From: Microthyrium microscopicum
Taxonomy: Eukaryota
Assembly: GCA_010405405.1 (NCBI GenBank)
Contig: MU004235.1
Location: 1,130,538 to 1,194,537, forward strand
Length of the DNA stretch: 64,000 nucleotides
Reading direction: 5' to 3'
Numbering within the stretch: the stretch's first letter is position 1; each line of letters begins with the position of its first letter. The position numbers and the translations under genes were made by a program. Below, in pieces: positions 1-64,000 of this stretch. The notes under the pieces were generated by a model, which saw only the letters and a program-made list of their open reading frames with translations, was not told the origin of the DNA and did not search any database.

Positions 1-710
1 TAACAAGCCAACGTGCTATGTTTGTCACTGAGTACTCACAAGTTAAGCGAAGTTGATTTAGTGCTGTGTTTTGATATTTGAGAGCATGTTGAACCCACAC
101 CCTTTCAGTTGGTCTTTGATATGCCATGTGAAATGCTGATAGACTGAGAATGCCATTCATGAGATATGGATGCTCCATAGCCAGACCAGGAAGTCCTTCT
201 TCTGTAGCATCTCGTCAGCAAGTATGTCACAAATCAACAGCTGCTGTGGGCTTATCTTACTCCATAGTATGATCATGCCAGATCCCATTGCTGAAAACTC
301 TTTGACGGTGTTTGTAGTGAAATGTGACATTAAAAACACATCGCGACTCCATTGCTAGACAATCTTAGCCACTTGCAGTCCTACAGCACACTCGAACATA
401 CCGATGATAATGCAGGCCTGTCTATGCCATTACACGTGAGGCACTCAACTACGCGATACTCGTTTCTTCTTTCGCATTTCTCATTTCTGTTTACACAATT
501 CGTGCATGGATATAGTTCGTCACACTTGGGTACAAAGTCAGAAGTGGCGATCTATAATATATCGTGAACACTAATTACCTTGACTCTGCGTGCTTTGCAG
601 TGCACACAGCCATTTCGAGACTTTTTGTGCTTCCGTATCCTCGGGTTTGCCGAAGTTCTCCTGGTTGCGATACTGTTCGGTGAGCTATCAGATCGCGGCG
701 AGCGTGACAT
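1..710 (-). CDS. Zn2Cys6 transcription factor, UPC2/sterol-regulator-like (5' part; runs off the window's left edge)
   Basis: Spliced reading KHKKSRNGCVHCKARRVK|CDELYPCTNCVNRNEKC across intron 525-578. Later exons give FLMSHFTTNT...W and AMEHPYLMNGILSLSAFH, typical of this family. Confidence 0.85.
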
Positions 711-1447
711 GTTCCAAAAATGGCTTCTGCTTGGGTTCCAGGAGAGTAGTGAAGTTAAGGTAAAATGCTTGAATGACGCCAAAGTTTCCAAGATCGGTCC
801 GAGCAGTGCCTGCGATCTCTGTAACATGGGCCAAAAGCACCGCTTCAATACCAACCGCCGTATATAGATTAAGTCCAAAGCGTTGACCCTGGGATTTCTT
901 AGGCTGGTGTAGTAAGTTCTTGTCCTACCTACCTATAAGGTCAGGTACCTTGAGCGCTTGGAATGAAAATGTGCCAGCGTGATTGGAACGTTTGAGTATC
1001 AACTCCCAATAAGTCAATGACCTGGGCGTCGACCCTCGAGCAAACCCTGATTCCGCTTCCCAATCTCAACATGAAACTCTCTACATGACCTGTCTGCGTG
1101 TTCTTCGGGTTCGGTCCGGTACTGCCCTGAGTTGCTACAATAACCAATTGGAGTAAAGTTGCCCAAAGTTCTTTATGGTTATGTGTAGATTCTTTCCGGG
1201 TTCCAAGCTCCTTTGAACCCACGCGCCCTCTGGCGCTAGCTATGTCTCCATGGCCTCTTTAATGACATCTTAATTAAGCTTGCCCCCGGACTTCCCAACT
1301 ACCTGTTTAGTATGTACCAGTTCGAGCAAACTATGCGGTATGCGGCGGCAGTATTTACGGCATCGTGTTTTTAGGTTTAGATAAAATGGCCGCCAACGCA
1401 GCAGAGCCTCCGGGTAGCCAACCTTTCAGGAACTGGAATTTCTCAAA

Positions 1448-3295
1448 ATGGGAAGTATGACAATTTGGTCGCTAGCAACTTTGCTAGTTGCTTCTCTTCC
1501 AGCTCTAGTCCAGGGTCAAAAGGCAAACAGTCTTCCCACCGTGAAGCTGCCTTATGGCACATATCAGGCCAAGTCCTATGATGCGACTAACGATGTGGGT
1601 CCTCCATGACCTTCACCAGTATAAGTTTTGACCAATGATTTCAGATCTACCTCTTCCAGAATATTCGTTTCGCCGCTCCCCCGGTGCGGTTCTCCAAGCC
1701 TCAACCCCCCGCCAACAACGATACTCTCCAAACTGGAGACTATGGCCCAGGCTGCCCTCAGATGATACCAGGGGGAATTGGCGGTGGTCTCGATCTTGGT
1801 AGTCTCATCAATGGTCTCTCTGGATCCGCTGAAGACTGTTTGTTTGTCGACGTCTTTGTTCCTGGCAAGGCGTTGAAGAGTGGCGCAAAACTTCCTGTCG
1901 TCAACTGGATATACGGAGGCGCCTATGTCTTGGGAGAGAAGAGTGGCATGTATGGGGGTACTCCCATTGTCAAAGCCGCGAACGGCAATCTGATTTATGT
2001 CTCCGGAAACTATCGCGTAAGTCATACCGAAGAAATATTGTAGGATTTCTTCTGACTTGATGCCGATAGCTTGGCGTTCTTGGTTTCCTAGCAGGTACCA
2101 CCATGGAGAAAGAAGGCGCGCCAAACGCCGGCCTATGGGACCAGCGCCTTCTCATGGAGTGGATCCAGAAATACATTGGTCTGTTTGGTGGTGATGCAAA
2201 CGAAGTCAGTGTATGGGGAGAATCTGCCGGAGCTGGATCAATTATCCACCACTTGACTGCGTTCGGCGGAAAGAACGGACCAGCGCTTTTCAAACGAGCC
2301 ATTATCATGAGCCCAGCATACGACCAGCAGCTCGATAGAAAAGGTCAACTGGAAAAGGGCTACCAAGATATCGCCAGGCGAGCGGGCTGTGGAGGCAAGA
2401 ATGTCGACTGTTTACGCAAGGTGTCTCTCACCACCGTGATGAAAGCCGCCAGTGACTGGACTGGCACCGTCCCTGGAGACAAGCCTGGGTTTGGGTAAGA
2501 CTACAAACACCTCTTTAATACTTGACGCTAACTCACTTAAAAGGCCTGCTGCTGACGGAGTGTTTGTCCGCCAAATCCCGTCCTTGGAATTCGCTGCTGG
2601 CAACTTTGCCAAAAACGTCGAATCCGTCATTCTCTCACACACCGCCAACGAAGGTCTCATGTTTGTCCCGCGAACCGTCACTCCTACCTCGTTCAGCGAT
2701 ACGATCAAGTTCTACTGGGGCGCATCACCGAAAACCGTCGCCGCCATTGAGGCGCAATTCCCGCTCTCAAAGTTCAAGGACGAGAAAGATCGATTCCGCC
2801 TGCTCTACCAATGGTCGACATTTGCATGTTCCGCACGCTACGGAGCTGAAGCATATAAGGGCAAGGCGTACAATATGCAGTACTCGGTAGGCACTGGCCT
2901 GCATGGCAGTGACTTGAACGCATTGTTCAATCAAGGAGGACTGGCGTCGCTTTTCAATCCATCGCTGGCTGCGCTGTCCCCAAAGTATCGCAATTACTTT
3001 GTTTCGCACGCGCTGACCAAAGGAGATCCGAACAAGCTCAAGTCTTTGGCCACTCCATCTTGGCCTCTGGTCACTATTGCGCCGAGTCTGTCTGGAGTGC
3101 TGAATGTCACGGACACGGACTTCAAGTTGATTGAGGATCCAGAAATCACGGCGGCGGACTGTGGTTTCTGGACGAAGGTTCTTGGAGAGGCGACAAAAGA
3201 ACTGGGTAAGTACTAACATAAGCAACAAAGCTCGACTGGCTAACTTTACCACAGGATATAGCCCAAGTTCATCTGCGAGTCAAGTTCACTCATAG
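1448..3295 (+). CDS. Secreted type-B carboxylesterase/lipase
   Basis: Hydrophobic signal peptide (MGSMTIWSLATLLVASLPALVQG). Motifs EDCLFVDV, WIYGGAY, NAGLWDQ, GESAG nucleophile, ANEG and LHGSD. Four short GT-AG introns join ORFs 1684, 2103 and 2452. Confidence 0.93.
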
Positions 3296-3686
3296 CGGAA
3301 CTTATTTGATCAGGCTCGAAGTGGTATATAAGCTAGAGTGTAGCAGTAATAAGAGGATAGCAAAGATCTGATATATCGCATTTGAATTAAGTGAAAGCTT
3401 TGGGCGGTACTTCCATCACCTACGTTGCCACAAAAGCACCTCTGCAGGAATGACGATGCAAATTCCATTCACACTTCATGGCTTCGCCTGTGTTCTAGAA
3501 CTTGATGGGGAGCAAGGCCTTTGCTCAGTTACATGTCAGTTGGGAGCCATCGCAATCGTTGGAAGAGCGACAATTTATTCAACTGTGTGATATCTTCACA
3601 AGATTGGATTTTCTCTCCTACACGAGATGGGCTACACATTGATTACATTCCCCTAAACATTTCGCCCCACTGTTCCATCTGTGCAA

Positions 3687-6629
3687 TCAGACCCGAGGAG
3701 GCTTCTCCGAATTGGTTTGTGTTGTCTGCTGATCGACAATATCATCTTCCTTCAGGATGAAGTCATCGCTGTTCATGCTGTGGTACTGGATGCGGAAGAA
3801 GATAGAGATTACGAACATTGTGATCGCTGGTCCTATCCAAACCCAAATTAAACCAGGATCTAAAATCCGTTAGTATATATGATCATGAAAGAGTATCTAG
3901 AAAGCCAAAACCCGCTAAAAAGACCACTTGGTCTTTCCAGAACGAAATTCCATCGCGGTTTATGGCAGCCAAGGAGTGCTTTGGGAGCCATGACACGGTA
4001 TTGTATGAACACAAGATTTTTTGCACAAGGAAAACTTACCCTTTATAGCAGGAGTGACGATGAGGCCCAGGGCAGACGATAGCGCGTTCATGAACATGAA
4101 GATGGACATGACTAGTGATTTCATGTTTTTAGGTGAGCGCGCATATGCAATTTCGTATGCGGTGACCTGACAGAAGCATTCGCTCATAGCACCGAGAATG
4201 TAAATCGGAGCCTGAGCCCATACGGAAATGGTCGAAACTCCCTTCTTGCATGTGGTGACATAATAACCACAAGGGTTCGTTTGGTAGACTTGCCATTGGA
4301 GGATTGCGGCAACGACTGAGCTGATCCAAGCGAGCGTGAAACCAAAGGTGATGCGACTGATACGACCGGGCATCAAGTTCCATCGTTCCAAATTAGGATA
4401 GATGACATAGGTCAGAAGAGGCACAAACCAGATGAGGGTAAGTGGGTTGAAGTTTTGGATCACATCATTTGATGCCGCAGAGCCTTTAGTCATGGTGGCG
4501 CCTTGGGAGTTGGCAACGTTACCTGAGAATAATCAGTATAAAATAGACTTCAAAAGTTCAAACAGTCTATATGGTCATTTCGAGATGATACCATGAAAAG
4601 CATCATGAAGGTCATCGCATTTGATGGAAGCGATATCATACGCCTACGAATGCAGCTTATGGCAGCCATCAAAAGCGCTGACAGTCATTATCGCTTTCGA
4701 GTTCTTGAATTTTGTCAAGAAATGAAACTCGACACAAGTGAAGCTTACCAATACCGCCGTCATTGAGGTACCACACAGGAAACCATAGAAACATGACGCA
4801 GGCTCTCACCGTTCGCTTGACATCGTCAACGAATTTGTCGTCCCAAGTAATTGGTTTTTTGCGGTAGGTTGTGATGCCTGGAATCCGTTAGCAGAGATAC
4901 GATCGGAACTGGCTAATAAGCTTTGGATAGACCATTGGGTCTGTTTGGCAGGAAATCACAAAACAGCCATCGCGTTCGGTGGCAGCCACATCACTCGATT
5001 GGAAACGCATTCCATGGGATCCATCGAACGCGCAGGCAGCCATCGCCATTTCTTGCTTGTCTTCAATGGCATCGATATGTGATAGGGGCGGGAAATCTTA
5101 CCCATAGCAGCAAGATTGGTCGGCTTTGCGACATCGAGACCAGCTTTCCCCCAGAATTTGCCCTTGTTATGTTTTAGTGCGATGCCAACAACCTTGAAAA
5201 AGTTATCTAGCTCAGAGGCATCTGGCTGCGTGAGTTTCGTATGCTTCTTCGCAAAGATGAGAACCAGAGGAAGCATGAAATAGATGACCCCAGGGATCAA
5301 AAATGCGAGCCAGAATCCAACAAATTTTTCAGCATATGCGGTGGCAAGGCCAACGAATGCACCAACGTTAACGAAGCAATAGAACATCAAAGCGATCCGG
5401 TTCATAGTCAGTTCGCTCGAAATGATGACTCGTTCCCCACTCTTGAGGGTTGAGACATAATCCTCATGCGTCTCGTATTGATCGAGAACAATCGGCAGGA
5501 TGTTGGGTTTGAACAAGCCTGCGCCGATAGCCAGCAGAATCAAGCTTACCACGAATGGTGCCTCTCCTTGACCCTTCTGCAGAACGCTTGGAAGCGCTCC
5601 AAAGATCTGAACGATATGAGAGATACCACAGATGAGGACGCCTATCATGACGGTTCGATAACGGCCGAGCTTGGCATCGCCAATCCAAGCACCCAAGATT
5701 GGAATCGTGTAAGCCAGGAATCTGAACACGAGAGTGAGAGAATTAGAATATTGAAATCCCTAGTAAAGTCAGTATAGATTATAACGGATGAAGAGTTGAC
5801 GTGGTGCCCATAAGTGGGATTCTCCCATGTAACACGCTTTCATTTCGAATGTTTTGCTTCCCATAGCATGCTAGAGGAAATAGAACATATTCTTCTACCG
5901 CAGGCTTTGGGTAATAAAAGATATACTCTTTACCGCCTGCTATGGGAGATAAAGTATATTTTTTACGAGACCCGATGGAGCCCTTTGTATTCGAGGGGTT
6001 GGCTTACCTTTCCTAGTCCTCCTGGGGCGTCTTCTTTGAAAATAGGATTCGACGGATTTCGAGCTGGAGCACCAGCTCCATTGCCTTCACGAGGAAGAGG
6101 CCACTGCATGAAATTGGAAAAGACCTGGGAAGCGCCGTAATAGGAAGCGCGTTCAGCAAACTCGACAACGCAAAGAATGAATGCTATCCAGGGAACTCGT
6201 CCCGAAATCTTGCGAAGTGTACGAGCTTCTTCTTCCGTAGGAATGGACCCAGGTAGGTGGGCAATTGGAATTGGATGATTTACATGTCCGTCGCTACCGC
6301 CAGAGCTAGATATTTTGGTGCTATCCTCGAGAATTTGTTCCTTTTCTCCGATAATGAGAGAATTGCGAGCATGTTTTTCGACAACATGGGGTGGAGGACG
6401 CGAGGCCACAGCGTCGCCAATGACGGTGGCGGTAGCTAAGCCATAGTTAGCAAAATCGCAATAGCTCTTATGTGATATCATGGCGCCCAGATGCTTCAAT
6501 TGACACGGAGCGGCGATAGAGTGCGCTGGCGCCCAGACGATGCAATGGTCACGCTGCGGCGATAGAGTGCGCTGATGAGGATAGACCACGATGCCAACAA
6601 AAGTGTGCGCAGAAGGAATACGTACCCAT
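3687..6629 (-). CDS. PTR2: POT/PTR family proton-dependent oligopeptide transporter
   Basis: EFAERASYYG (ExxERFxYYG), GAWIGDAKLGRYRT, GAGLFKPNI, FYCFVNVGA and YEIAYARSPKNMKS motifs. Six exons reconstructed; start inferred as a 4-nt ATGG exon at 6626-6629. Confidence 0.92.
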
Positions 6630-8682
6630 TCAGAAAGCGATAGACTTTCAAATTTTGGAGGACCAAACGGATGTGGATGTTGCAACAGAGTGTGTCAAAC
6701 TCTTAGATTTATCGACAAGTGGGGGATGGTTGATGGTGTAAAGTCGGAGGTTGGCACGCTCTCATGTTTCGGAGGGAGTGATACTAAACTCAAGAGGCCA
6801 AAGCTTCCAAGCAATTGGCAAGAACAGTCGTATAAAACAGAAAGAGCGACTGCCCAGTGCTAGCCCACCATTGGGGGGAAAGGGCGACCCGTAGCACGAC
6901 TGCCAGTTGGAGCCATGAGGAAGGTGCCAACTGGGTCCCAAGACAGTAGCTACTTCCCAAGAAAGTCGAAAATAACTGGAGCAGTTTCCACGACAAATGT
7001 TCCTTCCGAGAGCTTTCGCTTGTTGCCGTAAAAAGGTGAAGAAATGGGTTATCAAATCTACCTAGGTAAACTTGATATGTTGTTGAATTGATATCATCTG
7101 GCAGATATCCCTCCTGCTTTTAATAAAGTTTGAAGTCGCGACCTAGAATATAGGCAGCCTTGGCCAACCCATTGTTATCTTGAGTCTGTCAGCTAGGTGG
7201 ATATCAAAGGTATCAAACTGTGTTCGAATGTGTACGCCTTTTGAGATGCGATACATCAAATCAGTTGTCAAGATAGTACATACACGATAGGGCATACAAG
7301 ACAGGGGACTGTTCGCAGATTGGGCGTCTTGACCAGTGCCGAATTCGTCCCGAGAGTGCGGTAATATAATCCAGGATAGTGAGAGGGAAGCATTTCCGTG
7401 GCCGCCTTTCTCTTTGGGAACTTGATAGTCTGTATGGCCAAGCTCTCGTCACGAAGCAACAGAAAGCGGCACTAACACATCTCCTAAATTGACTAGGCTC
7501 TGTAATGGCTGGCACAAGATGAAAACGAAGTTCATGTGATGGCGGAGATATCTGGGAAGCTAAGGCGAGGCTGAAGGCGCCATTGCAGAGATGTTTCAAA
7601 CTCAATTCGCCGTAATCGCGTGCTCTTAGCTAGAATAAGCGTCATTTTCTGTTGGCTTTTGTTCGAGTTCTGGGCGCTAGGAGTAGCCTTATCACAACCT
7701 CATGTGGTTGAGGCCATCATTTCAGAACTCGGTACCATTGTTTACAGTTGACAGTGTTGAATTACGAAGCATCCTTTTCTCTCTTTGATATCGAGGAATG
7801 ATGTTTTAGCCAAGTGGTTCCAAGCTCTTGTGCGCATTTGAGCCATGTCGAATTGTAACTTGGATTTGGCCACTGCAGTAAATTGAAGAATGGGCGACAA
7901 CGTGGTCGACAACGTGAGCTAGCACTGCAGAGTTGGCTGCGTATTGTTAAGATGTTACATTGAACCGTGGAACAGAATCTTACCTGCCTATCGTAGGGTG
8001 CCATTGGTGAGACTGTATTCTTTCTCAAGACTCCAGACATCGATTGGCATCTCGGCGCAAGCGAGGTATTCTGGAAAGTTGATGGGGTGTAGTCCCGCGA
8101 ACCGATCACGAACCAGGAATTTGGTAAGCTCAGAATATGGCATCTGTAGAGGATTTACGAACCAATTCCTGGAAAAGTCACAAGATGGACGTTAGCAAAT
8201 CGGTAGTTCCATACAGGAGACTAGTGTCAGCTTCTGTGTCGCCGAAATGGTTATACTGCAGCTCGGTTTGCTTACCGAGATGAGCACTTACATAGTATAA
8301 CATGAAGACTGTACTCTGGGTGTAACAGGTTTTTAACCGCCGCAGTCCTTAAGTGTCCTCATGACACGCACAAATCAACCAATTCGTGTGCTCGTTGAGC
8401 TGAACGCCAGTAATAGTATGGTACTGCGCTCGAACAACATCTTTTCACGACGTTAGTAGGTCCAGACGCCGTTATAATTGCTGATGCGGTAATTGAATGC
8501 AGCTCACAAAGCTGTGAGTATGGAGAGATCACAACGATTCGAAAGAGAATATAGATGTTGACGGAGTACAGTTTCTTTGAATTAGCCAAGCCGCTCAATG
8601 CACCAACCGGCAAGCTGCTCAGAACTCCGTACCAAATGTGCAAAAGTGGTGACGCCCATTGCCCGGAAGTGCAAGCTGCTTT

Positions 8683-9453
8683 TTAGTTACTCAATGCCAT
8701 TATGGAATTGACGATGTCGTTGTCATTTTCCTTGAGAGCCTTGACCGCCTTTTTGCGCGACACACTGGCTTGCGCCATGACGAGGCTAATGTCCTTGTCT
8801 TCCAAACCTTCCTCATCGACCTCTTCACCATCGTCTTCATCTTCGTCCTTCTTGGCTTCAGCGGCATCAATGGCTTTGCCCTTGTGGCTGTGATCGTGGC
8901 CCTCGTGTCCGGCATCAACGTTGGCCATCTGCTGGGCAGCCGCGGCTTGAGCCTGGGAGTTAAGGTCCTCTATCTTGGCTTCGCCGAAGATACTGTTGCT
9001 AGTGGTTAGCTTGGGATAGAGTGAAGGAGGTCGAAAGCGTACATATAGGTGTTGCTCGACGGGGACTTGTAGACATCTGGGCTGTTGATAACGAACAAGA
9101 TCTACAATCAATTGGTTAGTATCATTTAAAATATCAGGCGCTGGAGTTCCCGCATGGAGAGCTTCAGGGCGCTAACGATTCTCTGGAAAAGGAGCACTTA
9201 CGCCCTTTGGTCGGCGAAGAGTAACTCGAGTAATGCCTTCGACTTGCTTCAAGCCAAGCTTTGCAATTTGCTTGCGAGCCTTCTTCTCATTGCGTGAATG
9301 GATAGCAACTTGAGCTCCGGCGGGTATGCTAGCCTCCTCGCCAGCATCGGCAGCCTCTGGCTCAGAGTCGGAATCAGAGCTGTCTGCCTCCTCAACTTGA
9401 ACGTTCTTCTTCTCTGGCTCATCAGGGAGCTCCTCGATGCGTGAACTCGCCAT
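8683..9453 (-). CDS. EGD2: Nascent polypeptide-associated complex subunit alpha
   Basis: SRNEKKARK...[46 protein letters not shown] and C-terminal [23 protein letters not shown]...[10 protein letters not shown]. Two introns. Confidence 0.97.
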
Positions 9454-10012
9454 TTCGATCGGTAGGGTGAGCGGAATGGGTAGAATGGGTAGCGGGGTTT
9501 GGCGGTGAAATTCAGCACAACTTTCAGGCTGGATGTTCTGGTTGTCTAAGAAAACGATGTGGGCAAGTAGTCTACTCCGAAGTTAATCCGGTATTCGCGC
9601 TAGTGGCGCTTATTCAGCTACCAGTAGCCGCGACCACACATTTACAGTATAAACTCTCACCATTTGAGATTCATTGTGAGGATTGAAGCCCCTGGGAAGT
9701 CGTGGAAATAATCAACCGCAATTAAACGTTCGCGACAACGCTACTGCCAAGTTCTACGAAGCACAATAGAGAAATTTATCTTGAAAAGCCACTCTTGGTG
9801 GTTGCAAAATGTTCGCATTCAACTCCAGCCCATAGCCTAATGCACAAGAGTCATTGAGACTTAATCCTAGTCTGATGACATGAAAGGGTTATTTTGATTC
9901 AATAGACAAGTTCATGGATACCATCCATCCTTCCTTATCTCGCTTGGAATGAAGTGCCCACGACTCTTTGAGAATCCACCCATTATCCGAACTGATCATA
10001 AACGCCGTTTTC

Positions 10013-10818
10013 CTATGCTTTGCTCTTCGCCGCCAACTTCTTCGTCTGGAAGGTTCGCTGTGCCATAGTTAGTCAAATTGGTCCTTGACGCAGTGCGCGG
10101 CGAAAGAAAGATTGAGTACGATCAAGATGCTGTAGAAACGGTCCCAAGATTTTTTCTGTGCCTCCACAAACAGCTCTCCGTAGACTCAAATCTTTCTATA
10201 CGACGGGAAAAGTGAAGGTATAACCCACCTGCTTGCGCGCACGCATGGCCTTGAAACGCTCAAAGTCGTTTAGTTGTCTCCGCTTCGTGCTCTTGACCCG
10301 GCTCTGAGCATGAGCACCCTCCTCCCACTTCTTGTCCACACCAGCGTCTGCCCACTTCTTCTTCAGAGGAGCATGTCCAATAGCACGAGGAAGTTTCTCG
10401 ATTTCGAATGGTGTGAGGGCGAGATGTGCGAGCGCAGCGGAGTGACGTGGGACGAGCTTGTCAGCTGATTCTGACGGGTTCTCGACGACAACCTAAAGAG
10501 AATGAGTAATTGCGCTTGGTTATATGACGGAGTATCGGATGGGAGTTGTGGGCTTTCAGTGCGGTGGACGTACTCGGTTGGCATCGTGAATTTCGACAAT
10601 GGTGGCAATACTGTCTCTGCGTTAGTGGTTTGATGCAAGAAACAAGTCGATTGACACCTACCGGTTCTCGTATTTGGTTCCACTGGAAAAGAGGACGACA
10701 CGGCCGACTTTGACGTTCTTCCAGCTATTAGACCGTTAGTATTCCAAATCCTAGCTGTGGTGAGGCCGTAGCGTTTCCATTAAGCATACCGAGGAGTTGT
10801 GATTGTAACGTCGCCCAT
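10013..10818 (-). CDS. RPL14: 60S ribosomal protein L14 (eL14)
   Basis: Five exons splice to MGDVTITTPRWKNVKVGRVVLF...IATIVEIHDANRVVV...LNDFERFKAMRARKQRTFQTKKLAAKSKA. Not seen in the ORF track because the exons are short. Confidence 0.93.
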
Positions 10819-11118
10819 TTTGTCTGTGTGCAAGAGTCGCCGAGGGTGGAATTGGGTCTTGCGGAGTTTGATGGGTTGTAGATTTCTAGTCAGAGAGGTT
10901 TGGTGTTGAGGTCAGATTTGTGGGCGTCCGTGCGCTTCTTGGCGCTAGTCCCACTTCCGCTCTTGCCTTCAAGATTTTATTTGACTTACAACCTCCAACA
11001 TTCTTCCAAACCTTTTCTTTCTCAGCACCGCGAAAAGCCTCCAGCTGTGGCCTTGGACTGCGCCTTTTTGTATTCAATTTCAAAGGTACGCATGATATAC
11101 TGCTCCTATTCCTTTTTT

Positions 11119-11218
11119 CTGATGAACAAAATTTGCGATTGATGCCTGCTACCGGAGTTACACGCCTGTTTCTCATACGGAGTTGGACAGCTGATATTCA
11201 ATTTCTTACATATTCTGA
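11119..11218 (+). ncRNA. Box C/D snoRNA, snR87/U16-like
   Basis: C box CTGATGA at 11119 followed by AATTTGCG, complementary to 18S CGCAAAUU (the snR87/U16 target, recalled). D box CTGA at 11215 is preceded by TTCTTACATATT, complementary to LSU AAUAUGUAAGAA. Confidence 0.75.
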
Positions 11219-11368
11219 TCTTTCAACCCACTGATTGCTTGCTAAAGATTCTTTTTGAGCATTGCTAACATGGCTTCCTAGGTATGGTATTCAGTAAGAA
11301 CAAGAGCGCTACTTTGTGAGAGCACCATCTTGGTAAGTCGAGCACATTTTTCACTCCCTCCAATTTTC

Positions 11369-11449
11369 CTGATGATAAACGTTTTCTGCCTAGATAGTAT
11401 CTGATCCGCAAGGAAATGATATTACCCAAACTAACACCAAGATCTCTGA
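11369..11449 (+). ncRNA. Box C/D snoRNA, U24/snR24-like
   Basis: C box CTGATGA at 11369, D' CTGA at 11401, C'-like ATGATA at 11416. The terminal CACCAAGATCT-CTGA matches the recalled U24 D guide (LSU AGAUCUUGGUG). Confidence 0.78.
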
Positions 11450-11699
11450 GCTTTTACCACATCTACACTTTGTTCACTGCCACTTTGAGAATGAAAGCTA
11501 ATCTGAACATGAGCACAGATTTTCCACTTGTAAAAGGTTCTCCGTCTTGATGACGAGTCAGAGTTCATATTAGATAGTACATCTATGGCCAATATAAGCA
11601 GAGTTTTCCACTTCTTTTCCCATCTAGTGAGGCCCCAGGCTATCGGGTATCTCAGCGCCAAATATCCAAATGCTTGCGCTATCATAGTACAAAGTTCCC

Positions 11700-14523
11700 T
11701 CAAAACCAGTTCGACCCTCCTCCAAAGAACGTCGGTCCCATTCCATTCGAGTTGGCTTGGTTCTCTGGTTGCATGGCCCAGTCCTGCACCATATCATCCC
11801 ACGTTGTCCAGTTCATGGAATCATCAGCTGTCATGTTTCCCGTCATCAAGCCAGTATTTGGCTGCACCGTCCCCATACCAGGTGCCACCTCCATGCCTAG
11901 CGGCACGCCCATCATATTCGTGTTTTGTATTTCATTCAGCCATTCATTCGAAAAGTCCGGTAATGGTAGTTGCTGCTGCGTCGCTGATGTCGGTGCCTCT
12001 AATGATGGCTGTCCAGGCATCATTGGCTGTGCAGCTAATACGGCCGGCTGAGCACTTATATCACCCGCGGCTGGGAAGCCTGCTGGCATCGGATCACCAG
12101 GTAGTGTTGTCGACACAGTCCACATGCCCAATAACGAATTCGGTGCGTCTGAAGCGTGTAGTGGTGCAGTATTCGTGCCGCCGGTTTGTGCATAGCCTAT
12201 GCCGAGGATTGTGGGGTTGAGCATGCTGTTCGTCGTCGTCTCTGCATTCATGTTCGTCAATTCGTTCTTCGTCGTTAGTAACGAAGGATTGCTAAAGTCA
12301 AAGGAGGTGTTTGCGCGCTGTTCGGCAAGCGCTTGGGTGCGGGCGTGGAGTGCTTTGCCGCGCAATAGTTTGAGTGGTTTCCAGAGATGTGCGTCTGGCT
12401 TTTCGATGGTGGTATCGGTGTCCCATTGTGAGTCCATGGAAAGATCTACTGCAGTCCATGCGCGGTCTACTTCGGGGCCAGTGGTTCGTTCACAAAGTTC
12501 GCTCAGGAGAAAGGCAATGGCGTGCCATTGAGTATCTGCTCGTGATTAGTATCTAGGTAGACAATCATACATGCAAACCTACAGGTTTGGAGCAGCCAAG
12601 CATATCTCCTGTACTTCTCTGACCGGCCTTCAGTGCGAAATGAGATGCCATACTCCACACATTCAAGAGCTCGCTCAAACAGCTCATTACGGACTTCTTG
12701 AGGAAGGCTTTTTCCTCCATCTTTTCTTTGAAATGGCTGATATAGCATCTAAGCATGATTAGTCTTGCGCTTGAGATCTAATGCTAGAAAGACTTACCAG
12801 CCACATATTAGATATGACTAGTCTCGCAATAGTAGCGCAAACCCAGGCGAGCGGTTGTGACAAATCCGCGTCCTTCAGATATTTTTCTTCAATCATAGTT
12901 TTAAAGTCAAGCAATATTTTCTTTTTTCTCTCCAACATGTCTTTTGAAGCGGGAGGAGGACCTTTGTGCATTGGCTTGAACCCTCTCATGGGCCCAAACC
13001 CAAAGAGCTTTTTCTTAGCCATACCAATCTCAAAGCGGATGATATTAAATGTCAGGTCCGTTATACCCACTCGGGACTCCGGTACTGATTCCATATCGAA
13101 CGTTATATCCGAATCGTTGAGATTGCGCGGCATTTTGGTATCTGCCATTGCGTACATTGCCGGATCGGCGCCCAAATCCTCACTCGCTCTACTGTCCACT
13201 ACAACAGCATGCCACCATATTCGGCGTCGCATTTCTCTTTGAAAGGGTTGTAAGGTAGGATAGTGATCGCCGTCTCGATGCATGCCCAGACCTTGCGCTA
13301 TACGCAACGCCAGAGAAGATAGGGACCATATTACTCGGCTTTCAGTATTGCGCCGGAGACATGTGAGGTAGAGAATGAAGGCTTGTAGCAGAAATATCGA
13401 GTCGCTCCTCAAAAATTCTGCGCGCGCAAGTGACTGCTCCATGCCGAAGCGATATCTGGCCAGCAGGTCGTTCTTCGACTCACCCCATCGAATTTTGCAA
13501 TCTTCCGGCCAAGTGCTTTGCACTGCGCTGTAACAAATCGCCATTACCAAGCAGTCGAGATTCTTGTCCCAGTTCTCCATCTTTGTAGCATAATTCTCTA
13601 TCATTTTGTCGCGGGTGGGAATATGAACCAGTTTGATCATAGGGTCAACATTCTCCTTGAACGTTTCCCAGTAAGTGTAGATCTGATCAGCAGGAGGCAG
13701 TATGGTGGAAATATCGATATTTAAGGAGCTGAGACCGAAGATAAATCCTTGATTCGTAGATGACGAATTGGAAACGTGTGTCGACGGCGAAGGGTAATCA
13801 TCCTCCTCCGAGTCTGACCATCGCATAACTTCCCCCTTGAGATCCTCAACCTAACCATTGTTAGCTATGACTGCAATATTGAATCGATGGGCATGAAAAG
13901 CATACCTCCTCATTCAGCAAAGACCAAAATCCCGGCTTGATATACCTCGTCCGTCCCGCCTTTACCAGCAAAGTCCCAAACCGATCCGCCAAATGGTCCA
14001 TATTCGGCGGGCCATCCTTCCCACCACCCTCCTTCTTTTTCTCTTTCTTGAGTTCCCGAAACTCCTTCTTCAGCCTTTCAAACTTCTCATCTGTCGTCTC
14101 GTCCGCCAACCCTGCACCCGCACCAGCGCCATCTACATGTGGCACCGCCAGCCCCGCCGCTGCCAATGCCTCTGCGCTATCCTCTGGCGATACTTGTGCG
14201 CCAAGCGTCTGGACTACGGATTCTAACCGGCGCAGGCGCTCAACAAGCTCCTGGTCCTGTGGTTTGCGCGGTTTGCGCGGCGCGCGGCCGGGCGCGGGGA
14301 ATATACATTCGATGGATTGGCGGATGCAGTTGGAGCAGGGGTGTTTTTTGTCGCATTTGACTTTGCGCCGGCGGCAAGTCACGCAGGAACGCGGGTTGAG
14401 GGAGCTAGATGCGGTGTGCGTGGATGGCGAGATGGAGTTCTGGTGAGTTTGGCCGTCAGGAGATATTGACTCTTGGATGCCAGGTGAGGTCTTTGAATCC
14501 TCTGCCATGTGTTGGAAGGCCAT
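11700..14523 (-). CDS. Zn2Cys6 transcription factor with fungal-specific TF (Fungal_trans) domain
   Basis: RSCVTCRRRKVKCDKKHPCSNCIRQSIECIFP cluster; middle homology region LRIAQGLGMHRDG...EMRRRIWW...DTKMPRNLNDSD. Three introns. Confidence 0.93.
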
Positions 14524-15549
14524 ACGGCGTGAAAAGTGGACGTAGACTGTCAGAGCAGAGAGTTTAGAACTCTAGATCCTCTAGATCAGAGTGTGGGGTA
14601 TCGCCTTTGATAGAGTATGATGACTTCAGTCGCGATGTCTTGAGAGTTCAGCAGTCTTTGAGATGAAAGGAAATCAAAGCATCAGATAGTAGTCGCAAAT
14701 TATTAGTCTAAGATTTGAGATCAAAGATGCTGAAGTTGGTGGACTACGTACTACGCAAGCTGTTAGGCACCAGTTACAGAAGTCAGAGGCTAGACCCTTA
14801 CTTGAAGACAACGTAATGGACTGCGGGTCAATGATTCTTGCAGGCCTGTGCGTCTGCAATGGCTAGACTGGTAGCTATTCTGACACGGGCAAATAAAAAT
14901 GGCATATGAGACACGAGAAAGTAATAAGTTTGTGGGGAGAAAAATGCTTAAATTGAATGTATGGGCAAGCCGCCAGCAAGGCATGGTGGGAGATCAAGCG
15001 GGAGTAACAATGATTGACCAAAGTGGAGACTCGGATCACTCCGTACGCATTGAACAGGAAAGCCAATATATTTTGAATAATGCCTGGAGAAACTTCAAAT
15101 GTAGGGCTGAGGTCAACAAGAACCTTACTTATGTACAGGTAATAGTGAGTATAATATCAAGGTGGGAAGAAATGAATAAGAAAACTTGGCCGGATAGTTC
15201 AGGCGTTGAAGTACGGTACCAATCTCTACCGGTACGTACTCGTACTGCCTTTCAGGACCTGCAATTTTACTAGTATTCTACTCTAGGGTAGACTTACTGA
15301 CATTGTTATATATGACTAGAATGCATCAAATCTTCAGATGGCCGCACTGTACGGAGTATATCTGCAGTTCAGTGTGGAAAGCAGCTTTATAGAGTAGCAG
15401 AGTACTCTATGTAAAGGAGCGGTTAGCGCCGGGATATTTTTAAGCTTCAAGTTGAGACTCTTTCAGGAGTTTCCCAACTCTAATTAAGATGAACTCGTGC
15501 ACTGAAGCTATATTGGGTGGGAACAGGGTCCCTGCTGGCAGATCAACGC

Positions 15550-16848
15550 TTATCCCAACGCTACAGGCTTTTCTTTAATTCGAGCAGGTCCCAAGTCTCT
15601 TCGGATCTCATCTAGAGCCTCCATACTGCTCTGCGGTTTCCCCTTCCTCATGCGCCGTTTACCAACTTGTGAGTAATCGCCCAGGAAATCGTCAACTATC
15701 GAGTCAAAGTCGGCTCGAATCAGCGATGGTGCATTGCTCGAAACGCTTGCTTTGGACAGGGCAGAAACCTTGGACACGTGTGATGTGGACGAGAACATGG
15801 AAGCACTTTCGTCAGCCTCATCCTGATCATACTCTTCTTGAATGCGGTCAAATCTTCGATCCAGCACTGACAGCTCTTCTGTACGTCTTAGAACAGACGA
15901 AGTCATACTGTAGCCGCTGGTTGCGGTCAATGCGCCTTTGCGCTTTTTCCGTCGTAAGCCTGTGATACTCGATGCACCGGTCAGGACTGAGGATTGCATG
16001 TCAGCGGGGACAGCTCCTGGCTTTTCTTTTTGCTTGGATTTGACTTCTTTGTCTTTCTTGAACTTATTGAATTCGCCCATCCAGTCCGCATTCGCACCTT
16101 CAGCTGGTGCAGAGTCACTTGCTGTAGGATCAAATGCTTTGACGGTATGATCAGACTCCCATCCTTCATCTTCCTCTTGTATCATGTCCCCATCCGCCGC
16201 AGATCTCTCAAACTCCCACAGATCTACCTCTTCACCCTCTTGTTGCAACGCATCGAAAACATCATCGTCATCGTCAACGTATGCTTCGTCCTCCAGAGCC
16301 TCCAACACCTCCCTTAATCTAGGATCCATATCCGGCTGAAAACCTGCAATGACATCCGGTACATCTTGCTGCGCTTGGTATGAGGTCTTTTGCACAAACT
16401 CCGAGGGCAGCATGTCGCTCGGCAAGAGTGATTCGGCCAACGATACTCTCGAGCTAGCATTGCTAACACCATCATCTGCCTGAATCTCCATATCGCGCAG
16501 CGCATCTTCAAGAGACACGGCTTGTTTGCCCTTCTTCTTGGGCTCATTTGGTACGAGGTAGGCATCGCTACTTGCTCCCACTTCACGCAAATGTTGCATA
16601 TAGTCGTATTCGGAGTCGTCGTAGAAGATGCCATAGTTTGCTGCCTCGCCCTCATTTTGCCGCACGCGGTCGCCAAACTCTTGTTCTAGTTCTTGCCGGC
16701 TTTTTATCTTGCTCTGGTTGGGATTGACTTTTTCGGTGAAGACCATGTCCGAGGCCTCGGGGTCGTGGATGAGGGGATCATTTTGGGCACGGTAGACGAG
16801 GGAGAAGGTTGTGGAGTTTTTCTTGTCGAATGCTCTTCGTCGAGGCAT
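15550..16848 (-). CDS. LTV1: Low temperature viability protein (40S biogenesis factor)
   Basis: FDKKNSTTFSLVYRAQNDPL, GEAANYGIFYDDSEYDYMQHLR, GFQPDMDPRLREVLEALEDEAYV, YSMTSS. Confidence 0.95.
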   Translation of the reverse strand: MPRRRAFDKKNSTTFSLVYRAQNDPLIHDPEASDMVFTEKVNPNQSKIKSRQELEQEFGDRVRQNEGEAANYGIFYDDSEYDYMQHLREVGASSDAYLVPNEPKKKGKQAVSLEDALRDMEIQADDGVSNASSRVSLAESLLPSDMLPSEFVQKTSYQAQQDVPDVIAGFQPDMDPRLREVLEALEDEAYVDDDDDVFDALQQEGEEVDLWEFERSAADGDMIQEEDEGWESDHTVKAFDPTASDSAPAEGANADWMGEFNKFKKDKEVKSKQKEKPGAVPADMQSSVLTGASSITGLRRKKRKGALTATSGYSMTSSVLRRTEELSVLDRRFDRIQEEYDQDEADESASMFSSTSHVSKVSALSKASVSSNAPSLIRADFDSIVDDFLGDYSQVGKRRMRKGKPQSSMEALDEIRRDLGPARIKEKPVALG

Positions 16849-17249
16849 CTTGATGCAAGATACCGGCTGATCAGGTTAAAGGATTGTTATTGTTTTTTGA
16901 TCGTGAGCCAAATGTTTGTTGCTGCCTGCTGGAAAGTTGAGAGCCTTAAACGGAATTTGGGTTGTACGAAAAGTGTTATCGATAGGAGATTTTTTTGATC
17001 TAATCTGATCGGGACCCCCACACCCTTGTGTTTAGCTTGGTCGCGGTAGCCCCTGGAATAACAACAATTCAAGCATCTGGCACGTCACTCATCATATCGC
17101 ATCCATGGACTTCGTCACATTGTATCAGATACCTCTTCATCCAATGGCACGAACAATATAGCATCTGGAGTCCGAACCTACTACTCAACAACATATCTGC
17201 CCTCAGGGCCCACCAGATCGTCGCGAGCTCTGGAGAATCGGACCCCAGC

Positions 17250-18686
17250 ATGAAGCGTAAACGAGGTCAAGCTCAAAATGCACAAAAGACACCCTCGCGA
17301 TCTCCCTCAGCAGTGCCTACTCCAGCAAGCGAAGCCAGTCAACAATCTACTCCCGCTCCCCCATCACGCAGAAAAGGACACCGAGCTCTTCGCCAACAGC
17401 AACTCGTTGACCAATTAAGCGACGATCCTGAGCGCGGACAAGATGACCTCGCTGCACACATATGGGATGATGGAGAGGCTGGCTCTGCTGATGAAGTAGA
17501 GGGAGAGGGAGACGGCGAAGAGACCGCTGCTCAGACGCCCTCAAAACCTCGTCGTGGACGAAAGAAGAAGGAGAAAGAGCTCTCGCCAATGCCACAGAAT
17601 CTGCCGCCAAACGAACGGTATTTCTGGGAGAACAGACCTGGGGCGAACAAAACCTCCAACAATACTCTTCCACCAAATGTGCTGCTGAATCATGATGATT
17701 TCTTCACTGAAAAGGATGATCACGAAGATCCACATGAACAAGAATTGCGGTTTTTGCTATCACTTCATGAAGCCGCTTTTGAGCAGTGGTCATTTGAGTT
17801 GTCAAACAAGTTCAACTTATGTCTCTATGGCTATGGATCCAAACGCACTTTGACAGATTCTTTTGCTGAATACCTTGCTGATACAATTAAACCAAGCCCT
17901 AAGATTGTCATGGTCAATGGATTTGTTCCAAATTTGACTCCAGTCGACATCTTGAATGCCGTTGCAGGCACGATAATACCCGTCCACATTAAGCTTCCGT
18001 CTTCAGCGGCCAATCTTTTGGATCTTATTCTCGAAACTCTCGATTCTCAACCTCCAAAGTCTCCCATATTCCTCTTCATCAACTCCATCGATGCTGCATC
18101 CATCCGTCGACCCAACACTCAGGCAATACTTGCTACCCTCGCTTCTCAGGAATCGATCCGCATGATCTCAACAGCTGATACTCCCAATTTCCCACTCTTA
18201 TGGGACGTCTCATTGCGGACTAAATTCAAATTCCTTTTCCACGATTGTACGACATTTGTGCCCTTTAGCGCGGAAATGGACACTGTTGAAACGGTCAATG
18301 AGCTTCTGGGTCGTAGTGGTAGACGACTGGGCGGCCGAGATGGTATTGGCTTTGTCTTGCGCAGTTTACCTGAGAATGCTCGCCATCTTTTCCGGATTCT
18401 CGTTGCAGGGCAAATTGCTAGTAGTGTTGATGATGGCTTGCAAGAAAATGATGTTTTGAAAAAGGCCGATGCAAACAAGGCAGCTGGTGTAGAATACAGA
18501 GTACTGTACCACAAGGCAAGAGAAGAACTAGTCTGCAGCACGGAACACCAACTTCGTACCCTTCTAAAAGAGTTTTACGATCATCAAATGGTAGAATCAC
18601 AGCGAGACGCACTAGGAACAGAGAGATTGCTTGTCCCATTTAGACAAGAGGAATTGGAATCGCTTTTAGAAGATCTGGTTGAATGA
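17250..18686 (+). CDS. ORC2: Origin recognition complex subunit 2
   Basis: FEQWSFELSNKFNLCLYGYGSKR, FHDCTTFVPF, VLRSLPENARHLFRIL, LRTLLKEFYDHQM. Start placed at the MKRKR ATG. Confidence 0.95.
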   Translation: MKRKRGQAQNAQKTPSRSPSAVPTPASEASQQSTPAPPSRRKGHRALRQQQLVDQLSDDPERGQDDLAAHIWDDGEAGSADEVEGEGDGEETAAQTPSKPRRGRKKKEKELSPMPQNLPPNERYFWENRPGANKTSNNTLPPNVLLNHDDFFTEKDDHEDPHEQELRFLLSLHEAAFEQWSFELSNKFNLCLYGYGSKRTLTDSFAEYLADTIKPSPKIVMVNGFVPNLTPVDILNAVAGTIIPVHIKLPSSAANLLDLILETLDSQPPKSPIFLFINSIDAASIRRPNTQAILATLASQESIRMISTADTPNFPLLWDVSLRTKFKFLFHDCTTFVPFSAEMDTVETVNELLGRSGRRLGGRDGIGFVLRSLPENARHLFRILVAGQIASSVDDGLQENDVLKKADANKAAGVEYRVLYHKAREELVCSTEHQLRTLLKEFYDHQMVESQRDALGTERLLVPFRQEELESLLEDLVE

Positions 18687-18787
18687 GACTCGACGGAAGA
18701 GCGAGTTAAATAATATCGACTACAGGACCACACCAAGAATGAACGCCTACCACATGCATCTTATGCCAACAGATATATCCAACACAA

Positions 18788-19776
18788 TTACCATCCACGG
18801 GTAGCTAGGCGCTCCGACTCGGACATTTTATCAACATTAATTCCCACCATTGCCTCGCCCAAGTCCATGCTGACCTCTGCAAGAACTTTAGGGTCCTTGA
18901 AATGTGTCACAGCTTGGACGATAGCCTTTGCTCTCTTGGCCGCGTTTCCAGACTTGAAGATACCGCTTCCCACAAACACGCCATCGCATCCCAGCTGCAT
19001 CATCAAAGCAGCATCTGCTGGAGTAGCAACACCACCAGCAGCGAAGTTGACGACTGGTAGTCGTCCGAGGTCAGCAGTGCGCTTGAGTAGGTCGTATGGC
19101 GCGTTGATCTCCTTGGCAAGGATGCGAAGCTCTTCGGGTGACATGCCCTTTGCGCGTGCAATCTCTGCGTTCACTGTACGCATATGCTTAACCGCCTCAA
19201 CGACATCGCCTGTTCCAGCCTCGCCTTTGGTGCGGATCATGGCCGCGCCCTCTGAGATACGTCGCAGCGCTTCGCCCAGATTCCGGCAACCACACACAAA
19301 CGGCACCTTATATGACGCTTTCTCAACGTGATGCACATGGTCCGCCGGCGTCAACACCTCAGACTCGTCAATATAATCCACGCCAATCGCTTCAAGAATC
19401 TATCAATCAATATCATTAGCAGATATCCCCAACTGCACACCAAATAATATGAATCTTGACGACTTACCTGGCATTCCACAAAGTGTCCAATCCGCGCCTT
19501 GGCCATGACAGGAATAGTAACAGTGTCCATAATCTCCTTGATCATCTTGGGATCTGACATGCGCGCTACGCCGCCAGTGACGCGAATATCGGCGGGAATA
19601 CGCTCGAGGGCCATGACGGCGACGGCGCCAGCTTCTTCAGCGATGCGTGCTTGGGCAGCGTTCGTCACGTCCATGATGACGCCGCCTTTGAGCATGCGGG
19701 CGAGACCTTCCTTGACGGAGGCGTCGGAGGAGCCGCCATTGGGGGCGTTGGCGTTGTGTGGGAGTTCAGTTGCCAT
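18788..19776 (-). CDS. PDX1: Pyridoxal 5'-phosphate synthase subunit
   Basis: [82 protein letters not shown]. One intron. Confidence 0.98.
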
Positions 19777-20885
19777 GGTTGATGTATGGGAGGGAGTTTG
19801 TGGTTGAGGCGATGGATTTGCGATTGATATTTATGGTTTTGAAGAAGCTTTGTGAGTCAGCTTTGGTTGATATTGAATTGGACTTGTGAGTCAATTTCTG
19901 ATGGAGCAATGGAAGAAGGTGAGAGAAGAAAAAAATAGAAAGCGGCCGTTGTCGGCTTGCGGCGCAAAAAGTTCGCCAATGAGTCAATGTGGCAGGGATC
20001 AGAGTATGGTGTTATGCTCCAGACTGTCTACTATCCGTATATAGACAATTGTTGACAAGTCAAGCCGTCATGCAGGGAAAAGTGCTATGTTGCTTTTGCT
20101 AGGGCGCATATGTCAAATTGGTGGGGTATATTCAGATCATCAATTCGGTTGGCTTCGGCTTTGGTGGGGTTTTTATTCTCTGCTTCGGGCTTTGGTTCAC
20201 TACTTCTCTCCATTCCGTGTGGTGTATAAACCTCCATATCGGGATCTGCTTGGTTCGCCTGTCGTTGTTTGTTGCCCATGATTTCCCTTTATCAAATCTT
20301 TCACTGTTAGCTTGCCGCTGCGGCAATCCGTTTCCAGGCTATATGCTCCAATCACTATCTTCTAGTAGTTCCGCTTTCAAATATGTACTTTGAAGGCAAA
20401 GCTGAATCATACTCAACTTTGAGTTGGTCGTAAGATCACTACATCGTGTATATCAATCCCACTCAGAATCTACCCGAATATGTGCCTCCTAGATACGGTA
20501 CATTAGGGGATACCAGATTACTTCCTAGATAGGCACGATGGTTCGATATCACTAAGGCATGTTATCAACCATCGAAGTTGCTCGATGGAACTAGTACACA
20601 CATTTTCAAGAAAGTAATATTTGATTAAGCGTGCGAGAGTCCACAGAGATATGGCTCATGAAATAGTCTAAACTGCTTCTCAATCTCAGGCCTTTTCGAC
20701 ATGCTTGTGATGGTTTCCTTGCCACATCAGCCAACGGCTTATAGATCTCATATAGAATGAAGGTCTCCGCAACAGCAACATGTATGTCTCCGACTTCTTG
20801 GACAGATATAATTCCCAGATCATGAGCACCAGTAAAAGTGAGTAAGCAGCTAAAATGTGAGTGTTGATCAGCTCCAGGCCTGCTA

Positions 20886-22017
20886 TCAACCAAATCGTTT
20901 ATTGATAGATTCCCTGATGATTTCCACTAGTATGAAAGGCACGTACAGCAAGAGCTTAGCGGTGACCATGCAACAAGAGTCAGAACGATGAGGAAGGGAT
21001 CCGATCCACTCAGCTTCATCTGGTCTGACCCGAGCCTGTTCCGGAGTTGGACGCAAGATTTTGAACGCGTATCCTTCATCTGCGTCAAGCGCGAGCTTGG
21101 GTTTGTAACTGCGTAGCCATGGTAATTGCACGGTGAAATTTGGCACCGTTAGAGCCTGCAAAGGTCGAAGAAGTTCCGCCTCTGAGATTCTCCAGCGGGC
21201 ATCGTGTATCTTGACATGCAAGTCCTGCAAAGATGTCGCCAAGCCTACGATTTGCCAAAGTCCTCTCCAATGAGCCTCTTCTTCTCGAATAGTCGATATC
21301 AGAATATTGGCTAGCTGTCGATCATTTTCTTCGGGCCCACAACGACGAAGATATTCGGAGTTTGGTATATACATCGGCGTATTTGCCTCAACTACTATCA
21401 CAAGAGTCTTGAGTGAGCTCAATGCGGCATCACTGAAAGTGGTGAGAAGTGACCAAATTGAAGAGGAACCATATCCGCGAACGATCATACTCGTGCTAGA
21501 ATAGAGCTCGTGTCGTAGCTCTGCGGTACTTGAAGAATCTGTTAGAAACTTGCATCAGAGTAAATGACGAAAATGCTTACGCTTTGGCACAAGTGAGCAT
21601 TAGTGCTACAATTGAGCTTCGGCTTCTTGCTTCCCACTCAGCTCCGTAGGATTTAATTACCTTGCCGACTTTGTCAGGAAATGCGCTGAAGCAACGACGG
21701 TGATTCATATGAAAAGAATCTTTCTCATTTCTCCCAGAATGGCCTTCCCAAGTCGCAAAGTCGCACGCGAACAGGCAGGGGTTACCAATTGTCACCGCAC
21801 CATATACATGGTAATGTATACGGTGGTCGTGATAGCTCTCCAAATGAACGGCATGACCTGGTACGGGAAGGAGTTGCTGATAGATCATGATTCGAATTTC
21901 GGCAGGAAATTTGCTGAAGAACGGAGATTGTAGTTGTTCGTGGGGCTGTGATACTGAGGATGAAAGCCACTGCTGTTTCTCTGCAGATATTGGAGCGTTG
22001 TTCATTGCGTCTGACAT
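20886..22017 (-). CDS. Uncharacterised fungal protein with F-box-like QSPFF..FPAEIR N-terminus (DUF7730-like)
   Basis: QLQSPFFSKFPAEIRIMIY...LMLTCAKA|TAELRHELYS after one intron. Paralogue at 38817-39945. Confidence 0.72.
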
Positions 22018-23452
22018 CCTGGCAGTTGAGTGAACAAAAACTTATGCACTCAATACATTTAAGGCAGTTGAGAAGTTCTTACGAAAAGGATAGGGAAAAT
22101 GTACAACCCTGAGTCCCTGACGGGTGAGAGCTGAAGCATGAAGTACTGTAGGGAACGCGGCCTCAGCCTCAGGGGACATTGATCCGATAGAGCTGAGAGC
22201 TATGTCAGGGGAGTAAATTCTTCAGAGTTTCGGTGTCAATTTACATTTCTCTGAATACCTTGTGATGTTCGATTTCCATGATGATGCTAGTAGGCTGAGC
22301 CTGCAAAGATCAAGTATGTTCATTTCCAGTAGAACGCTGGCCATGCCGTAATATGACATCTGGGCTCAGGCGTCGATTCCGGTAGTCCATTTGAAGAGAG
22401 TCGGATGTGAATTGTGGATGCGCATTGGTATCAACTTGGAAACTTACATATCTTAGAGCCTAGGTTATTTCCGCAGCGAAGACACTTGTGTAGCATTGCG
22501 ATGGCATTGGAAGGAAGTGTGGTTACTGGACAGTAAGTTGAAACTATTTTGATACAACCTGAAGATTAGCGATCGCAAGTACTCTGTCTAGAGTTTTGTA
22601 AGGCCAATGAATTACCAAGCGTAGGCCGGTGTAGCTCGCACATCCGTTCCGAAGCGCTACTTATTTCCATTTCTAAGCCTACGCTAACCTGAATCGCGTC
22701 TGATTTCATAAGTGATAGTCAGGTACCAAATCAGCCAATGAGATCCAGTATCAAATGTTGGATTCTAATTTCTAGAATCGAAGGATTGGATGTTAGAATA
22801 TTAATGCGCTTCATTGAATGCATCAAGATAACCCGCTCCAGCCACATGGTTCAAATAGTCACATGAAGACCTATAAGGACCAGACTTGGATACTCATATT
22901 CATGGAGAATGCAGGTAGAGATAGCCTTGAGGTGATCGCTGCAAAGTGAGCTTACATCGACAAGCGCGAGTTGGAGATAGCCTCATTATTGTCGCACAAT
23001 CCTGCAAGGCTGCAATGGAAATTCCTCGGAACTCCCCACCAACAGCCCGATGATGGGTACATAATTGCTAATGGCTGCTATCGCTCAAAAAGCCGTCCTA
23101 CGCCATTTCTTGTACGATAGGATCAATTGGGCTGTTTGAGATGGTGGAGAGCCACCAAAAGTCGTGGCTCTCAAACATGGCGTTAGTTTCAAAGGCCCTT
23201 GCACTCCTTCGGATGGTGATTTTTGCCGTCAAGACGGTCGTGATTATTAAAGCTCCACTTTAGGCTTGAGACTGTTTCCATTGGTATATAATCTCTGCTT
23301 ACTCCCCCAACATCTTCATCCTCAAGTTTGCATTTCCATCATCTGGAATCCGTGTTTTTGTGCTTCGTGACATCAACTCTCGTTGGCTTCATCAAACCCC
23401 TAACCCGTCTCAAGCACCACAGAAAAGCCAAACACCAAGAAACAACAAAGCA

Positions 23453-24876
23453 ATGTCTTCTGCCGAGCCTCAAGTCGCGGCCACCGGCGTACCTACTACT
23501 GCTGCTGCAGAACCTCAAGTCACAGAACCTCAAGCTCTACCCTCAGTTGCGACAAAGCACATTGTCGTCCTAGGAGCCTCCTATGCCGGTCTCCAGGCCA
23601 CTCACCACATTCTCCGACACACAATCTCATCACTCCCGAATAAGGCGTCTTACCACGTAACTCTCGTCGATCCCTCCAGTAAGCACTAACTACACTCTTC
23701 CGAGTTGACTCGAGACCAAACTGACAATCCATAGCAACCTGGTTCAACCGTATCGCCGCCCCACGCGCCATCGTCTCCGAAGCAGCCCTCCCACTAGACA
23801 AAGTCCTATTCCCCATCGCCGAAGCCTTCAAGGCTTACCCCAAAGAACAATTCACTTTCGTCCAAGGAACCGCCAACGCCCTCGACACCACCACCCGTGC
23901 CGTCACCATTAGCAAAGCAGATGGCACCACCGAGTCCATTAGTTACTACGCGCTCGTTATCGCTGTTGGCGCCGCGTCTCCCTCACCACTACTAGGCGTA
24001 CAAGGTTCCCACGAGCACAGCGTGACGGCCATCAAAGCCTTCCGCGAAGCCTACCCCAATGCCAAATCCATCGTCATCGCAGGCGGCGGACCAGCTGGCG
24101 TGGAGACAGCCGGTGAACTCGGCCAAGCACTAAATGGCAGCGCCGGTCTCTTCGCCAAGCGACCAAAGGTCATTAAAACGAAAATCACACTCGTTACTGC
24201 CGACAAGAAACTCTTACCCGTACTACGACCTGCGCTCGCAGCCAAGGCCGAGAAGCTGCTAAATCGTGTTGGCGTGGATGTCGTATACAACACCCGCGTC
24301 GAGTCCACACTCCCCGAATTCGCCGGCCGTATCGACAGCGCAGGTAGTCTAGACAGCGTATTGAGCGCCACAAAATTCACGCTCAGTGATGGAACTGTGT
24401 TGGACGCAGATATCTACATTCCCGCAACTGGTCTCAGCGTCAACACAAAATGGCTTCCTAGAGACCTCCTCGATGACCGTGGTCGTGTAGCAAACGACAA
24501 GCATCTACGCGTAGCCAAGGCGGGTGCACGCGTATATGCAGTCGGTGATGTGGGTGCCCATGGACGTGGTGGTGCATTTGAGCTGATGCAGACATTACCT
24601 GTGGCACTGGTCAATATTGACCGGGACTTGAAGCACGATGCTACGCGGGAGAGTGGAAACGAGACAGCACCCAAGGGCAAGGACAATGAGTTTGATAATA
24701 AGCTACAGGAGAGCCAGTTGGTGCCCATTGGAAGCAAGGGTGTAGGTGCGGTATTTGGCTGGAAATTACCCAGCTTCATGGTCTGGTTGATCAAGGGACG
24801 GGATTATATGGTCAGCCGATCGCCTGGTACGGTCAATGGCGATGCTCAAAAGAAGCCCATCAAGTGGACAGGTTAA
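23453..24876 (+). CDS. AMID/AIF-like FAD-dependent pyridine nucleotide-disulfide oxidoreductase
   Basis: HIVVLGASYAG, SIVIAGGGPAGVETAGEL, VYAVGDV, MVWLIKGRDY. One intron 23679-23734. Confidence 0.9.
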
Positions 24877-25213
24877 GACGGAGTCGCCGAATTGTGCTTT
24901 GTTTGCTTGTTTCTTGGGCGTGATACCAATCTGTTTTTAGTTGTAGTTCTCGGTCCTGGATGGGCGGTTATATAGGTTTAATCAGTAGCTAATTCATACA
25001 CTTCTATACATATTCACGAATGACAGAACTGAGCCTGGTTAGGAAGTGGTCACGAATACCAGCAAATGTGTTTGATTTTGGAGTTGCCACAACCGACCAG
25101 AGAACTCCGTAGCCAGTACATTTTGAGCACACTGGTGTGAACTAGCATAACCCCGTACGGCTTGATACGATAATTTGAATTCCTTAGACAAGAGCAGGTA
25201 GATCGTCGTCATC

Positions 25214-25929
25214 CTATTCAACTTCGGCAGACTTGCTCTCAAAGGTTTCGTTGTCCACCAATTCGGGGATATCATCATCGTCATCACCATCCTTGCCTTC
25301 ACCGGCCTTTTGCATGCTCTGGTAGCTTTCAGCAAGCTTGCGTAGCGATGCAAGTGAGTCTGGGCCGAGTTGGTTGAGGATACCGGGAACGAGTTCGGTC
25401 AGCTCCTTCTCTTCAGCGTTTCCGTAAATGGCGAACAGGTTGCTTGAGATTGCGGAGTGGACTTTGAACAGTTAGCAACGAGAGGTTCGGTTTCCAATGA
25501 GACGGCAAGACAAACCCTTGGGAGCTGAGAAGTGGATCACGTTGCCGTCGGACTTGAACATGTTGACTTCCTCAATGGCCTGGATAGGTTGAACATTGAG
25601 CTTCTTCAAGGATTGTTGCAGCTTCTTCTCATCCGTGCCACTGCTCTTGTGAACCTTCTTGATCTTTCTTCGCACAGTTCCCTTGCCGCTGTTCAGATAT
25701 GTAATTAGTCACTATTCCTTGATGGGACATTTTTGATATGTGGTCGTTTTGGTAGAATGAGGAAACAGGGTGAGGAGAATCTAGCAAAAGAGCTTGCTGA
25801 TCGATGAAAGTATAAACGTACCCTGATAATAAGTCAGCAATAGATCAAGTTGAATGTCTAGTACAGCTTTGAGAGAAACTTACCAATGCGAACCTGCGCT
25901 TGCATGCGCGCCAACTTTTCTGTATCCAT
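25214..25929 (-). CDS. EGD1: Nascent polypeptide-associated complex subunit beta (BTF3)
   Basis: [30 protein letters not shown]...[29 protein letters not shown]...DDIPELV. Requires a 1-nt exon at 25822. Confidence 0.96.
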
Positions 25930-26339
25930 GTTTGCAGCGAGGAGTTGACGGGGGAATTGGGATGACAAGGAAGGCTGAGCAGTGCCAACAATTACAGTCG
26001 GCTCTGATAGAGATGATTGGAGGATGAAGGAGGGGAGGAGAGGTTGAGTGTGGTGTGACAGGCTCCGGCAGTCTTGAAGTTGAAGCAAAAGCTGTGAGAA
26101 ACTCTTGGTGGAGAGGTTCCTGACCGCCCGCCAGCCCACAGTGGCTCTTTCCTCATCCTCAGCAGTCGTTCCGCCTACCAATCAGCGCAATCCATCCGGA
26201 GAATTTGTTTTTCCGCTCCACGATTCTTTACCCCTGCATGGCCCAAGCTCCATTTTTTATATCGTCAAATCATCAGTTGTTCAAGAGCCTCAATGGATAT
26301 TTGTAGAATTACTAAGTTTCCTACTATCATAAATCAATC

Positions 26340-27210
26340 ATGCCACTCGACACTTCCTCCTATTCTCTCGCCCTCTTACGCCTCGACGGCCGCCGTTGGA
26401 ACGAATTGCGCCGCATCCATGCCGTCATATCTTCTCAACCCGCCGCCGATGGCTCCAGCTATCTCGAAATGGGCAACACCAAAGTAATCTGCACCGTAAC
26501 CGGCCCCTCAGAGCAAAAGCGCACCGGCCCACAACAGCCCACCGGGCCCACTGCGTCTGCGCGCATCGACGTAGAAGTTAGTGTCGCCGGCTTCAGCAGC
26601 GTAGACCGCAAAAAGCGCTCGCGAACCGACAAGTAATACAGCCGCCATCCCAAGCAAGGACTACGAAAGTAGCTAACATTATAACAGACGCACCGCCGAA
26701 ATGCAACACATCCTCGTATCCGCCCTTAGCGACATAGTCCACACCCATCTCTACCCACACTCCACCATCCTTATCTCCCTCCACGTCCTCTCTCTCGACG
26801 GCGGTCTGCTCGCCGCACTCATCAACGCATCCACACTCGCGCTTGTCGACGCCGGTATCCCCATGTCCGATTACCTAGTCGCTTGTACGACAGGCAGCAC
26901 CGTAAACAACGCCTCTTCACGCGCTGTGCCTGCGCGCCAAACGATACCAGGCATCCGCAGTATGGCCAACGAGGTGGACGATCCACTGTTAGATCTGAAC
27001 GGGCTGGAGGAGCAAGATTTGCCGTTTGTGACGGTGGCGACGGTAGGGAGCGAGAAGGGTAGGGTGGCGGTGTGTTTTAGTGAGACGAGGATGATGGCGG
27101 AAAGATTGGAGGAGATGTTGGCGGTGGGGGTTGATGGGTGTCAGATGATTCGGAAGGTGTTGGATGCAAGTGTGAAGGCGCATGGACGCAGGATGTTGGA
27201 TGATACTTGA
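26340..27210 (+). CDS. RRP41: Exosome core subunit Rrp41/Ski6 (RNase PH family)
   Basis: LRLDGRRWNELRR, ADGSSYLEMGNTKVICTVTGP, LYPHSTILISLHVLSLDGGLLAALINASTLALVDAGIPM. One intron. Confidence 0.93.
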
Positions 27211-27601
27211 AGCGGTTTGGAGAACAAGAGAACAAGCGAAACAACATCGCTGAAGATTTTCACCCAGCAGTGTGGAAAGACGCAGCGTGTTGGGACAAGA
27301 GATCCAGATCATCACATGCATAGCTCAACGGGACACAAGTCTTGCGGAGACTGTCACGCTTGAAAGCCAAGATAAACCAAGAGAAGTACGCAAAGCGTCC
27401 ACCAAGAGAAAGACTCATGACACAGATGAGAGGATGCAAACAGCCGTCCATATGATGAATAAGCGGAGCAGAGTCGTAAGGCGCCAACATGGCCCTGTGG
27501 TATCAAACAAACCCAACATCAAGAACACCCTCCTGTATACCGGAAGGGAAACCGTTCGACTCCAATATACCTATAAACAACTCCTTATTGAGAATCCTCA
27601 T

Positions 27602-29449
27602 TCAGTCATGCAATTGATGTGTTGGACACGTGCCCTGTCCTTTCGTCTCCCACCAATCCTTGATGCATTTCTCAAACCAGGTTAGTCCATGAATTTCGAA
27701 CTCATGCACAGAGATAACTTACGCGATGAAATTTGCATAAACAAGCCAGCCGCCCCATCTCATCGCCATCCTCAAACTCTTCCAGACAAATCACACATTC
27801 CTGTGGCAGTCCGTCTTCGCCCATACAGTCCTTCTCTGTAGCAGTATACACAAGCATGCGCCCACTAGTCATGCGTCGCGGTCTCGAGCCCGAAGCTTGC
27901 GTAGGTATCGAGGGTGTCGAACTCTGCGGGGCCATCACGCCAGCGAGCGTAGGCCGCGGTTGTGGTGCCGACGAGCTATATAAGTGCGACTTGATACACT
28001 CTTCAACATGGCCCTCTCGGGCAGCCAAGTCTCCGTCTGCACCTTTTGGTGGGAGTTCTTCGCCACACACTGGACATTCATCTTCTTCTGCAATTTGAGG
28101 TCGTGGAGGGGGGCCAGAAGCTGAGATAGGAGGCATGCCTAGCGGCCGGGGCCGATTCGAGTTGAAGAAGGAGTTTAGGTCTTGTGGAGTAGATGGACTA
28201 CCTGCGTTGGGTGGTTGACCATAGGGCCCATAGTTTGGCCCCATGCTGTGTGAAGTAGGGACGCTACCAGATGGTTGATAACTGGCGCCTTGGTATGGTG
28301 GCCGCATGCCACCTTGAGCTTGTGGACCTGGCAGGTTTGAGCCGCTAACAGTGTTTCTGTGTCCAGGAGATTGAAAGCTGTAGGTTCGCCCAGACGGGCC
28401 CATCCACACCCCTGAACCATTTTGAGCTGGTGGAGGGTTGCCTCCGTAATATGATGCTTGAGCCGGGGACCAAGGAAGATGGTGGACAGGCGATTGCTGT
28501 GGGTGTGGTCGTTGCGGCGATATGGCGGAGTATGCGGGTGGACTGAGATTCGGGTCGGGAACGCATGGATTGCACACTCTGACTTCTTCTCCTCCCCATG
28601 TTGTTTCGTGAACTCGAGGAATTTCTTCGCCATTTAGGTCTGTTACTGGTGGGGGTTGAACGATATACTGTCGTGGCATCGTGATGCGATGAGGAGTGCA
28701 GTTAGCACATACTACTCTACCACATCTCCTGTTATGCATATTAGTTTATATTCTCCACAACATAGACTGATAAGGTTGCAAGTAAGAGAGTTGAGGTATA
28801 GAACATACCGGCAGTGATGTTTCCGGAACCAGAATGTAAATTGCATCTGACACACAGGACAACGCGTTGCCTCTGAATCCGGTTGCCATCTTGGAAGTGT
28901 AATACGTTGTGTCAAATGCTCCTGAAGCTGAGGTGTTGAAGGGACGCTTGGAGACTGCATCGCAGGGCGAACTGTAGGCTGAGAAGGTTGAGCAGCGTTA
29001 TGGTCGCCGGTCAGATCGATAGCCAGCTCTCTCGAGCTTCCCTGCTGGGATTCTGTGGGTGTAGATACTGGACTGCTCTGCATTGAAGGAGCAGTAACAT
29101 GTCTAGTGTAAGGGTAATAGGAGTGTCCTGAGGCTCTTGCGTATAGGGCTGGGTTGGAGTAGAAGGCAGGACCACTGGGACGGCGATGATCCTCAGAATC
29201 GGACGAGGTCAGACGACGCTTGCGCTCGCTGATGTAACGATCACGACTTAGCGGTGGTTGTTGGAGTTGGGGCGGGAGAGTGTTCTGGAAGAGTGATGGA
29301 TGTGGCGGAGGTACGGCAGGTAGGTAGCTGGACGCAGATGACTGGTTGGGATGAGCAGTGGACTGGGATGCGTAAGGAGGATGTGTTGTAGCTGCTGGCT
29401 GGGTATAGGAGCCAAACTGATGAGGCAGATGAGGAGGCTGTTGATCCAT
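27602..29449 (-). CDS. PIB1: FYVE and RING-H2 domain protein (Pib1-like E3 ligase)
   Basis: WQPDSEATRCPVC...RKHHCRRCGRVVCANC FYVE finger; ECVICLEEF...LACLCKFHR|KCIKDWW...CPTH RING. Confidence 0.87.
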
Positions 29450-30399
29450 CAAGGTATATACAAGATGAAAAATGCCAGTATTCGGCGTTGCAGCAGGTCG
29501 AATGGAAGTGGGGAAAATAGGTCCCAATGGTGCTGGAAAGGGCGAGCTATGGACGATGGATGGTAGTGGTCATAGTGAAAGTGTGAAGCAATGGATGACA
29601 AAGACTGCAATGTAATAGATAGCACGGTGCAGAGCGGGTGGTGCAATGGGTATATTCAATGAAGAGTAGAGCAATAAATAAAACAGGACGATAGAGAAGA
29701 GAGAGATTGGAGGCGAGGTTCTGATAATGAGGAGCCAAAGAAAGGAAACGCCCCTTGAGCGACGGCGCTGCAGACTCAGTAGGAAGCTGCCATCTGATAT
29801 CAAGATCTCACGACCCTATCGTTGTAAAGTACGATAGCTCATATGTCTTATGTCTCTTCCTCTCTTCCATTCTAAGCCTAGCAGAATTTGCTGCTGGTAT
29901 GACATTTGAACTGGTTGCTAGCTTGCAATGTATCCAACGACTCTCGATGCCACGATACATTAAATCAGACAGTACGGGCTGGCATTTTTCTGTAGACCGA
30001 ACCGGGTAAAAAGCCACATTTCTCTCCTCTATTCATCCGCTTAATGATACTTGATATCAGCACTCGGAACGAGCTGAATAATAGCTGCCATCTTCCTTTT
30101 AGTAGAGTGAAATAATACAAAAATAGATACAGCATTTTATTGATTATTGTGCTTACCAAGACGTAGGTCACATGATATGGTGGATCTTTCGTGTCAACCT
30201 CTCCGCGTCTAATGTCGCGTTCGCCCACCTCAGCCTTGCCTGCTAGTACTCTACACCTCAAATAATGAGTTGGTCACTACCTACAGGTCAAGTAAATGAT
30301 GGGAAAGGCTTATCCTAGAACATCGCTCCCTTCTTCAATATCTTCACACCACCATTCCTTCCTTCAGTTCCAGGCAACAGGAATCCGACTGTTTCCAAC

Positions 30400-33300
30400 A
30401 TGTCTCTCCGTCGACGAGTCAACGGCGTCGACGAGCCTGATAGCTCTGACTTCTTCATCTCTCCTGTCGCTAAACGCAAAACAATGGATCTAGGTTCTTA
30501 CTTTGATGACGCTGCCCAGGATGAAGATGCTGGCTCTACCACTGAAGATGAACAAGCCTCAGACATTGCTTCGTCACCTTCACTGGCCGCTGGCATCAAG
30601 GAACTATGGGATTCTGACGATAACGTGGATATGCAGCCTCCTAAAAAGAAGCCCAAACGTTCAAAAACTACAAACAAGAAACGGACCAAGAAGCCCACCT
30701 CTAAATTCAAGAAGCGGGCCTCGAAAGGGAAAGTGATGCGCGGAGACAGCGACGACGAGCTCACTCTGACCGAGGACGAGCAGTCTGAAGATGACATTGA
30801 ATTGCCGGATTTTGTTCGAGACCGACGAACTGCATTCGAAACCACCGTTGATCGGTTTGACGAAGCAGGCCTTCGAATGCCTCCAGACTACTCTGGCCTG
30901 AGTTTGGGTGCTAAAGGCGTAGGCTGTAAGCCTAAATTTGACAACATCCAGCCAGGCTTCGCATTTGAAGACCTTGAGCTGTATTCACGAGGCCCCAATC
31001 CCAAGAAGTCCCACAAATATCTCGAACCCTTGAAGATCGGAATAATACCCGCCGCCATAGCCCAATGGCTCAAGCCATATCAAATCGATGGTGTGCTATT
31101 TCTGCTTGAGCGTTTTGCCTGGCAAGAAGGTGGCATACTAGGCGATGATATGGGTCTCGGCAAAACCATACAAATCATCGCCTTTTTGACTGCAGCTTTT
31201 GGCAAAACTGCAGATTCTCGAGATAAGAAGCGTCGACGGGTAACGCGAGCGATGAAACCAGACGCTTGGTACCCAAAAGTGCTCATCATATGTCCTACTA
31301 CTTTGGTGGACAACTGGAAGTCTGAACTCGAGACTTGGGGATATTGGCAAGTAGACGAATATGCTGGTTCTGCAAAAGAGGATGTCTTGTCAGCGGCGAA
31401 GAGTGGCAGTGTTGAGATTGTCATTACGTCTTATGATCTTTATCGACGCAATCACGACGCAATTAATTTCATTGATTGGGACTGTGTCGTTGCAGACGAG
31501 TGTCACAAAATCAAGGAACCCAAGGCTCAAATCACCAAAGCCATGAACGAGATCAATGCGCTCGCCCGATTTGGCCTCACCGGCACAGCAGTACAGAACA
31601 ACTACGAAGAACTCTGGACTCTGCTCAATTGGGCGAACCCCGGTGCTGTGAGCACTTTGTCCAGGTGGAAACTGTGTCTCAGTAATCCACTTCGCGCTGG
31701 TCAAGCTCATAACGCGACAGTTGAACAGCTAGGAGCACATCGTAACAAGTCTGAAGCACTAACAAAGGACCTTCTTCCTAGGTTTTTCATACGACGAACC
31801 AAGGCTTTGATTGCTGATCAGCTACCTAAAAAAACCGACCGCGTGGTCTTCTGTCCACTGACTCCGCTACAAGAGCAAGCTTACACAAACTTTCTCAACA
31901 GCGATAGGGTGCAGCTTATCGTTCGCTCTACAGAGATCTGTAACTGTTCAGCTGGAAGCAGAGACAAAAGAAAGCGAGGCTGGTGCTGCGATACGCATGA
32001 TGAGAATGGTGTACCATGGCAAAACCATATGTTTCCGGCACTCCTCACGTTGAAGTATATCTCTACCCATCTCGCTCTTCTCATTCCATCAATGGCAGAC
32101 CCAAAGGCTTATGAAAATGCCATGATGCACTTCAAATGCGCTCTACCAGATGATTGGGCAGAAATGAGACGAGCTGGGAAGGACAGTCTTCAGAATCAAG
32201 TCAACGTGGATTTCTGTGGCAAATTTCGAGTGCTTCTCAAGTTACTGGAAATCTGGCAGGCAAGTGGAGACAAAGTTCTCATTTTCAGTCACAGCGTTCA
32301 GTTGTTAAGAGGACTCACAACACTTTGTGGGTCGACGGGTTACAGCCACTCATATTTGGACGGTTCCATGAAGCCTGAAGAGAGAACTCAGCAGGTCAAC
32401 AGATTCAACACTGATGACAGCCAGTTCATCTTCCTCATTAGCATCCGAGCTGGAGGAATCGGACTGAACATCACGTCTGCAAATAAAGTGGTAATCTTCG
32501 ACCCCAACTGGAATCCATCTCATGATCTTCAAGCTCAAGATCGAGCCTATCGCCTTGGTCAACAACGGGATGTAGAGGTTATACGCATGATATCGGCGGG
32601 CACAATCGAAGAAGTAGTATACGCAAGACAAATCTATAAGCAGCAACAAGCGAACATTGCTTACACCGCTAGTTTGGAGCGCCGTTATTTCAGCGGCATT
32701 CAAAAAGATCCTACTCAGAAAGGAGAGCTATTTGGGCTCCAGAACATCTTCTCTTATACCGCAGATCAGGTCGTCTTGAAGGAGATTATGAACAAGACAA
32801 ACATTGCGGAAAGTAAAGCAGGTCTAGCCATCATGGACGTCGAGTTGGATGGCGAGGACGAACTGTTGAGATTACCTACGGGACCCAAATCGAGCAAGAT
32901 AAAAGCAGAAGAAGATGATTACGTCGATCCTGTAATGAAAATTCTCGCAGATTGTCTGGTCTCTCAGGCAGCGGAAAAAGCTGGTGACAAGAAAGCGCTG
33001 GCCAGAAAGCAGACAAGTCAAGCAAGAGAGGCCAGAAAGCAGGCAAGTCAAGCAAGAGATCCAAGTTATATGGAGCATGTTCTTGCTCAAGCTGGCGTAC
33101 AATACTTCCACAACAACGCTGAAGTTCTCGGAACCAGTAAAATAGAATCCAAGCTGTCTCGACGTGCTATGGAACGCACGACAGATGCTGAAGCGTACGA
33201 AGAGCTTGCCTTTGCATCGGACAATACTGTGCACGAAGACGATGAGATGGACCTTGATCGACCAAGAAGATATCCAATCAAATTTCGACCCACCGAGGAT

Positions 33301-33462
33301 ATACGCATTCGGCAGTTCTACTCCATGGCTCAAGCAGAGGATATGAGCATTGAGGATTTTGCGATCATGGTGGAAGGTTGGACGCAGGCTCAGAGACGCG
33401 ACTTTCTGGACAAATTCTATCGACAGCGACGTGAGGAGCTTCGGGACTTGAATGATATCTAG
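30400..33462 (+). CDS. SNF2-family DNA repair helicase, ERCC6L2/Rad26-like
   Basis: GGILGDDMGLGKT, DECH, LTGTAVQN, QAQDRAYRLGQ, plus C-terminal NAEVLGTSKIE resembling the VIGSSK domain. Intronless 1020 aa. Confidence 0.92.
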   Translation: MSLRRRVNGVDEPDSSDFFISPVAKRKTMDLGSYFDDAAQDEDAGSTTEDEQASDIASSPSLAAGIKELWDSDDNVDMQPPKKKPKRSKTTNKKRTKKPTSKFKKRASKGKVMRGDSDDELTLTEDEQSEDDIELPDFVRDRRTAFETTVDRFDEAGLRMPPDYSGLSLGAKGVGCKPKFDNIQPGFAFEDLELYSRGPNPKKSHKYLEPLKIGIIPAAIAQWLKPYQIDGVLFLLERFAWQEGGILGDDMGLGKTIQIIAFLTAAFGKTADSRDKKRRRVTRAMKPDAWYPKVLIICPTTLVDNWKSELETWGYWQVDEYAGSAKEDVLSAAKSGSVEIVITSYDLYRRNHDAINFIDWDCVVADECHKIKEPKAQITKAMNEINALARFGLTGTAVQNNYEELWTLLNWANPGAVSTLSRWKLCLSNPLRAGQAHNATVEQLGAHRNKSEALTKDLLPRFFIRRTKALIADQLPKKTDRVVFCPLTPLQEQAYTNFLNSDRVQLIVRSTEICNCSAGSRDKRKRGWCCDTHDENGVPWQNHMFPALLTLKYISTHLALLIPSMADPKAYENAMMHFKCALPDDWAEMRRAGKDSLQNQVNVDFCGKFRVLLKLLEIWQASGDKVLIFSHSVQLLRGLTTLCGSTGYSHSYLDGSMKPEERTQQVNRFNTDDSQFIFLISIRAGGIGLNITSANKVVIFDPNWNPSHDLQAQDRAYRLGQQRDVEVIRMISAGTIEEVVYARQIYKQQQANIAYTASLERRYFSGIQKDPTQKGELFGLQNIFSYTADQVVLKEIMNKTNIAESKAGLAIMDVELDGEDELLRLPTGPKSSKIKAEEDDYVDPVMKILADCLVSQAAEKAGDKKALARKQTSQAREARKQASQARDPSYMEHVLAQAGVQYFHNNAEVLGTSKIESKLSRRAMERTTDAEAYEELAFASDNTVHEDDEMDLDRPRRYPIKFRPTEDIRIRQFYSMAQAEDMSIEDFAIMVEGWTQAQRRDFLDKFYRQRREELRDLNDI
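33001..33059 (+). repeat. 30-bp in-frame tandem duplication (ARKQTSQARE / ARKQASQARD)
   Basis: gccagaaagcagacaagtcaagcaagagag followed by gccagaaagcaggcaagtcaagcaagaga. Confidence 0.9.
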
Positions 33463-34691
33463 TCAGCTTTCGTGACTTTATGACACGAATTAATAAGAAC
33501 ACGTCCAAAAGCTACACAGGTAATGTCATCAATGCTCTAGTTGTTCGACCTCGCCTTATTGGTCCCCACATTCAATGATCTGTTGAACGCATTAACCTGG
33601 GGCTACCGCGATCTAGTGTCGTCTGGCCGCGTCTCTACAGCGCCAATCCATGTGGGATTCATCTGCATGATTCAAACTGGCTCCAAACCAAGCTTTGCAT
33701 TACTCTATTTTCTGAGCGCTTTTACTTCATTCGACCAACCCAGACCACGTCTGGTGAAGGATGTTGTGGCAACATCAAGTATTGCTGCCCGGAATCCGAT
33801 TTCCGACTGCTGCTTCGGGCCGCCCCACACTGTTAAATGTCTATCGGTCTTGTAATTAATGGATGCACGGCTAGCCACACAACAGCTCTGAATCTGTGGG
33901 CTATTTCCCCATGAAAATGTCTAGCGGTTGCTGCAATATGCTTCGCAAGATCCGGGGCAAGTTATGCGGAGACTTGCCGCTCTGAAGCTTTTGCTCAATG
34001 CAATTCAGGTCAATGTTGCAGCGTGGTATTGGACAACATTGAGGAACCTGATGCATTGGCTGCTATGTTGTATCATGATTCATCACTGGAATAATGGTGT
34101 ACGGTCACCGTAAATATCAAAAGTTTTAGACTATGGTACTAAGTATCTATCCGATGAGCTTGTGGGCTAGTTGCCTTTGAATCCTTCCCCAGCCTCGCCA
34201 CCATCAAGTGACTGCTTGCCAGGACAGGAATTACAGTCTGGAATCTTGAACTTCTAGGGAAGCTAATTGTGTAGCTGCGGCCGGATTCCGTTACCGTTGT
34301 TTCTGGATCTACATTTATGGACTACACAATGGAGGAACTATATATCCCCCTAGACTCTCTAACTTGGCTTCCTGTAGCAACAGAGTCCGCCTTTAAGACG
34401 ACAATTCCCCAGCGAGTAACAATTAGTTCTTCATATTTACATATACTCCAAGCCTACCTATACCTCACCTCGATTAGCACGTTCTGCTTCATTGTCCAGA
34501 GCGCTTGCATCTTGTTCATCTCTCTTGTCGTATATCCACGCCGTGTGTTTAATTGAGATTCTGTGCAACATCATCTGCCTACAATTTATACAGTTAGCTC
34601 AAATTCTCTTTTGAGGCAAAGACGCAACATTCGCCTTCACGACACTATCTAAGCACCAATTCTGGACCTGAAGCCTTGAATATCATACGCA

Positions 34692-36624
34692 ATGGCAGAC
34701 TTTCCTGTTCCAGGCTTAACGCACGATTCGCGCAAGCGTATCATGAATCCCATTCACATGGAACGACATGTCAAGATTATTTGCATTGGAGCTGGCGCTT
34801 CAGGATTGTTAATGGCATACAAGCTTCAAAAACATTTCCAAAATTTTACCCTAACCATCTACGAGAAGAACGAGGCGGTCTCCGGTACCTGGTTTGAAAA
34901 CCGTTACCCCGGGTATGTATATATGTTGATTTTAGATTTGCAACCTTGTTGACTGAGCTGTAGATGCGCCTGCGACGTTCCATCACACAACTATACATGG
35001 TCTTTTGAGCCAAATCTAGATTGGTCTGCGGTTTACTCAAGCAGCAAAGAAATTTTTGCTTACTTCGATGGGTTTGCCAAGAAGTACCAGCTTCACGACT
35101 ATATTAAGACGAAGCATCAAGTGGTTGGAGCCAACTGGATCGAGGAGACTGGTGGTTATGAAGTCAAGATTGAGAACCTTCAAGCGGGAACAGTTATCGA
35201 CGATAAATGTGACATCCTCATCAATGCCGGTGGCATTCTCAACAACTGGCGCTGGCCAGCAATTCCAGGGTTGGACAACTACAAGGGCAAACTCCTTCAC
35301 ACTGCCAACTGGGACGATAGCGTCGATCTCGCTGGAAAGCACGTTGGTCTCATCGGCAACGGGTAAGACATGTCGACTCCTGCAAGGCATTGGATTAAGC
35401 TAACTTTTACAGTTCGTCTGGTATCCAAGTACTTCCAACAATCCAACCCACAGTTGGAAAATGCACCACATTCATCCGTGAACCAACATGGGTATCTCCC
35501 GTCCAAGGTCTAGAGCAGCATGTTTTCAGCGAAGAAGAGAAGAGAGACTTTGCAAACCACCCCAAGAAGTTACTCGAATACCGTAAAAACGTCGAGCGCG
35601 GCCTCAACGGCCAATTCGGCATCTTCCTCAAGGATAGCAAAATCAACACCGAAACCCACGCCTACATGCAATCACAAATGAAAGAAAAACTAGGAGATGC
35701 TTATCTCGAAGAGAAGCTCATTCCCAACTGGTCCGTCGGCTGCCGTCGTCTGACCCCTGGCGTAAACTACCTCGAGTCACTCCGCAAGCCCAATGTCGAA
35801 GTCGTCTATGGCGAGATCACTGGCGTCTCTGAAAAGGGTCCAGTCTGTGACAACGGCAACGAGTATCCCGTCGACGTTCTCATCTGTGCTACCGGCTTTG
35901 ACACTGGTTTCAAGCCTCGCTTCCCACTTATCAATGGTGCAGGCACTAACCTGCAAGACCAATGGGGCAAAGTCGCCGAATCATACTTTGGTATTGCCGC
36001 CGCTGGTTTCCCCAATTACATGATGTTCCTCGGCCCCAACTGCCCCATCGGCAATGGCCCCGTCCTCTGCGCAATTGGTAAGTTCCCTATCTCGTTACTC
36101 TTATACAAATACTAACGGTTACCCCAGAATGCCAGGCCGACTACTTCTGCAAGCTCATCGACCGCTATCAAACCCACAATATCAAATCATTCGCCCCCCG
36201 CGCTGACGCCATCGCCGACTTCATCGCCCACAAGGATTTCTTTATGAAAGACACCGTTTGGAAAGAGCCATGCCGCTCATGGTACAAGGCCGCAGGTGAC
36301 GAGACCGTCACAGCTCTATGGCCAGGCAGCACAGTGCACTACATGGAGGCCATGCAGGAACTGCGACTTGAGGACTGGGACATCAAGTACGATGGCAACA
36401 GGTACACGTGGATGGGTAATGGATATTCTCAGTGCGAGATTGATCCTACGGCAGATTGGGCGTATTATATCCGGAATCGTGATGATGATGCGCCACTGAG
36501 CCTAGGAGCGAGACGGAGAATATTGACAAAGAGCGGGACGGTGAAGCAACAGGGAGGTGTTAGCTTTACGGGAGCGAGTACAGGACACAATGTGAAGGTG
36601 GAAAAGGATGCGGCACGGTTGTAG
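34692..36624 (+). CDS. Baeyer-Villiger/flavin-containing monooxygenase with C-terminal PTS1-like ARL
   Basis: IGAGASG, GTWFENRYPGCACD, YKGKLLHTANWD fingerprint, IGNGSSG, GCRRLTPG, ATGFD, LWPGS. Three introns. Confidence 0.93.
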
Positions 36625-37095
36625 ATGGTGGTTCGTGAGATGGCGGTGTTGTTGAAAGGTGTTGATTAGCTGGCTCTTTGTTTGTACATAAGATCAGATT
36701 ACAATGTATGGATAGTTCGCGTCCTTCGAATGTCAGCATTTTCTATGATCATATCATTAATATGATGGGAATCAGTCAATTATCCAGTTACCACTGACCA
36801 GCTTTTGCAACCACTATCCATACATGATGCTGCTCGAACTTGTTCGCGTCTTTCTTCAAGCTCCAGATAACAGGCATGTGGATAATATTTTAAGCTTCGA
36901 GGGACCGAAAAGCTCCTGGATTCTCGGATATCACTGGAAATACTCGGCTCTCTATATCCTCCATGTCAAACAATATAAACTTGATAAAGTCGCGAAGCAA
37001 ACGCCAACTGCAAGCAAGCTATATCAAAACTTACCCCTATTCCTACCATAACATCACCCGCTGCCTCGTCAACCGTCCCTATCCAAGAACATAAT

Positions 37096-37993
37096 ATGGC
37101 ATCTAACCTACTCAACGGCGTTGCCTACGTAACAGGTGCTGGTTCCGGAATCGGACAAAGCGCAACCGTCGCGCTGGTAAAATATGGCGTCCGCAAGATA
37201 GCCATCACAGATCTCAGTCAAAAAGGGCTCGACGAGACGGTCGCTCTGCTCAAAGGCACCAATGGACTTGAAATCGAGACCATCGTTATGGATGTTTCTA
37301 AGGAAGCAGACGTCGTAGATTCGCTACAGCGAGTAGTCAAGCGCTTCGGAAGACTGGATTATGCGCTCAATAATGCTGGTATTGGCGGCCCACCAGTGCC
37401 CACACATGAGATGGAGTTGGCAGGCTTTGAAAGGTGCATGGCGATTGATACCACGGTAATACCAGATCGGATGTTGAAGAATGAATGGCTAATGATGAAC
37501 AGGGCGTATTCTTATGTCAACGCGAGGAGCTCAAGATCATGCAAAAGCAGGCGTACTGCTCTCCTCTACCCCTTTCTCTCTCGCAGGCTTCACTAACAGA
37601 ACTCACAGCAATGCCGGTCCACGTCTCGGCCGCGGGGCCATCGTCAACACAGCGTCCATGTACGGCCTCGTCAGTACACCACCTCAAGGTCTCAGCAACC
37701 CCGCATACGTCGTCGCCAAGCATGCTGTGGTGGGTCTCTCCAAGTGCGACGGAACGTTCTACGCGTCGCAGGGTATTCGCATCAATGCTATCTGCCCCGG
37801 TTACGTGGAGACGCCGATTGTGGCATCGATCAACCAAGATGGACATATGAATGCTGAGTTTGCGAAGGCGCCGCTTGGACGGGCGGCACAACCAGAAGAA
37901 ATTGCTGATGCGATTGTGTTTCTAATGAGTCCGATGGCTAGCTATGTGGCGGGGTCTGCGATGGTGGTTGATGGTGGTTATACGTCTTATTAG
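37096..37993 (+). CDS. Short-chain dehydrogenase/reductase
   Basis: TGAGSGIG, NNAGI, IVNTAS, YVVAK catalytic motif, NAICPGYVETP, VDGG. Two introns. Confidence 0.93.
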
Positions 37994-38144
37994 GGATGTG
38001 AGCTGGTGATAAAGGATCTGGATTCTGGGATATGGGACTCAATTACATACTAGTAGTACATACGTACCTGGATGATTTGCCTTCAAGGTCTTGATATTAT
38101 ATTAGCCCAGCATATTGGAACTCCATTGCAGCTAAAAGATCTTC

Positions 38145-38320
38145 CAGTACCGTTTTTATCCATCCAGTATTCCAGTTGCATGAGTCTACGCAGTAGTAGC
38201 GCGCTTTTATTTTTGCAGGCGGCGTTCTGAGCTTAGGTAGCGACTCATTATCGATTGGGATGAATCTCCCCTAAAAAGCACGCTAGACTCATGCAACTAG
38301 ATGAAGAAGAACGGTATCTG
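38145..38320. repeat. Imperfect inverted repeat / foldback element (possible MITE remnant)
   Basis: AGTTGCATGAGTCTA (38174-38188) is the exact reverse complement of TAGACTCATGCAACT (38284-38298), with additional inner and outer pairing segments. Confidence 0.6.
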
Positions 38321-38816
38321 AGACGTTGATCGGATCGTTGATCGGATGGAACAGAGCATACTCTTAAGATATCAAGAGGTAAATATTGTGGTCATTCAAG
38401 TCGGTCAATCAAATACCGGCAAACCGGTATACGTGAGAGCGGCATACATATGTACCGAGCACAACATTGATCACGGCATGCCGATATGCTAGTTACATAA
38501 AGCACGTCCAACATTTGAACCAGTTGACGTACTTTGAGTTGACGTACTTCCAGTCGGCTCCCTTCACCCTCAAATTTGAAAATCCTGAGGAGTTGATCGA
38601 AACATGCAATCACGCCTCAGCGATGAGCAATTACGGTGCCGCCTCCAGTCTCCAGGTGTTGGTTATTCTTGGCATGGCTGCATCCCCGTTTCAATAGGAT
38701 CAAGCTACCAAGCTGTTAACAACAACTCTTTACTGCGATCTGTTCTTTATGAGGACCATTTTGCTACCTGTTGACCTGTTCGAATACTGAGCAGTGAGCA
38801 GTCCTCGATTCTCAAA

Positions 38817-39945
38817 ATGCCCATCGCGATGGGAAATGGCCAAGGACCTGCAAGGATGCATCTGGCTGATACTGGAATATCGCTTTCACCGCTTATATCG
38901 CCAAACGTCCAAACACAATCTCCCATTTTTGGCAAACTTCCTCCTGAAATCCGACTTCTGATCTATCAGCATCTACTTCCTTCGTCGAGTGATGTAATAC
39001 ACTTGGAAAGAGCTTTGTTCAAAGACAAGAGCGCAAGCATAGTGTGTTCACCGTGCATAGTCAAGCACGACTTTTCTGCTTGGGAAGAGGATCCATTTCT
39101 TAGGAACAAGGAAGGCTGCGAAAATACAAATCATAAGCCTTGCCTGAATATCCTTGCCGGCAAAGCTCGGAGAATCGAGCAGCTATTACAATCGGAGTTG
39201 CGAACCATAGAGTCAATTTCTATAGTGGCCTTAATGCTGACTTGCTCTAAAGCGCAAGTTGCCCCGGCCGTAATATGCATATTTTCTAACGAAATGTCCT
39301 AGATACTCCGAAATACGCCATGAACTCTACTCTCGTATGAGTATCATACTCAATGGGAATTCTATGTCTTCAATCAAGTCACTTCTTACCATGGTCCATG
39401 ATAATATATTATCCTCAGCCAGTACAGTTGTGCTACAAGTTCGAGTCATCACTCCTCTTTATCTGCCGGACCCAGAATACTATTGACGTCGAGAGTTTGA
39501 TGCAGAGATATATAGCCTTTCGCTGGCAGAAATTCGACAAGATGAGTCTGATTGGGAGGCCATATGGCACATCTTAAGCCCAGTAAAAAATCTTAAGAAC
39601 TTGCACGTCAAGATCTATGACTCTCGATACAGACTATCTGAGGTAGAATTTCTGCGACCTCTACACAATCAAGTTTTAGATCACACCGTTCAATTACCCT
39701 GGCGTCGCGACTACAAGCCCGAGCTTGCACTTGGATCGGATAATGGGCATAGTTTCAAAGTACTCCGGCCAACACTAGAGCAGGTTAGGATTATACCAGA
39801 CGAGCCACTGCCTCGTGTTCCAGCAGGAGGACAAAGAGTTTCACATCGGTATAGTTGTTGCGAGCACATTGTGATGAACCTTCCATACATTCCATGCATG
39901 ATTGTGTCATTAGTCAAGACGGGGTTCAAAAAGGCATTTCGCTAG
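38817..39945 (+). pseudogene. DUF7730-like paralogue of 20886-22017 with an in-frame TGA
   Basis: QSPIFGKLPPEIRLLIY...SIVALMLTCSKA|YSEIRHELYS...PEYY*RR...LHVKIYD...VQLPWRRDYKPELAL. GC-AG intron 39254-39302; stop at 39484-39486. Confidence 0.72.
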
Positions 39946-40385
39946 ACCACATTTTCTCTGCAGTCGAATCAATCATCTTGAAAACTATGGATGTACCGGC
40001 TAGAAATTCGAAGTCATACATTCAGAGCTGCTCGCTTCCAGCTTGTAACAATAAACTTGTCGCGAAAGCTGTGAGGTGGTGAATGATATAAGGATATAAA
40101 TATTGAGTAGCATACCATTACATTATTCGAAAAGTTCTTGATATTCTCCCCATATTTTTCTTCAATCTTGGGTACTGACATACGTCTTGGGCCACAGCGC
40201 AGAGAAATGAGTCAGTCATCGATTATATTTTTGCCAGCTCCTTCTATCAACAGCAGAAGCCACTACTGATCTACTATATTGAGATATGCCTGCGAACTTC
40301 TTGACCAATTCAAAATTATAATTCAAGCACAACTACAGCGGCCTAAGCCATCCGTTTTTTTCAACTGTAACTTGATGTTCAGTGA

Positions 40386-41343
40386 TCAACCAAGCTGCCA
40401 AACAAAGTAAGCGAGATTATCTATAATGAAACATTAGTAAGCGCAGAAATTGTAGTCTTCAGACAAATACCAGTATTCTTCCATCGATCATTATCCGGGA
40501 CTCTGCTCACGGCATTTTGCCAGCCATATGCATAGTAAAGTCTTCCGATATCATCAACACTTCCACCCTGGAATCCGTGGAAAAACTGTACCTGTCAGTT
40601 ATCTATGTTTCCAAGTAGTCAATGAAAAGCCCAAGTACAAACCTCGTGAAGTAGGGTGTGATCAAGATAACTTCCCAGCTTGTCAATAGGTGTGTCAAAG
40701 AACCCGGTAAAATCGATTAACTTTTTAGCTTGTCCAACTTTTGCGATCGTCTTGTACCAGGCATTAGCTCTTGCAGGATCTTTCAGTGTGTTAATCTCGT
40801 CTTCAAGTAGCATTGGATGCTTTTCCACCCTCTTGACATATTGGGCACATAGCATAGTAACATCTCCTTGTACTTGGGCCCGATCTTCGTCTCCTGTACT
40901 GTAAGTTGAAGCCCAGGGCCAAGGATATGACCAAGTTTGATCTGTACATTTCCGAACATCTCCATACATGTCGGCATCTATAAACATACCCGAGTGCTTG
41001 TGGTAGTAATCCGGTCCCTTGTTCTGTAAGGCCCATTGATCTGCATTACAGTAGACGCCCTAAAACTATTAGCTGACATATCTTAGGTAGTCAAATCCTC
41101 GAAGGGGAGAACCCACTACACTCCCGAGCTGGCGCATACCTGCTCTTTGTGCAGGTGTGCCATTCTCTGTGGGAAGGTACTGTATGACCTGTCTAATGTT
41201 GTCTGAGCAATTGTCAGCTAAGTTTGAGAATACTCAACAGAATCGCAATTCACCTCTAGCTGTATTTATTTGGGCTTGTGTCTTGAACAGTAGCATAGCC
41301 ACTTCCTGGACGTTGGGATCAACTGGCGATGCTGTCAAAGCCT
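40386..41343 (-). pseudogene. HExxH zincin-like metallopeptidase gene, 5'-incomplete and probably decaying
   Basis: Spliced LDHTLLHE|FFHGFQGG...YYAYGWQN...NT|DNLAYF. No start codon or signal peptide found upstream. Confidence 0.55.
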
Positions 41344-41910
41344 AATACTCGTAAGTCTTTGATCAATGTAGGGGGGCCCAGTCAAGTGGTAACAGTGTTG
41401 GTCGCTACGATTGGCCTTGTAATTTTCTCGGAAGTGCTAATACCAAAACAGCATATGGTATGTAGCGACTTGCAGCGATGCGGATGCATGGGCCGTTATA
41501 ATCCCGCCATGAAATGACATGGCCTCTGAGAATTACCATCTGGCATTTCGCCAGTCGAGCTAGTTAAAGGATTTTCAACTGGGAGATCTTACCGTGAGAG
41601 CTGCTTGAGCCCAGCTCATTCCTTGATTTGCCGCATCGAAGAATCCGGTAATGCTATCTTTTCCAAGTCAGCGACATTCAATTTCGATAAGGCTTCGCTC
41701 TGAAAAGTGGAAGTATCAAGATATGTGTCGATGTCTCCAAAACATAGACAATATCGGGTTGAACCTACCGCAGCTTGAATCCCTGTATATGGATGACTGA
41801 ACTGTTTCACACCGACTGTTGTCGCGGCTCCTCTAGCGCTTCTACCAGACGCCGCTGGTAAACATATACAGTTCAACTTCAGGCCGATGTCCGACTAATG
41901 GTTCATCACA

Positions 41911-43588
41911 GGGGCGTATGATTTCCTCATCAATCCGAAAACTATAAAGGATATATCAGTCAACGCGATCCAGCAAGTTTGTGGCCTTGCGCCAGTAAGG
42001 AGAAGATGGTTGCTTCCACGTGCCATCGATCTAGCTACCTGCGCTCGAACAATTAGTGCTAGCCAGGCCAAGTTTGAAGAGATCATGGCGAGTGTAATCC
42101 AGTCAGATGTTGGGAACAGACTAGCTCTCGTTCCTATAACGCTCACTGCCGGAGACGTGCAAGCGACTGTGAACGGTGCTGCCGCCGCAATCGTGGGCGG
42201 TGCATTAACTGCATTGCTGATCTCGCATATAAAGTCTACAGGAGCGACCCTGGATAATGTACCTTCCGGTGCGGGTGTGTACAAGGTCAATGTCGATAAA
42301 ACTACCTAAGGATGCCAGTATCTGTGATTTTGGGGACCAGACTGATATGGCAAATTGGATGAGTAGAAGTCCTCGAACGGTTTCCGCATGCTTATCTGTC
42401 AACGTTTAGCCTAGTTGTGTCCTACCTAACTGCCTCGGGGCATGGACTCAGCTACCATCGGGGGAGAGGACTAAGAAGTGTACAGTAGAGGTGAGTTACA
42501 TTGAACAGTCTCGAGATCCATATTGACTTTCCTAAGGGCAAGACTGACTGCGAATGCCTAATTCCTGCGCAGTCGGTATCTAATATCACCATCAATTACG
42601 ACTTCTGGGACGTAATGGAAGCGGCGATGATGACTACAAAAGCATTCGACTCCTCCTGTCAACATGCCAATGCTATAGCACCACAACGAGATGCGGACAA
42701 CGTTCGAGGCGTTTCAACCGGAATTGAGAGTTGGTGTGCATCAGTGGATGGCCATGAGGTTACATCGGACAAAGGTGGCATCGACCGAGCTTTTGAACTA
42801 AACATCCTTCAAGCAGTCCCCTTTGGGTACTGGCTTTCCGCAAAAATTCGAAACAAAGATAACGCTTGTGGTACTACACAGAAAATTGCCAAAGATGAGT
42901 GTACCACGTTTCTTACTCTAGCTATGGAGACTTGTGATCCAGACTCTGGTGACACCCATGGCGGCATGATGGCCACCCAGTGCATGGAATATGTAAGCAA
43001 GAATACCATTACAGCTCGAGATTAAGGTACTAAAAGGTGTGATAGTCTATAGTTCTCGACGACCAAGTAACAGATGGTCAAGATCCTCCTTGGAATCGAC
43101 AATTGAAAACCTCGGATCCAACAATGGGAGTAAATACACTAGACACTGGATGCAAGCCAGAAAGTAGCGGAGTACAAACCAACTTCTGGAAAGGTGTGTA
43201 TCCGCAGTTCTGTAGCAAAGTGAACTTCAAAAGCAACAAGCAACAAGCGTTCGACTTGACAAACAAGGATTTCGTTGCTCCATCGACAAAGCGCAGCCTG
43301 ACGTCGTCCAACCTTACACGCCGTACTCCGCCAGTCAATGGGAATTTGTATACGGATAAGAAGTTCAAATTCGTATGGTATCCAAAGAACGGGCCATGCT
43401 CAGATGATTGCAACACTGCGATGAATAAGCTGGCTCAGACAGACTGTAAGTCCTCAAGCAATAGAACTGAGAAAGAGATGATTCATCTAACTCTTGCAGG
43501 TGGCTTAGCTGGATCACAACAAATGGACATGTCGCCATATGGAAATATTGACGTCCATTGTGGCTCATACGCGTATTGGATCAATTGA
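41911..43588 (+). pseudogene. Degraded gene for a cysteine-rich, probably secreted protein
   Basis: Cys-rich exons (ESWC...ECTTFL..AMETCD...QCMEY; FCSK...KR..RRTPP...GPCSDDC...HCGSYAYWIN) joined by canonical introns. Apparent +1 frameshift near 42300 and stops upstream. Confidence 0.5.
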
Positions 43589-44404
43589 TACTGATGAGAT
43601 CGAAGGTTACGAGCTGGTCGAGATACTGTAGATTCATCATTAGCTAAACGAGAAATGGGAGTAATGTAAGATTGATTTTTCGGGAGTATGATTTGCGGCA
43701 GCAGTTTATCACAAAGTTCAGTTTATGGCGAGTGCGTACAAGGGCCGTAGTTTTGATATCAACTCAGCTTCTACTTGATCCCTTTTCTGTCCTATTGTTT
43801 TGTGAGGTTCCCTTCGCTGAAAGAACTAACAAGTCATCCTATAAATGTCCATCAAGTTCGACTAGCACTGCTGATTTCAGCCGGCTCCTGGATGCTTCGC
43901 AGCATCTATGACAGAGAAACATTCTGTTGATCATTTGTGGGGCGAGAAAAGGCAGATCTGGCTCAATGATGAAGGGACATAACAGCCTGAGCTAGTCAAA
44001 CAATAAATAGGGAAACTTCCCGAGTGAATGCTGTGTGGACAGTGCCGTTATGAAAGGAGGAGATTAGTCTAGAGGAGAATACAGATTAGTCGGGCTGCCG
44101 ATTCGCCTAGCCAAGATAATATCGGGATGCCGACGGAAAACACGTCCCTTCAAGCACGCCCCTGCACGTGTTGATCCCGGTTTCCGGATGCTGCCAGATC
44201 TCATTGCTGGCGCTCTTTCCCAAAAAGGACGTCATTTAACATTTCTTTTTACTCCTTAACGAACTTCATACATCCTCCAAAACTTAGTACCCTCACGTTG
44301 CACTCGCCTTACTCTGCAAGCCTCATGTTACTGCACTAGCACTTCGTATACCTTAACCTATATCGTCATCCTTCTCTTCCCAGCGCCAACACATACAACC
44401 TACA

Positions 44405-46237
44405 ATGCCTCCCGTTTCATACTCTCATATCACCCTCGATTATCCCCCATGGGCTATCGAGTTCGATCCTTATAGTCGGGGCTACTTGGTAGTAGGCGGA
44501 GGTGGAGGTCAAGGTCAAAAAGAGGTCCCAAACAAATTGACCGTACTCGACGTATCCGATCGATCAATAGTCGAGAAGGCTGCAGAATTAGACGTCAAGG
44601 ATGATTCACCCAGTTCGCTTGGTCTGTTAGCTGATAGGGACGGCCTGTACATCTTTTGCGGCATCAATTCCACCGCATCGGATAGAAAAAGTGGGAAGAA
44701 TGAGCATCTGAGGACATTCAAGGCTACGATCCCCAAGGACAAGCAGAAAGCCTCCATCAATCCAATTGGCCAATCGTCCCTTTTCTCTGCGCAATACTCC
44801 AGCAGCGATGACGCATATCAACGAGTCTTGCGATTTTCTCCTGCGCAATTACGCGCTGGTAGCAAGCGCATAGGTGCTATAGCTAGCAGCCTAGCTACCA
44901 AGAGCGAGATCGTTGTCTTTGACGCGACCAATGCCCTTCCAAATACGAAAGACATCATCCATACAATCGAGCCAGCCAACAATGCGGAAGCGAACGATGT
45001 CGATTTATATGAGCAAAGTGAGGGAGACTTTCAGGTAGCCTACTGTACTCGCTCGGCTGTCTACATTGTCGGATTATCTTACGACTTTGAAAAGAATCAA
45101 TTGAAGGAGCCTGCCAAAGAACCAAACTGCGTTTCCGAAATCCGCTCTCCTGGAAAAGTCCGATGTCTTCGCTTCATCTCCAGCAATCACATACTACTTC
45201 TTTTAAACCGCAACGGTGCGTCGGAACTAGTCATCCTCAAGATATACGCAAAAGGTGGCCCAGGAGATGTAGTGCTCAAGAAAATCCTCCCCAAGCGAAT
45301 GGCGTCCGCCGTGTCACTAGATGCAATCGCACTAGATGCCGATTCCCAAACCGGCGAACGCCAAGTCGTGATCGCAGTCGCCGGCCAAACACGCGACGTC
45401 AGCATCCTCTCCATCAACATACCCGTCAAAGGCTCCCCCACCGCCTTCAAAACCTACGCCGATCTCAAAGACATCCACGACGCGCCCATGAAAAAAGTCG
45501 TCCTCTCACCCTTTCAATCCCCCTACGCCTCACCCTCCAACACGAAAGGCACGCCCGGTTCCAAAAAGGCCGCAGATCAATATCTCCGCCTCGCCAGCAT
45601 CTCCCTCTCCAACAACGTCGTCGTTGACGCTCTGCCCTTACATCCCGTCCCGACGAAAAGCGGGAACCCACGCTATGTCCTCGATAAAGCTGGCCCGGTA
45701 GCCAAGGCCTTACACACCGGCACCAACGTGTTCGTCGCCGCCTTCGTCCTCCTCATCAGCCTCATCCTCGCCCAATCCTACCTCGACGCCCAAGCCGCAC
45801 ACGGCGGCCAAGTCTCCAAATACCAGCTAATACCCGCGCAAATGCGCACCTTCATCAACGGTGCACGACAAGATAACGATCCCCTCAAACAAGTCATCCA
45901 TGATACTGCCGACGCTATAGCAGAGACCGCGCCAGTCGCTAAGATCGCAGACATTCTGCATCTGCATCGCGACGCGCAAGAGAAAGGCATCGTGGTGCGT
46001 TCAGGTGATACTGAGCTATCGACGGAAGTGCACGATGACCAAAAGGCGCTGGTCCGCGATCCAAATGCGAAGCGCTGGCATGAGTTGACGCCAAAACAGC
46101 AAGAGAACTGGAAGCGGAAGCTGGCCAAAGCTGGACACTGGTCTGCTAATGAAGGCGAGGGGATATTGAAGAGTATTTTCTTTTCAGAGGTTGCAGGTGC
46201 GATTGGGAGGGCGGCGATGGAGGCTATCAATGGGTGA
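44405..46237 (+). CDS. SEC12: Sec12/PREB-like Sar1 guanine nucleotide exchange factor (WD40 propeller + TM)
   Basis: LDYPPWAIEF...VVGGGGG..KEVPNKLTVL N-terminal signature; single TM segment VFVAAFVLLISLILAQSYL. Confidence 0.75.
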   Translation: MPPVSYSHITLDYPPWAIEFDPYSRGYLVVGGGGGQGQKEVPNKLTVLDVSDRSIVEKAAELDVKDDSPSSLGLLADRDGLYIFCGINSTASDRKSGKNEHLRTFKATIPKDKQKASINPIGQSSLFSAQYSSSDDAYQRVLRFSPAQLRAGSKRIGAIASSLATKSEIVVFDATNALPNTKDIIHTIEPANNAEANDVDLYEQSEGDFQVAYCTRSAVYIVGLSYDFEKNQLKEPAKEPNCVSEIRSPGKVRCLRFISSNHILLLLNRNGASELVILKIYAKGGPGDVVLKKILPKRMASAVSLDAIALDADSQTGERQVVIAVAGQTRDVSILSINIPVKGSPTAFKTYADLKDIHDAPMKKVVLSPFQSPYASPSNTKGTPGSKKAADQYLRLASISLSNNVVVDALPLHPVPTKSGNPRYVLDKAGPVAKALHTGTNVFVAAFVLLISLILAQSYLDAQAAHGGQVSKYQLIPAQMRTFINGARQDNDPLKQVIHDTADAIAETAPVAKIADILHLHRDAQEKGIVVRSGDTELSTEVHDDQKALVRDPNAKRWHELTPKQQENWKRKLAKAGHWSANEGEGILKSIFFSEVAGAIGRAAMEAING

Positions 46238-46632
46238 TGAGGACTGTAGGGTTTATTGTATCATTATTCTGTTCCCGTATCAATACTGTAATGCACTGCA
46301 CAGCTCGACGCTCTACGAGACGGTTTTGTCTACAACATCTGGTGTTTATCATGTCAGCAGCAGAAACGACGACAACGCATGGTATAAGCAACCAAGAAAA
46401 GGGGTTCAAATTTTCTCTATAAACATGCTGCACCAAGCCCAATGTTCCGCAAACTAGGATCTTTGTTCGTCAGGCCAGCCCTGTCGATACAGGTTCGAAA
46501 ATCTTCTCAACCTGGCTATACAAGCAGCGTTCTCCCCATTATCCATTACCCACCAGCATAGAAATACCGGTAAAGCAACACAGGCACAGGAATACCAGGG
46601 ACAGGGCGTAGTTTTCACAGCAAGCTAGCATT

Positions 46633-48040
46633 CTATGCGCGAGCAAACTCCACGCCCTTGGCAATGTTGCCGTTGAGGCCCTTGTAGCAAGCCTCGAGCA
46701 GCTTCTTTTCATAGTCGTTGGCAGACTTGACCACGTTAATGGCCTTTTGTGCGCCGCTGGGCTATAGTTGCGATTTGTTAGTAAATCATTCACTCATCTT
46801 TGGAATGCTGAGGAGGGGGGGGGGATAATTTACGCCGAGCTCAATGGGTACGCTGAAGAAATCGCAGCCGGTCAACTTGTGGATCTCTTCGCCGCCTTCA
46901 ATGCCTGGTAGGTAGACGAAAGATGGCTCGACGATACCGGACTCGCCAGAAACGGCTTTGATAACTTTCTCGGCGAAGCGGTAGCCGGCGTAGGCCATGG
47001 AGAGGGTTGCGGATCCGGCGCCGTCTTTGGCCTTGACGACCTCGTCACCACCGAATTGGATACCTATCGCCACATTAGCCTTCCTACCAAATCTTGTAAC
47101 GAGAGACGAGGGACATACGGTAAGTAAGCTTATCAAGCTCCTCGCCCGCGATGTTGACACTTGGCTTCGCCTGGCTAATCAATGGCACAATTGTCTCTCC
47201 CGAGTGGCCACCAATGACCGGAATAGTCAACTTTCCAGGGTTCTTCTCGCCGACAATACCAGCGACGAACGTCTCGGCGCGCACAACATCAAGTGTAGTG
47301 ACGCCAAACAGGCGCTTAGGGTCAAAGACACCCTTGGCCTTGAGGACCTCGGCGGCAATTGGCACGGTGCTGTTGACGGGGTTGCTGATGATGAGGATGA
47401 AGGCTTTGGGGCAGGTTTCGGCAACGGCGGTGATGAGACCCTTGACGATGCCGGCGTTGATCTTGAAGAGATCATCGCGTGTCATACCGGGCTTGCGGGG
47501 TACACCGGCGGGGATGATGATGATATCGGCGCCAGTGAAGGCTTCTTTCATGGAGGCAGCGGACTGAGCGGCGTCTTTGAAGTCGGTGGGGACATAGCCT
47601 TTGACGACCTGGAAATGGGTGTGTTAAGGACAGGTTCAACAGTATTCGAAGTGTGCTCGGTTTGACTATTCGCCTTTTGTGCTTGAAGGTATGGTGCGTT
47701 TATAGAGAAGGAGAGAACTCACAGCTGGGCTTGAAATATGGCTCAAATCGGCGGCCACACCAGGTGTGTTTACGACATCATAGAGGGAGAGCTCACTGAT
47801 GAGTGGGCATGTCTTGAGGAGAAGGGAGAGAGGCTATGGAATACAAGTTAACGGCTGTTTGAAATAGTCTCAAACTCATCTTTTGCTCAAAGATTTCGTC
47901 TTCTTAGAGCTCAAGTTCCAGTTGAGGGAATAGAGAAGCTTTACCTGTCCGATTCCGCCAGAAGCACCAGCAACAACTACACATCATTAGCACCAGAAGA
48001 TACCAAAATTATGAAGGTTCAACCTACCAGCTTTGACCAT
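46633..48040 (-). CDS. MDH: NAD-dependent malate dehydrogenase (no mitochondrial presequence)
   Basis: [81 protein letters not shown]. Confidence 0.96.
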
Positions 48041-49453
48041 ATCTGCGATTTTGGATAAAACTAGTAAGGTAGAATGTAAAAAGAGCAGTGACGAAAAGAA
48101 TCTATGATGATGATGTCTAATCAGCAAACAGCTTCAAGAAACGAAGTCGAATGGTAAGATATCAGATTCAAGCCAAAGTTATAGGGAGAAGAGAGGAAAG
48201 CGGTGAGCAACAGGTACGAGTGGTATTATGCAGAGTATGAATAATGGTACTGAAGCGTCCACGTTGTGTCTGTGGTCATGGAATTTGGTCTCACGAAGCA
48301 CTCGGTTCCATTTCCCCCACCAAGCTGTTGGTGGGGCACGCCGCACACAAATTCAGAACTCGCGGTCGCGCAAGCATCGCGGAAACCACTCAAGCCACTC
48401 AACGTGTGAACTAGTAGCTCCATGATTCAGAGATCCATATGGAAATCAATTGGCCAATTGCATGTTCGGAGTAAAGAAAGTGGGGGAGGGACTTGCCTGA
48501 CGGGCAGCAGGAACGGTCTGGAGCTGTGGAGGACAAGTCTGGAGTTGTGTGGAGGAGCGGATCAAACGTCTAACATCACTTGTCTATTTTGCGGCAGCCT
48601 CTGATCATATAGATATATTGATTCCTTGACGTCTCTGTTGCCGTTGCTACCAACTATCATATGGCTATATCTTCCATCTGAACCTAGGATGCTGTCATAG
48701 AACCTCGGGAGCAACCGGCGAGAATCGGATCATCACTGAAATACTTTATGATCCAGGGACTTGTTTGCGGGATGAGTAGCTCGAGCATCTAATATCTACC
48801 GGGATCTCTGCCATATGTATTGTTGGGGCAGAGGGAGGAAAATCACGGATATGAGGCTCTGTCATTTGGCACGTGTAGAGCCAATGCAAAATTACAACAT
48901 CACATGTTTGATATTATACTTCATGGTAAAATAATGCATAGAAATTGTTCTATCTAGCAGACCTCGACCTACTCTACCTATGAATCTTAAATGGTACTCG
49001 GTACATGCTATTGACCACATGATAGAGACAAGCCCAAGTAGAGTAGGCTGAAGCCAAAGAGTTGTTTTGATAAAATAAATCCAATGAACTTCAGCGCCAT
49101 TCTATAAGCTGGAGATGGTCGCACTTTGGAAGAGTCCTGACTCTAGCGGGAACGATCGGAGTAAATTCATATATTGGGTATCTGGGTGTTCGCACTGGGG
49201 TGATTCTTTTTTTTCTTGAAAATTTTAGCGAAGGGATTCATAGTCTTCTCTTTTTGTTGGAACGTGGTATAGTTCCTGGAGAGAGCGACTCTGAATGCAA
49301 GCGTGGATCAACAAGCATGGGGTCGCGCTCCGGGCCCCATTCTGGAGCCTTGAATTTTGGTGGTTCGTTTTCTTTATCGTCGTCATCAAGCAGTGGTAAT
49401 CCTGAACTTGTTGCACCTATATTGTCTTTGGTGTACTGATCCATCTTGCTATT

Positions 49454-50356
49454 CTACTGCTGCTGCATGGGGTACTGATACATGTTGAATCCTGATGGAT
49501 CCTGAACTTGCTGTTGAGGATGTTGTCCATAGGCGCCAGCGGCTGCCTCTGCTTGCTGCATTTGTGATGCGACTTGAGGAACTGGCGCGGCATAGATGCC
49601 CGGTTGACCCATGTGCGGATCCATGGCATACTCTGGAGCACCAGCCATCTGTCCGTGCTGAGGATGAACTCCAGGGGCTTGTTGAACGGCACCATGAGCG
49701 CCCATTTGAGCTGCCGCTGCTTGATGGGCAGCATTTCCATGATGTGCGGCTCCAGATCTCTTACTTCCGCCTTGGCCTTCTTCCCGAGGAACAATATCAA
49801 TCAAAAAGTCGAACATGTCGGATTTGCTGAGGGCAGAGGCAATATCTGACCGCTGCAGAGTTCGACGCTTGTTCTCCTCTGCATGGATCCAGGCGCGCAT
49901 AGTGAGTTCGGTGATGAAGATATCGCAGCCTTTGGCAAATAAGATGGGTGCTTCGGCGGATATCATTTTGACTTCTGGGTCGGCCTTCATGACCTTCTTA
50001 ATACGAGCTAACGGCAGCTGGTGTAGCTTGAAATCATGCTCTTCGTTCTCGAGACGAGTCACTTGGTTTTGCCAGTAGACGTTCAAAACATCCTGTGCTT
50101 GAGCGGCCAATCCTTGGCTTACCTAGAACAGTGTCAATAACCAATTTCGCGACTGTATATCTCAAACGCTTACATTGGACCAAATTCCTGTGAAAACTTG
50201 GGGATCTGGCGCAGCATTTTCTAATGCAATTTTCTGACAAGCTCCATAATGACCTCCATTGTTGGTGTTGTAGAGCGGGCCTTCACTTCCATCGTACTTG
50301 CGAGGGTGGCCCTGCTGAGCGCTGGGCGCGGCGGCGACTGGTTGAGGGTTCGACAT
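49454..50356 (-). CDS. HAP5: CCAAT-binding complex subunit HapE/Hap5 (NF-YC)
   Basis: [62 protein letters not shown] histone fold. Start position approximate. Confidence 0.95.
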
Positions 50357-51917
50357 CTGGTTACTGCGCATACTATGCATGCAATCTGAAATTTCGAGAT
50401 GTAATTTCTGGAAATATGTTAGTGTACCGTTAAGAAAGAGCGTTGTTCGGGTTTCCAGAGCTAGAACGCGCCAAGAAACTCAAATTTCATGGTAGAATCG
50501 CATCGCATTGCGTTTGAACTATAGAATGCTACGGTAGCCATGATATGCGACGGGATCTATCCATTATTTTGGAAGTATTGGAGATCTTACCGGATAGCAA
50601 CAGCGTGTGGAAAGCAAGTGGTTCGCTCACCGCTCTTCCAACAGGCACGCGTACGAAGTTTTTGCTTTGGTAGAGGTGATTCTATGGGAGCAGATGGTTT
50701 GCGCAAGGCAACCGGCGTAGTATAATTCTTGATTTGTTGCACGACAGGAGCGCGACGTGTGTGAGTGGTTGAGTAGACGTGCGATTGGTTCGTGGAGATC
50801 TGATGGTCTCTGAGTGGTGAGGGGAAGAGAAGCAGAAGGCTAGCTGCGGCTGACACTATGTAAGGGATTAATAAACGCGCAGGCAGAAGGGCAGCAAGTA
50901 CGAGATAAAGGTAAATATAAGGTGGGAAAGAGAAGAGTATGTAAACAAGAGCAGCGTACCTGGAAGATATTGGAGATGTGTTGACGAGGTTGAAATCAAA
51001 ATCCAATGGTGGTTGAGAGAAGATGAATTGATCAAGGCTGGGGGGGAAGGAGCGAAGCGAATCAAATCGTAAAAGAGCAGGAGCGACTGGCAAGTCAAAG
51101 GTCGCTCCTTCCTGGCGGGTGTGCTGGCTTTGGCTGCACTTGCTCAACAGGGCTGCGCTGATCGAGTTGCGGGGGCAGGAGCGACCTCGATTATTGGATG
51201 GAAGGTGCGATGCAGTGTGATTGGTCACAATGCCAGTCACTCGCAGCAAATTGCAGTTGAATGTGACAGGACAATATCTCATCTAACCTCTACATTTCTC
51301 TGCAACCCAATTTCGACCTCTATTACTTCTTAAAACCCTTTTCAAAGTCTGCTACTTCATACGCGCCAAACCTGACAACACTCGCTTTACTCCGTAGAAG
51401 GTGAGCTAAGTGGCGTAATTCCCGCCCTGTCATTGGCCCTTGTCCCAGCCTGTTATGCGTTGGCAATTGTTGCATAATGCTCCGCCTTGGTCAATCCTGA
51501 CCGCCTCTGTGTGAATTTTATTTCCAAATGCTAAAATGATGACATTTGGGACGAGACAAGGCTGTGCTATGCGTTATATGCGTATGCGTTGGCCGTTGGG
51601 TAGCATGCCAGCAACTGCTGCAAACTGGTTGGCGCAAGCTCTCAGCCTTGTGAGGACCAGATACTGTCTCTCATTGGCCAAGACATCCGCGTCTTCTTCC
51701 GACTGATATAATGCATGTCCTCTATCTTCTTGCCATGTCAGAATAAAAGTTTATGTTGTGCAGCTCGGCCGTTGCAAGGGCACTTACGCCTACTTCTTCA
51801 CCGAGGTGTGACTAATGCTCGTCATAGTCTGAATCTTGCATGCTGTGCTTTTGAAGCTCCACATCGCAGAGCATGGAATGTCTCGCATCTCTTTATTGAA
51901 AATGGTTCCGAAACATT

Positions 51918-52963
51918 TCATCTTGCAGCTAGCGTGCGTATTTGGAATGTGGCTCCTGGAAGTTCGATAGATTCTGCTTGCACAGTAGCGACGATGCCCA
52001 TGCTAGCAAGTGCTCCACGGATCAGTCCGGCAGGAAAATAGAGAAACTGTGCAAGAGAGTTTAGCTTTCGAAGGATATCAAGTGAAGTGAAAGTAACATA
52101 CCGGTTGTGCTTGTGCCATCATGCCCTCTCGTCCTTGTTCCAGACTCATCTTACTAAGAGGTCGGAAAGAGTTGTCCGTGAGAACATAAACACCCTGTAA
52201 ATCATCAGTCATGATCCAAATAAAAGTCGTTTAGCGCCATACTCGATGATTTGTCTTCAGATTGTCAATCTGCTTCTTGAATACCAGAGTCCATAGATCT
52301 TTACACAGGAACTTGATGACGTCCAGAGTATCGGTAAATCGCGGTTTGTCCTTTGCGAACCTATGATCATACCAATTAGCCACACGTCATTGAGGCAAGC
52401 ATGATACGCATGTTCCAATGCCAACCCGTCGCGAAAATCGCTGCCTGTCATCTTAAGATATATCGCTCACGAGGATCCTGACAAGAAGACTCTCGACAAG
52501 AAGACTCTCGACAAGAAGACTCTCGACAAGAAGGCTCCCAGCACAACACACACTCTCTCCCAAAGAAAACTCACCGCTCAACAATCCCCAACCCAACACG
52601 ATACCCCAGCCCATCCAGCCTCCAAAATACCGCCTCCCTCGTCTCCTCCTCATCCATCCCCTCCACACTCCCACCAATTCCACCCACGCCCACGCCCGTA
52701 CTAACACCCACCGTGCCCACCGTGGATCCCGCGCCGCTCTTACTCACCACCTTGCCCACACTCTTGTCATTATTGTTCGAAGTAGCGGTCGTTGTAGTGG
52801 GATTCCATCCATTGCCTGATTCGGTGGCTGCTTGGCTGCTGGTGAGTCGGTAGGCGAGGGGTACGAGCTCAATGAGCAGGAATTCGAAGCAGGAGGCTGC
52901 GACGTGTGGGCCGGCGAGGTCGGCGGGGGCGGAGAGCGGGGTGTGGGACGTGTCGAATGCCAT
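51918..52963 (-). CDS. TRS33: TRAPP complex subunit Trs33 (Bet3 family)
   Basis: [43 protein letters not shown]...[19 protein letters not shown]..|[10 protein letters not shown]. Confidence 0.93.
52480..52537. repeat. 15-bp minisatellite (GACAAGAAGACTCTC x ~3.8) in TRS33 intron 1
   Basis: Direct reading of tandem units. Confidence 0.92.
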
Positions 52964-53297
52964 TTTGATTGTGTATCTTTAAAATATCGTGCTGGTTTTT
53001 CGGGGCGATGGGTTTATGGAGGAGAGGGGTTGTGGTGGGTTGGTAGATGGTGGGTTGTTTGGTGAACATTGAAGGTGAGGTTGGAGCTTTGATGATTTTT
53101 GGTGTTGCAGCGGATGAGATCTTTGATGGAGAGCTGTTGCTTTACCCCTTTTCCAACACCAAAAGTTAACAAGTTTATGGAGTTAAAATGGCAATGCTAA
53201 TTCGCTATGTATATGTAAGCTATTTTATGTACTAATATGGGTATCCCGGTTTATCCTATTCAAGCGTGATTTCGTTAATTATCCTACTCGACCTGGC

Positions 53298-55346
53298 TCA
53301 TTTTCCACTTCCGTGTCCATACGTCGTTCGCTTTATCGCCATGGCGCCTTCAATCCAGTCTTTGGCTGCGACGATTACATCGCCAATCTCGCGCTGCAAT
53401 ATGCCCAGCACTTTCTCCTGCCGTACTAGCTTCTCATCCTCTGTGGCATCGACATGTAGTGGTGCCGGAGGGCTTTTGGCCACGATAGATAGGTTGCGCG
53501 TGCTTGGGATACGCAATACTTCGCTTTCCACACCATAGCCTAGCTCGGCGGCCAGCTTAACAACGTGCGCGGTGAAGCCGGCATATGCGGAGGGAACGTT
53601 ATTCTTGCGTCCTGCGGTGAGCGGGCGCGCAAGACTGCCGGACTGTGGGCCTGGACCTGTTTGTGTAGTTGGCCGTGAGGCGAGAGAGTCACGAACTGTC
53701 TCGCTAGGCTCGGATATGATGTCAGAGTCAGCTTTGCTCGTGACAGAGCTAGCCTTGTGGTTGTCTGATTTCTCAGGAAGGGTATCGTAGAAGCGAGAGA
53801 GCTTGCCGTTGAGTGCGTGGCTGCAGCAAGGGATGGCAATGAAAGGGCAGTTGGAAACGTAGGCAAGGAGGGGAGTCCAAGGTGTAAGTTGGTCGGCGTG
53901 GTTAGATATTATGAATGTGCCAGCGGGGAAGATGCCATCATGCGTACCGCCAGTCTCCAGAAAGTCTAGTATCGCACGGTCTTGATCTTGTGGTACTGCG
54001 GATCGTAGTATCTCGGGAATTAGGACAAAGTCTTTCAATTTGTCTTGTACGAATTCAGGGAAGACAGCCCAGGACTTCCGTCGCCTGACGTCGAACCCCC
54101 AACCTTCGTAACCTTCGCTCAGAAGAATATGAACCAAAACTCCATTGCCGCAGCCTATATCGACAAACCCGGGAAAGACATTCTCTGCATCCTTCGCTTT
54201 GCTGCTTCCGAGTAATCCACAAAGACGAGAAGCTCCCTTCTTGTTTTGGTCGCCGTACATGCCTCTCCATATTTCAATGAGAAAGGCTGCAATTCCCAGG
54301 TCTTCGAAGACGTGTTTCTTTGGGTCCGTCACCTCCGCCCAAGTCTCCAATAGGCCTTTTGCATACTTCTTCTTTAGCCTGGTGTAGGTATCTTGGAATG
54401 TTGCCTGATCCACCAGCAAATCGTGGTGTACTCTCTTCTTGTATCCTGCTTGCTGACCCGTTGCGTGCTTGTGAACAGTGCGAAGCAGATTCAACGCGAT
54501 CCTTTCTAGACGTTGTGGAAGGGGGAGCTTGGAAAGGGATTCTGTGAGCGATGAAGGTTCCTCTTTTTGTGTCGACATGTCCACGTTTTGTGAGCCGAAA
54601 AGCCGGTAATGAAGTGACAAAGTACCACTCTGCGTTTCAGGTGTAAAGGAGTGTAAAAAAGCCAGCGATTGGACTTTGGGGTGGTAGAAAGGTATCGAAT
54701 CGGGGTCGTCCGCATGTGGTATATAAACGACCAGATTTTTCTCCTCCTCGACCTCGTCCTCGCCAGCACTTTTCTTTAAATTCCACACCGTCTGGACTAG
54801 TTCGGGGTCGAGATTCGGGTTTCGTGGGACGAGTTTACGCACAACAGCTCGTTGCTTGGTATAGCCGTCAAAGGTCGTTCCTGGCCTAGGCTTCAACTCT
54901 TGCTTCAAATGTTTCACAAGTCCACGTTCTTCAAGAACATCGTCAACTAGGTCGTTCTCGGGATCTTTTTCGCTGTCGTACAATATATCGGCTCGAAATA
55001 AAAGACTGGATGTAACATTGGGGTTACGAAGCAGATTTTCCATCACCTGGTTGAAGAACCTAGGTGGAAACGAACATGGTGTAAGGAGGACCGACTGCCA
55101 AAGTTCGCCTGAAGGAAATTGTAGGGTTGCTGAAGCCGACAAGTCGCGCGATGCAACTGTCTCCTCTGAGGACGTCGAGCTTGAGGGAAATTGTAGCGGG
55201 ATAAATGGTAACGAAGATGGAGGTGGGGATTTCAGAGAAGTAGGAGTTGATATTGGGGGCCCTTTGTCCGAGTCGATTCCCTTGGTATTGCCTGTTTCGA
55301 GAGCTTTTGCAGGCTGGCCTTCAGAGCTGGAGGTGGTGTCACGCAT
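53298..55346 (-). CDS. TRM44: tRNA(Ser) (uracil-O2'-)-methyltransferase
   Basis: IPFYHP, GYKKRVHHD, DPKKHVFEDLGIAAFLIEIW, FVDIGCGNG, GFDVRRRKSW, ISNHADQLTPW, IPCCSH, LRIPSTRN. Confidence 0.93.
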   Translation of the reverse strand: MRDTTSSSEGQPAKALETGNTKGIDSDKGPPISTPTSLKSPPPSSLPFIPLQFPSSSTSSEETVASRDLSASATLQFPSGELWQSVLLTPCSFPPRFFNQVMENLLRNPNVTSSLLFRADILYDSEKDPENDLVDDVLEERGLVKHLKQELKPRPGTTFDGYTKQRAVVRKLVPRNPNLDPELVQTVWNLKKSAGEDEVEEEKNLVVYIPHADDPDSIPFYHPKVQSLAFLHSFTPETQSGTLSLHYRLFGSQNVDMSTQKEEPSSLTESLSKLPLPQRLERIALNLLRTVHKHATGQQAGYKKRVHHDLLVDQATFQDTYTRLKKKYAKGLLETWAEVTDPKKHVFEDLGIAAFLIEIWRGMYGDQNKKGASRLCGLLGSSKAKDAENVFPGFVDIGCGNGVLVHILLSEGYEGWGFDVRRRKSWAVFPEFVQDKLKDFVLIPEILRSAVPQDQDRAILDFLETGGTHDGIFPAGTFIISNHADQLTPWTPLLAYVSNCPFIAIPCCSHALNGKLSRFYDTLPEKSDNHKASSVTSKADSDIISEPSETVRDSLASRPTTQTGPGPQSGSLARPLTAGRKNNVPSAYAGFTAHVVKLAAELGYGVESEVLRIPSTRNLSIVAKSPPAPLHVDATEDEKLVRQEKVLGILQREIGDVIVAAKDWIEGAMAIKRTTYGHGSGK

Positions 55347-55865
55347 TTGAAGGCCGGCGCAATTGTGATCGTGGACAAGGCGTGAGCGCGAAGCAATTTT
55401 GGCTTGGCCAAAGCCCAATTGTCCGTAAACAAGTCAAGATCGTCGATTTGCCAATTTCGGAAGTCGACGGTACCGTTTTGGTTGGCACGGTTGGCTTGTT
55501 GGTGGAGCTGAGTTGAGTGGCGTGCGGAGAATCGATCGAGTAAGAATTGGTGGCGTTTAGCCAACCCCGTATTCTGACAACCTTGAAAAAATATTCCGTC
55601 CAGAATTGCTGTCTTCTACGTTTGTAAATGTTCGAATTTCTGGGCGAGCTCTTTCCGACACTTCTTACCAAAGCATTCGAAGCCGGGCTAATAGCGAAGA
55701 TTGAGTACTAGTGGAGTAACGCAACCAAAATCGAATCAGGCGGGTCTCACCATTTTTATACAACATAATAAGTTTTCGCTACATAATCATTCATCGCATC
55801 GTCAAGTATCCAATCAGCCTGTTCACTGTCTATAGTACTCCAAGAAAACAATTGCTTTCTACAGC

Positions 55866-56492
55866 CTACGCACTCAATATCTCGTGAACATACTCCTTTC
55901 TGAACTCGTTGCCATCTGTCTCTGGTCCTCTAGTCAACGGAGTCCATTTGGGATCATCTTGGAACAATCGCATGGCTTTCGTGTACTACAATCCGTCAGT
56001 GCTAACCTCAAGCCTTCTTAAAGGCTGCTTACATTTTGCTCATCGGTAGTAAATCGATGATAAATACCAGCAGGCATAATCATCAAATCATACTTGGCCA
56101 GCTTGATTCGTACCCATTCATCGTTCTTATCGCGAACATCAAAGAATCCACCGCCATCCAGAATGTACCGAATCTCTTCATCCTCGTGGAGATGTTCATT
56201 GAAGAACATTTTGACCTTTTCTTCATATGCTTCGCCCATGCTCGTTGGAGAAATTGTGATCACATCTCGATTCTTGTAGCCCCGGTTGGCTGCTAGTTTG
56301 TCTACATCGTCCACGGAAGGATAGTTGAAGTGCTTGATGCCTAGCTTCTCAAGATATTCCTCAGATACATCACGGCCAGAATCATGAGGAAGGCGCTGGT
56401 CGCCCTGCCGATTCGTCAGTTAACCTTCAAGCTATTGGCTGGGACAAGTCGAGTCGCATTACCGAATTGTTGTCGAACCAGTACGCTCTCAT
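55866..56492 (-). CDS. ADI1: Acireductone dioxygenase (methionine salvage)
   Basis: [54 protein letters not shown]. Two introns. Confidence 0.96.
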
Positions 56493-57277
56493 ATTGTGTG
56501 ATTTCTTGCAAGTCTCTGGAGATTATAGATTGAAATTGAGGTATGGTGTAGTTGAACGACATTACTAGCAACCCGCGACGTGAGGAAATAGCCTCTTATG
56601 GTTGGACAATAGAATCTCACGTCATATTGCACAAGGCAACTAGTTCCGACGACAAAAAACTTGCGGACACTTCGGGCATAATGACAAACTTGCCGATGTC
56701 GGCCGCCATTTCACTTCAGCCTTGTAGAGCTACTACATCACAAGGCTGAGATTCACCACGACGATGTCTTTAGTGTTGTAGTTGTTAACAAAATTCACTG
56801 AACCTATTACAGCTGTGCAAATACTTTTATTGACAATATTTTGCCGTTTCCAGTGATTTAATTGGGCAAACCTCATTGAGCAAGCCAAAATTCCGACACA
56901 ATAGGCTCCCTATTGTCATGGGTACCTGCATGAATGCAATTGCTCCTCAATCGAAGCTACTAAGACACGAGGTCAAGACAATAAGAACAGGTAAAAAGCA
57001 CAATGACTACCTCAACCTCAATTTATTCTGACCATCATGAATCGTGTTCGACCTCATGTCTCAGCCTTTGTAGCTGTTTCCCAAACAGTCTATCTGAGAG
57101 AAAGAATACAGTCAAAGCCGGAGTCAATCAAATACACGAACCAACAATTCTTGAATAGTCTTATTGTGCCAATTTAGACACTACTAAGCATGATCTCACC
57201 CGAATCTATATCACCTCTCCGAATCTCTCCACTTTGCATATTCTCGCTTTCGAACTTCGTTTGTATCTATCGCAAAT

Positions 57278-58725
57278 ATGACTGACCGTCGCCTCGAAAA
57301 CCTTGTCCAAGATGAAGGTGATCTATTCAGTCCATACGCTGATTTTGACAATTTCTGTGTTGATCGTGAGCTGGTTGCAATTCCTGGTCAGACCTTCCAA
57401 GATTTTGGCTATTACAATGGCCAAGGATTTACACCAACAGACACCGAAGCCGGAGCAGAAAGTGAAGCAGAAGCACTTGTCAATCGTGACAGTCATTGGA
57501 ATGGTTATGGAGCGCCATGGGATAGACTGCCGTGGTTCGACAACAACGAGCCTGCGTACGGTCATGAGAATCTACCACCAGCTACAGTTTCGGAACAACC
57601 CATGACGCCGCCATCAGATCAGCTATGCAATGGGAATGACTTGGGCCTTTACAGTCTTCCTCATGATGGAGAATCTCGTGTTAACTGGGACGAATCATTC
57701 AACCTGGGTTATGTCGACCCTCCAACTCCAGTCAGCCAGGTGGACGACTTTACTGATCCAGCCTCCTCCTCTTCGCCAGAGAGTTTGCAACATGAACTTC
57801 AGGAGAGCTTGTACCAGTCGCCAGCAGGACATTTACACCATGTTCCACAACAATCCCGAGTTTGCCGTAAGCAGCCATCGCCAAGTCCTCGTCAGGCAAT
57901 ATCTGAAGTTCAAATTCCCATGGCACGCTACTCAAGATTCTGTAAGTTTTTCAGAATCTTCCGACTCTTCTGCTCTAACATCTCAAAGGGAACGCTCCTC
58001 GACGTTGGACAGCTGCACACGCTACAACCCGCGGTCTCGAAGTCTTCCACGATCCCACCCTCTCCATCGACAACCTCCCTCCCGAAGCCGCCCTGATATT
58101 CATGCCCGCGCGTCCCGACTTTCCACTCATGACCAACAGTCTCGGCCACGCCGTCATGTCTCCACGCTTCCCGAACATCCAACTCAAAGCCATTCCCTGG
58201 CTGCCCTTCCCCTTCGACATCACCAAGATCGACGGCTGGCAAGTCTCGCTGTACATGGTCTTTGGCGCGACCGTCAAAGACATGGCGCAACGACTGCCTG
58301 CAGACTTTCAGCCGAGTCACTCGGCAACACAACTCGAGAACCGCGTACTCAAGAAGTCACTCGACTATCGTAACCGCCACGGCGGCTTTGGCCAAGACCC
58401 GCGGCCCATCAAAGGCGGCAAAGTCAGTGACAACGCAAAAGCAATTCTGACAGGCCATCATGACAAATTTTCAAGGCCAGCATTGGATGCGCTGCAGTTG
58501 TTGTTTGGAGTCATGTGGGAAGTCGATACCGATACCTGGACGATGCGGCAGAGCAAGGAGAGTCGGCATGCATATCTGCTGCCCGAGCCGCGTGAGCTGG
58601 ATCCCATATTGCGAGATATCTTGATGCGGTTGAATTCTCGGGCGACTGTACCGACGTTGGCGCAGATGGGGTGGCATCGGAATGAGATTGATGGGACTTG
58701 GTGGGCGACGAGCCAGGCAGGCTAA
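57278..58725 (+). CDS. Hypothetical protein (acidic disordered N-terminus, compact C-terminal domain)
   Basis: ORF 57278 joins ORF 58102 in frame through intron 57942-57988 (GTAAGT..CTAAC..AAG). No family recognised. Confidence 0.65.
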
Positions 58726-61700
58726 AGTTGTGTAGGTAGCTTCAGATCGATATTGCATTGCATTGGGCGGCGCTGTTGTGGCATTTTCGGTATACCCCAT
58801 GCAGTTTCCATATAGTTTGTTGGCATCTTGTGGGAGATGCTCAAGACGTAGACATGAGTGGTTTATACGAAAATTTGTTTTAGCATTGACGTATTTAGCG
58901 GGTGATTTCATGGTGTGATTGTAATTCTTATCTTTATCCCAAAATTCAATGGATCAGAGTGTACAGAGAACTTGTGCAACATAGGTACATAACAGTAGTA
59001 TTCTAGAAAAAGTGGCCTATCTCTAGCCTTCCTTCCGTTCTGGATCGTTGATCATCCAATATCTATCAACCTTCAAAAGCTATAAGACTTCGGAACATAA
59101 AGAGTCAGTGTCCAAAATAAGGAAATATGCGAACGGAAAAAGGTGTGTTGGTCACGAGGACTCATTGTATGGAAGTTAATTGAGTTTTTGCAAATATATA
59201 GAACACTCCTGGAGTCTTGGTAGATTGGAGTCCAGTCACTGAGCCTCAACTCCACGGCATTACTTGAAATGTATGTAATTCAATTTGAGGTAGATGCCAA
59301 TGACGAGCCTTTACGGAATATTCATGATTGAATAACATTTATTCTGCTTGATTGGCGTCTATACGCCGTCGTCCGTCAAATGCTAAACATTTTCGTATCA
59401 GCAAAGTTGTGGAGCAGAGGGCAAAAAACATATCATATAAACCATTTCTATATAGATTTCCTTCACATCTCTCGCGTCTTATTTCATAGCCCTTTAGTTA
59501 TCCATTAGGCAAGCCCACAATCGGACTAGAACTCTGACTGACCTGAAGACATCTTTGTCCGTCAGCCAGGCCACTCGTTGTAAGGTCACCATCATTAATC
59601 TGACGAATCAATTATAGAAAATCATGTGAGCCCAATGTACCAATACTGTATTGTTATACCAAGTTCGATTACTCGTAGCTTGGACCCTACGGGCGTATGT
59701 GTTACCTCAACCTTGGCTTACAATGTGAATAACGATGGTAATAGCTTATTATTCCGTCTTGGATTGCAGTATGAGCTACTTGGCAAGATGCTTTGTACAA
59801 GTAGCATGTGCTTCAGTACTTGCGTATCTTCGATTAGGACTAGTATGGCATATGTGAACCTTGATGTCTTGGAGTTGACTCCGACTTCCACACTCTATTG
59901 ATCCCCGGAATGTCTGATCTGTGGATTCCGTCCGTGGCATATGACGGCTTAAACTTTGTTTAACGGCTAGGGAACTATACTGCAACTACCCAGCACACAG
60001 TGGAAACTGAGATAGGCTGACTAGAGTTTGACTAATGGACATGGCTTCAAAATACGTTTTTGTTATTGAACTTCATCACTGTAAGATACCTCTTGGAATG
60101 GCTCTTCGTTCCTGTACCAGTCAATACTCAACAGGCAGCATCAATTTGAGCTTATGGAAAACTTATAAAGTGACGAAAGAAATAACAGGTTGAAAATACC
60201 TACCACATGTTTTGAATCATGTGAGATATTCAAACATCACTAACTCAACTATACAACTCTGAGATTCTACGTTCTTAGGCGTACACTTCTTACGGAGCAT
60301 GCCGTCTAGATTGCTTAATACATAACGATATGAGGTAGTCCTTGAGAATACCAAAACCGTATTGTTGGTCGAAATTCCCACGGAAGCTGTTGAAGAACCT
60401 GTGAAACAAATCACTCTGTATTCAAAGATTGAACATCAAAAGCCAAGATACATGCATCACAACGAGAATATCGTCGTTTTCAACTCTTATCCGGAATGCA
60501 TCCGAAGAGTCGGTGTCTCAGTAGCAGGCTCGCTTTCGTTTTCCACATCAACCATGCTGGCAACCCAGCGCTGTCGATGACGTTCTCCAAGACTTTGGAT
60601 ATCGCTGATATTGAGATTTTTACCTGCCAAGTGGTGTGCTAGCAATGAGTTAACCATCGGAGTATATCCGGAGATGGTTCCTTGCTCTGGTCGCTCCATC
60701 TGTTGGATTCATGTGTTACCCGGTACATTAAATCGGTCCAGAAACAACCAACCGCTATAGTCCAGCTACATGCCATATAGCAATGCCACGGCGAATCAAA
60801 TACCCGATCCGAGATACATTTTCTCCGCATCCCGGAAGACCCATGCGATGATCATGAACTGGCCTCCCTGGTAACCGCCAGGATCCCTTTCATGGGCTTG
60901 CTTGGGAGTAGCCTTGTACGGATCACGGTGCTTGATACCTGCGGGCTGGGCAGCGTCAATCATTTCTGCCACTTGGACACGGAATTGAATATATGAAACT
61001 CTAGATCGCGCCTGAGAGAGCCCGGATCAATGGCCGATCAGTAGTAAGACCTCCAGTTCAACCCTGAATGCGAGCACCTGGATCAAATTGGTCAAAATAA
61101 AGCTCAAGTTGAACAACCCGGCGCCAAAGAAAATAACGGTACGTAGCAGTTAGCACGTAGGGAGCATGTCTACACGCGCATCCATGAGTCGCGAGCACCA
61201 TATTGGGCAGTCCGGCAAATGTGGTGTTATTGTACCCGCGAATGCCACACCCATATTCCGGCAATTGCCTATGCACCGTGAGTGAATACTAAAGATGGCA
61301 AAGATCCTACATTGGTTCCCATGTCACCGTTTTACGCCAAAGCAGCCTTCGGGTTGGCGGGAGGAGGCGGCGCATGAGTAGTTAGCGACTTCTTGTTTTA
61401 GTATGACAGATAATCACAGACTTCCTGAGTTCCTAAACTTCCTGTCCATAGCCTTTTCGAAATTGTGGCTCATGATTGGCCGAATGAACATTTACAATTT
61501 TGAGAATTAGATTGAGAAGCTGCTACTGATTGCCGTGACCTATGGACAATTCCAATTTTTTTTTATCTCAGATTCTAGGAAATTTACCGTAGTTGGAAAA
61601 GATCGTGAATAACGTCAGAGGCGCGATATGGAATGTTCCACAAGTGGAGTTGGTGGTAGTAACGGTTCACTATTATCGTTGATAGCATCAGACTAAGTAT

Positions 61701-64000
61701 CAGTAGTAAGTGCAGTAGTCCTAATTTTTGGGTCTAGAACATCAATATAGACCCTTTGAACTAAAGGCCATTGTGCAAGGATCGTCGTGAGATTCAGCCT
61801 TATGTCTGCGAGCGTCATCGATAGAATTGAAAATAGCAGGATGTAATGGTCTGTGATGCAAAAGGTAATTTTATTAGTACTAGGCTTACAATTGCCTATG
61901 GACTTGGCATTGTCCTAGCAGTAATGACAAATAGCCATTGTGCTAGGTTCATAGTTTTCAACTGAAAATAAGCTTGCATGAGTAGAAGAGCAAGTCGAAT
62001 ATCTGTTTTCATAGTGTAAGGGATTCCAGAAATTGACCTTGAAAATGGAATAAGAAATGATAGCCTGATGAAGTCCCTAAGATAGGAGGTTGTGATACGA
62101 CGAAACTATCACAGAGTACTTTCTATAAATCTGGTCAATAATAACGGGGTTGTTATACGAAAACTTGGTACTGTCTTGGGTATTGATGATATCCCGAATT
62201 CCTACCTATTATCTACTGCCGGGAAAGCGTTGCATGTTCCCCGGTACAACTAATGGTGAACGGTTTCAACTTGGTGTGCACCTCGTAAGTCGTATCCCAA
62301 TGATAGACAGTAGATTAAAATAGTGTAATTAGCAGCGACAATGAACGATTGGAGGGCACAGTTGCCCATGACTTGCACCGTGAAAGGGGTTGAGAAATTA
62401 ATGCTTGACTCGTGAACATGGAACTGTCAGAATTGCACTTTGTAAGGAGTACCCGGGGTCGGAATATGCCGAGGGGCTTGGAAATTCAGCCACCGTTGGA
62501 GACTCTTCCGCAGCCTCCAGAATCCAGATTATCATTCTTTAGATAATCTATGAGCTCGTGCCCCCAGCTAAAGACGACTGAAACCGAAAGCGATGGCTCA
62601 CGATAACCAGATTAGGTACCTAGCTTGCTAGCTTGATAAGGCCCTTGGTCAACCAGAAAACCCTACAAGAAAGAACACTCAAAATCATGATCTGAGTCTG
62701 GCTCCTACTTTAGAACTGACCCGGAGCATGCCTTCCATCTTGACGAGCCGGAGAAGTGTCATTCAAAATTGCATTTGTAGAATAACCTGAAGTACGCGAA
62801 CAGGGGCTAGAAGAAACGAAGATTAATGTCCATGTTGTAGATTGGAGGTTGGCGCATCCTGGCCGACCACGTTGTGATCGATTTAGCAAAAGCAATGAAC
62901 TCACCAAAGTGTTACAGGTACGGGGTACGATACTTTGAAACTCAAACCTTGGACTTGAAACATTATCATTGATATCAGTAGCCTGATATCAATGTACTCC
63001 TTTTCCCAGGTCTGGAATCGCCCTTTACAAACATAATTGACAGCACTATAGTCTGTTCACCTGCACTTGCAGACAGTGACTATCATACCAATGCAAGTCA
63101 GATTCGCATAGGGCACGCCTTGTGATTGAATTGCAAAGGGCTGGAGATGCACACATCACATCACATGAAACGAAAAACCTCGACAACGGCCAATTGCAGG
63201 GCTATCGCTGAGGTTCTGCTTGACCTACACAGGCTTCTTGCATCTGGCTACATGCACATTCTACGGATAGCCAGGAGCGTTTCGCGTTTGGCTAATCATC
63301 AAGTTGCTGGTGAAAATCAGCATGAACAGCAACAATAATTGATGCAAACAATCTACACACGAACTGCAGGCCCCAGACCACGGCACGGATGTTGGCAATT
63401 TGGGACTCTGATCGACATCCTCTGCAACTGTGCAGTCTAGCTCCAATCGTAAGGCAACAACTTGGAAGATATCGGCAAGCTGTAGCTTTAGGTATCTGGA
63501 ATGTTGACTGGATTGCCAGGTTGAGGCTCCTGTGAGAATGAATGGACATCACAGAGGCTCAAGCTGAACAGACTCGATCGACTTGAGGTCGGTGCCATTG
63601 TGTATGATCCACTGCTTCTCCCTTGACCATGTCATGGCTCGCATGGTAAAAGACAACCTTCTCGTAGGCCAGTTCAAGGAACAAGAATCAAGAGTGATGC
63701 TCAAAGCAGGCCTCAGACAGGAGCTTGAAAGTGGACACTGCTGCAAGCGGGATCAGTAAGTGGACGGAGCGGGCTACAATGCGCGCTCCAGTATAAGGAA
63801 GGGATCCCTTGAGAAAACAGAAGTGCGAACTGTGTCAGAGTCTTAGAGACATAATGATAACCACTCACAGGCAGCCAATCTTCAGAAAAGTTGACGGGAG
63901 GCGGGGGCCCTGGCCCGGATGGTAGAGTGGGCCGTGATCGTTGCTGAACTGACTGCATTCTCACAACGGTCTTTCGTGCACCAAGTCGGAGATTTTTATG

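Follow-up and report, generated by a model that had tools for sequence, protein, structure and literature searches.

Does the short stretch of DNA between the ribosomal protein gene RPL14 and a convergent transcription factor gene in Microthyrium microscopicum hold a non-coding host gene for snoRNAs, and, if so, is that host coupled to RPL14 by a common promoter? A box C/D snoRNA is a stable RNA that is bound by Nop1, Nop56, Nop58 and Snu13 and directs methylation. A first-pass annotation of the window, the whole 64-kb stretch of DNA analysed here, had proposed a host with non-coding exons and one C/D snoRNA in each of two introns, head-to-head with RPL14, and had suggested that a bidirectional promoter links the ribosomal protein to rRNA-modification guides.

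Genomic setting

The genome to which the window belongs spans 37.1 Mb in 58 contigs and has the gene content of a filamentous ascomycete. From left to right, the locus comprises the NAC-alpha gene (8683..9453, minus strand, recognised by its PF01849 relatives), RPL14 (minus), the snoRNA host (plus) and a Zn2Cys6 transcription factor gene, which lies on the minus strand, converges with the host and has its stop near 11700. NAC-alpha stands in tandem behind RPL14 and, by its linkage in related groups, is a member of a conserved block. The LTV1 ribosome-assembly gene (PF04180, 15550-16875) lies 4 kb downstream within the window.

RPL14, which encodes the 60S ribosomal protein eL14 (Pfam PF01929, L14e, E 3.4e-25), was parsed as a coding sequence of five exons at 10013..10818 on the minus strand. 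Parsing by hand places its introns at 10789-10725, 10661-10611, 10573-10493 and 10228-10058; transcript contigs carry the joints 10057/10229 and 10610/10662, with the end of the second intron 6 nt beyond the hand parse. At 171 nt, the last intron (10058-10228) is a long one, with an inverted repeat of 12 bp; this hairpin-like intron was considered as a conserved element and rejected, its length ranging from 63 to 171 nt and 12 relatives having no common sequence by eye. In a tree of 30 RPL14 rows, the window falls into a 14-row group (97/95) together with loci whose adjoining ORF is nearest to proteins of Hortaea, Oleoguttula and Zasmidium, which are genera of Dothideomycetes; we therefore take the organism to be a Dothideomycete.

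The RPL14 start codon (10818, minus strand) lies 268 nt from the first GT of host intron 1, in agreement with the earlier estimate of about 270 bp on the opposite strand, and 244 nt from the start of the contig piece that represents the host. The stretch common to both genes, 10819..11061, would contain the RPL14 5' UTR and, judged by position only, a presumed divergent promoter region.

Structure and splicing of the host gene

On the plus strand, the host is read as three exons and two GT..AG introns. Exon 1 (11062..11085) is represented by a contig piece that starts at about 11062 and gives 22 letters before the first joint. Intron 1 (11086..11281, 196 nt), the host of snoRNA 1, runs from GTACGC at 11086 through the branch motif GCTAAC at 11264-11269 (branch A 11268) to TAG at 11279-11281, and is followed by exon 2 (11282..11332, 51 nt), which is delimited by contig joints and contains only an 11-codon ATG frame. 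Intron 2 (11333..11518, 186 nt), the host of snoRNA 2, opens with GTAAGT at 11333, has its branch motif GCTAAT at 11497-11502 (branch A 11501) and closes with CAG at 11516-11518. The putatively non-coding exon 3 (11519..11700) leads toward the 3' end of the Zn2Cys6 gene, where the contig merges with this neighbour. C boxes (CTGATGA) begin at 11119 and 11369 and terminal D boxes (CTGA) at 11215 and 11446, so that terminal box D precedes branch A by 50 nt in intron 1 and 52 nt in intron 2; the boxes thus lie upstream of the branch point by tens of nucleotides, as had been claimed.

Transcript evidence comes from one contig of one run (X1), aligned at 80% likeness in a run whose RNA status is predicted; it skips both 11086-11281 and 11333-11518, with GT..AG ends on the plus strand, and its shorter side measures 52 letters at intron 2 but 22 at intron 1, where it falls short of the bridging threshold of 31 letters. 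Eighteen contigs of X1 were aligned to the window, 15 of them at least 99% alike and three at 95-99%, and because the run carries the expected NAC-alpha and RPL14 joints, it can be taken to hold spliced RNA. A second run (X2) covers RPL14 only. As the host contig merges with its antisense neighbour, depth and 3' extent are uninformative on the host. The two canonical introns of the first-pass annotation, each with C/D boxes, were both read from the sequence and recovered as plus-strand joints in a single contig.

A composite pattern of 5' splice site, C box, D box, branch point and 3' splice site, written after the locus had been seen, matches the 64-kb window twice, at 11086 and 11333; 100 dinucleotide shuffles gave a mean of 0.07 matches and a maximum of one, and none gave two.

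Several further candidates were considered at the locus. ACTAAC..AAG at 11430-11441 was rejected as the end of intron 2, lying inside snoRNA 2 and being passed over by the contig, which splices at 11518. Two more candidates were likewise rejected, with no Rfam match up to E 10: a third snoRNA at TGATGA 11548, and words resembling boxes around 9873-9996, antisense to the 3' end of RPL14. Exon 2 opens with GTATGG directly after the 3' splice site (11279-11287), an arrangement that makes recursive or exon-skipping splicing possible; the contig contains the two-intron form only.

snoRNA 1

Both RNAs combine terminal C/D and internal D'/C' boxes with antisense elements whose D+5 position falls on a modification site; three guides measure 13, 11 and 10 bp, and the fourth has 8 bp plus an accessory loop. 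snoRNA 1 (11115..11220, plus strand) is assigned by Rfam, pairing with the organism's own rRNA and conservation to the snR87/Afu-514/Nc CD10 family. The Rfam model Afu_514 (RF01515) scores 43 bits at 11115-11220 against a cut-off of 39, the sole above-cut-off match in the whole window, and it exceeded the cut-off in 17/17 related loci tested (among the matches listed). The yeast snR87 model (RF01216), in a search of the own genome with 48-60 candidates scored, returned five weak matches that did not include the locus.

The boxes lie at 11119-11125 (C), 11139-11142 (D'), 11191-11197 (C') and 11215-11218 (D). The D' guide (11130-11137) forms 8 bp with the own SSU rRNA, placing D+5 on A432, and the D guide (11202-11214) forms 13 bp with the own LSU rRNA, placing D+5 on U1034, both positions being in unspliced rDNA numbering. 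Mapped by spacing to neighbouring sites, the yeast equivalents are 18S A436 and 25S U1058, the latter number derived from an N. crassa offset of 19; the spacing of the D' target on the own rRNA agrees with yeast Cm414/Am420/Am436. The D' guide also gave longer, G-U-rich pairings with the LSU. By eye, the own rDNA (G000:C18:8203-14609) contains three spliceosomal-type insertions in the SSU and, in the LSU, one insertion of about 165 nt and one longer, presumably group I-like; the own U6 gene (G000:C8:343259-343413) appears to hold a spliceosomal-type intron of about 50 nt.

An accessory loop (CGCCTG, 11163-11168) shows complementarity to the 18S nucleotides immediately 5' of the target and fits the extra base-pairing described for snR87/U16 (PMC3116282). 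Its GCC-G motif is invariant in 56/56 alignment rows, and the inner stem has 83% of cells paired with both-side changes at 5/7 pairs (both among the matches listed). GCCTGCT at 11144-11150 was rejected as an accessory element because only the loop motif is conserved. In the alignment of related loci (among the matches listed), the named outer helix is poorly paired (46.7%), the named structure and the same structure slid by -1 are nearly equal (67.2 vs 62.6% paired), and RNAalifold kept only 4 pairs on the aligned relatives. Single-sequence folding was no better than that of shuffles (z 0.78 for snoRNA 1, 0.20 for snoRNA 2).

Published portions of earlier surveys support the family assignment. 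Afu-514 was cloned 74 times from Aspergillus fumigatus, where it lies between Afu6g03830 and Afu6g03840 and was listed as an orphan (PMC2377427); AFUA_6G03830 is RPL14 according to the relevant part of another report (PMC3569664). Nc CD10, which was likewise cloned, is intronic, has the same starting guide and a D target given as 26S-Um1039 (PMC2780460), and the family CD_10, as covered in part of a later survey by Canzler et al. (2018), equals snR87, with a D' target at 18S-436 and a D target in Pezizomycotina only (PMC5824354). The claim that the unit is invisible to ORF-based annotation holds for the host, which ORF callers miss, but overstates the novelty: Rfam contains snoRNA 1, and A. 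fumigatus yielded it as a clone whose gene lies between RPL14 and the next gene.

snoRNA 2

snoRNA 2 (11366..11452, plus strand), identified by own-rRNA pairing and by orthologues in relatives, is a U24-like RNA with two predicted guides and with boxes at 11369-11375 (C), 11401-11404 (D'), 11416-11422 (C') and 11446-11449 (D). The D guide (11435-11445) forms 11 bp with D+5 on own LSU C1412, equivalent to the yeast Cm1437 site targeted by U24, and the D' guide (11390-11399) forms a perfect 10 bp with D+5 on own LSU U2464, equivalent to the yeast U2347 site targeted by snR65. The spacing of these targets on the own LSU agrees with yeast Cm1437/Am1449/Gm1450 and Cm2337/Um2347; U6 and 5.8S/ITS, considered as guide targets, gave no convincing pairing.

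Rfam support, expected for both RNAs, was found for snoRNA 1 alone, snoRNA 2 being above no Rfam cut-off. SNORD24 scores 21 bits here against a cut-off of 41, and it is the top family in 8/17 related loci, always below the cut-off and at best 39.6 vs 41 (among the matches listed). The snR65 model (RF01204) did not match the locus in an own-genome search with 48-60 candidates scored. Exact patterns in the own genome found the Cm1437 guide three times and the C box with the U2347 guide in two places, with snoRNA context at this locus only; the two other Cm1437-guide matches were rejected as snoRNAs, having neither C boxes nor intron context.

snoRNA 2 varies at its D' side. Orthologues occur in 39/55 groups, and the U2347 guide is found at D' in 30 of these 39, a U2724 guide in seven (L005, L009, L022, L035, L040, L041, L080) and neither in two, all among the matches listed. 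In a tree rooted by midpoint only, the seven U2724 groups fall together on one side of a branch with weak support (71/69; present in 76% of bootstrap trees); a single origin of the swap from U2347 to U2724 is therefore possible. U2724 is also a site whose guide has moved between families, according to part of the survey cited above (PMC5824354). In the own genome, another intronic snoRNA, which lies separately on contig C8 (L136), has a U2724 guide at its box D.

If snoRNA 2 were a single-guide RNA of U24 type, acting on Cm1437 only, its D' side would be accessory or neutral and U2347 would not be methylated through it. The replacement or degradation of the D' guide in 9/39 groups (among the matches listed) is compatible with this, as is its overlap with a stretch that, in LSU fragments of fungal type, can also pair immediately upstream of the C1437 site, with at least 7 bp in 12/38 rows. 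The single-guide reading is nevertheless improbable, given that a U2347-type guide followed by a D'-like word at the right spacing is kept in 30/39 groups (among the matches listed), that the match here is a perfect 10 bp with D+5 on a known yeast site, and that the only other own-genome match to the C box and U2347 guide has no snoRNA context. A GCAC word before the D' guide in 27/39 groups (among the matches listed) might pair with the bases directly 5' of the C1437 duplex, but because accessory pairing upstream of C1437 on the own LSU was no better than in the control (3.9 vs 3.6 nt), it is a lead only. The double-guide reading is accordingly preferred.

Conservation in related fungi

Metagenome contigs were scanned with both snoRNA 1 guides, giving at least 117 loci in which these guides are conserved by construction and other features are independent. 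A D'-box filter kept 103 loci and dropped 14, one of which (L051) was restored for its 104.5 bits on Afu_514, leaving a final 104 loci, which form 55 groups when clustered at 93% identity; as the groups are related to each other, counts of groups are not counts of independent events. At least 42 GTDB prokaryote contigs (L137-L178) contain pieces of eukaryotic LSU rRNA, which are probably contamination.

Among the matches listed, the C box and D' box of snoRNA 1 are conserved outside the search pattern, and 5' splice-like sites occur in 52/53 groups. The branch motif follows box D at a median of 55 nt, in 52/53 groups for intron 1 and in 32 groups for intron 2 (among the matches listed); a distance of about 50 nt between box D and branch point is described, in the portion of the source available, as optimal for splicing-dependent assembly (PMC8162545). 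Orthologues of snoRNA 2 are present in 32/42 groups with at least 500 nt of downstream sequence (among the matches listed). A snoRNA 2 profile searched against 36 sources returned three matches, namely L006 and L041, both outside the training set, and the window itself, and none in loci called negative.

Could boxes and splice-like words have come together in intergenic DNA by chance? Box words are short, and 13/117 of the metagenome pattern matches are indeed chance hits (among the matches listed). Set against the Rfam score above cut-off, the observed splice joints, the shuffles that never gave two composite matches and conservation in 55 groups (among the matches listed), such an origin has a negligible probability. 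With high confidence, then, the locus is a spliced host gene of UHG/GAS5 type with two intronic C/D snoRNAs and four predicted rRNA methylation guides beside RPL14 and NAC-alpha, and the earlier proposal that the intronic RNAs are rRNA-modification guides is supported by the Rfam match, the pairing with own rRNA and conservation, a case built from sequence.

The following pathway is proposed. The host would be transcribed on the plus strand away from RPL14, presumably by Pol II, and both introns would be spliced out, as in the one contig, leaving exons that seem to encode nothing useful. Box C/D proteins would load on each intron during splicing, aided by the spacing of about 50 nt between box D and branch point, and the excised introns would be trimmed, as in the known pathway, to snoRNAs of about 103 and 83 nt. 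By the D+5 rule, snoRNA 1 is predicted to direct 2'-O-methylation of 18S A436, through its 8-bp guide and hairpin-loop accessory element, and of 25S U1058, and snoRNA 2 that of 25S C1437 and U2347 (yeast numbering). The host has been kept beside RPL14 and NAC-alpha in most sampled lineages.

Coding capacity of the host

The non-coding character claimed for the exons agrees with all that was examined, their coding content amounting to a frame of 11 codons in exon 2 and, in exon 3, a frame that shadows the antisense gene and lacks support. The two introns might alternatively belong to the 5' UTR of a protein-coding gene, and two observations lend themselves to this: the 211-aa plus-strand frame that starts at 11585, and, in five related groups, a same-strand ORF of 354-365 aa whose start, at the first ATG found there, lies 33-92 nt beyond the end of intron 2 (L006, L028, L056, L019, L050; e.g. 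L028:2966-4063, plus strand). The 211-aa frame, however, shadows the terminal exon of the Zn2Cys6 gene on the minus strand and has no protein-atlas match above 0.77; frames further downstream in the window, from about 11770 onward, have no counterpart in any of 31 other groups (among the matches listed), and the only own-genome match to the relatives' ORF lies on another contig. For the window, a protein-coding host is thus very improbable, and the non-coding reading is retained.

The ORF of the relatives is of interest in its own right. Some of its named relatives are labelled F-box domain proteins, it has no Pfam match, and a homologue occurs in the opposite orientation in L045, L078, L023, L073 and L067. 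Two of the five groups, L006 and L028, have both snoRNAs and the ORF without RPL14 within 2.5 kb. We infer that an inversion may have brought an F-box-like ORF under the host promoter in the five groups, with the host serving as its 5' UTR.

Relationship to RPL14

The predicted synteny with RPL14 extends well beyond the window. RPL14 lies upstream on the opposite strand in 28/36 groups with at least 1000 nt of upstream sequence, and never on the same strand; its distance to the guide is below 800 nt in 26/28 groups and 1.5-1.8 kb in two (all among the matches listed). Among the 33 groups with both flanks, 25 have RPL14 and snoRNA 2, six neither, two snoRNA 2 only and none RPL14 only (among the matches listed); L007, whose short upstream flank places it outside the 33, has RPL14 without snoRNA 2. 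Some groups without both RPL14 and snoRNA 2 start like Nc CD10 and are on that ground presumed to be Sordariomycetes, and in two groups without RPL14 and snoRNA 2 (L036, L068) the gene next to the unit on its downstream side encodes the 90S pre-ribosome factor CMS1.

Whether this adjacency reflects a shared promoter is less certain. With 244 nt between the RPL14 start codon and the host contig piece, the locus has the geometry of a bidirectional promoter (divergent starts within about 1 kb), and a promoter region common to host and RPL14, a conclusion drawn from gene arrangement to which we give about half our credence, is the likeliest reason why the two have stayed together. Somewhat less probable, although a serious contender, is a real host that has its own promoter, shares no control with RPL14 and lies near it as a relic of the gene order in a conserved NAC-alpha/RPL14 block. 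NAC-alpha, which is in tandem behind RPL14 in at least 20 related groups, is itself linked in 16/29 groups with at least 2400 nt upstream (among the matches listed), so that linkage alone is no proof of promoter sharing; moreover, the 8/36 groups without upstream RPL14 (among the matches listed) make the link dispensable. The two groups with 1.5-1.8 kb between RPL14 and the guide, and among the 33 the six that keep snoRNA 1 alone and the two that keep both snoRNAs without RPL14, point the same way (all among the matches listed). No strong common promoter motif was found in 31 RPL14-host intergenic stretches, where the most enriched words come from the RPL14 5' UTR and first intron; TGTGGG, CTTGGC and GCGCTA are mildly enriched across these stretches and present at 10819..11061. 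Mere leftover order is harder to reconcile with an upstream side that persists and a downstream side that varies, where the Zn2Cys6 gene of the window occurs in 0/28 groups and 32 groups show 17 neighbour sets, or with a short RPL14-to-guide distance that is always on opposite strands (both among the matches listed). A shared promoter is plausible and slightly preferred.

Taken jointly, these readings would make the locus an old Pezizomycotina block of NAC-alpha, RPL14 and divergent host that ties a ribosomal protein to four methylations via one promoter, with an undescribed U24-type snoRNA 2 that underwent a D' swap from U2347 to U2724 and, in one Dothideomycete branch, an inversion that made the host the 5' UTR of an F-box-like gene. 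As a whole, this combination is tentative and rather doubtful. If true, it would mean that filamentous fungi have a physical means of co-regulating ribosomal protein and snoRNA genes, comparable with the Homol-D boxes of fission yeasts. If the promoter is shared, the stretch of about 250 nt would make a conveniently small system for asking how moulds match the output of ribosomal proteins to that of rRNA modification.

Comparison with known systems

Both non-coding snoRNA hosts and the shuffling of guides have been described in fungi before, snoRNA 1 is known, and the locus is a feature of known kind that leaves the known mechanism of C/D snoRNAs unchanged. What is new is the conserved position of the cluster, together with the way in which snoRNA 2 combines its guides and changes between lineages. 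The mainly open-access literature searched contained neither the two-snoRNA cluster nor its link to RPL14 nor a U24/snR65 combination of guides; family and methylation evidence may be in the supplements of PMC5824354 and PMC12723226. The locus fills an annotation gap, namely a two-snoRNA host of many filamentous fungi that ORF callers miss, with snoRNA 2 also missed by Rfam cut-offs. snoRNA 2 is, in addition, a candidate guide for 25S U2347 in filamentous fungi, which the available part of the 55-RNA N. crassa list does not include. Relatives further display two evolutionary steps at one locus, a guide exchange and, as a candidate, a non-coding host gaining a coding region.

With snR87, Afu-514 and Nc CD10, snoRNA 1 shares the D' guide for 18S A436, the Pezizomycotina D guide (N. 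crassa 25S 1039-1042) and size, as well as, in the published portions covered, an intronic position in N. crassa and a place adjoining RPL14 in A. fumigatus. Afu-514 was, in the part of its report available, listed as an intergenic orphan when cloned, whereas here it lies within a spliced intron and has a partner snoRNA. snoRNA 2 shares with U24/snR24/SNORD24 a guide for 25S Cm1437 at box D; in yeast, U24 has Am1449/Gm1450 as further targets, whereas the D' side of snoRNA 2 pairs with the U2347 site instead (U2724 in seven groups). Its N. crassa counterpart, CD50, is listed in the portion covered as intergenic with the guide at D', in contrast to an intronic RNA with the guide at box D. With snR65 of S. 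cerevisiae (25S Um2347), snoRNA 2 shares the predicted target base but gives no model match, and since the U2347 guide sits on a U24-like RNA, the likeness is a functional match, with homology only a candidate.

Regarding regulation, the available portion of Diao et al. reports TBF1 motifs upstream of ribosomal protein genes in A. fumigatus and N. crassa, but no motif common to ribosomal protein and snoRNA genes (PMC4138321); the co-regulation considered there follows the same biological logic, and physical promoter sharing would be another route to it. From the N. crassa clusters I-V the host differs in its pair of snoRNAs; in N. crassa, CD10 is listed as intronic and CD50 as intergenic, and a conserved head-to-head link with a ribosomal protein gene does not figure in the portions of those reports covered. 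In architecture, the host resembles both these clusters and the animal UHG and GAS5 genes, with one snoRNA per intron, short non-coding exons and a box D that precedes the branch point by about 50 nt.

Follow-up and report, generated by a model that had tools for sequence, protein, structure and literature searches.

A probable constitutive single-nucleotide exon in the NAC-beta gene of Pezizomycotina

The NAC-beta gene of the fungus Microthyrium microscopicum very probably includes an exon of one nucleotide. NAC-beta is a subunit of NAC, a chaperone that associates with ribosomes. We analysed a 64-kb stretch of DNA, hereafter the window, to which all positions refer, and conclude with a probability of about 0.9 that the G at 25822 is a constitutive one-nucleotide spliceosomal exon of this gene, located between two canonical U2-type introns. 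Exons of this kind are already on record; the one in NAC-beta is a new and far more widely conserved case.

Results

Anatomy of the NAC-beta gene

The gene lies on the minus strand, and its parts are given in Table 1. Its product was identified as a NAC beta subunit: 781 proteins matched it at an E value of 0.001 or better, and all 120 matches listed carry the PF01849 domain. Read on the minus strand, the coding sequence starts with the ATG at 25929, and exon 1 ends in CGC ATT G. The GTAAGT donor of intron 1 begins at 25883, and its branch motif, GCTGAC (25838-25833), places the branch A 11 nt before the 3' end of the intron. This motif is followed by TTATTATCAG up to 25823, then by the lone G at 25822 and directly afterwards by the GTACGT donor of intron 2 (25821-25816). 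Intron 2 has its own branch motif, ACTAAT (25709-25704), with the branch A 16 nt before the 3' end, and its CAG ends at 25689, so that exon 3 opens at 25688 with C GGC AAG GGA. The gap between the two large exons (25689-25883) is 195 nt long. Within it, the base at 25822 has a canonical acceptor, AG, on one side and a canonical donor, GT, on the other, and both introns are complete and of workable length. The preliminary description of this DNA had proposed exactly this arrangement of exon ends, branch points, lone G and donors; all of its coordinates and motifs were correct, and a recount of the sequence agreed with its lengths of 61 and 133 nt for the introns around the single G.

Table 1. 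Parts of the NAC-beta gene and their positions in the window
Feature	Position	Strand	Remarks
NAC-beta (EGD1/BTF3-type) gene, stretch under the spliced RNA contig	25150..26061	-	contig extends beyond 25150
Exon 1, coding part	25884..25929	-	46 nt; 15 residues and the first G of a Gly codon
Intron 1	25823..25883	-	61 nt, GTAAGT to CAG; not in the RNA contig, apart from the extra G aligned at 25883
One-nucleotide exon (probable)	25822..25822	-	G, middle base of the Gly codon GGC; AG/G/GT
Intron 2	25689..25821	-	133 nt, GTACGT to CAG; absent from the RNA contig
Exon 3	25516..25688	-	173 nt; third base of the Gly codon, GKGTVRRK...SAPK and first base of the next codon; core of the NAC domain
Intron 3	25462..25515	-	54 nt, GTTTGT to AAG; the RNA contig skips 54 nt (CT..AC on the + strand)
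Last coding exon	25214..25461	-	through the stop codon TAG

With both introns removed, the lone G would sit between the final G of exon 1 and the first C of exon 3, giving the Gly codon GGC and restoring the conserved ..VRIGGKGT.. N-terminus. The computed frames behaved as expected from the earlier claim that direct joining shifts the frame and that the G restores I-G-G-K: inclusion of the lone G gave an open frame of 155 codons, whereas joining the large exons without it caused a frameshift and a stop after 42 codons. On the other strand, the gene is bordered by long open frames at 23725-24876 (+; 383 aa) and 26316-26636 (+; 106 aa).

A spliced RNA contig carries one extra G at the junction

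Contigs of public sequencing runs were compared with positions 25150-26100, and three runs, X1, X2 and X3, gave matches. Runs X2 and X3 covered only 25204-25398, in the last exon, and hold no information on the junction. Run X1 provided a single contig of 761 nt at a depth of 3951, aligned with zero mismatches in three pieces (25150-25461, 25516-25688 and 25883-26061); the RNA support consists of contigs from one run of one study, in which minor isoforms, intermediates and the order of splicing are invisible. The labelling of X1 as RNA is only a guess, yet its contig is devoid of both intron regions, which indicates that it is cDNA-derived.

The first joint in this contig removes the 54-nt intron 3. 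The second joins 25883 to 25688 with no unaligned letters between them, skipping 194 of the 195 nt. Because the joint skips 194 and not 195 nt, the mRNA consists of exon 1, one extra G and CGGCAAG..., restoring ..VRIGGKGT... The contig therefore contains the mRNA sequence that had been predicted from the DNA, namely ..ATTG followed by G and by CGGCAAG... The placement of the extra G by the aligner is ambiguous by 1 nt, either at 25883 (leaving a TA..AG intron) or at 25689 (leaving a GT..CA intron). The mRNA sequence alone fits any of three Gs, the retained G being indistinguishable from the adjacent splice-site Gs. We infer from the canonical splice signals and from the conservation of the site that the extra G of the mRNA would be the G at 25822 and not a neighbouring splice-site G.

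The AG-G-GT site is conserved within diverged introns

An alignment of exon 3 with 19 homologues served to search metagenome contigs. This gave 384 relatives, of which the best 80 were kept as loci. Together with the window, these form a comparison set of 81 sequences. The same anatomy was found in the window and in 78 of the 80 loci (the best 80 of 384 relatives). A strict exon-1 search, with exon 1 ending in ..(V or A)R[I] G/GT and the next exon opening as YAG/N GGN AAR GGN, was passed by 73 of the 81 sequences (72 loci and the window). Six more loci showed the same boundaries by eye, with either a variant exon-1 peptide or an additional intron within exon 1. The other two, L020 and L061, come from other species and are fully spliced contigs that read VRIGGKGT.

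In every intron-bearing locus, the middle G of the Gly codon is missing from the flanking exons. An internal AG/G/GT(A/G)NG was present in all 79 intron-bearing sequences (78 loci and the window), with both introns at least 40 nt long, and neither intron was lost in any of them. The preliminary description had suggested looking for AG-N-GT in other Pezizomycotina; the site is there, and the exon base N was G in the window and in each of the 78 loci. To describe the surroundings, we used 54 representatives whose intron regions are no more than 80% identical. Among them, the Gly codon varied at its third base (C in 22, A in 20, T in 11 and G in 1), as expected of a third codon position. Around the lone G, positions -2 to +2 and +5 were 100% conserved and +3 was A in 96%; from 32 nt upstream to 15 nt downstream of the site, conservation did not exceed 69% at any other position. 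AG-N-GT was thus kept in 54 of 54 representatives while the surrounding intron diverged. The lengths of the introns ranged from 54 to 487 nt for intron 1 (median 93.5) and from 68 to 252 nt for intron 2 (median 135), and a CTRAY branch motif was found upstream of both acceptors in nearly all loci.

A strict site was then defined: CTRAY 8-35 nt upstream of YAG, followed by a single base and a donor matching GTRNGN or GTANGN, neither intron being shorter than 45 nt. This site was present in 58 of 61 distinct orthologous intron regions, as against 28 of 12200 dinucleotide shuffles (0.23%) and 2 of 1249 flank windows of 240 nt. On both strands of the 64-kb window it occurred at two places, one of which is the site at 25822. 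The other match, at 22683 (minus strand), has C as its single base and a weak donor, GTAGGC, and is probably due to chance.

These data bear on the strongest of the competing explanations, in which a single 194-nt intron has one non-canonical end, GT..CA or TA..AG, and the internal AG-G-GT goes unused. Such an intron would yield an identical mRNA sequence, and its two versions are exactly the two placements of the joint by the aligner. Nevertheless, it would require an odd splice site in a very highly expressed gene that offers perfect canonical sites, and the region is long, at 195 nt against 54 nt for intron 3. It would also leave unexplained the internal AG/G/GTRNG and its upstream branch motif in 54 of 54 diverged representatives. 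An invariant AG/G/GT within an unconserved intron is what a one-base exon predicts, and we consider the single non-canonical intron improbable.

Several features of the metagenome loci are recorded here in their own right. At +6 of the donor that opens intron 2, C occurs in 29 of the 54 representatives (25 of them with GTAAGC); in the same genes, C is found at this position in 5 of 54 intron-1 donors and in 14 of 54 intron-3 donors. In the window, the donor after the one-base exon is GTACGT. Shared ancestry or a constraint on this donor could account for the excess of C. Three loci (L003, L040 and L051) have an intron 1 of 475-487 nt, against the median of 93.5, and keep the one-base exon and an intron 2 of 82 nt. 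Locus L005 has an additional intron inside exon 1 (after ..GAGAAGTTGGCTC), with the one-base exon still present. We also considered a tandem duplication of one intron as the origin of the pair. Local similarity between intron 1 and intron 2, calculated with the splice signals stripped, had a median z of -0.25, and the best values, z 4.3 and 3.7, arose on very small scores, giving no support to a duplication. After such long divergence no signal of duplication would be expected anyway.

Most public gene models are disturbed at the junction

Protein searches with dothideomycete, pezizomycete and leotiomycete queries returned 258 distinct homologues among the matches listed (the best 120 for each). 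Among these matches, the RIGGKGT motif was read correctly by 16 of 140 species-named models, the remaining 124 being wrong at the junction. This agrees with the earlier expectation that gene predictors would mis-model the exon. We sorted 117 of the named models by what they show at the junction. RIGGKGT was correct in 13, whereas 31 had G-X-G, 4 had one G only, 46 had an inserted or translated intron and 17 had a different or truncated N-terminus; the last 6 fell outside the KGT.RRK pattern and, by eye, none of them reads RIGGKGT. A further 23 named models came from the leotiomycete-query search, of which 3 were correct and 20 were not. The unnamed proteins, mostly from short contigs, read GG in 38 of 93 cases and G-X-G in none.

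The G-X-G class is explained by donors of the form GTNNGT, in which use of the second GT adds 4 nt, so that the frame is restored and one codon is gained. In these models X is I, T, D, N, E, H, A or K, and each X follows from the GTNNGT donor together with the base that opens the following exon. Those seen most often, I, T, D/E and N/K, match the four commonest donors of intron 1, GTAT, GTAC, GTGA and GTAA. The NCBI model from Microthyrium microscopicum itself, P0003, which bears the name of a NAC-domain protein, belongs here: it was reproduced letter for letter by taking exon 1 as 25929-25880, and the protein predicted with the one-base exon differs from it only in lacking an extra, spurious Asn at residue 17.

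This raises the question of whether the main mRNA might really use the GT 4 nt downstream, with exon 1 at 25929-25880 and a single 191-nt intron, giving ..VRIGNGKGT.. as in P0003. The exact reproduction of P0003 and the analogous G-X-G in 31 of the 117 named models would fit such a route. Against it, the joint in the RNA contig spans 194 nt where this route would require 191. In 7 of the 54 representatives, moreover, there is no GT at +5/+6, so that the route is unavailable to them although their frame problem is the same. Transcript-like sequences never show G-X-G, as seen in the unnamed proteins, where 38 of 93 read GG. As a description of the main mRNA we regard this route as very improbable; it could operate as a minor isoform. 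By comparison, a one-base assembly error at an exon end, in which a G was missed in the GG run at the donor of one ordinary intron, has in its favour that the absent base is a G beside other Gs, a typical place for homopolymer errors, and was named in the preliminary description as a possible refutation, but with the same middle G of the Gly codon missing from all 78 intron-bearing loci, in many assemblies and species, and a compensating internal AG/G/GT in every one of them, it is refuted for practical purposes.

A correct model does not mean that the exon is absent: the Ophiobolus model reads GG, though near-identical loci hold the one-base exon. Two models of Pezizomycotina merit a separate remark. 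P0109 and P0110, from Pleosporales, are 355 and 367 aa long and have NAC-beta fused to an upstream PF20238 region, which is probably a merger of gene models caused by the unmodelled one-base-exon junction. In addition, P0250, which nr assigns to Quercus suber, shares 77% identity with the NAC-beta of Sclerotinia and has a disturbed N-terminus of the fungal type; it is probably a fungal contamination in a plant assembly.

Taxonomic breadth

According to a taxonomy look-up, disturbed models occur in six classes (Dothideomycetes, Eurotiomycetes, Lecanoromycetes, Leotiomycetes, Orbiliomycetes and Pezizomycetes), Orbiliomycetes and Pezizomycetes being included on disturbed protein models only. The models of Aspergillus, Botrytis and Sclerotinia are disturbed at the same place. 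For the metagenome loci, class assignment by blastx is noisy, as overlapping pieces were summed, and near-identical cases only were used. The one-base exon was present in the DNA of L028 (98.6% protein identity to Rhinocladiella), L062 (98.6% to Oidiodendron), L008, L009 and L045 (about 99% to Ophiobolus) and L005 (95.8% to Neohortaea). In the same noisy blastx comparison, Lecanoromycetes proteins gave the best scores for other loci that contain the one-base exon. No sordariomycete was among the matches listed (the best 120 for each of the dothideomycete, pezizomycete and leotiomycete queries), and coverage is that of the Pezizomycotina, short of the Sordariomycetes. The presence of two early-branching classes, represented by protein models only, suggests that the one-base exon may date to an early ancestor of Pezizomycotina.

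Discussion

How a one-nucleotide exon may be spliced

Since short fungal introns are recognised across the intron, exon definition would not be required for an exon of one base. The intron 1 acceptor and the intron 2 donor overlap in a stretch of 3 nt, and their simultaneous occupancy would hardly be possible. Owing to this overlap, the two introns are probably removed one after the other, and either order of removal would leave a normal intron for the second step. The preliminary description had also argued that skipping the G gives a frameshifted mRNA, and the computed G-skipped form bears this out, its premature stop lying 90 nt upstream of the last exon junction. It is plausible that such an mRNA, if made, would be an NMD target.

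One may further imagine that the one-base exon, far from being a historical accident, is kept by selection as a dosage valve combining ordered splicing, regulated skipping and NMD. The overlap of the splice sites would impose one set order in which the introns are removed; some of the transcripts, in a regulated proportion, would skip the G, shift frame and enter NMD, and NAC-beta would in this way be tuned to the levels of NAC-alpha or of ribosomes. Under this hypothesis, the absence of intron loss and the excess of C at +6 would be read as signs of constraint. We consider such a valve unlikely.

Relation to known systems

In the long introns of animals, recursive splicing proceeds by stepwise removal at ratchet points made of juxtaposed AG/GT. 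These points resemble the NAC-beta site in that a 5' splice site comes right after a 3' splice site. Ratchet points, however, keep no base and amount to a zero-length exon, whereas NAC-beta would keep one, which is needed for the frame.

The splicing at the NAC-beta site had initially been likened to that of fungal stwintrons. As far as the text of that work available to us goes, a stwintron is defined by an internal intron that splits the donor, branch site or acceptor of an external one, the latter becoming functional once the internal intron has been excised (Fekete, Flipphi et al.; PMC5587772). Stwintrons of Pezizomycotina share with NAC-beta the immediate contact of two U2 introns, consecutive removal and the same fungal group, and differ in having no exonic base between the introns (PMC5587772), where in NAC-beta both introns are intact and one base is kept. 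NAC-beta is therefore not a case of a stwintron: the signals of both NAC-beta introns are uninterrupted by one another, and a retained base separates them.

Closest to the present case are the CYP621A P450 genes of Fusarium, for which a one-nucleotide exon has been described (Nelson and Syed 2026; PMC12940212). From the portion of that paper available to us, the likeness extends to a nuclear fungal gene, an AGGGT core, a G that supplies the second position of a Gly codon within a conserved motif, exon boundaries of phase 1 and phase 2 that need this base to be joined, and omission by automatic annotation, and that case too is supported by an alignment of orthologues, together with SRA reads. 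As described there, the Fusarium exon occurs in about 20 species of one genus, in genes that are rarely expressed and of unknown function. NAC-beta, unlike CYP621A, is a highly expressed housekeeping gene, with the exon seen in the DNA of 54 diverged lineages and disturbed models in six classes. The authors call theirs the first fungal case, and NAC-beta is not mentioned in the available portion (PMC12940212).

In plants, a one-nucleotide exon is known from APC11 of Arabidopsis (Guo and Liu 2015; PMC4674806). Judging from the part of the article at hand, that exon is likewise constitutive and lies between two U2-type introns, and the public cDNA or model was mis-annotated as well. The difference, beyond the kingdom, is that the APC11 exon was demonstrated experimentally, by GFP fusion constructs in Arabidopsis and rice.

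A long-read annotation of Coprinopsis cinerea lists 13 exons of 1 nt in 13 genes (PMC12230235, as far as its text was available). As with NAC-beta, these are one-base exons of a fungus, and omission of microexons breaks gene models. In contrast, that species is a basidiomycete, and the report is a genome-wide count whose genes are unnamed in the accessible text; NAC or BTF3 terms are absent from three of its supplementary tables (PMC12230235). Among the papers listed by our literature searches, subscription journals excepted, we found none describing a one-base exon in NAC-beta.

Significance

Most public models of a universal and abundant chaperone subunit are wrong in Pezizomycotina (124 of the 140 named ones among the matches listed). 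The errors comprise a spurious residue, a missing Gly, a translated intron or a false N-terminus, and they affect the ribosome-proximal motif ..RIGGKGT.RRK. They are relevant to databases and to anyone who aligns or expresses NAC-beta proteins. The exon also provides a clean benchmark for gene predictors and spliced aligners, as the aligner used here put the base at a splice-site G. Genetic work is feasible in several genera of this group. The only other fungal gene that we found described with a one-base exon has it, according to the available portion of that account, in a single genus. In NAC-beta, the probable one-base exon has been stably kept in lineages whose introns have become unrecognisably different in all other respects.
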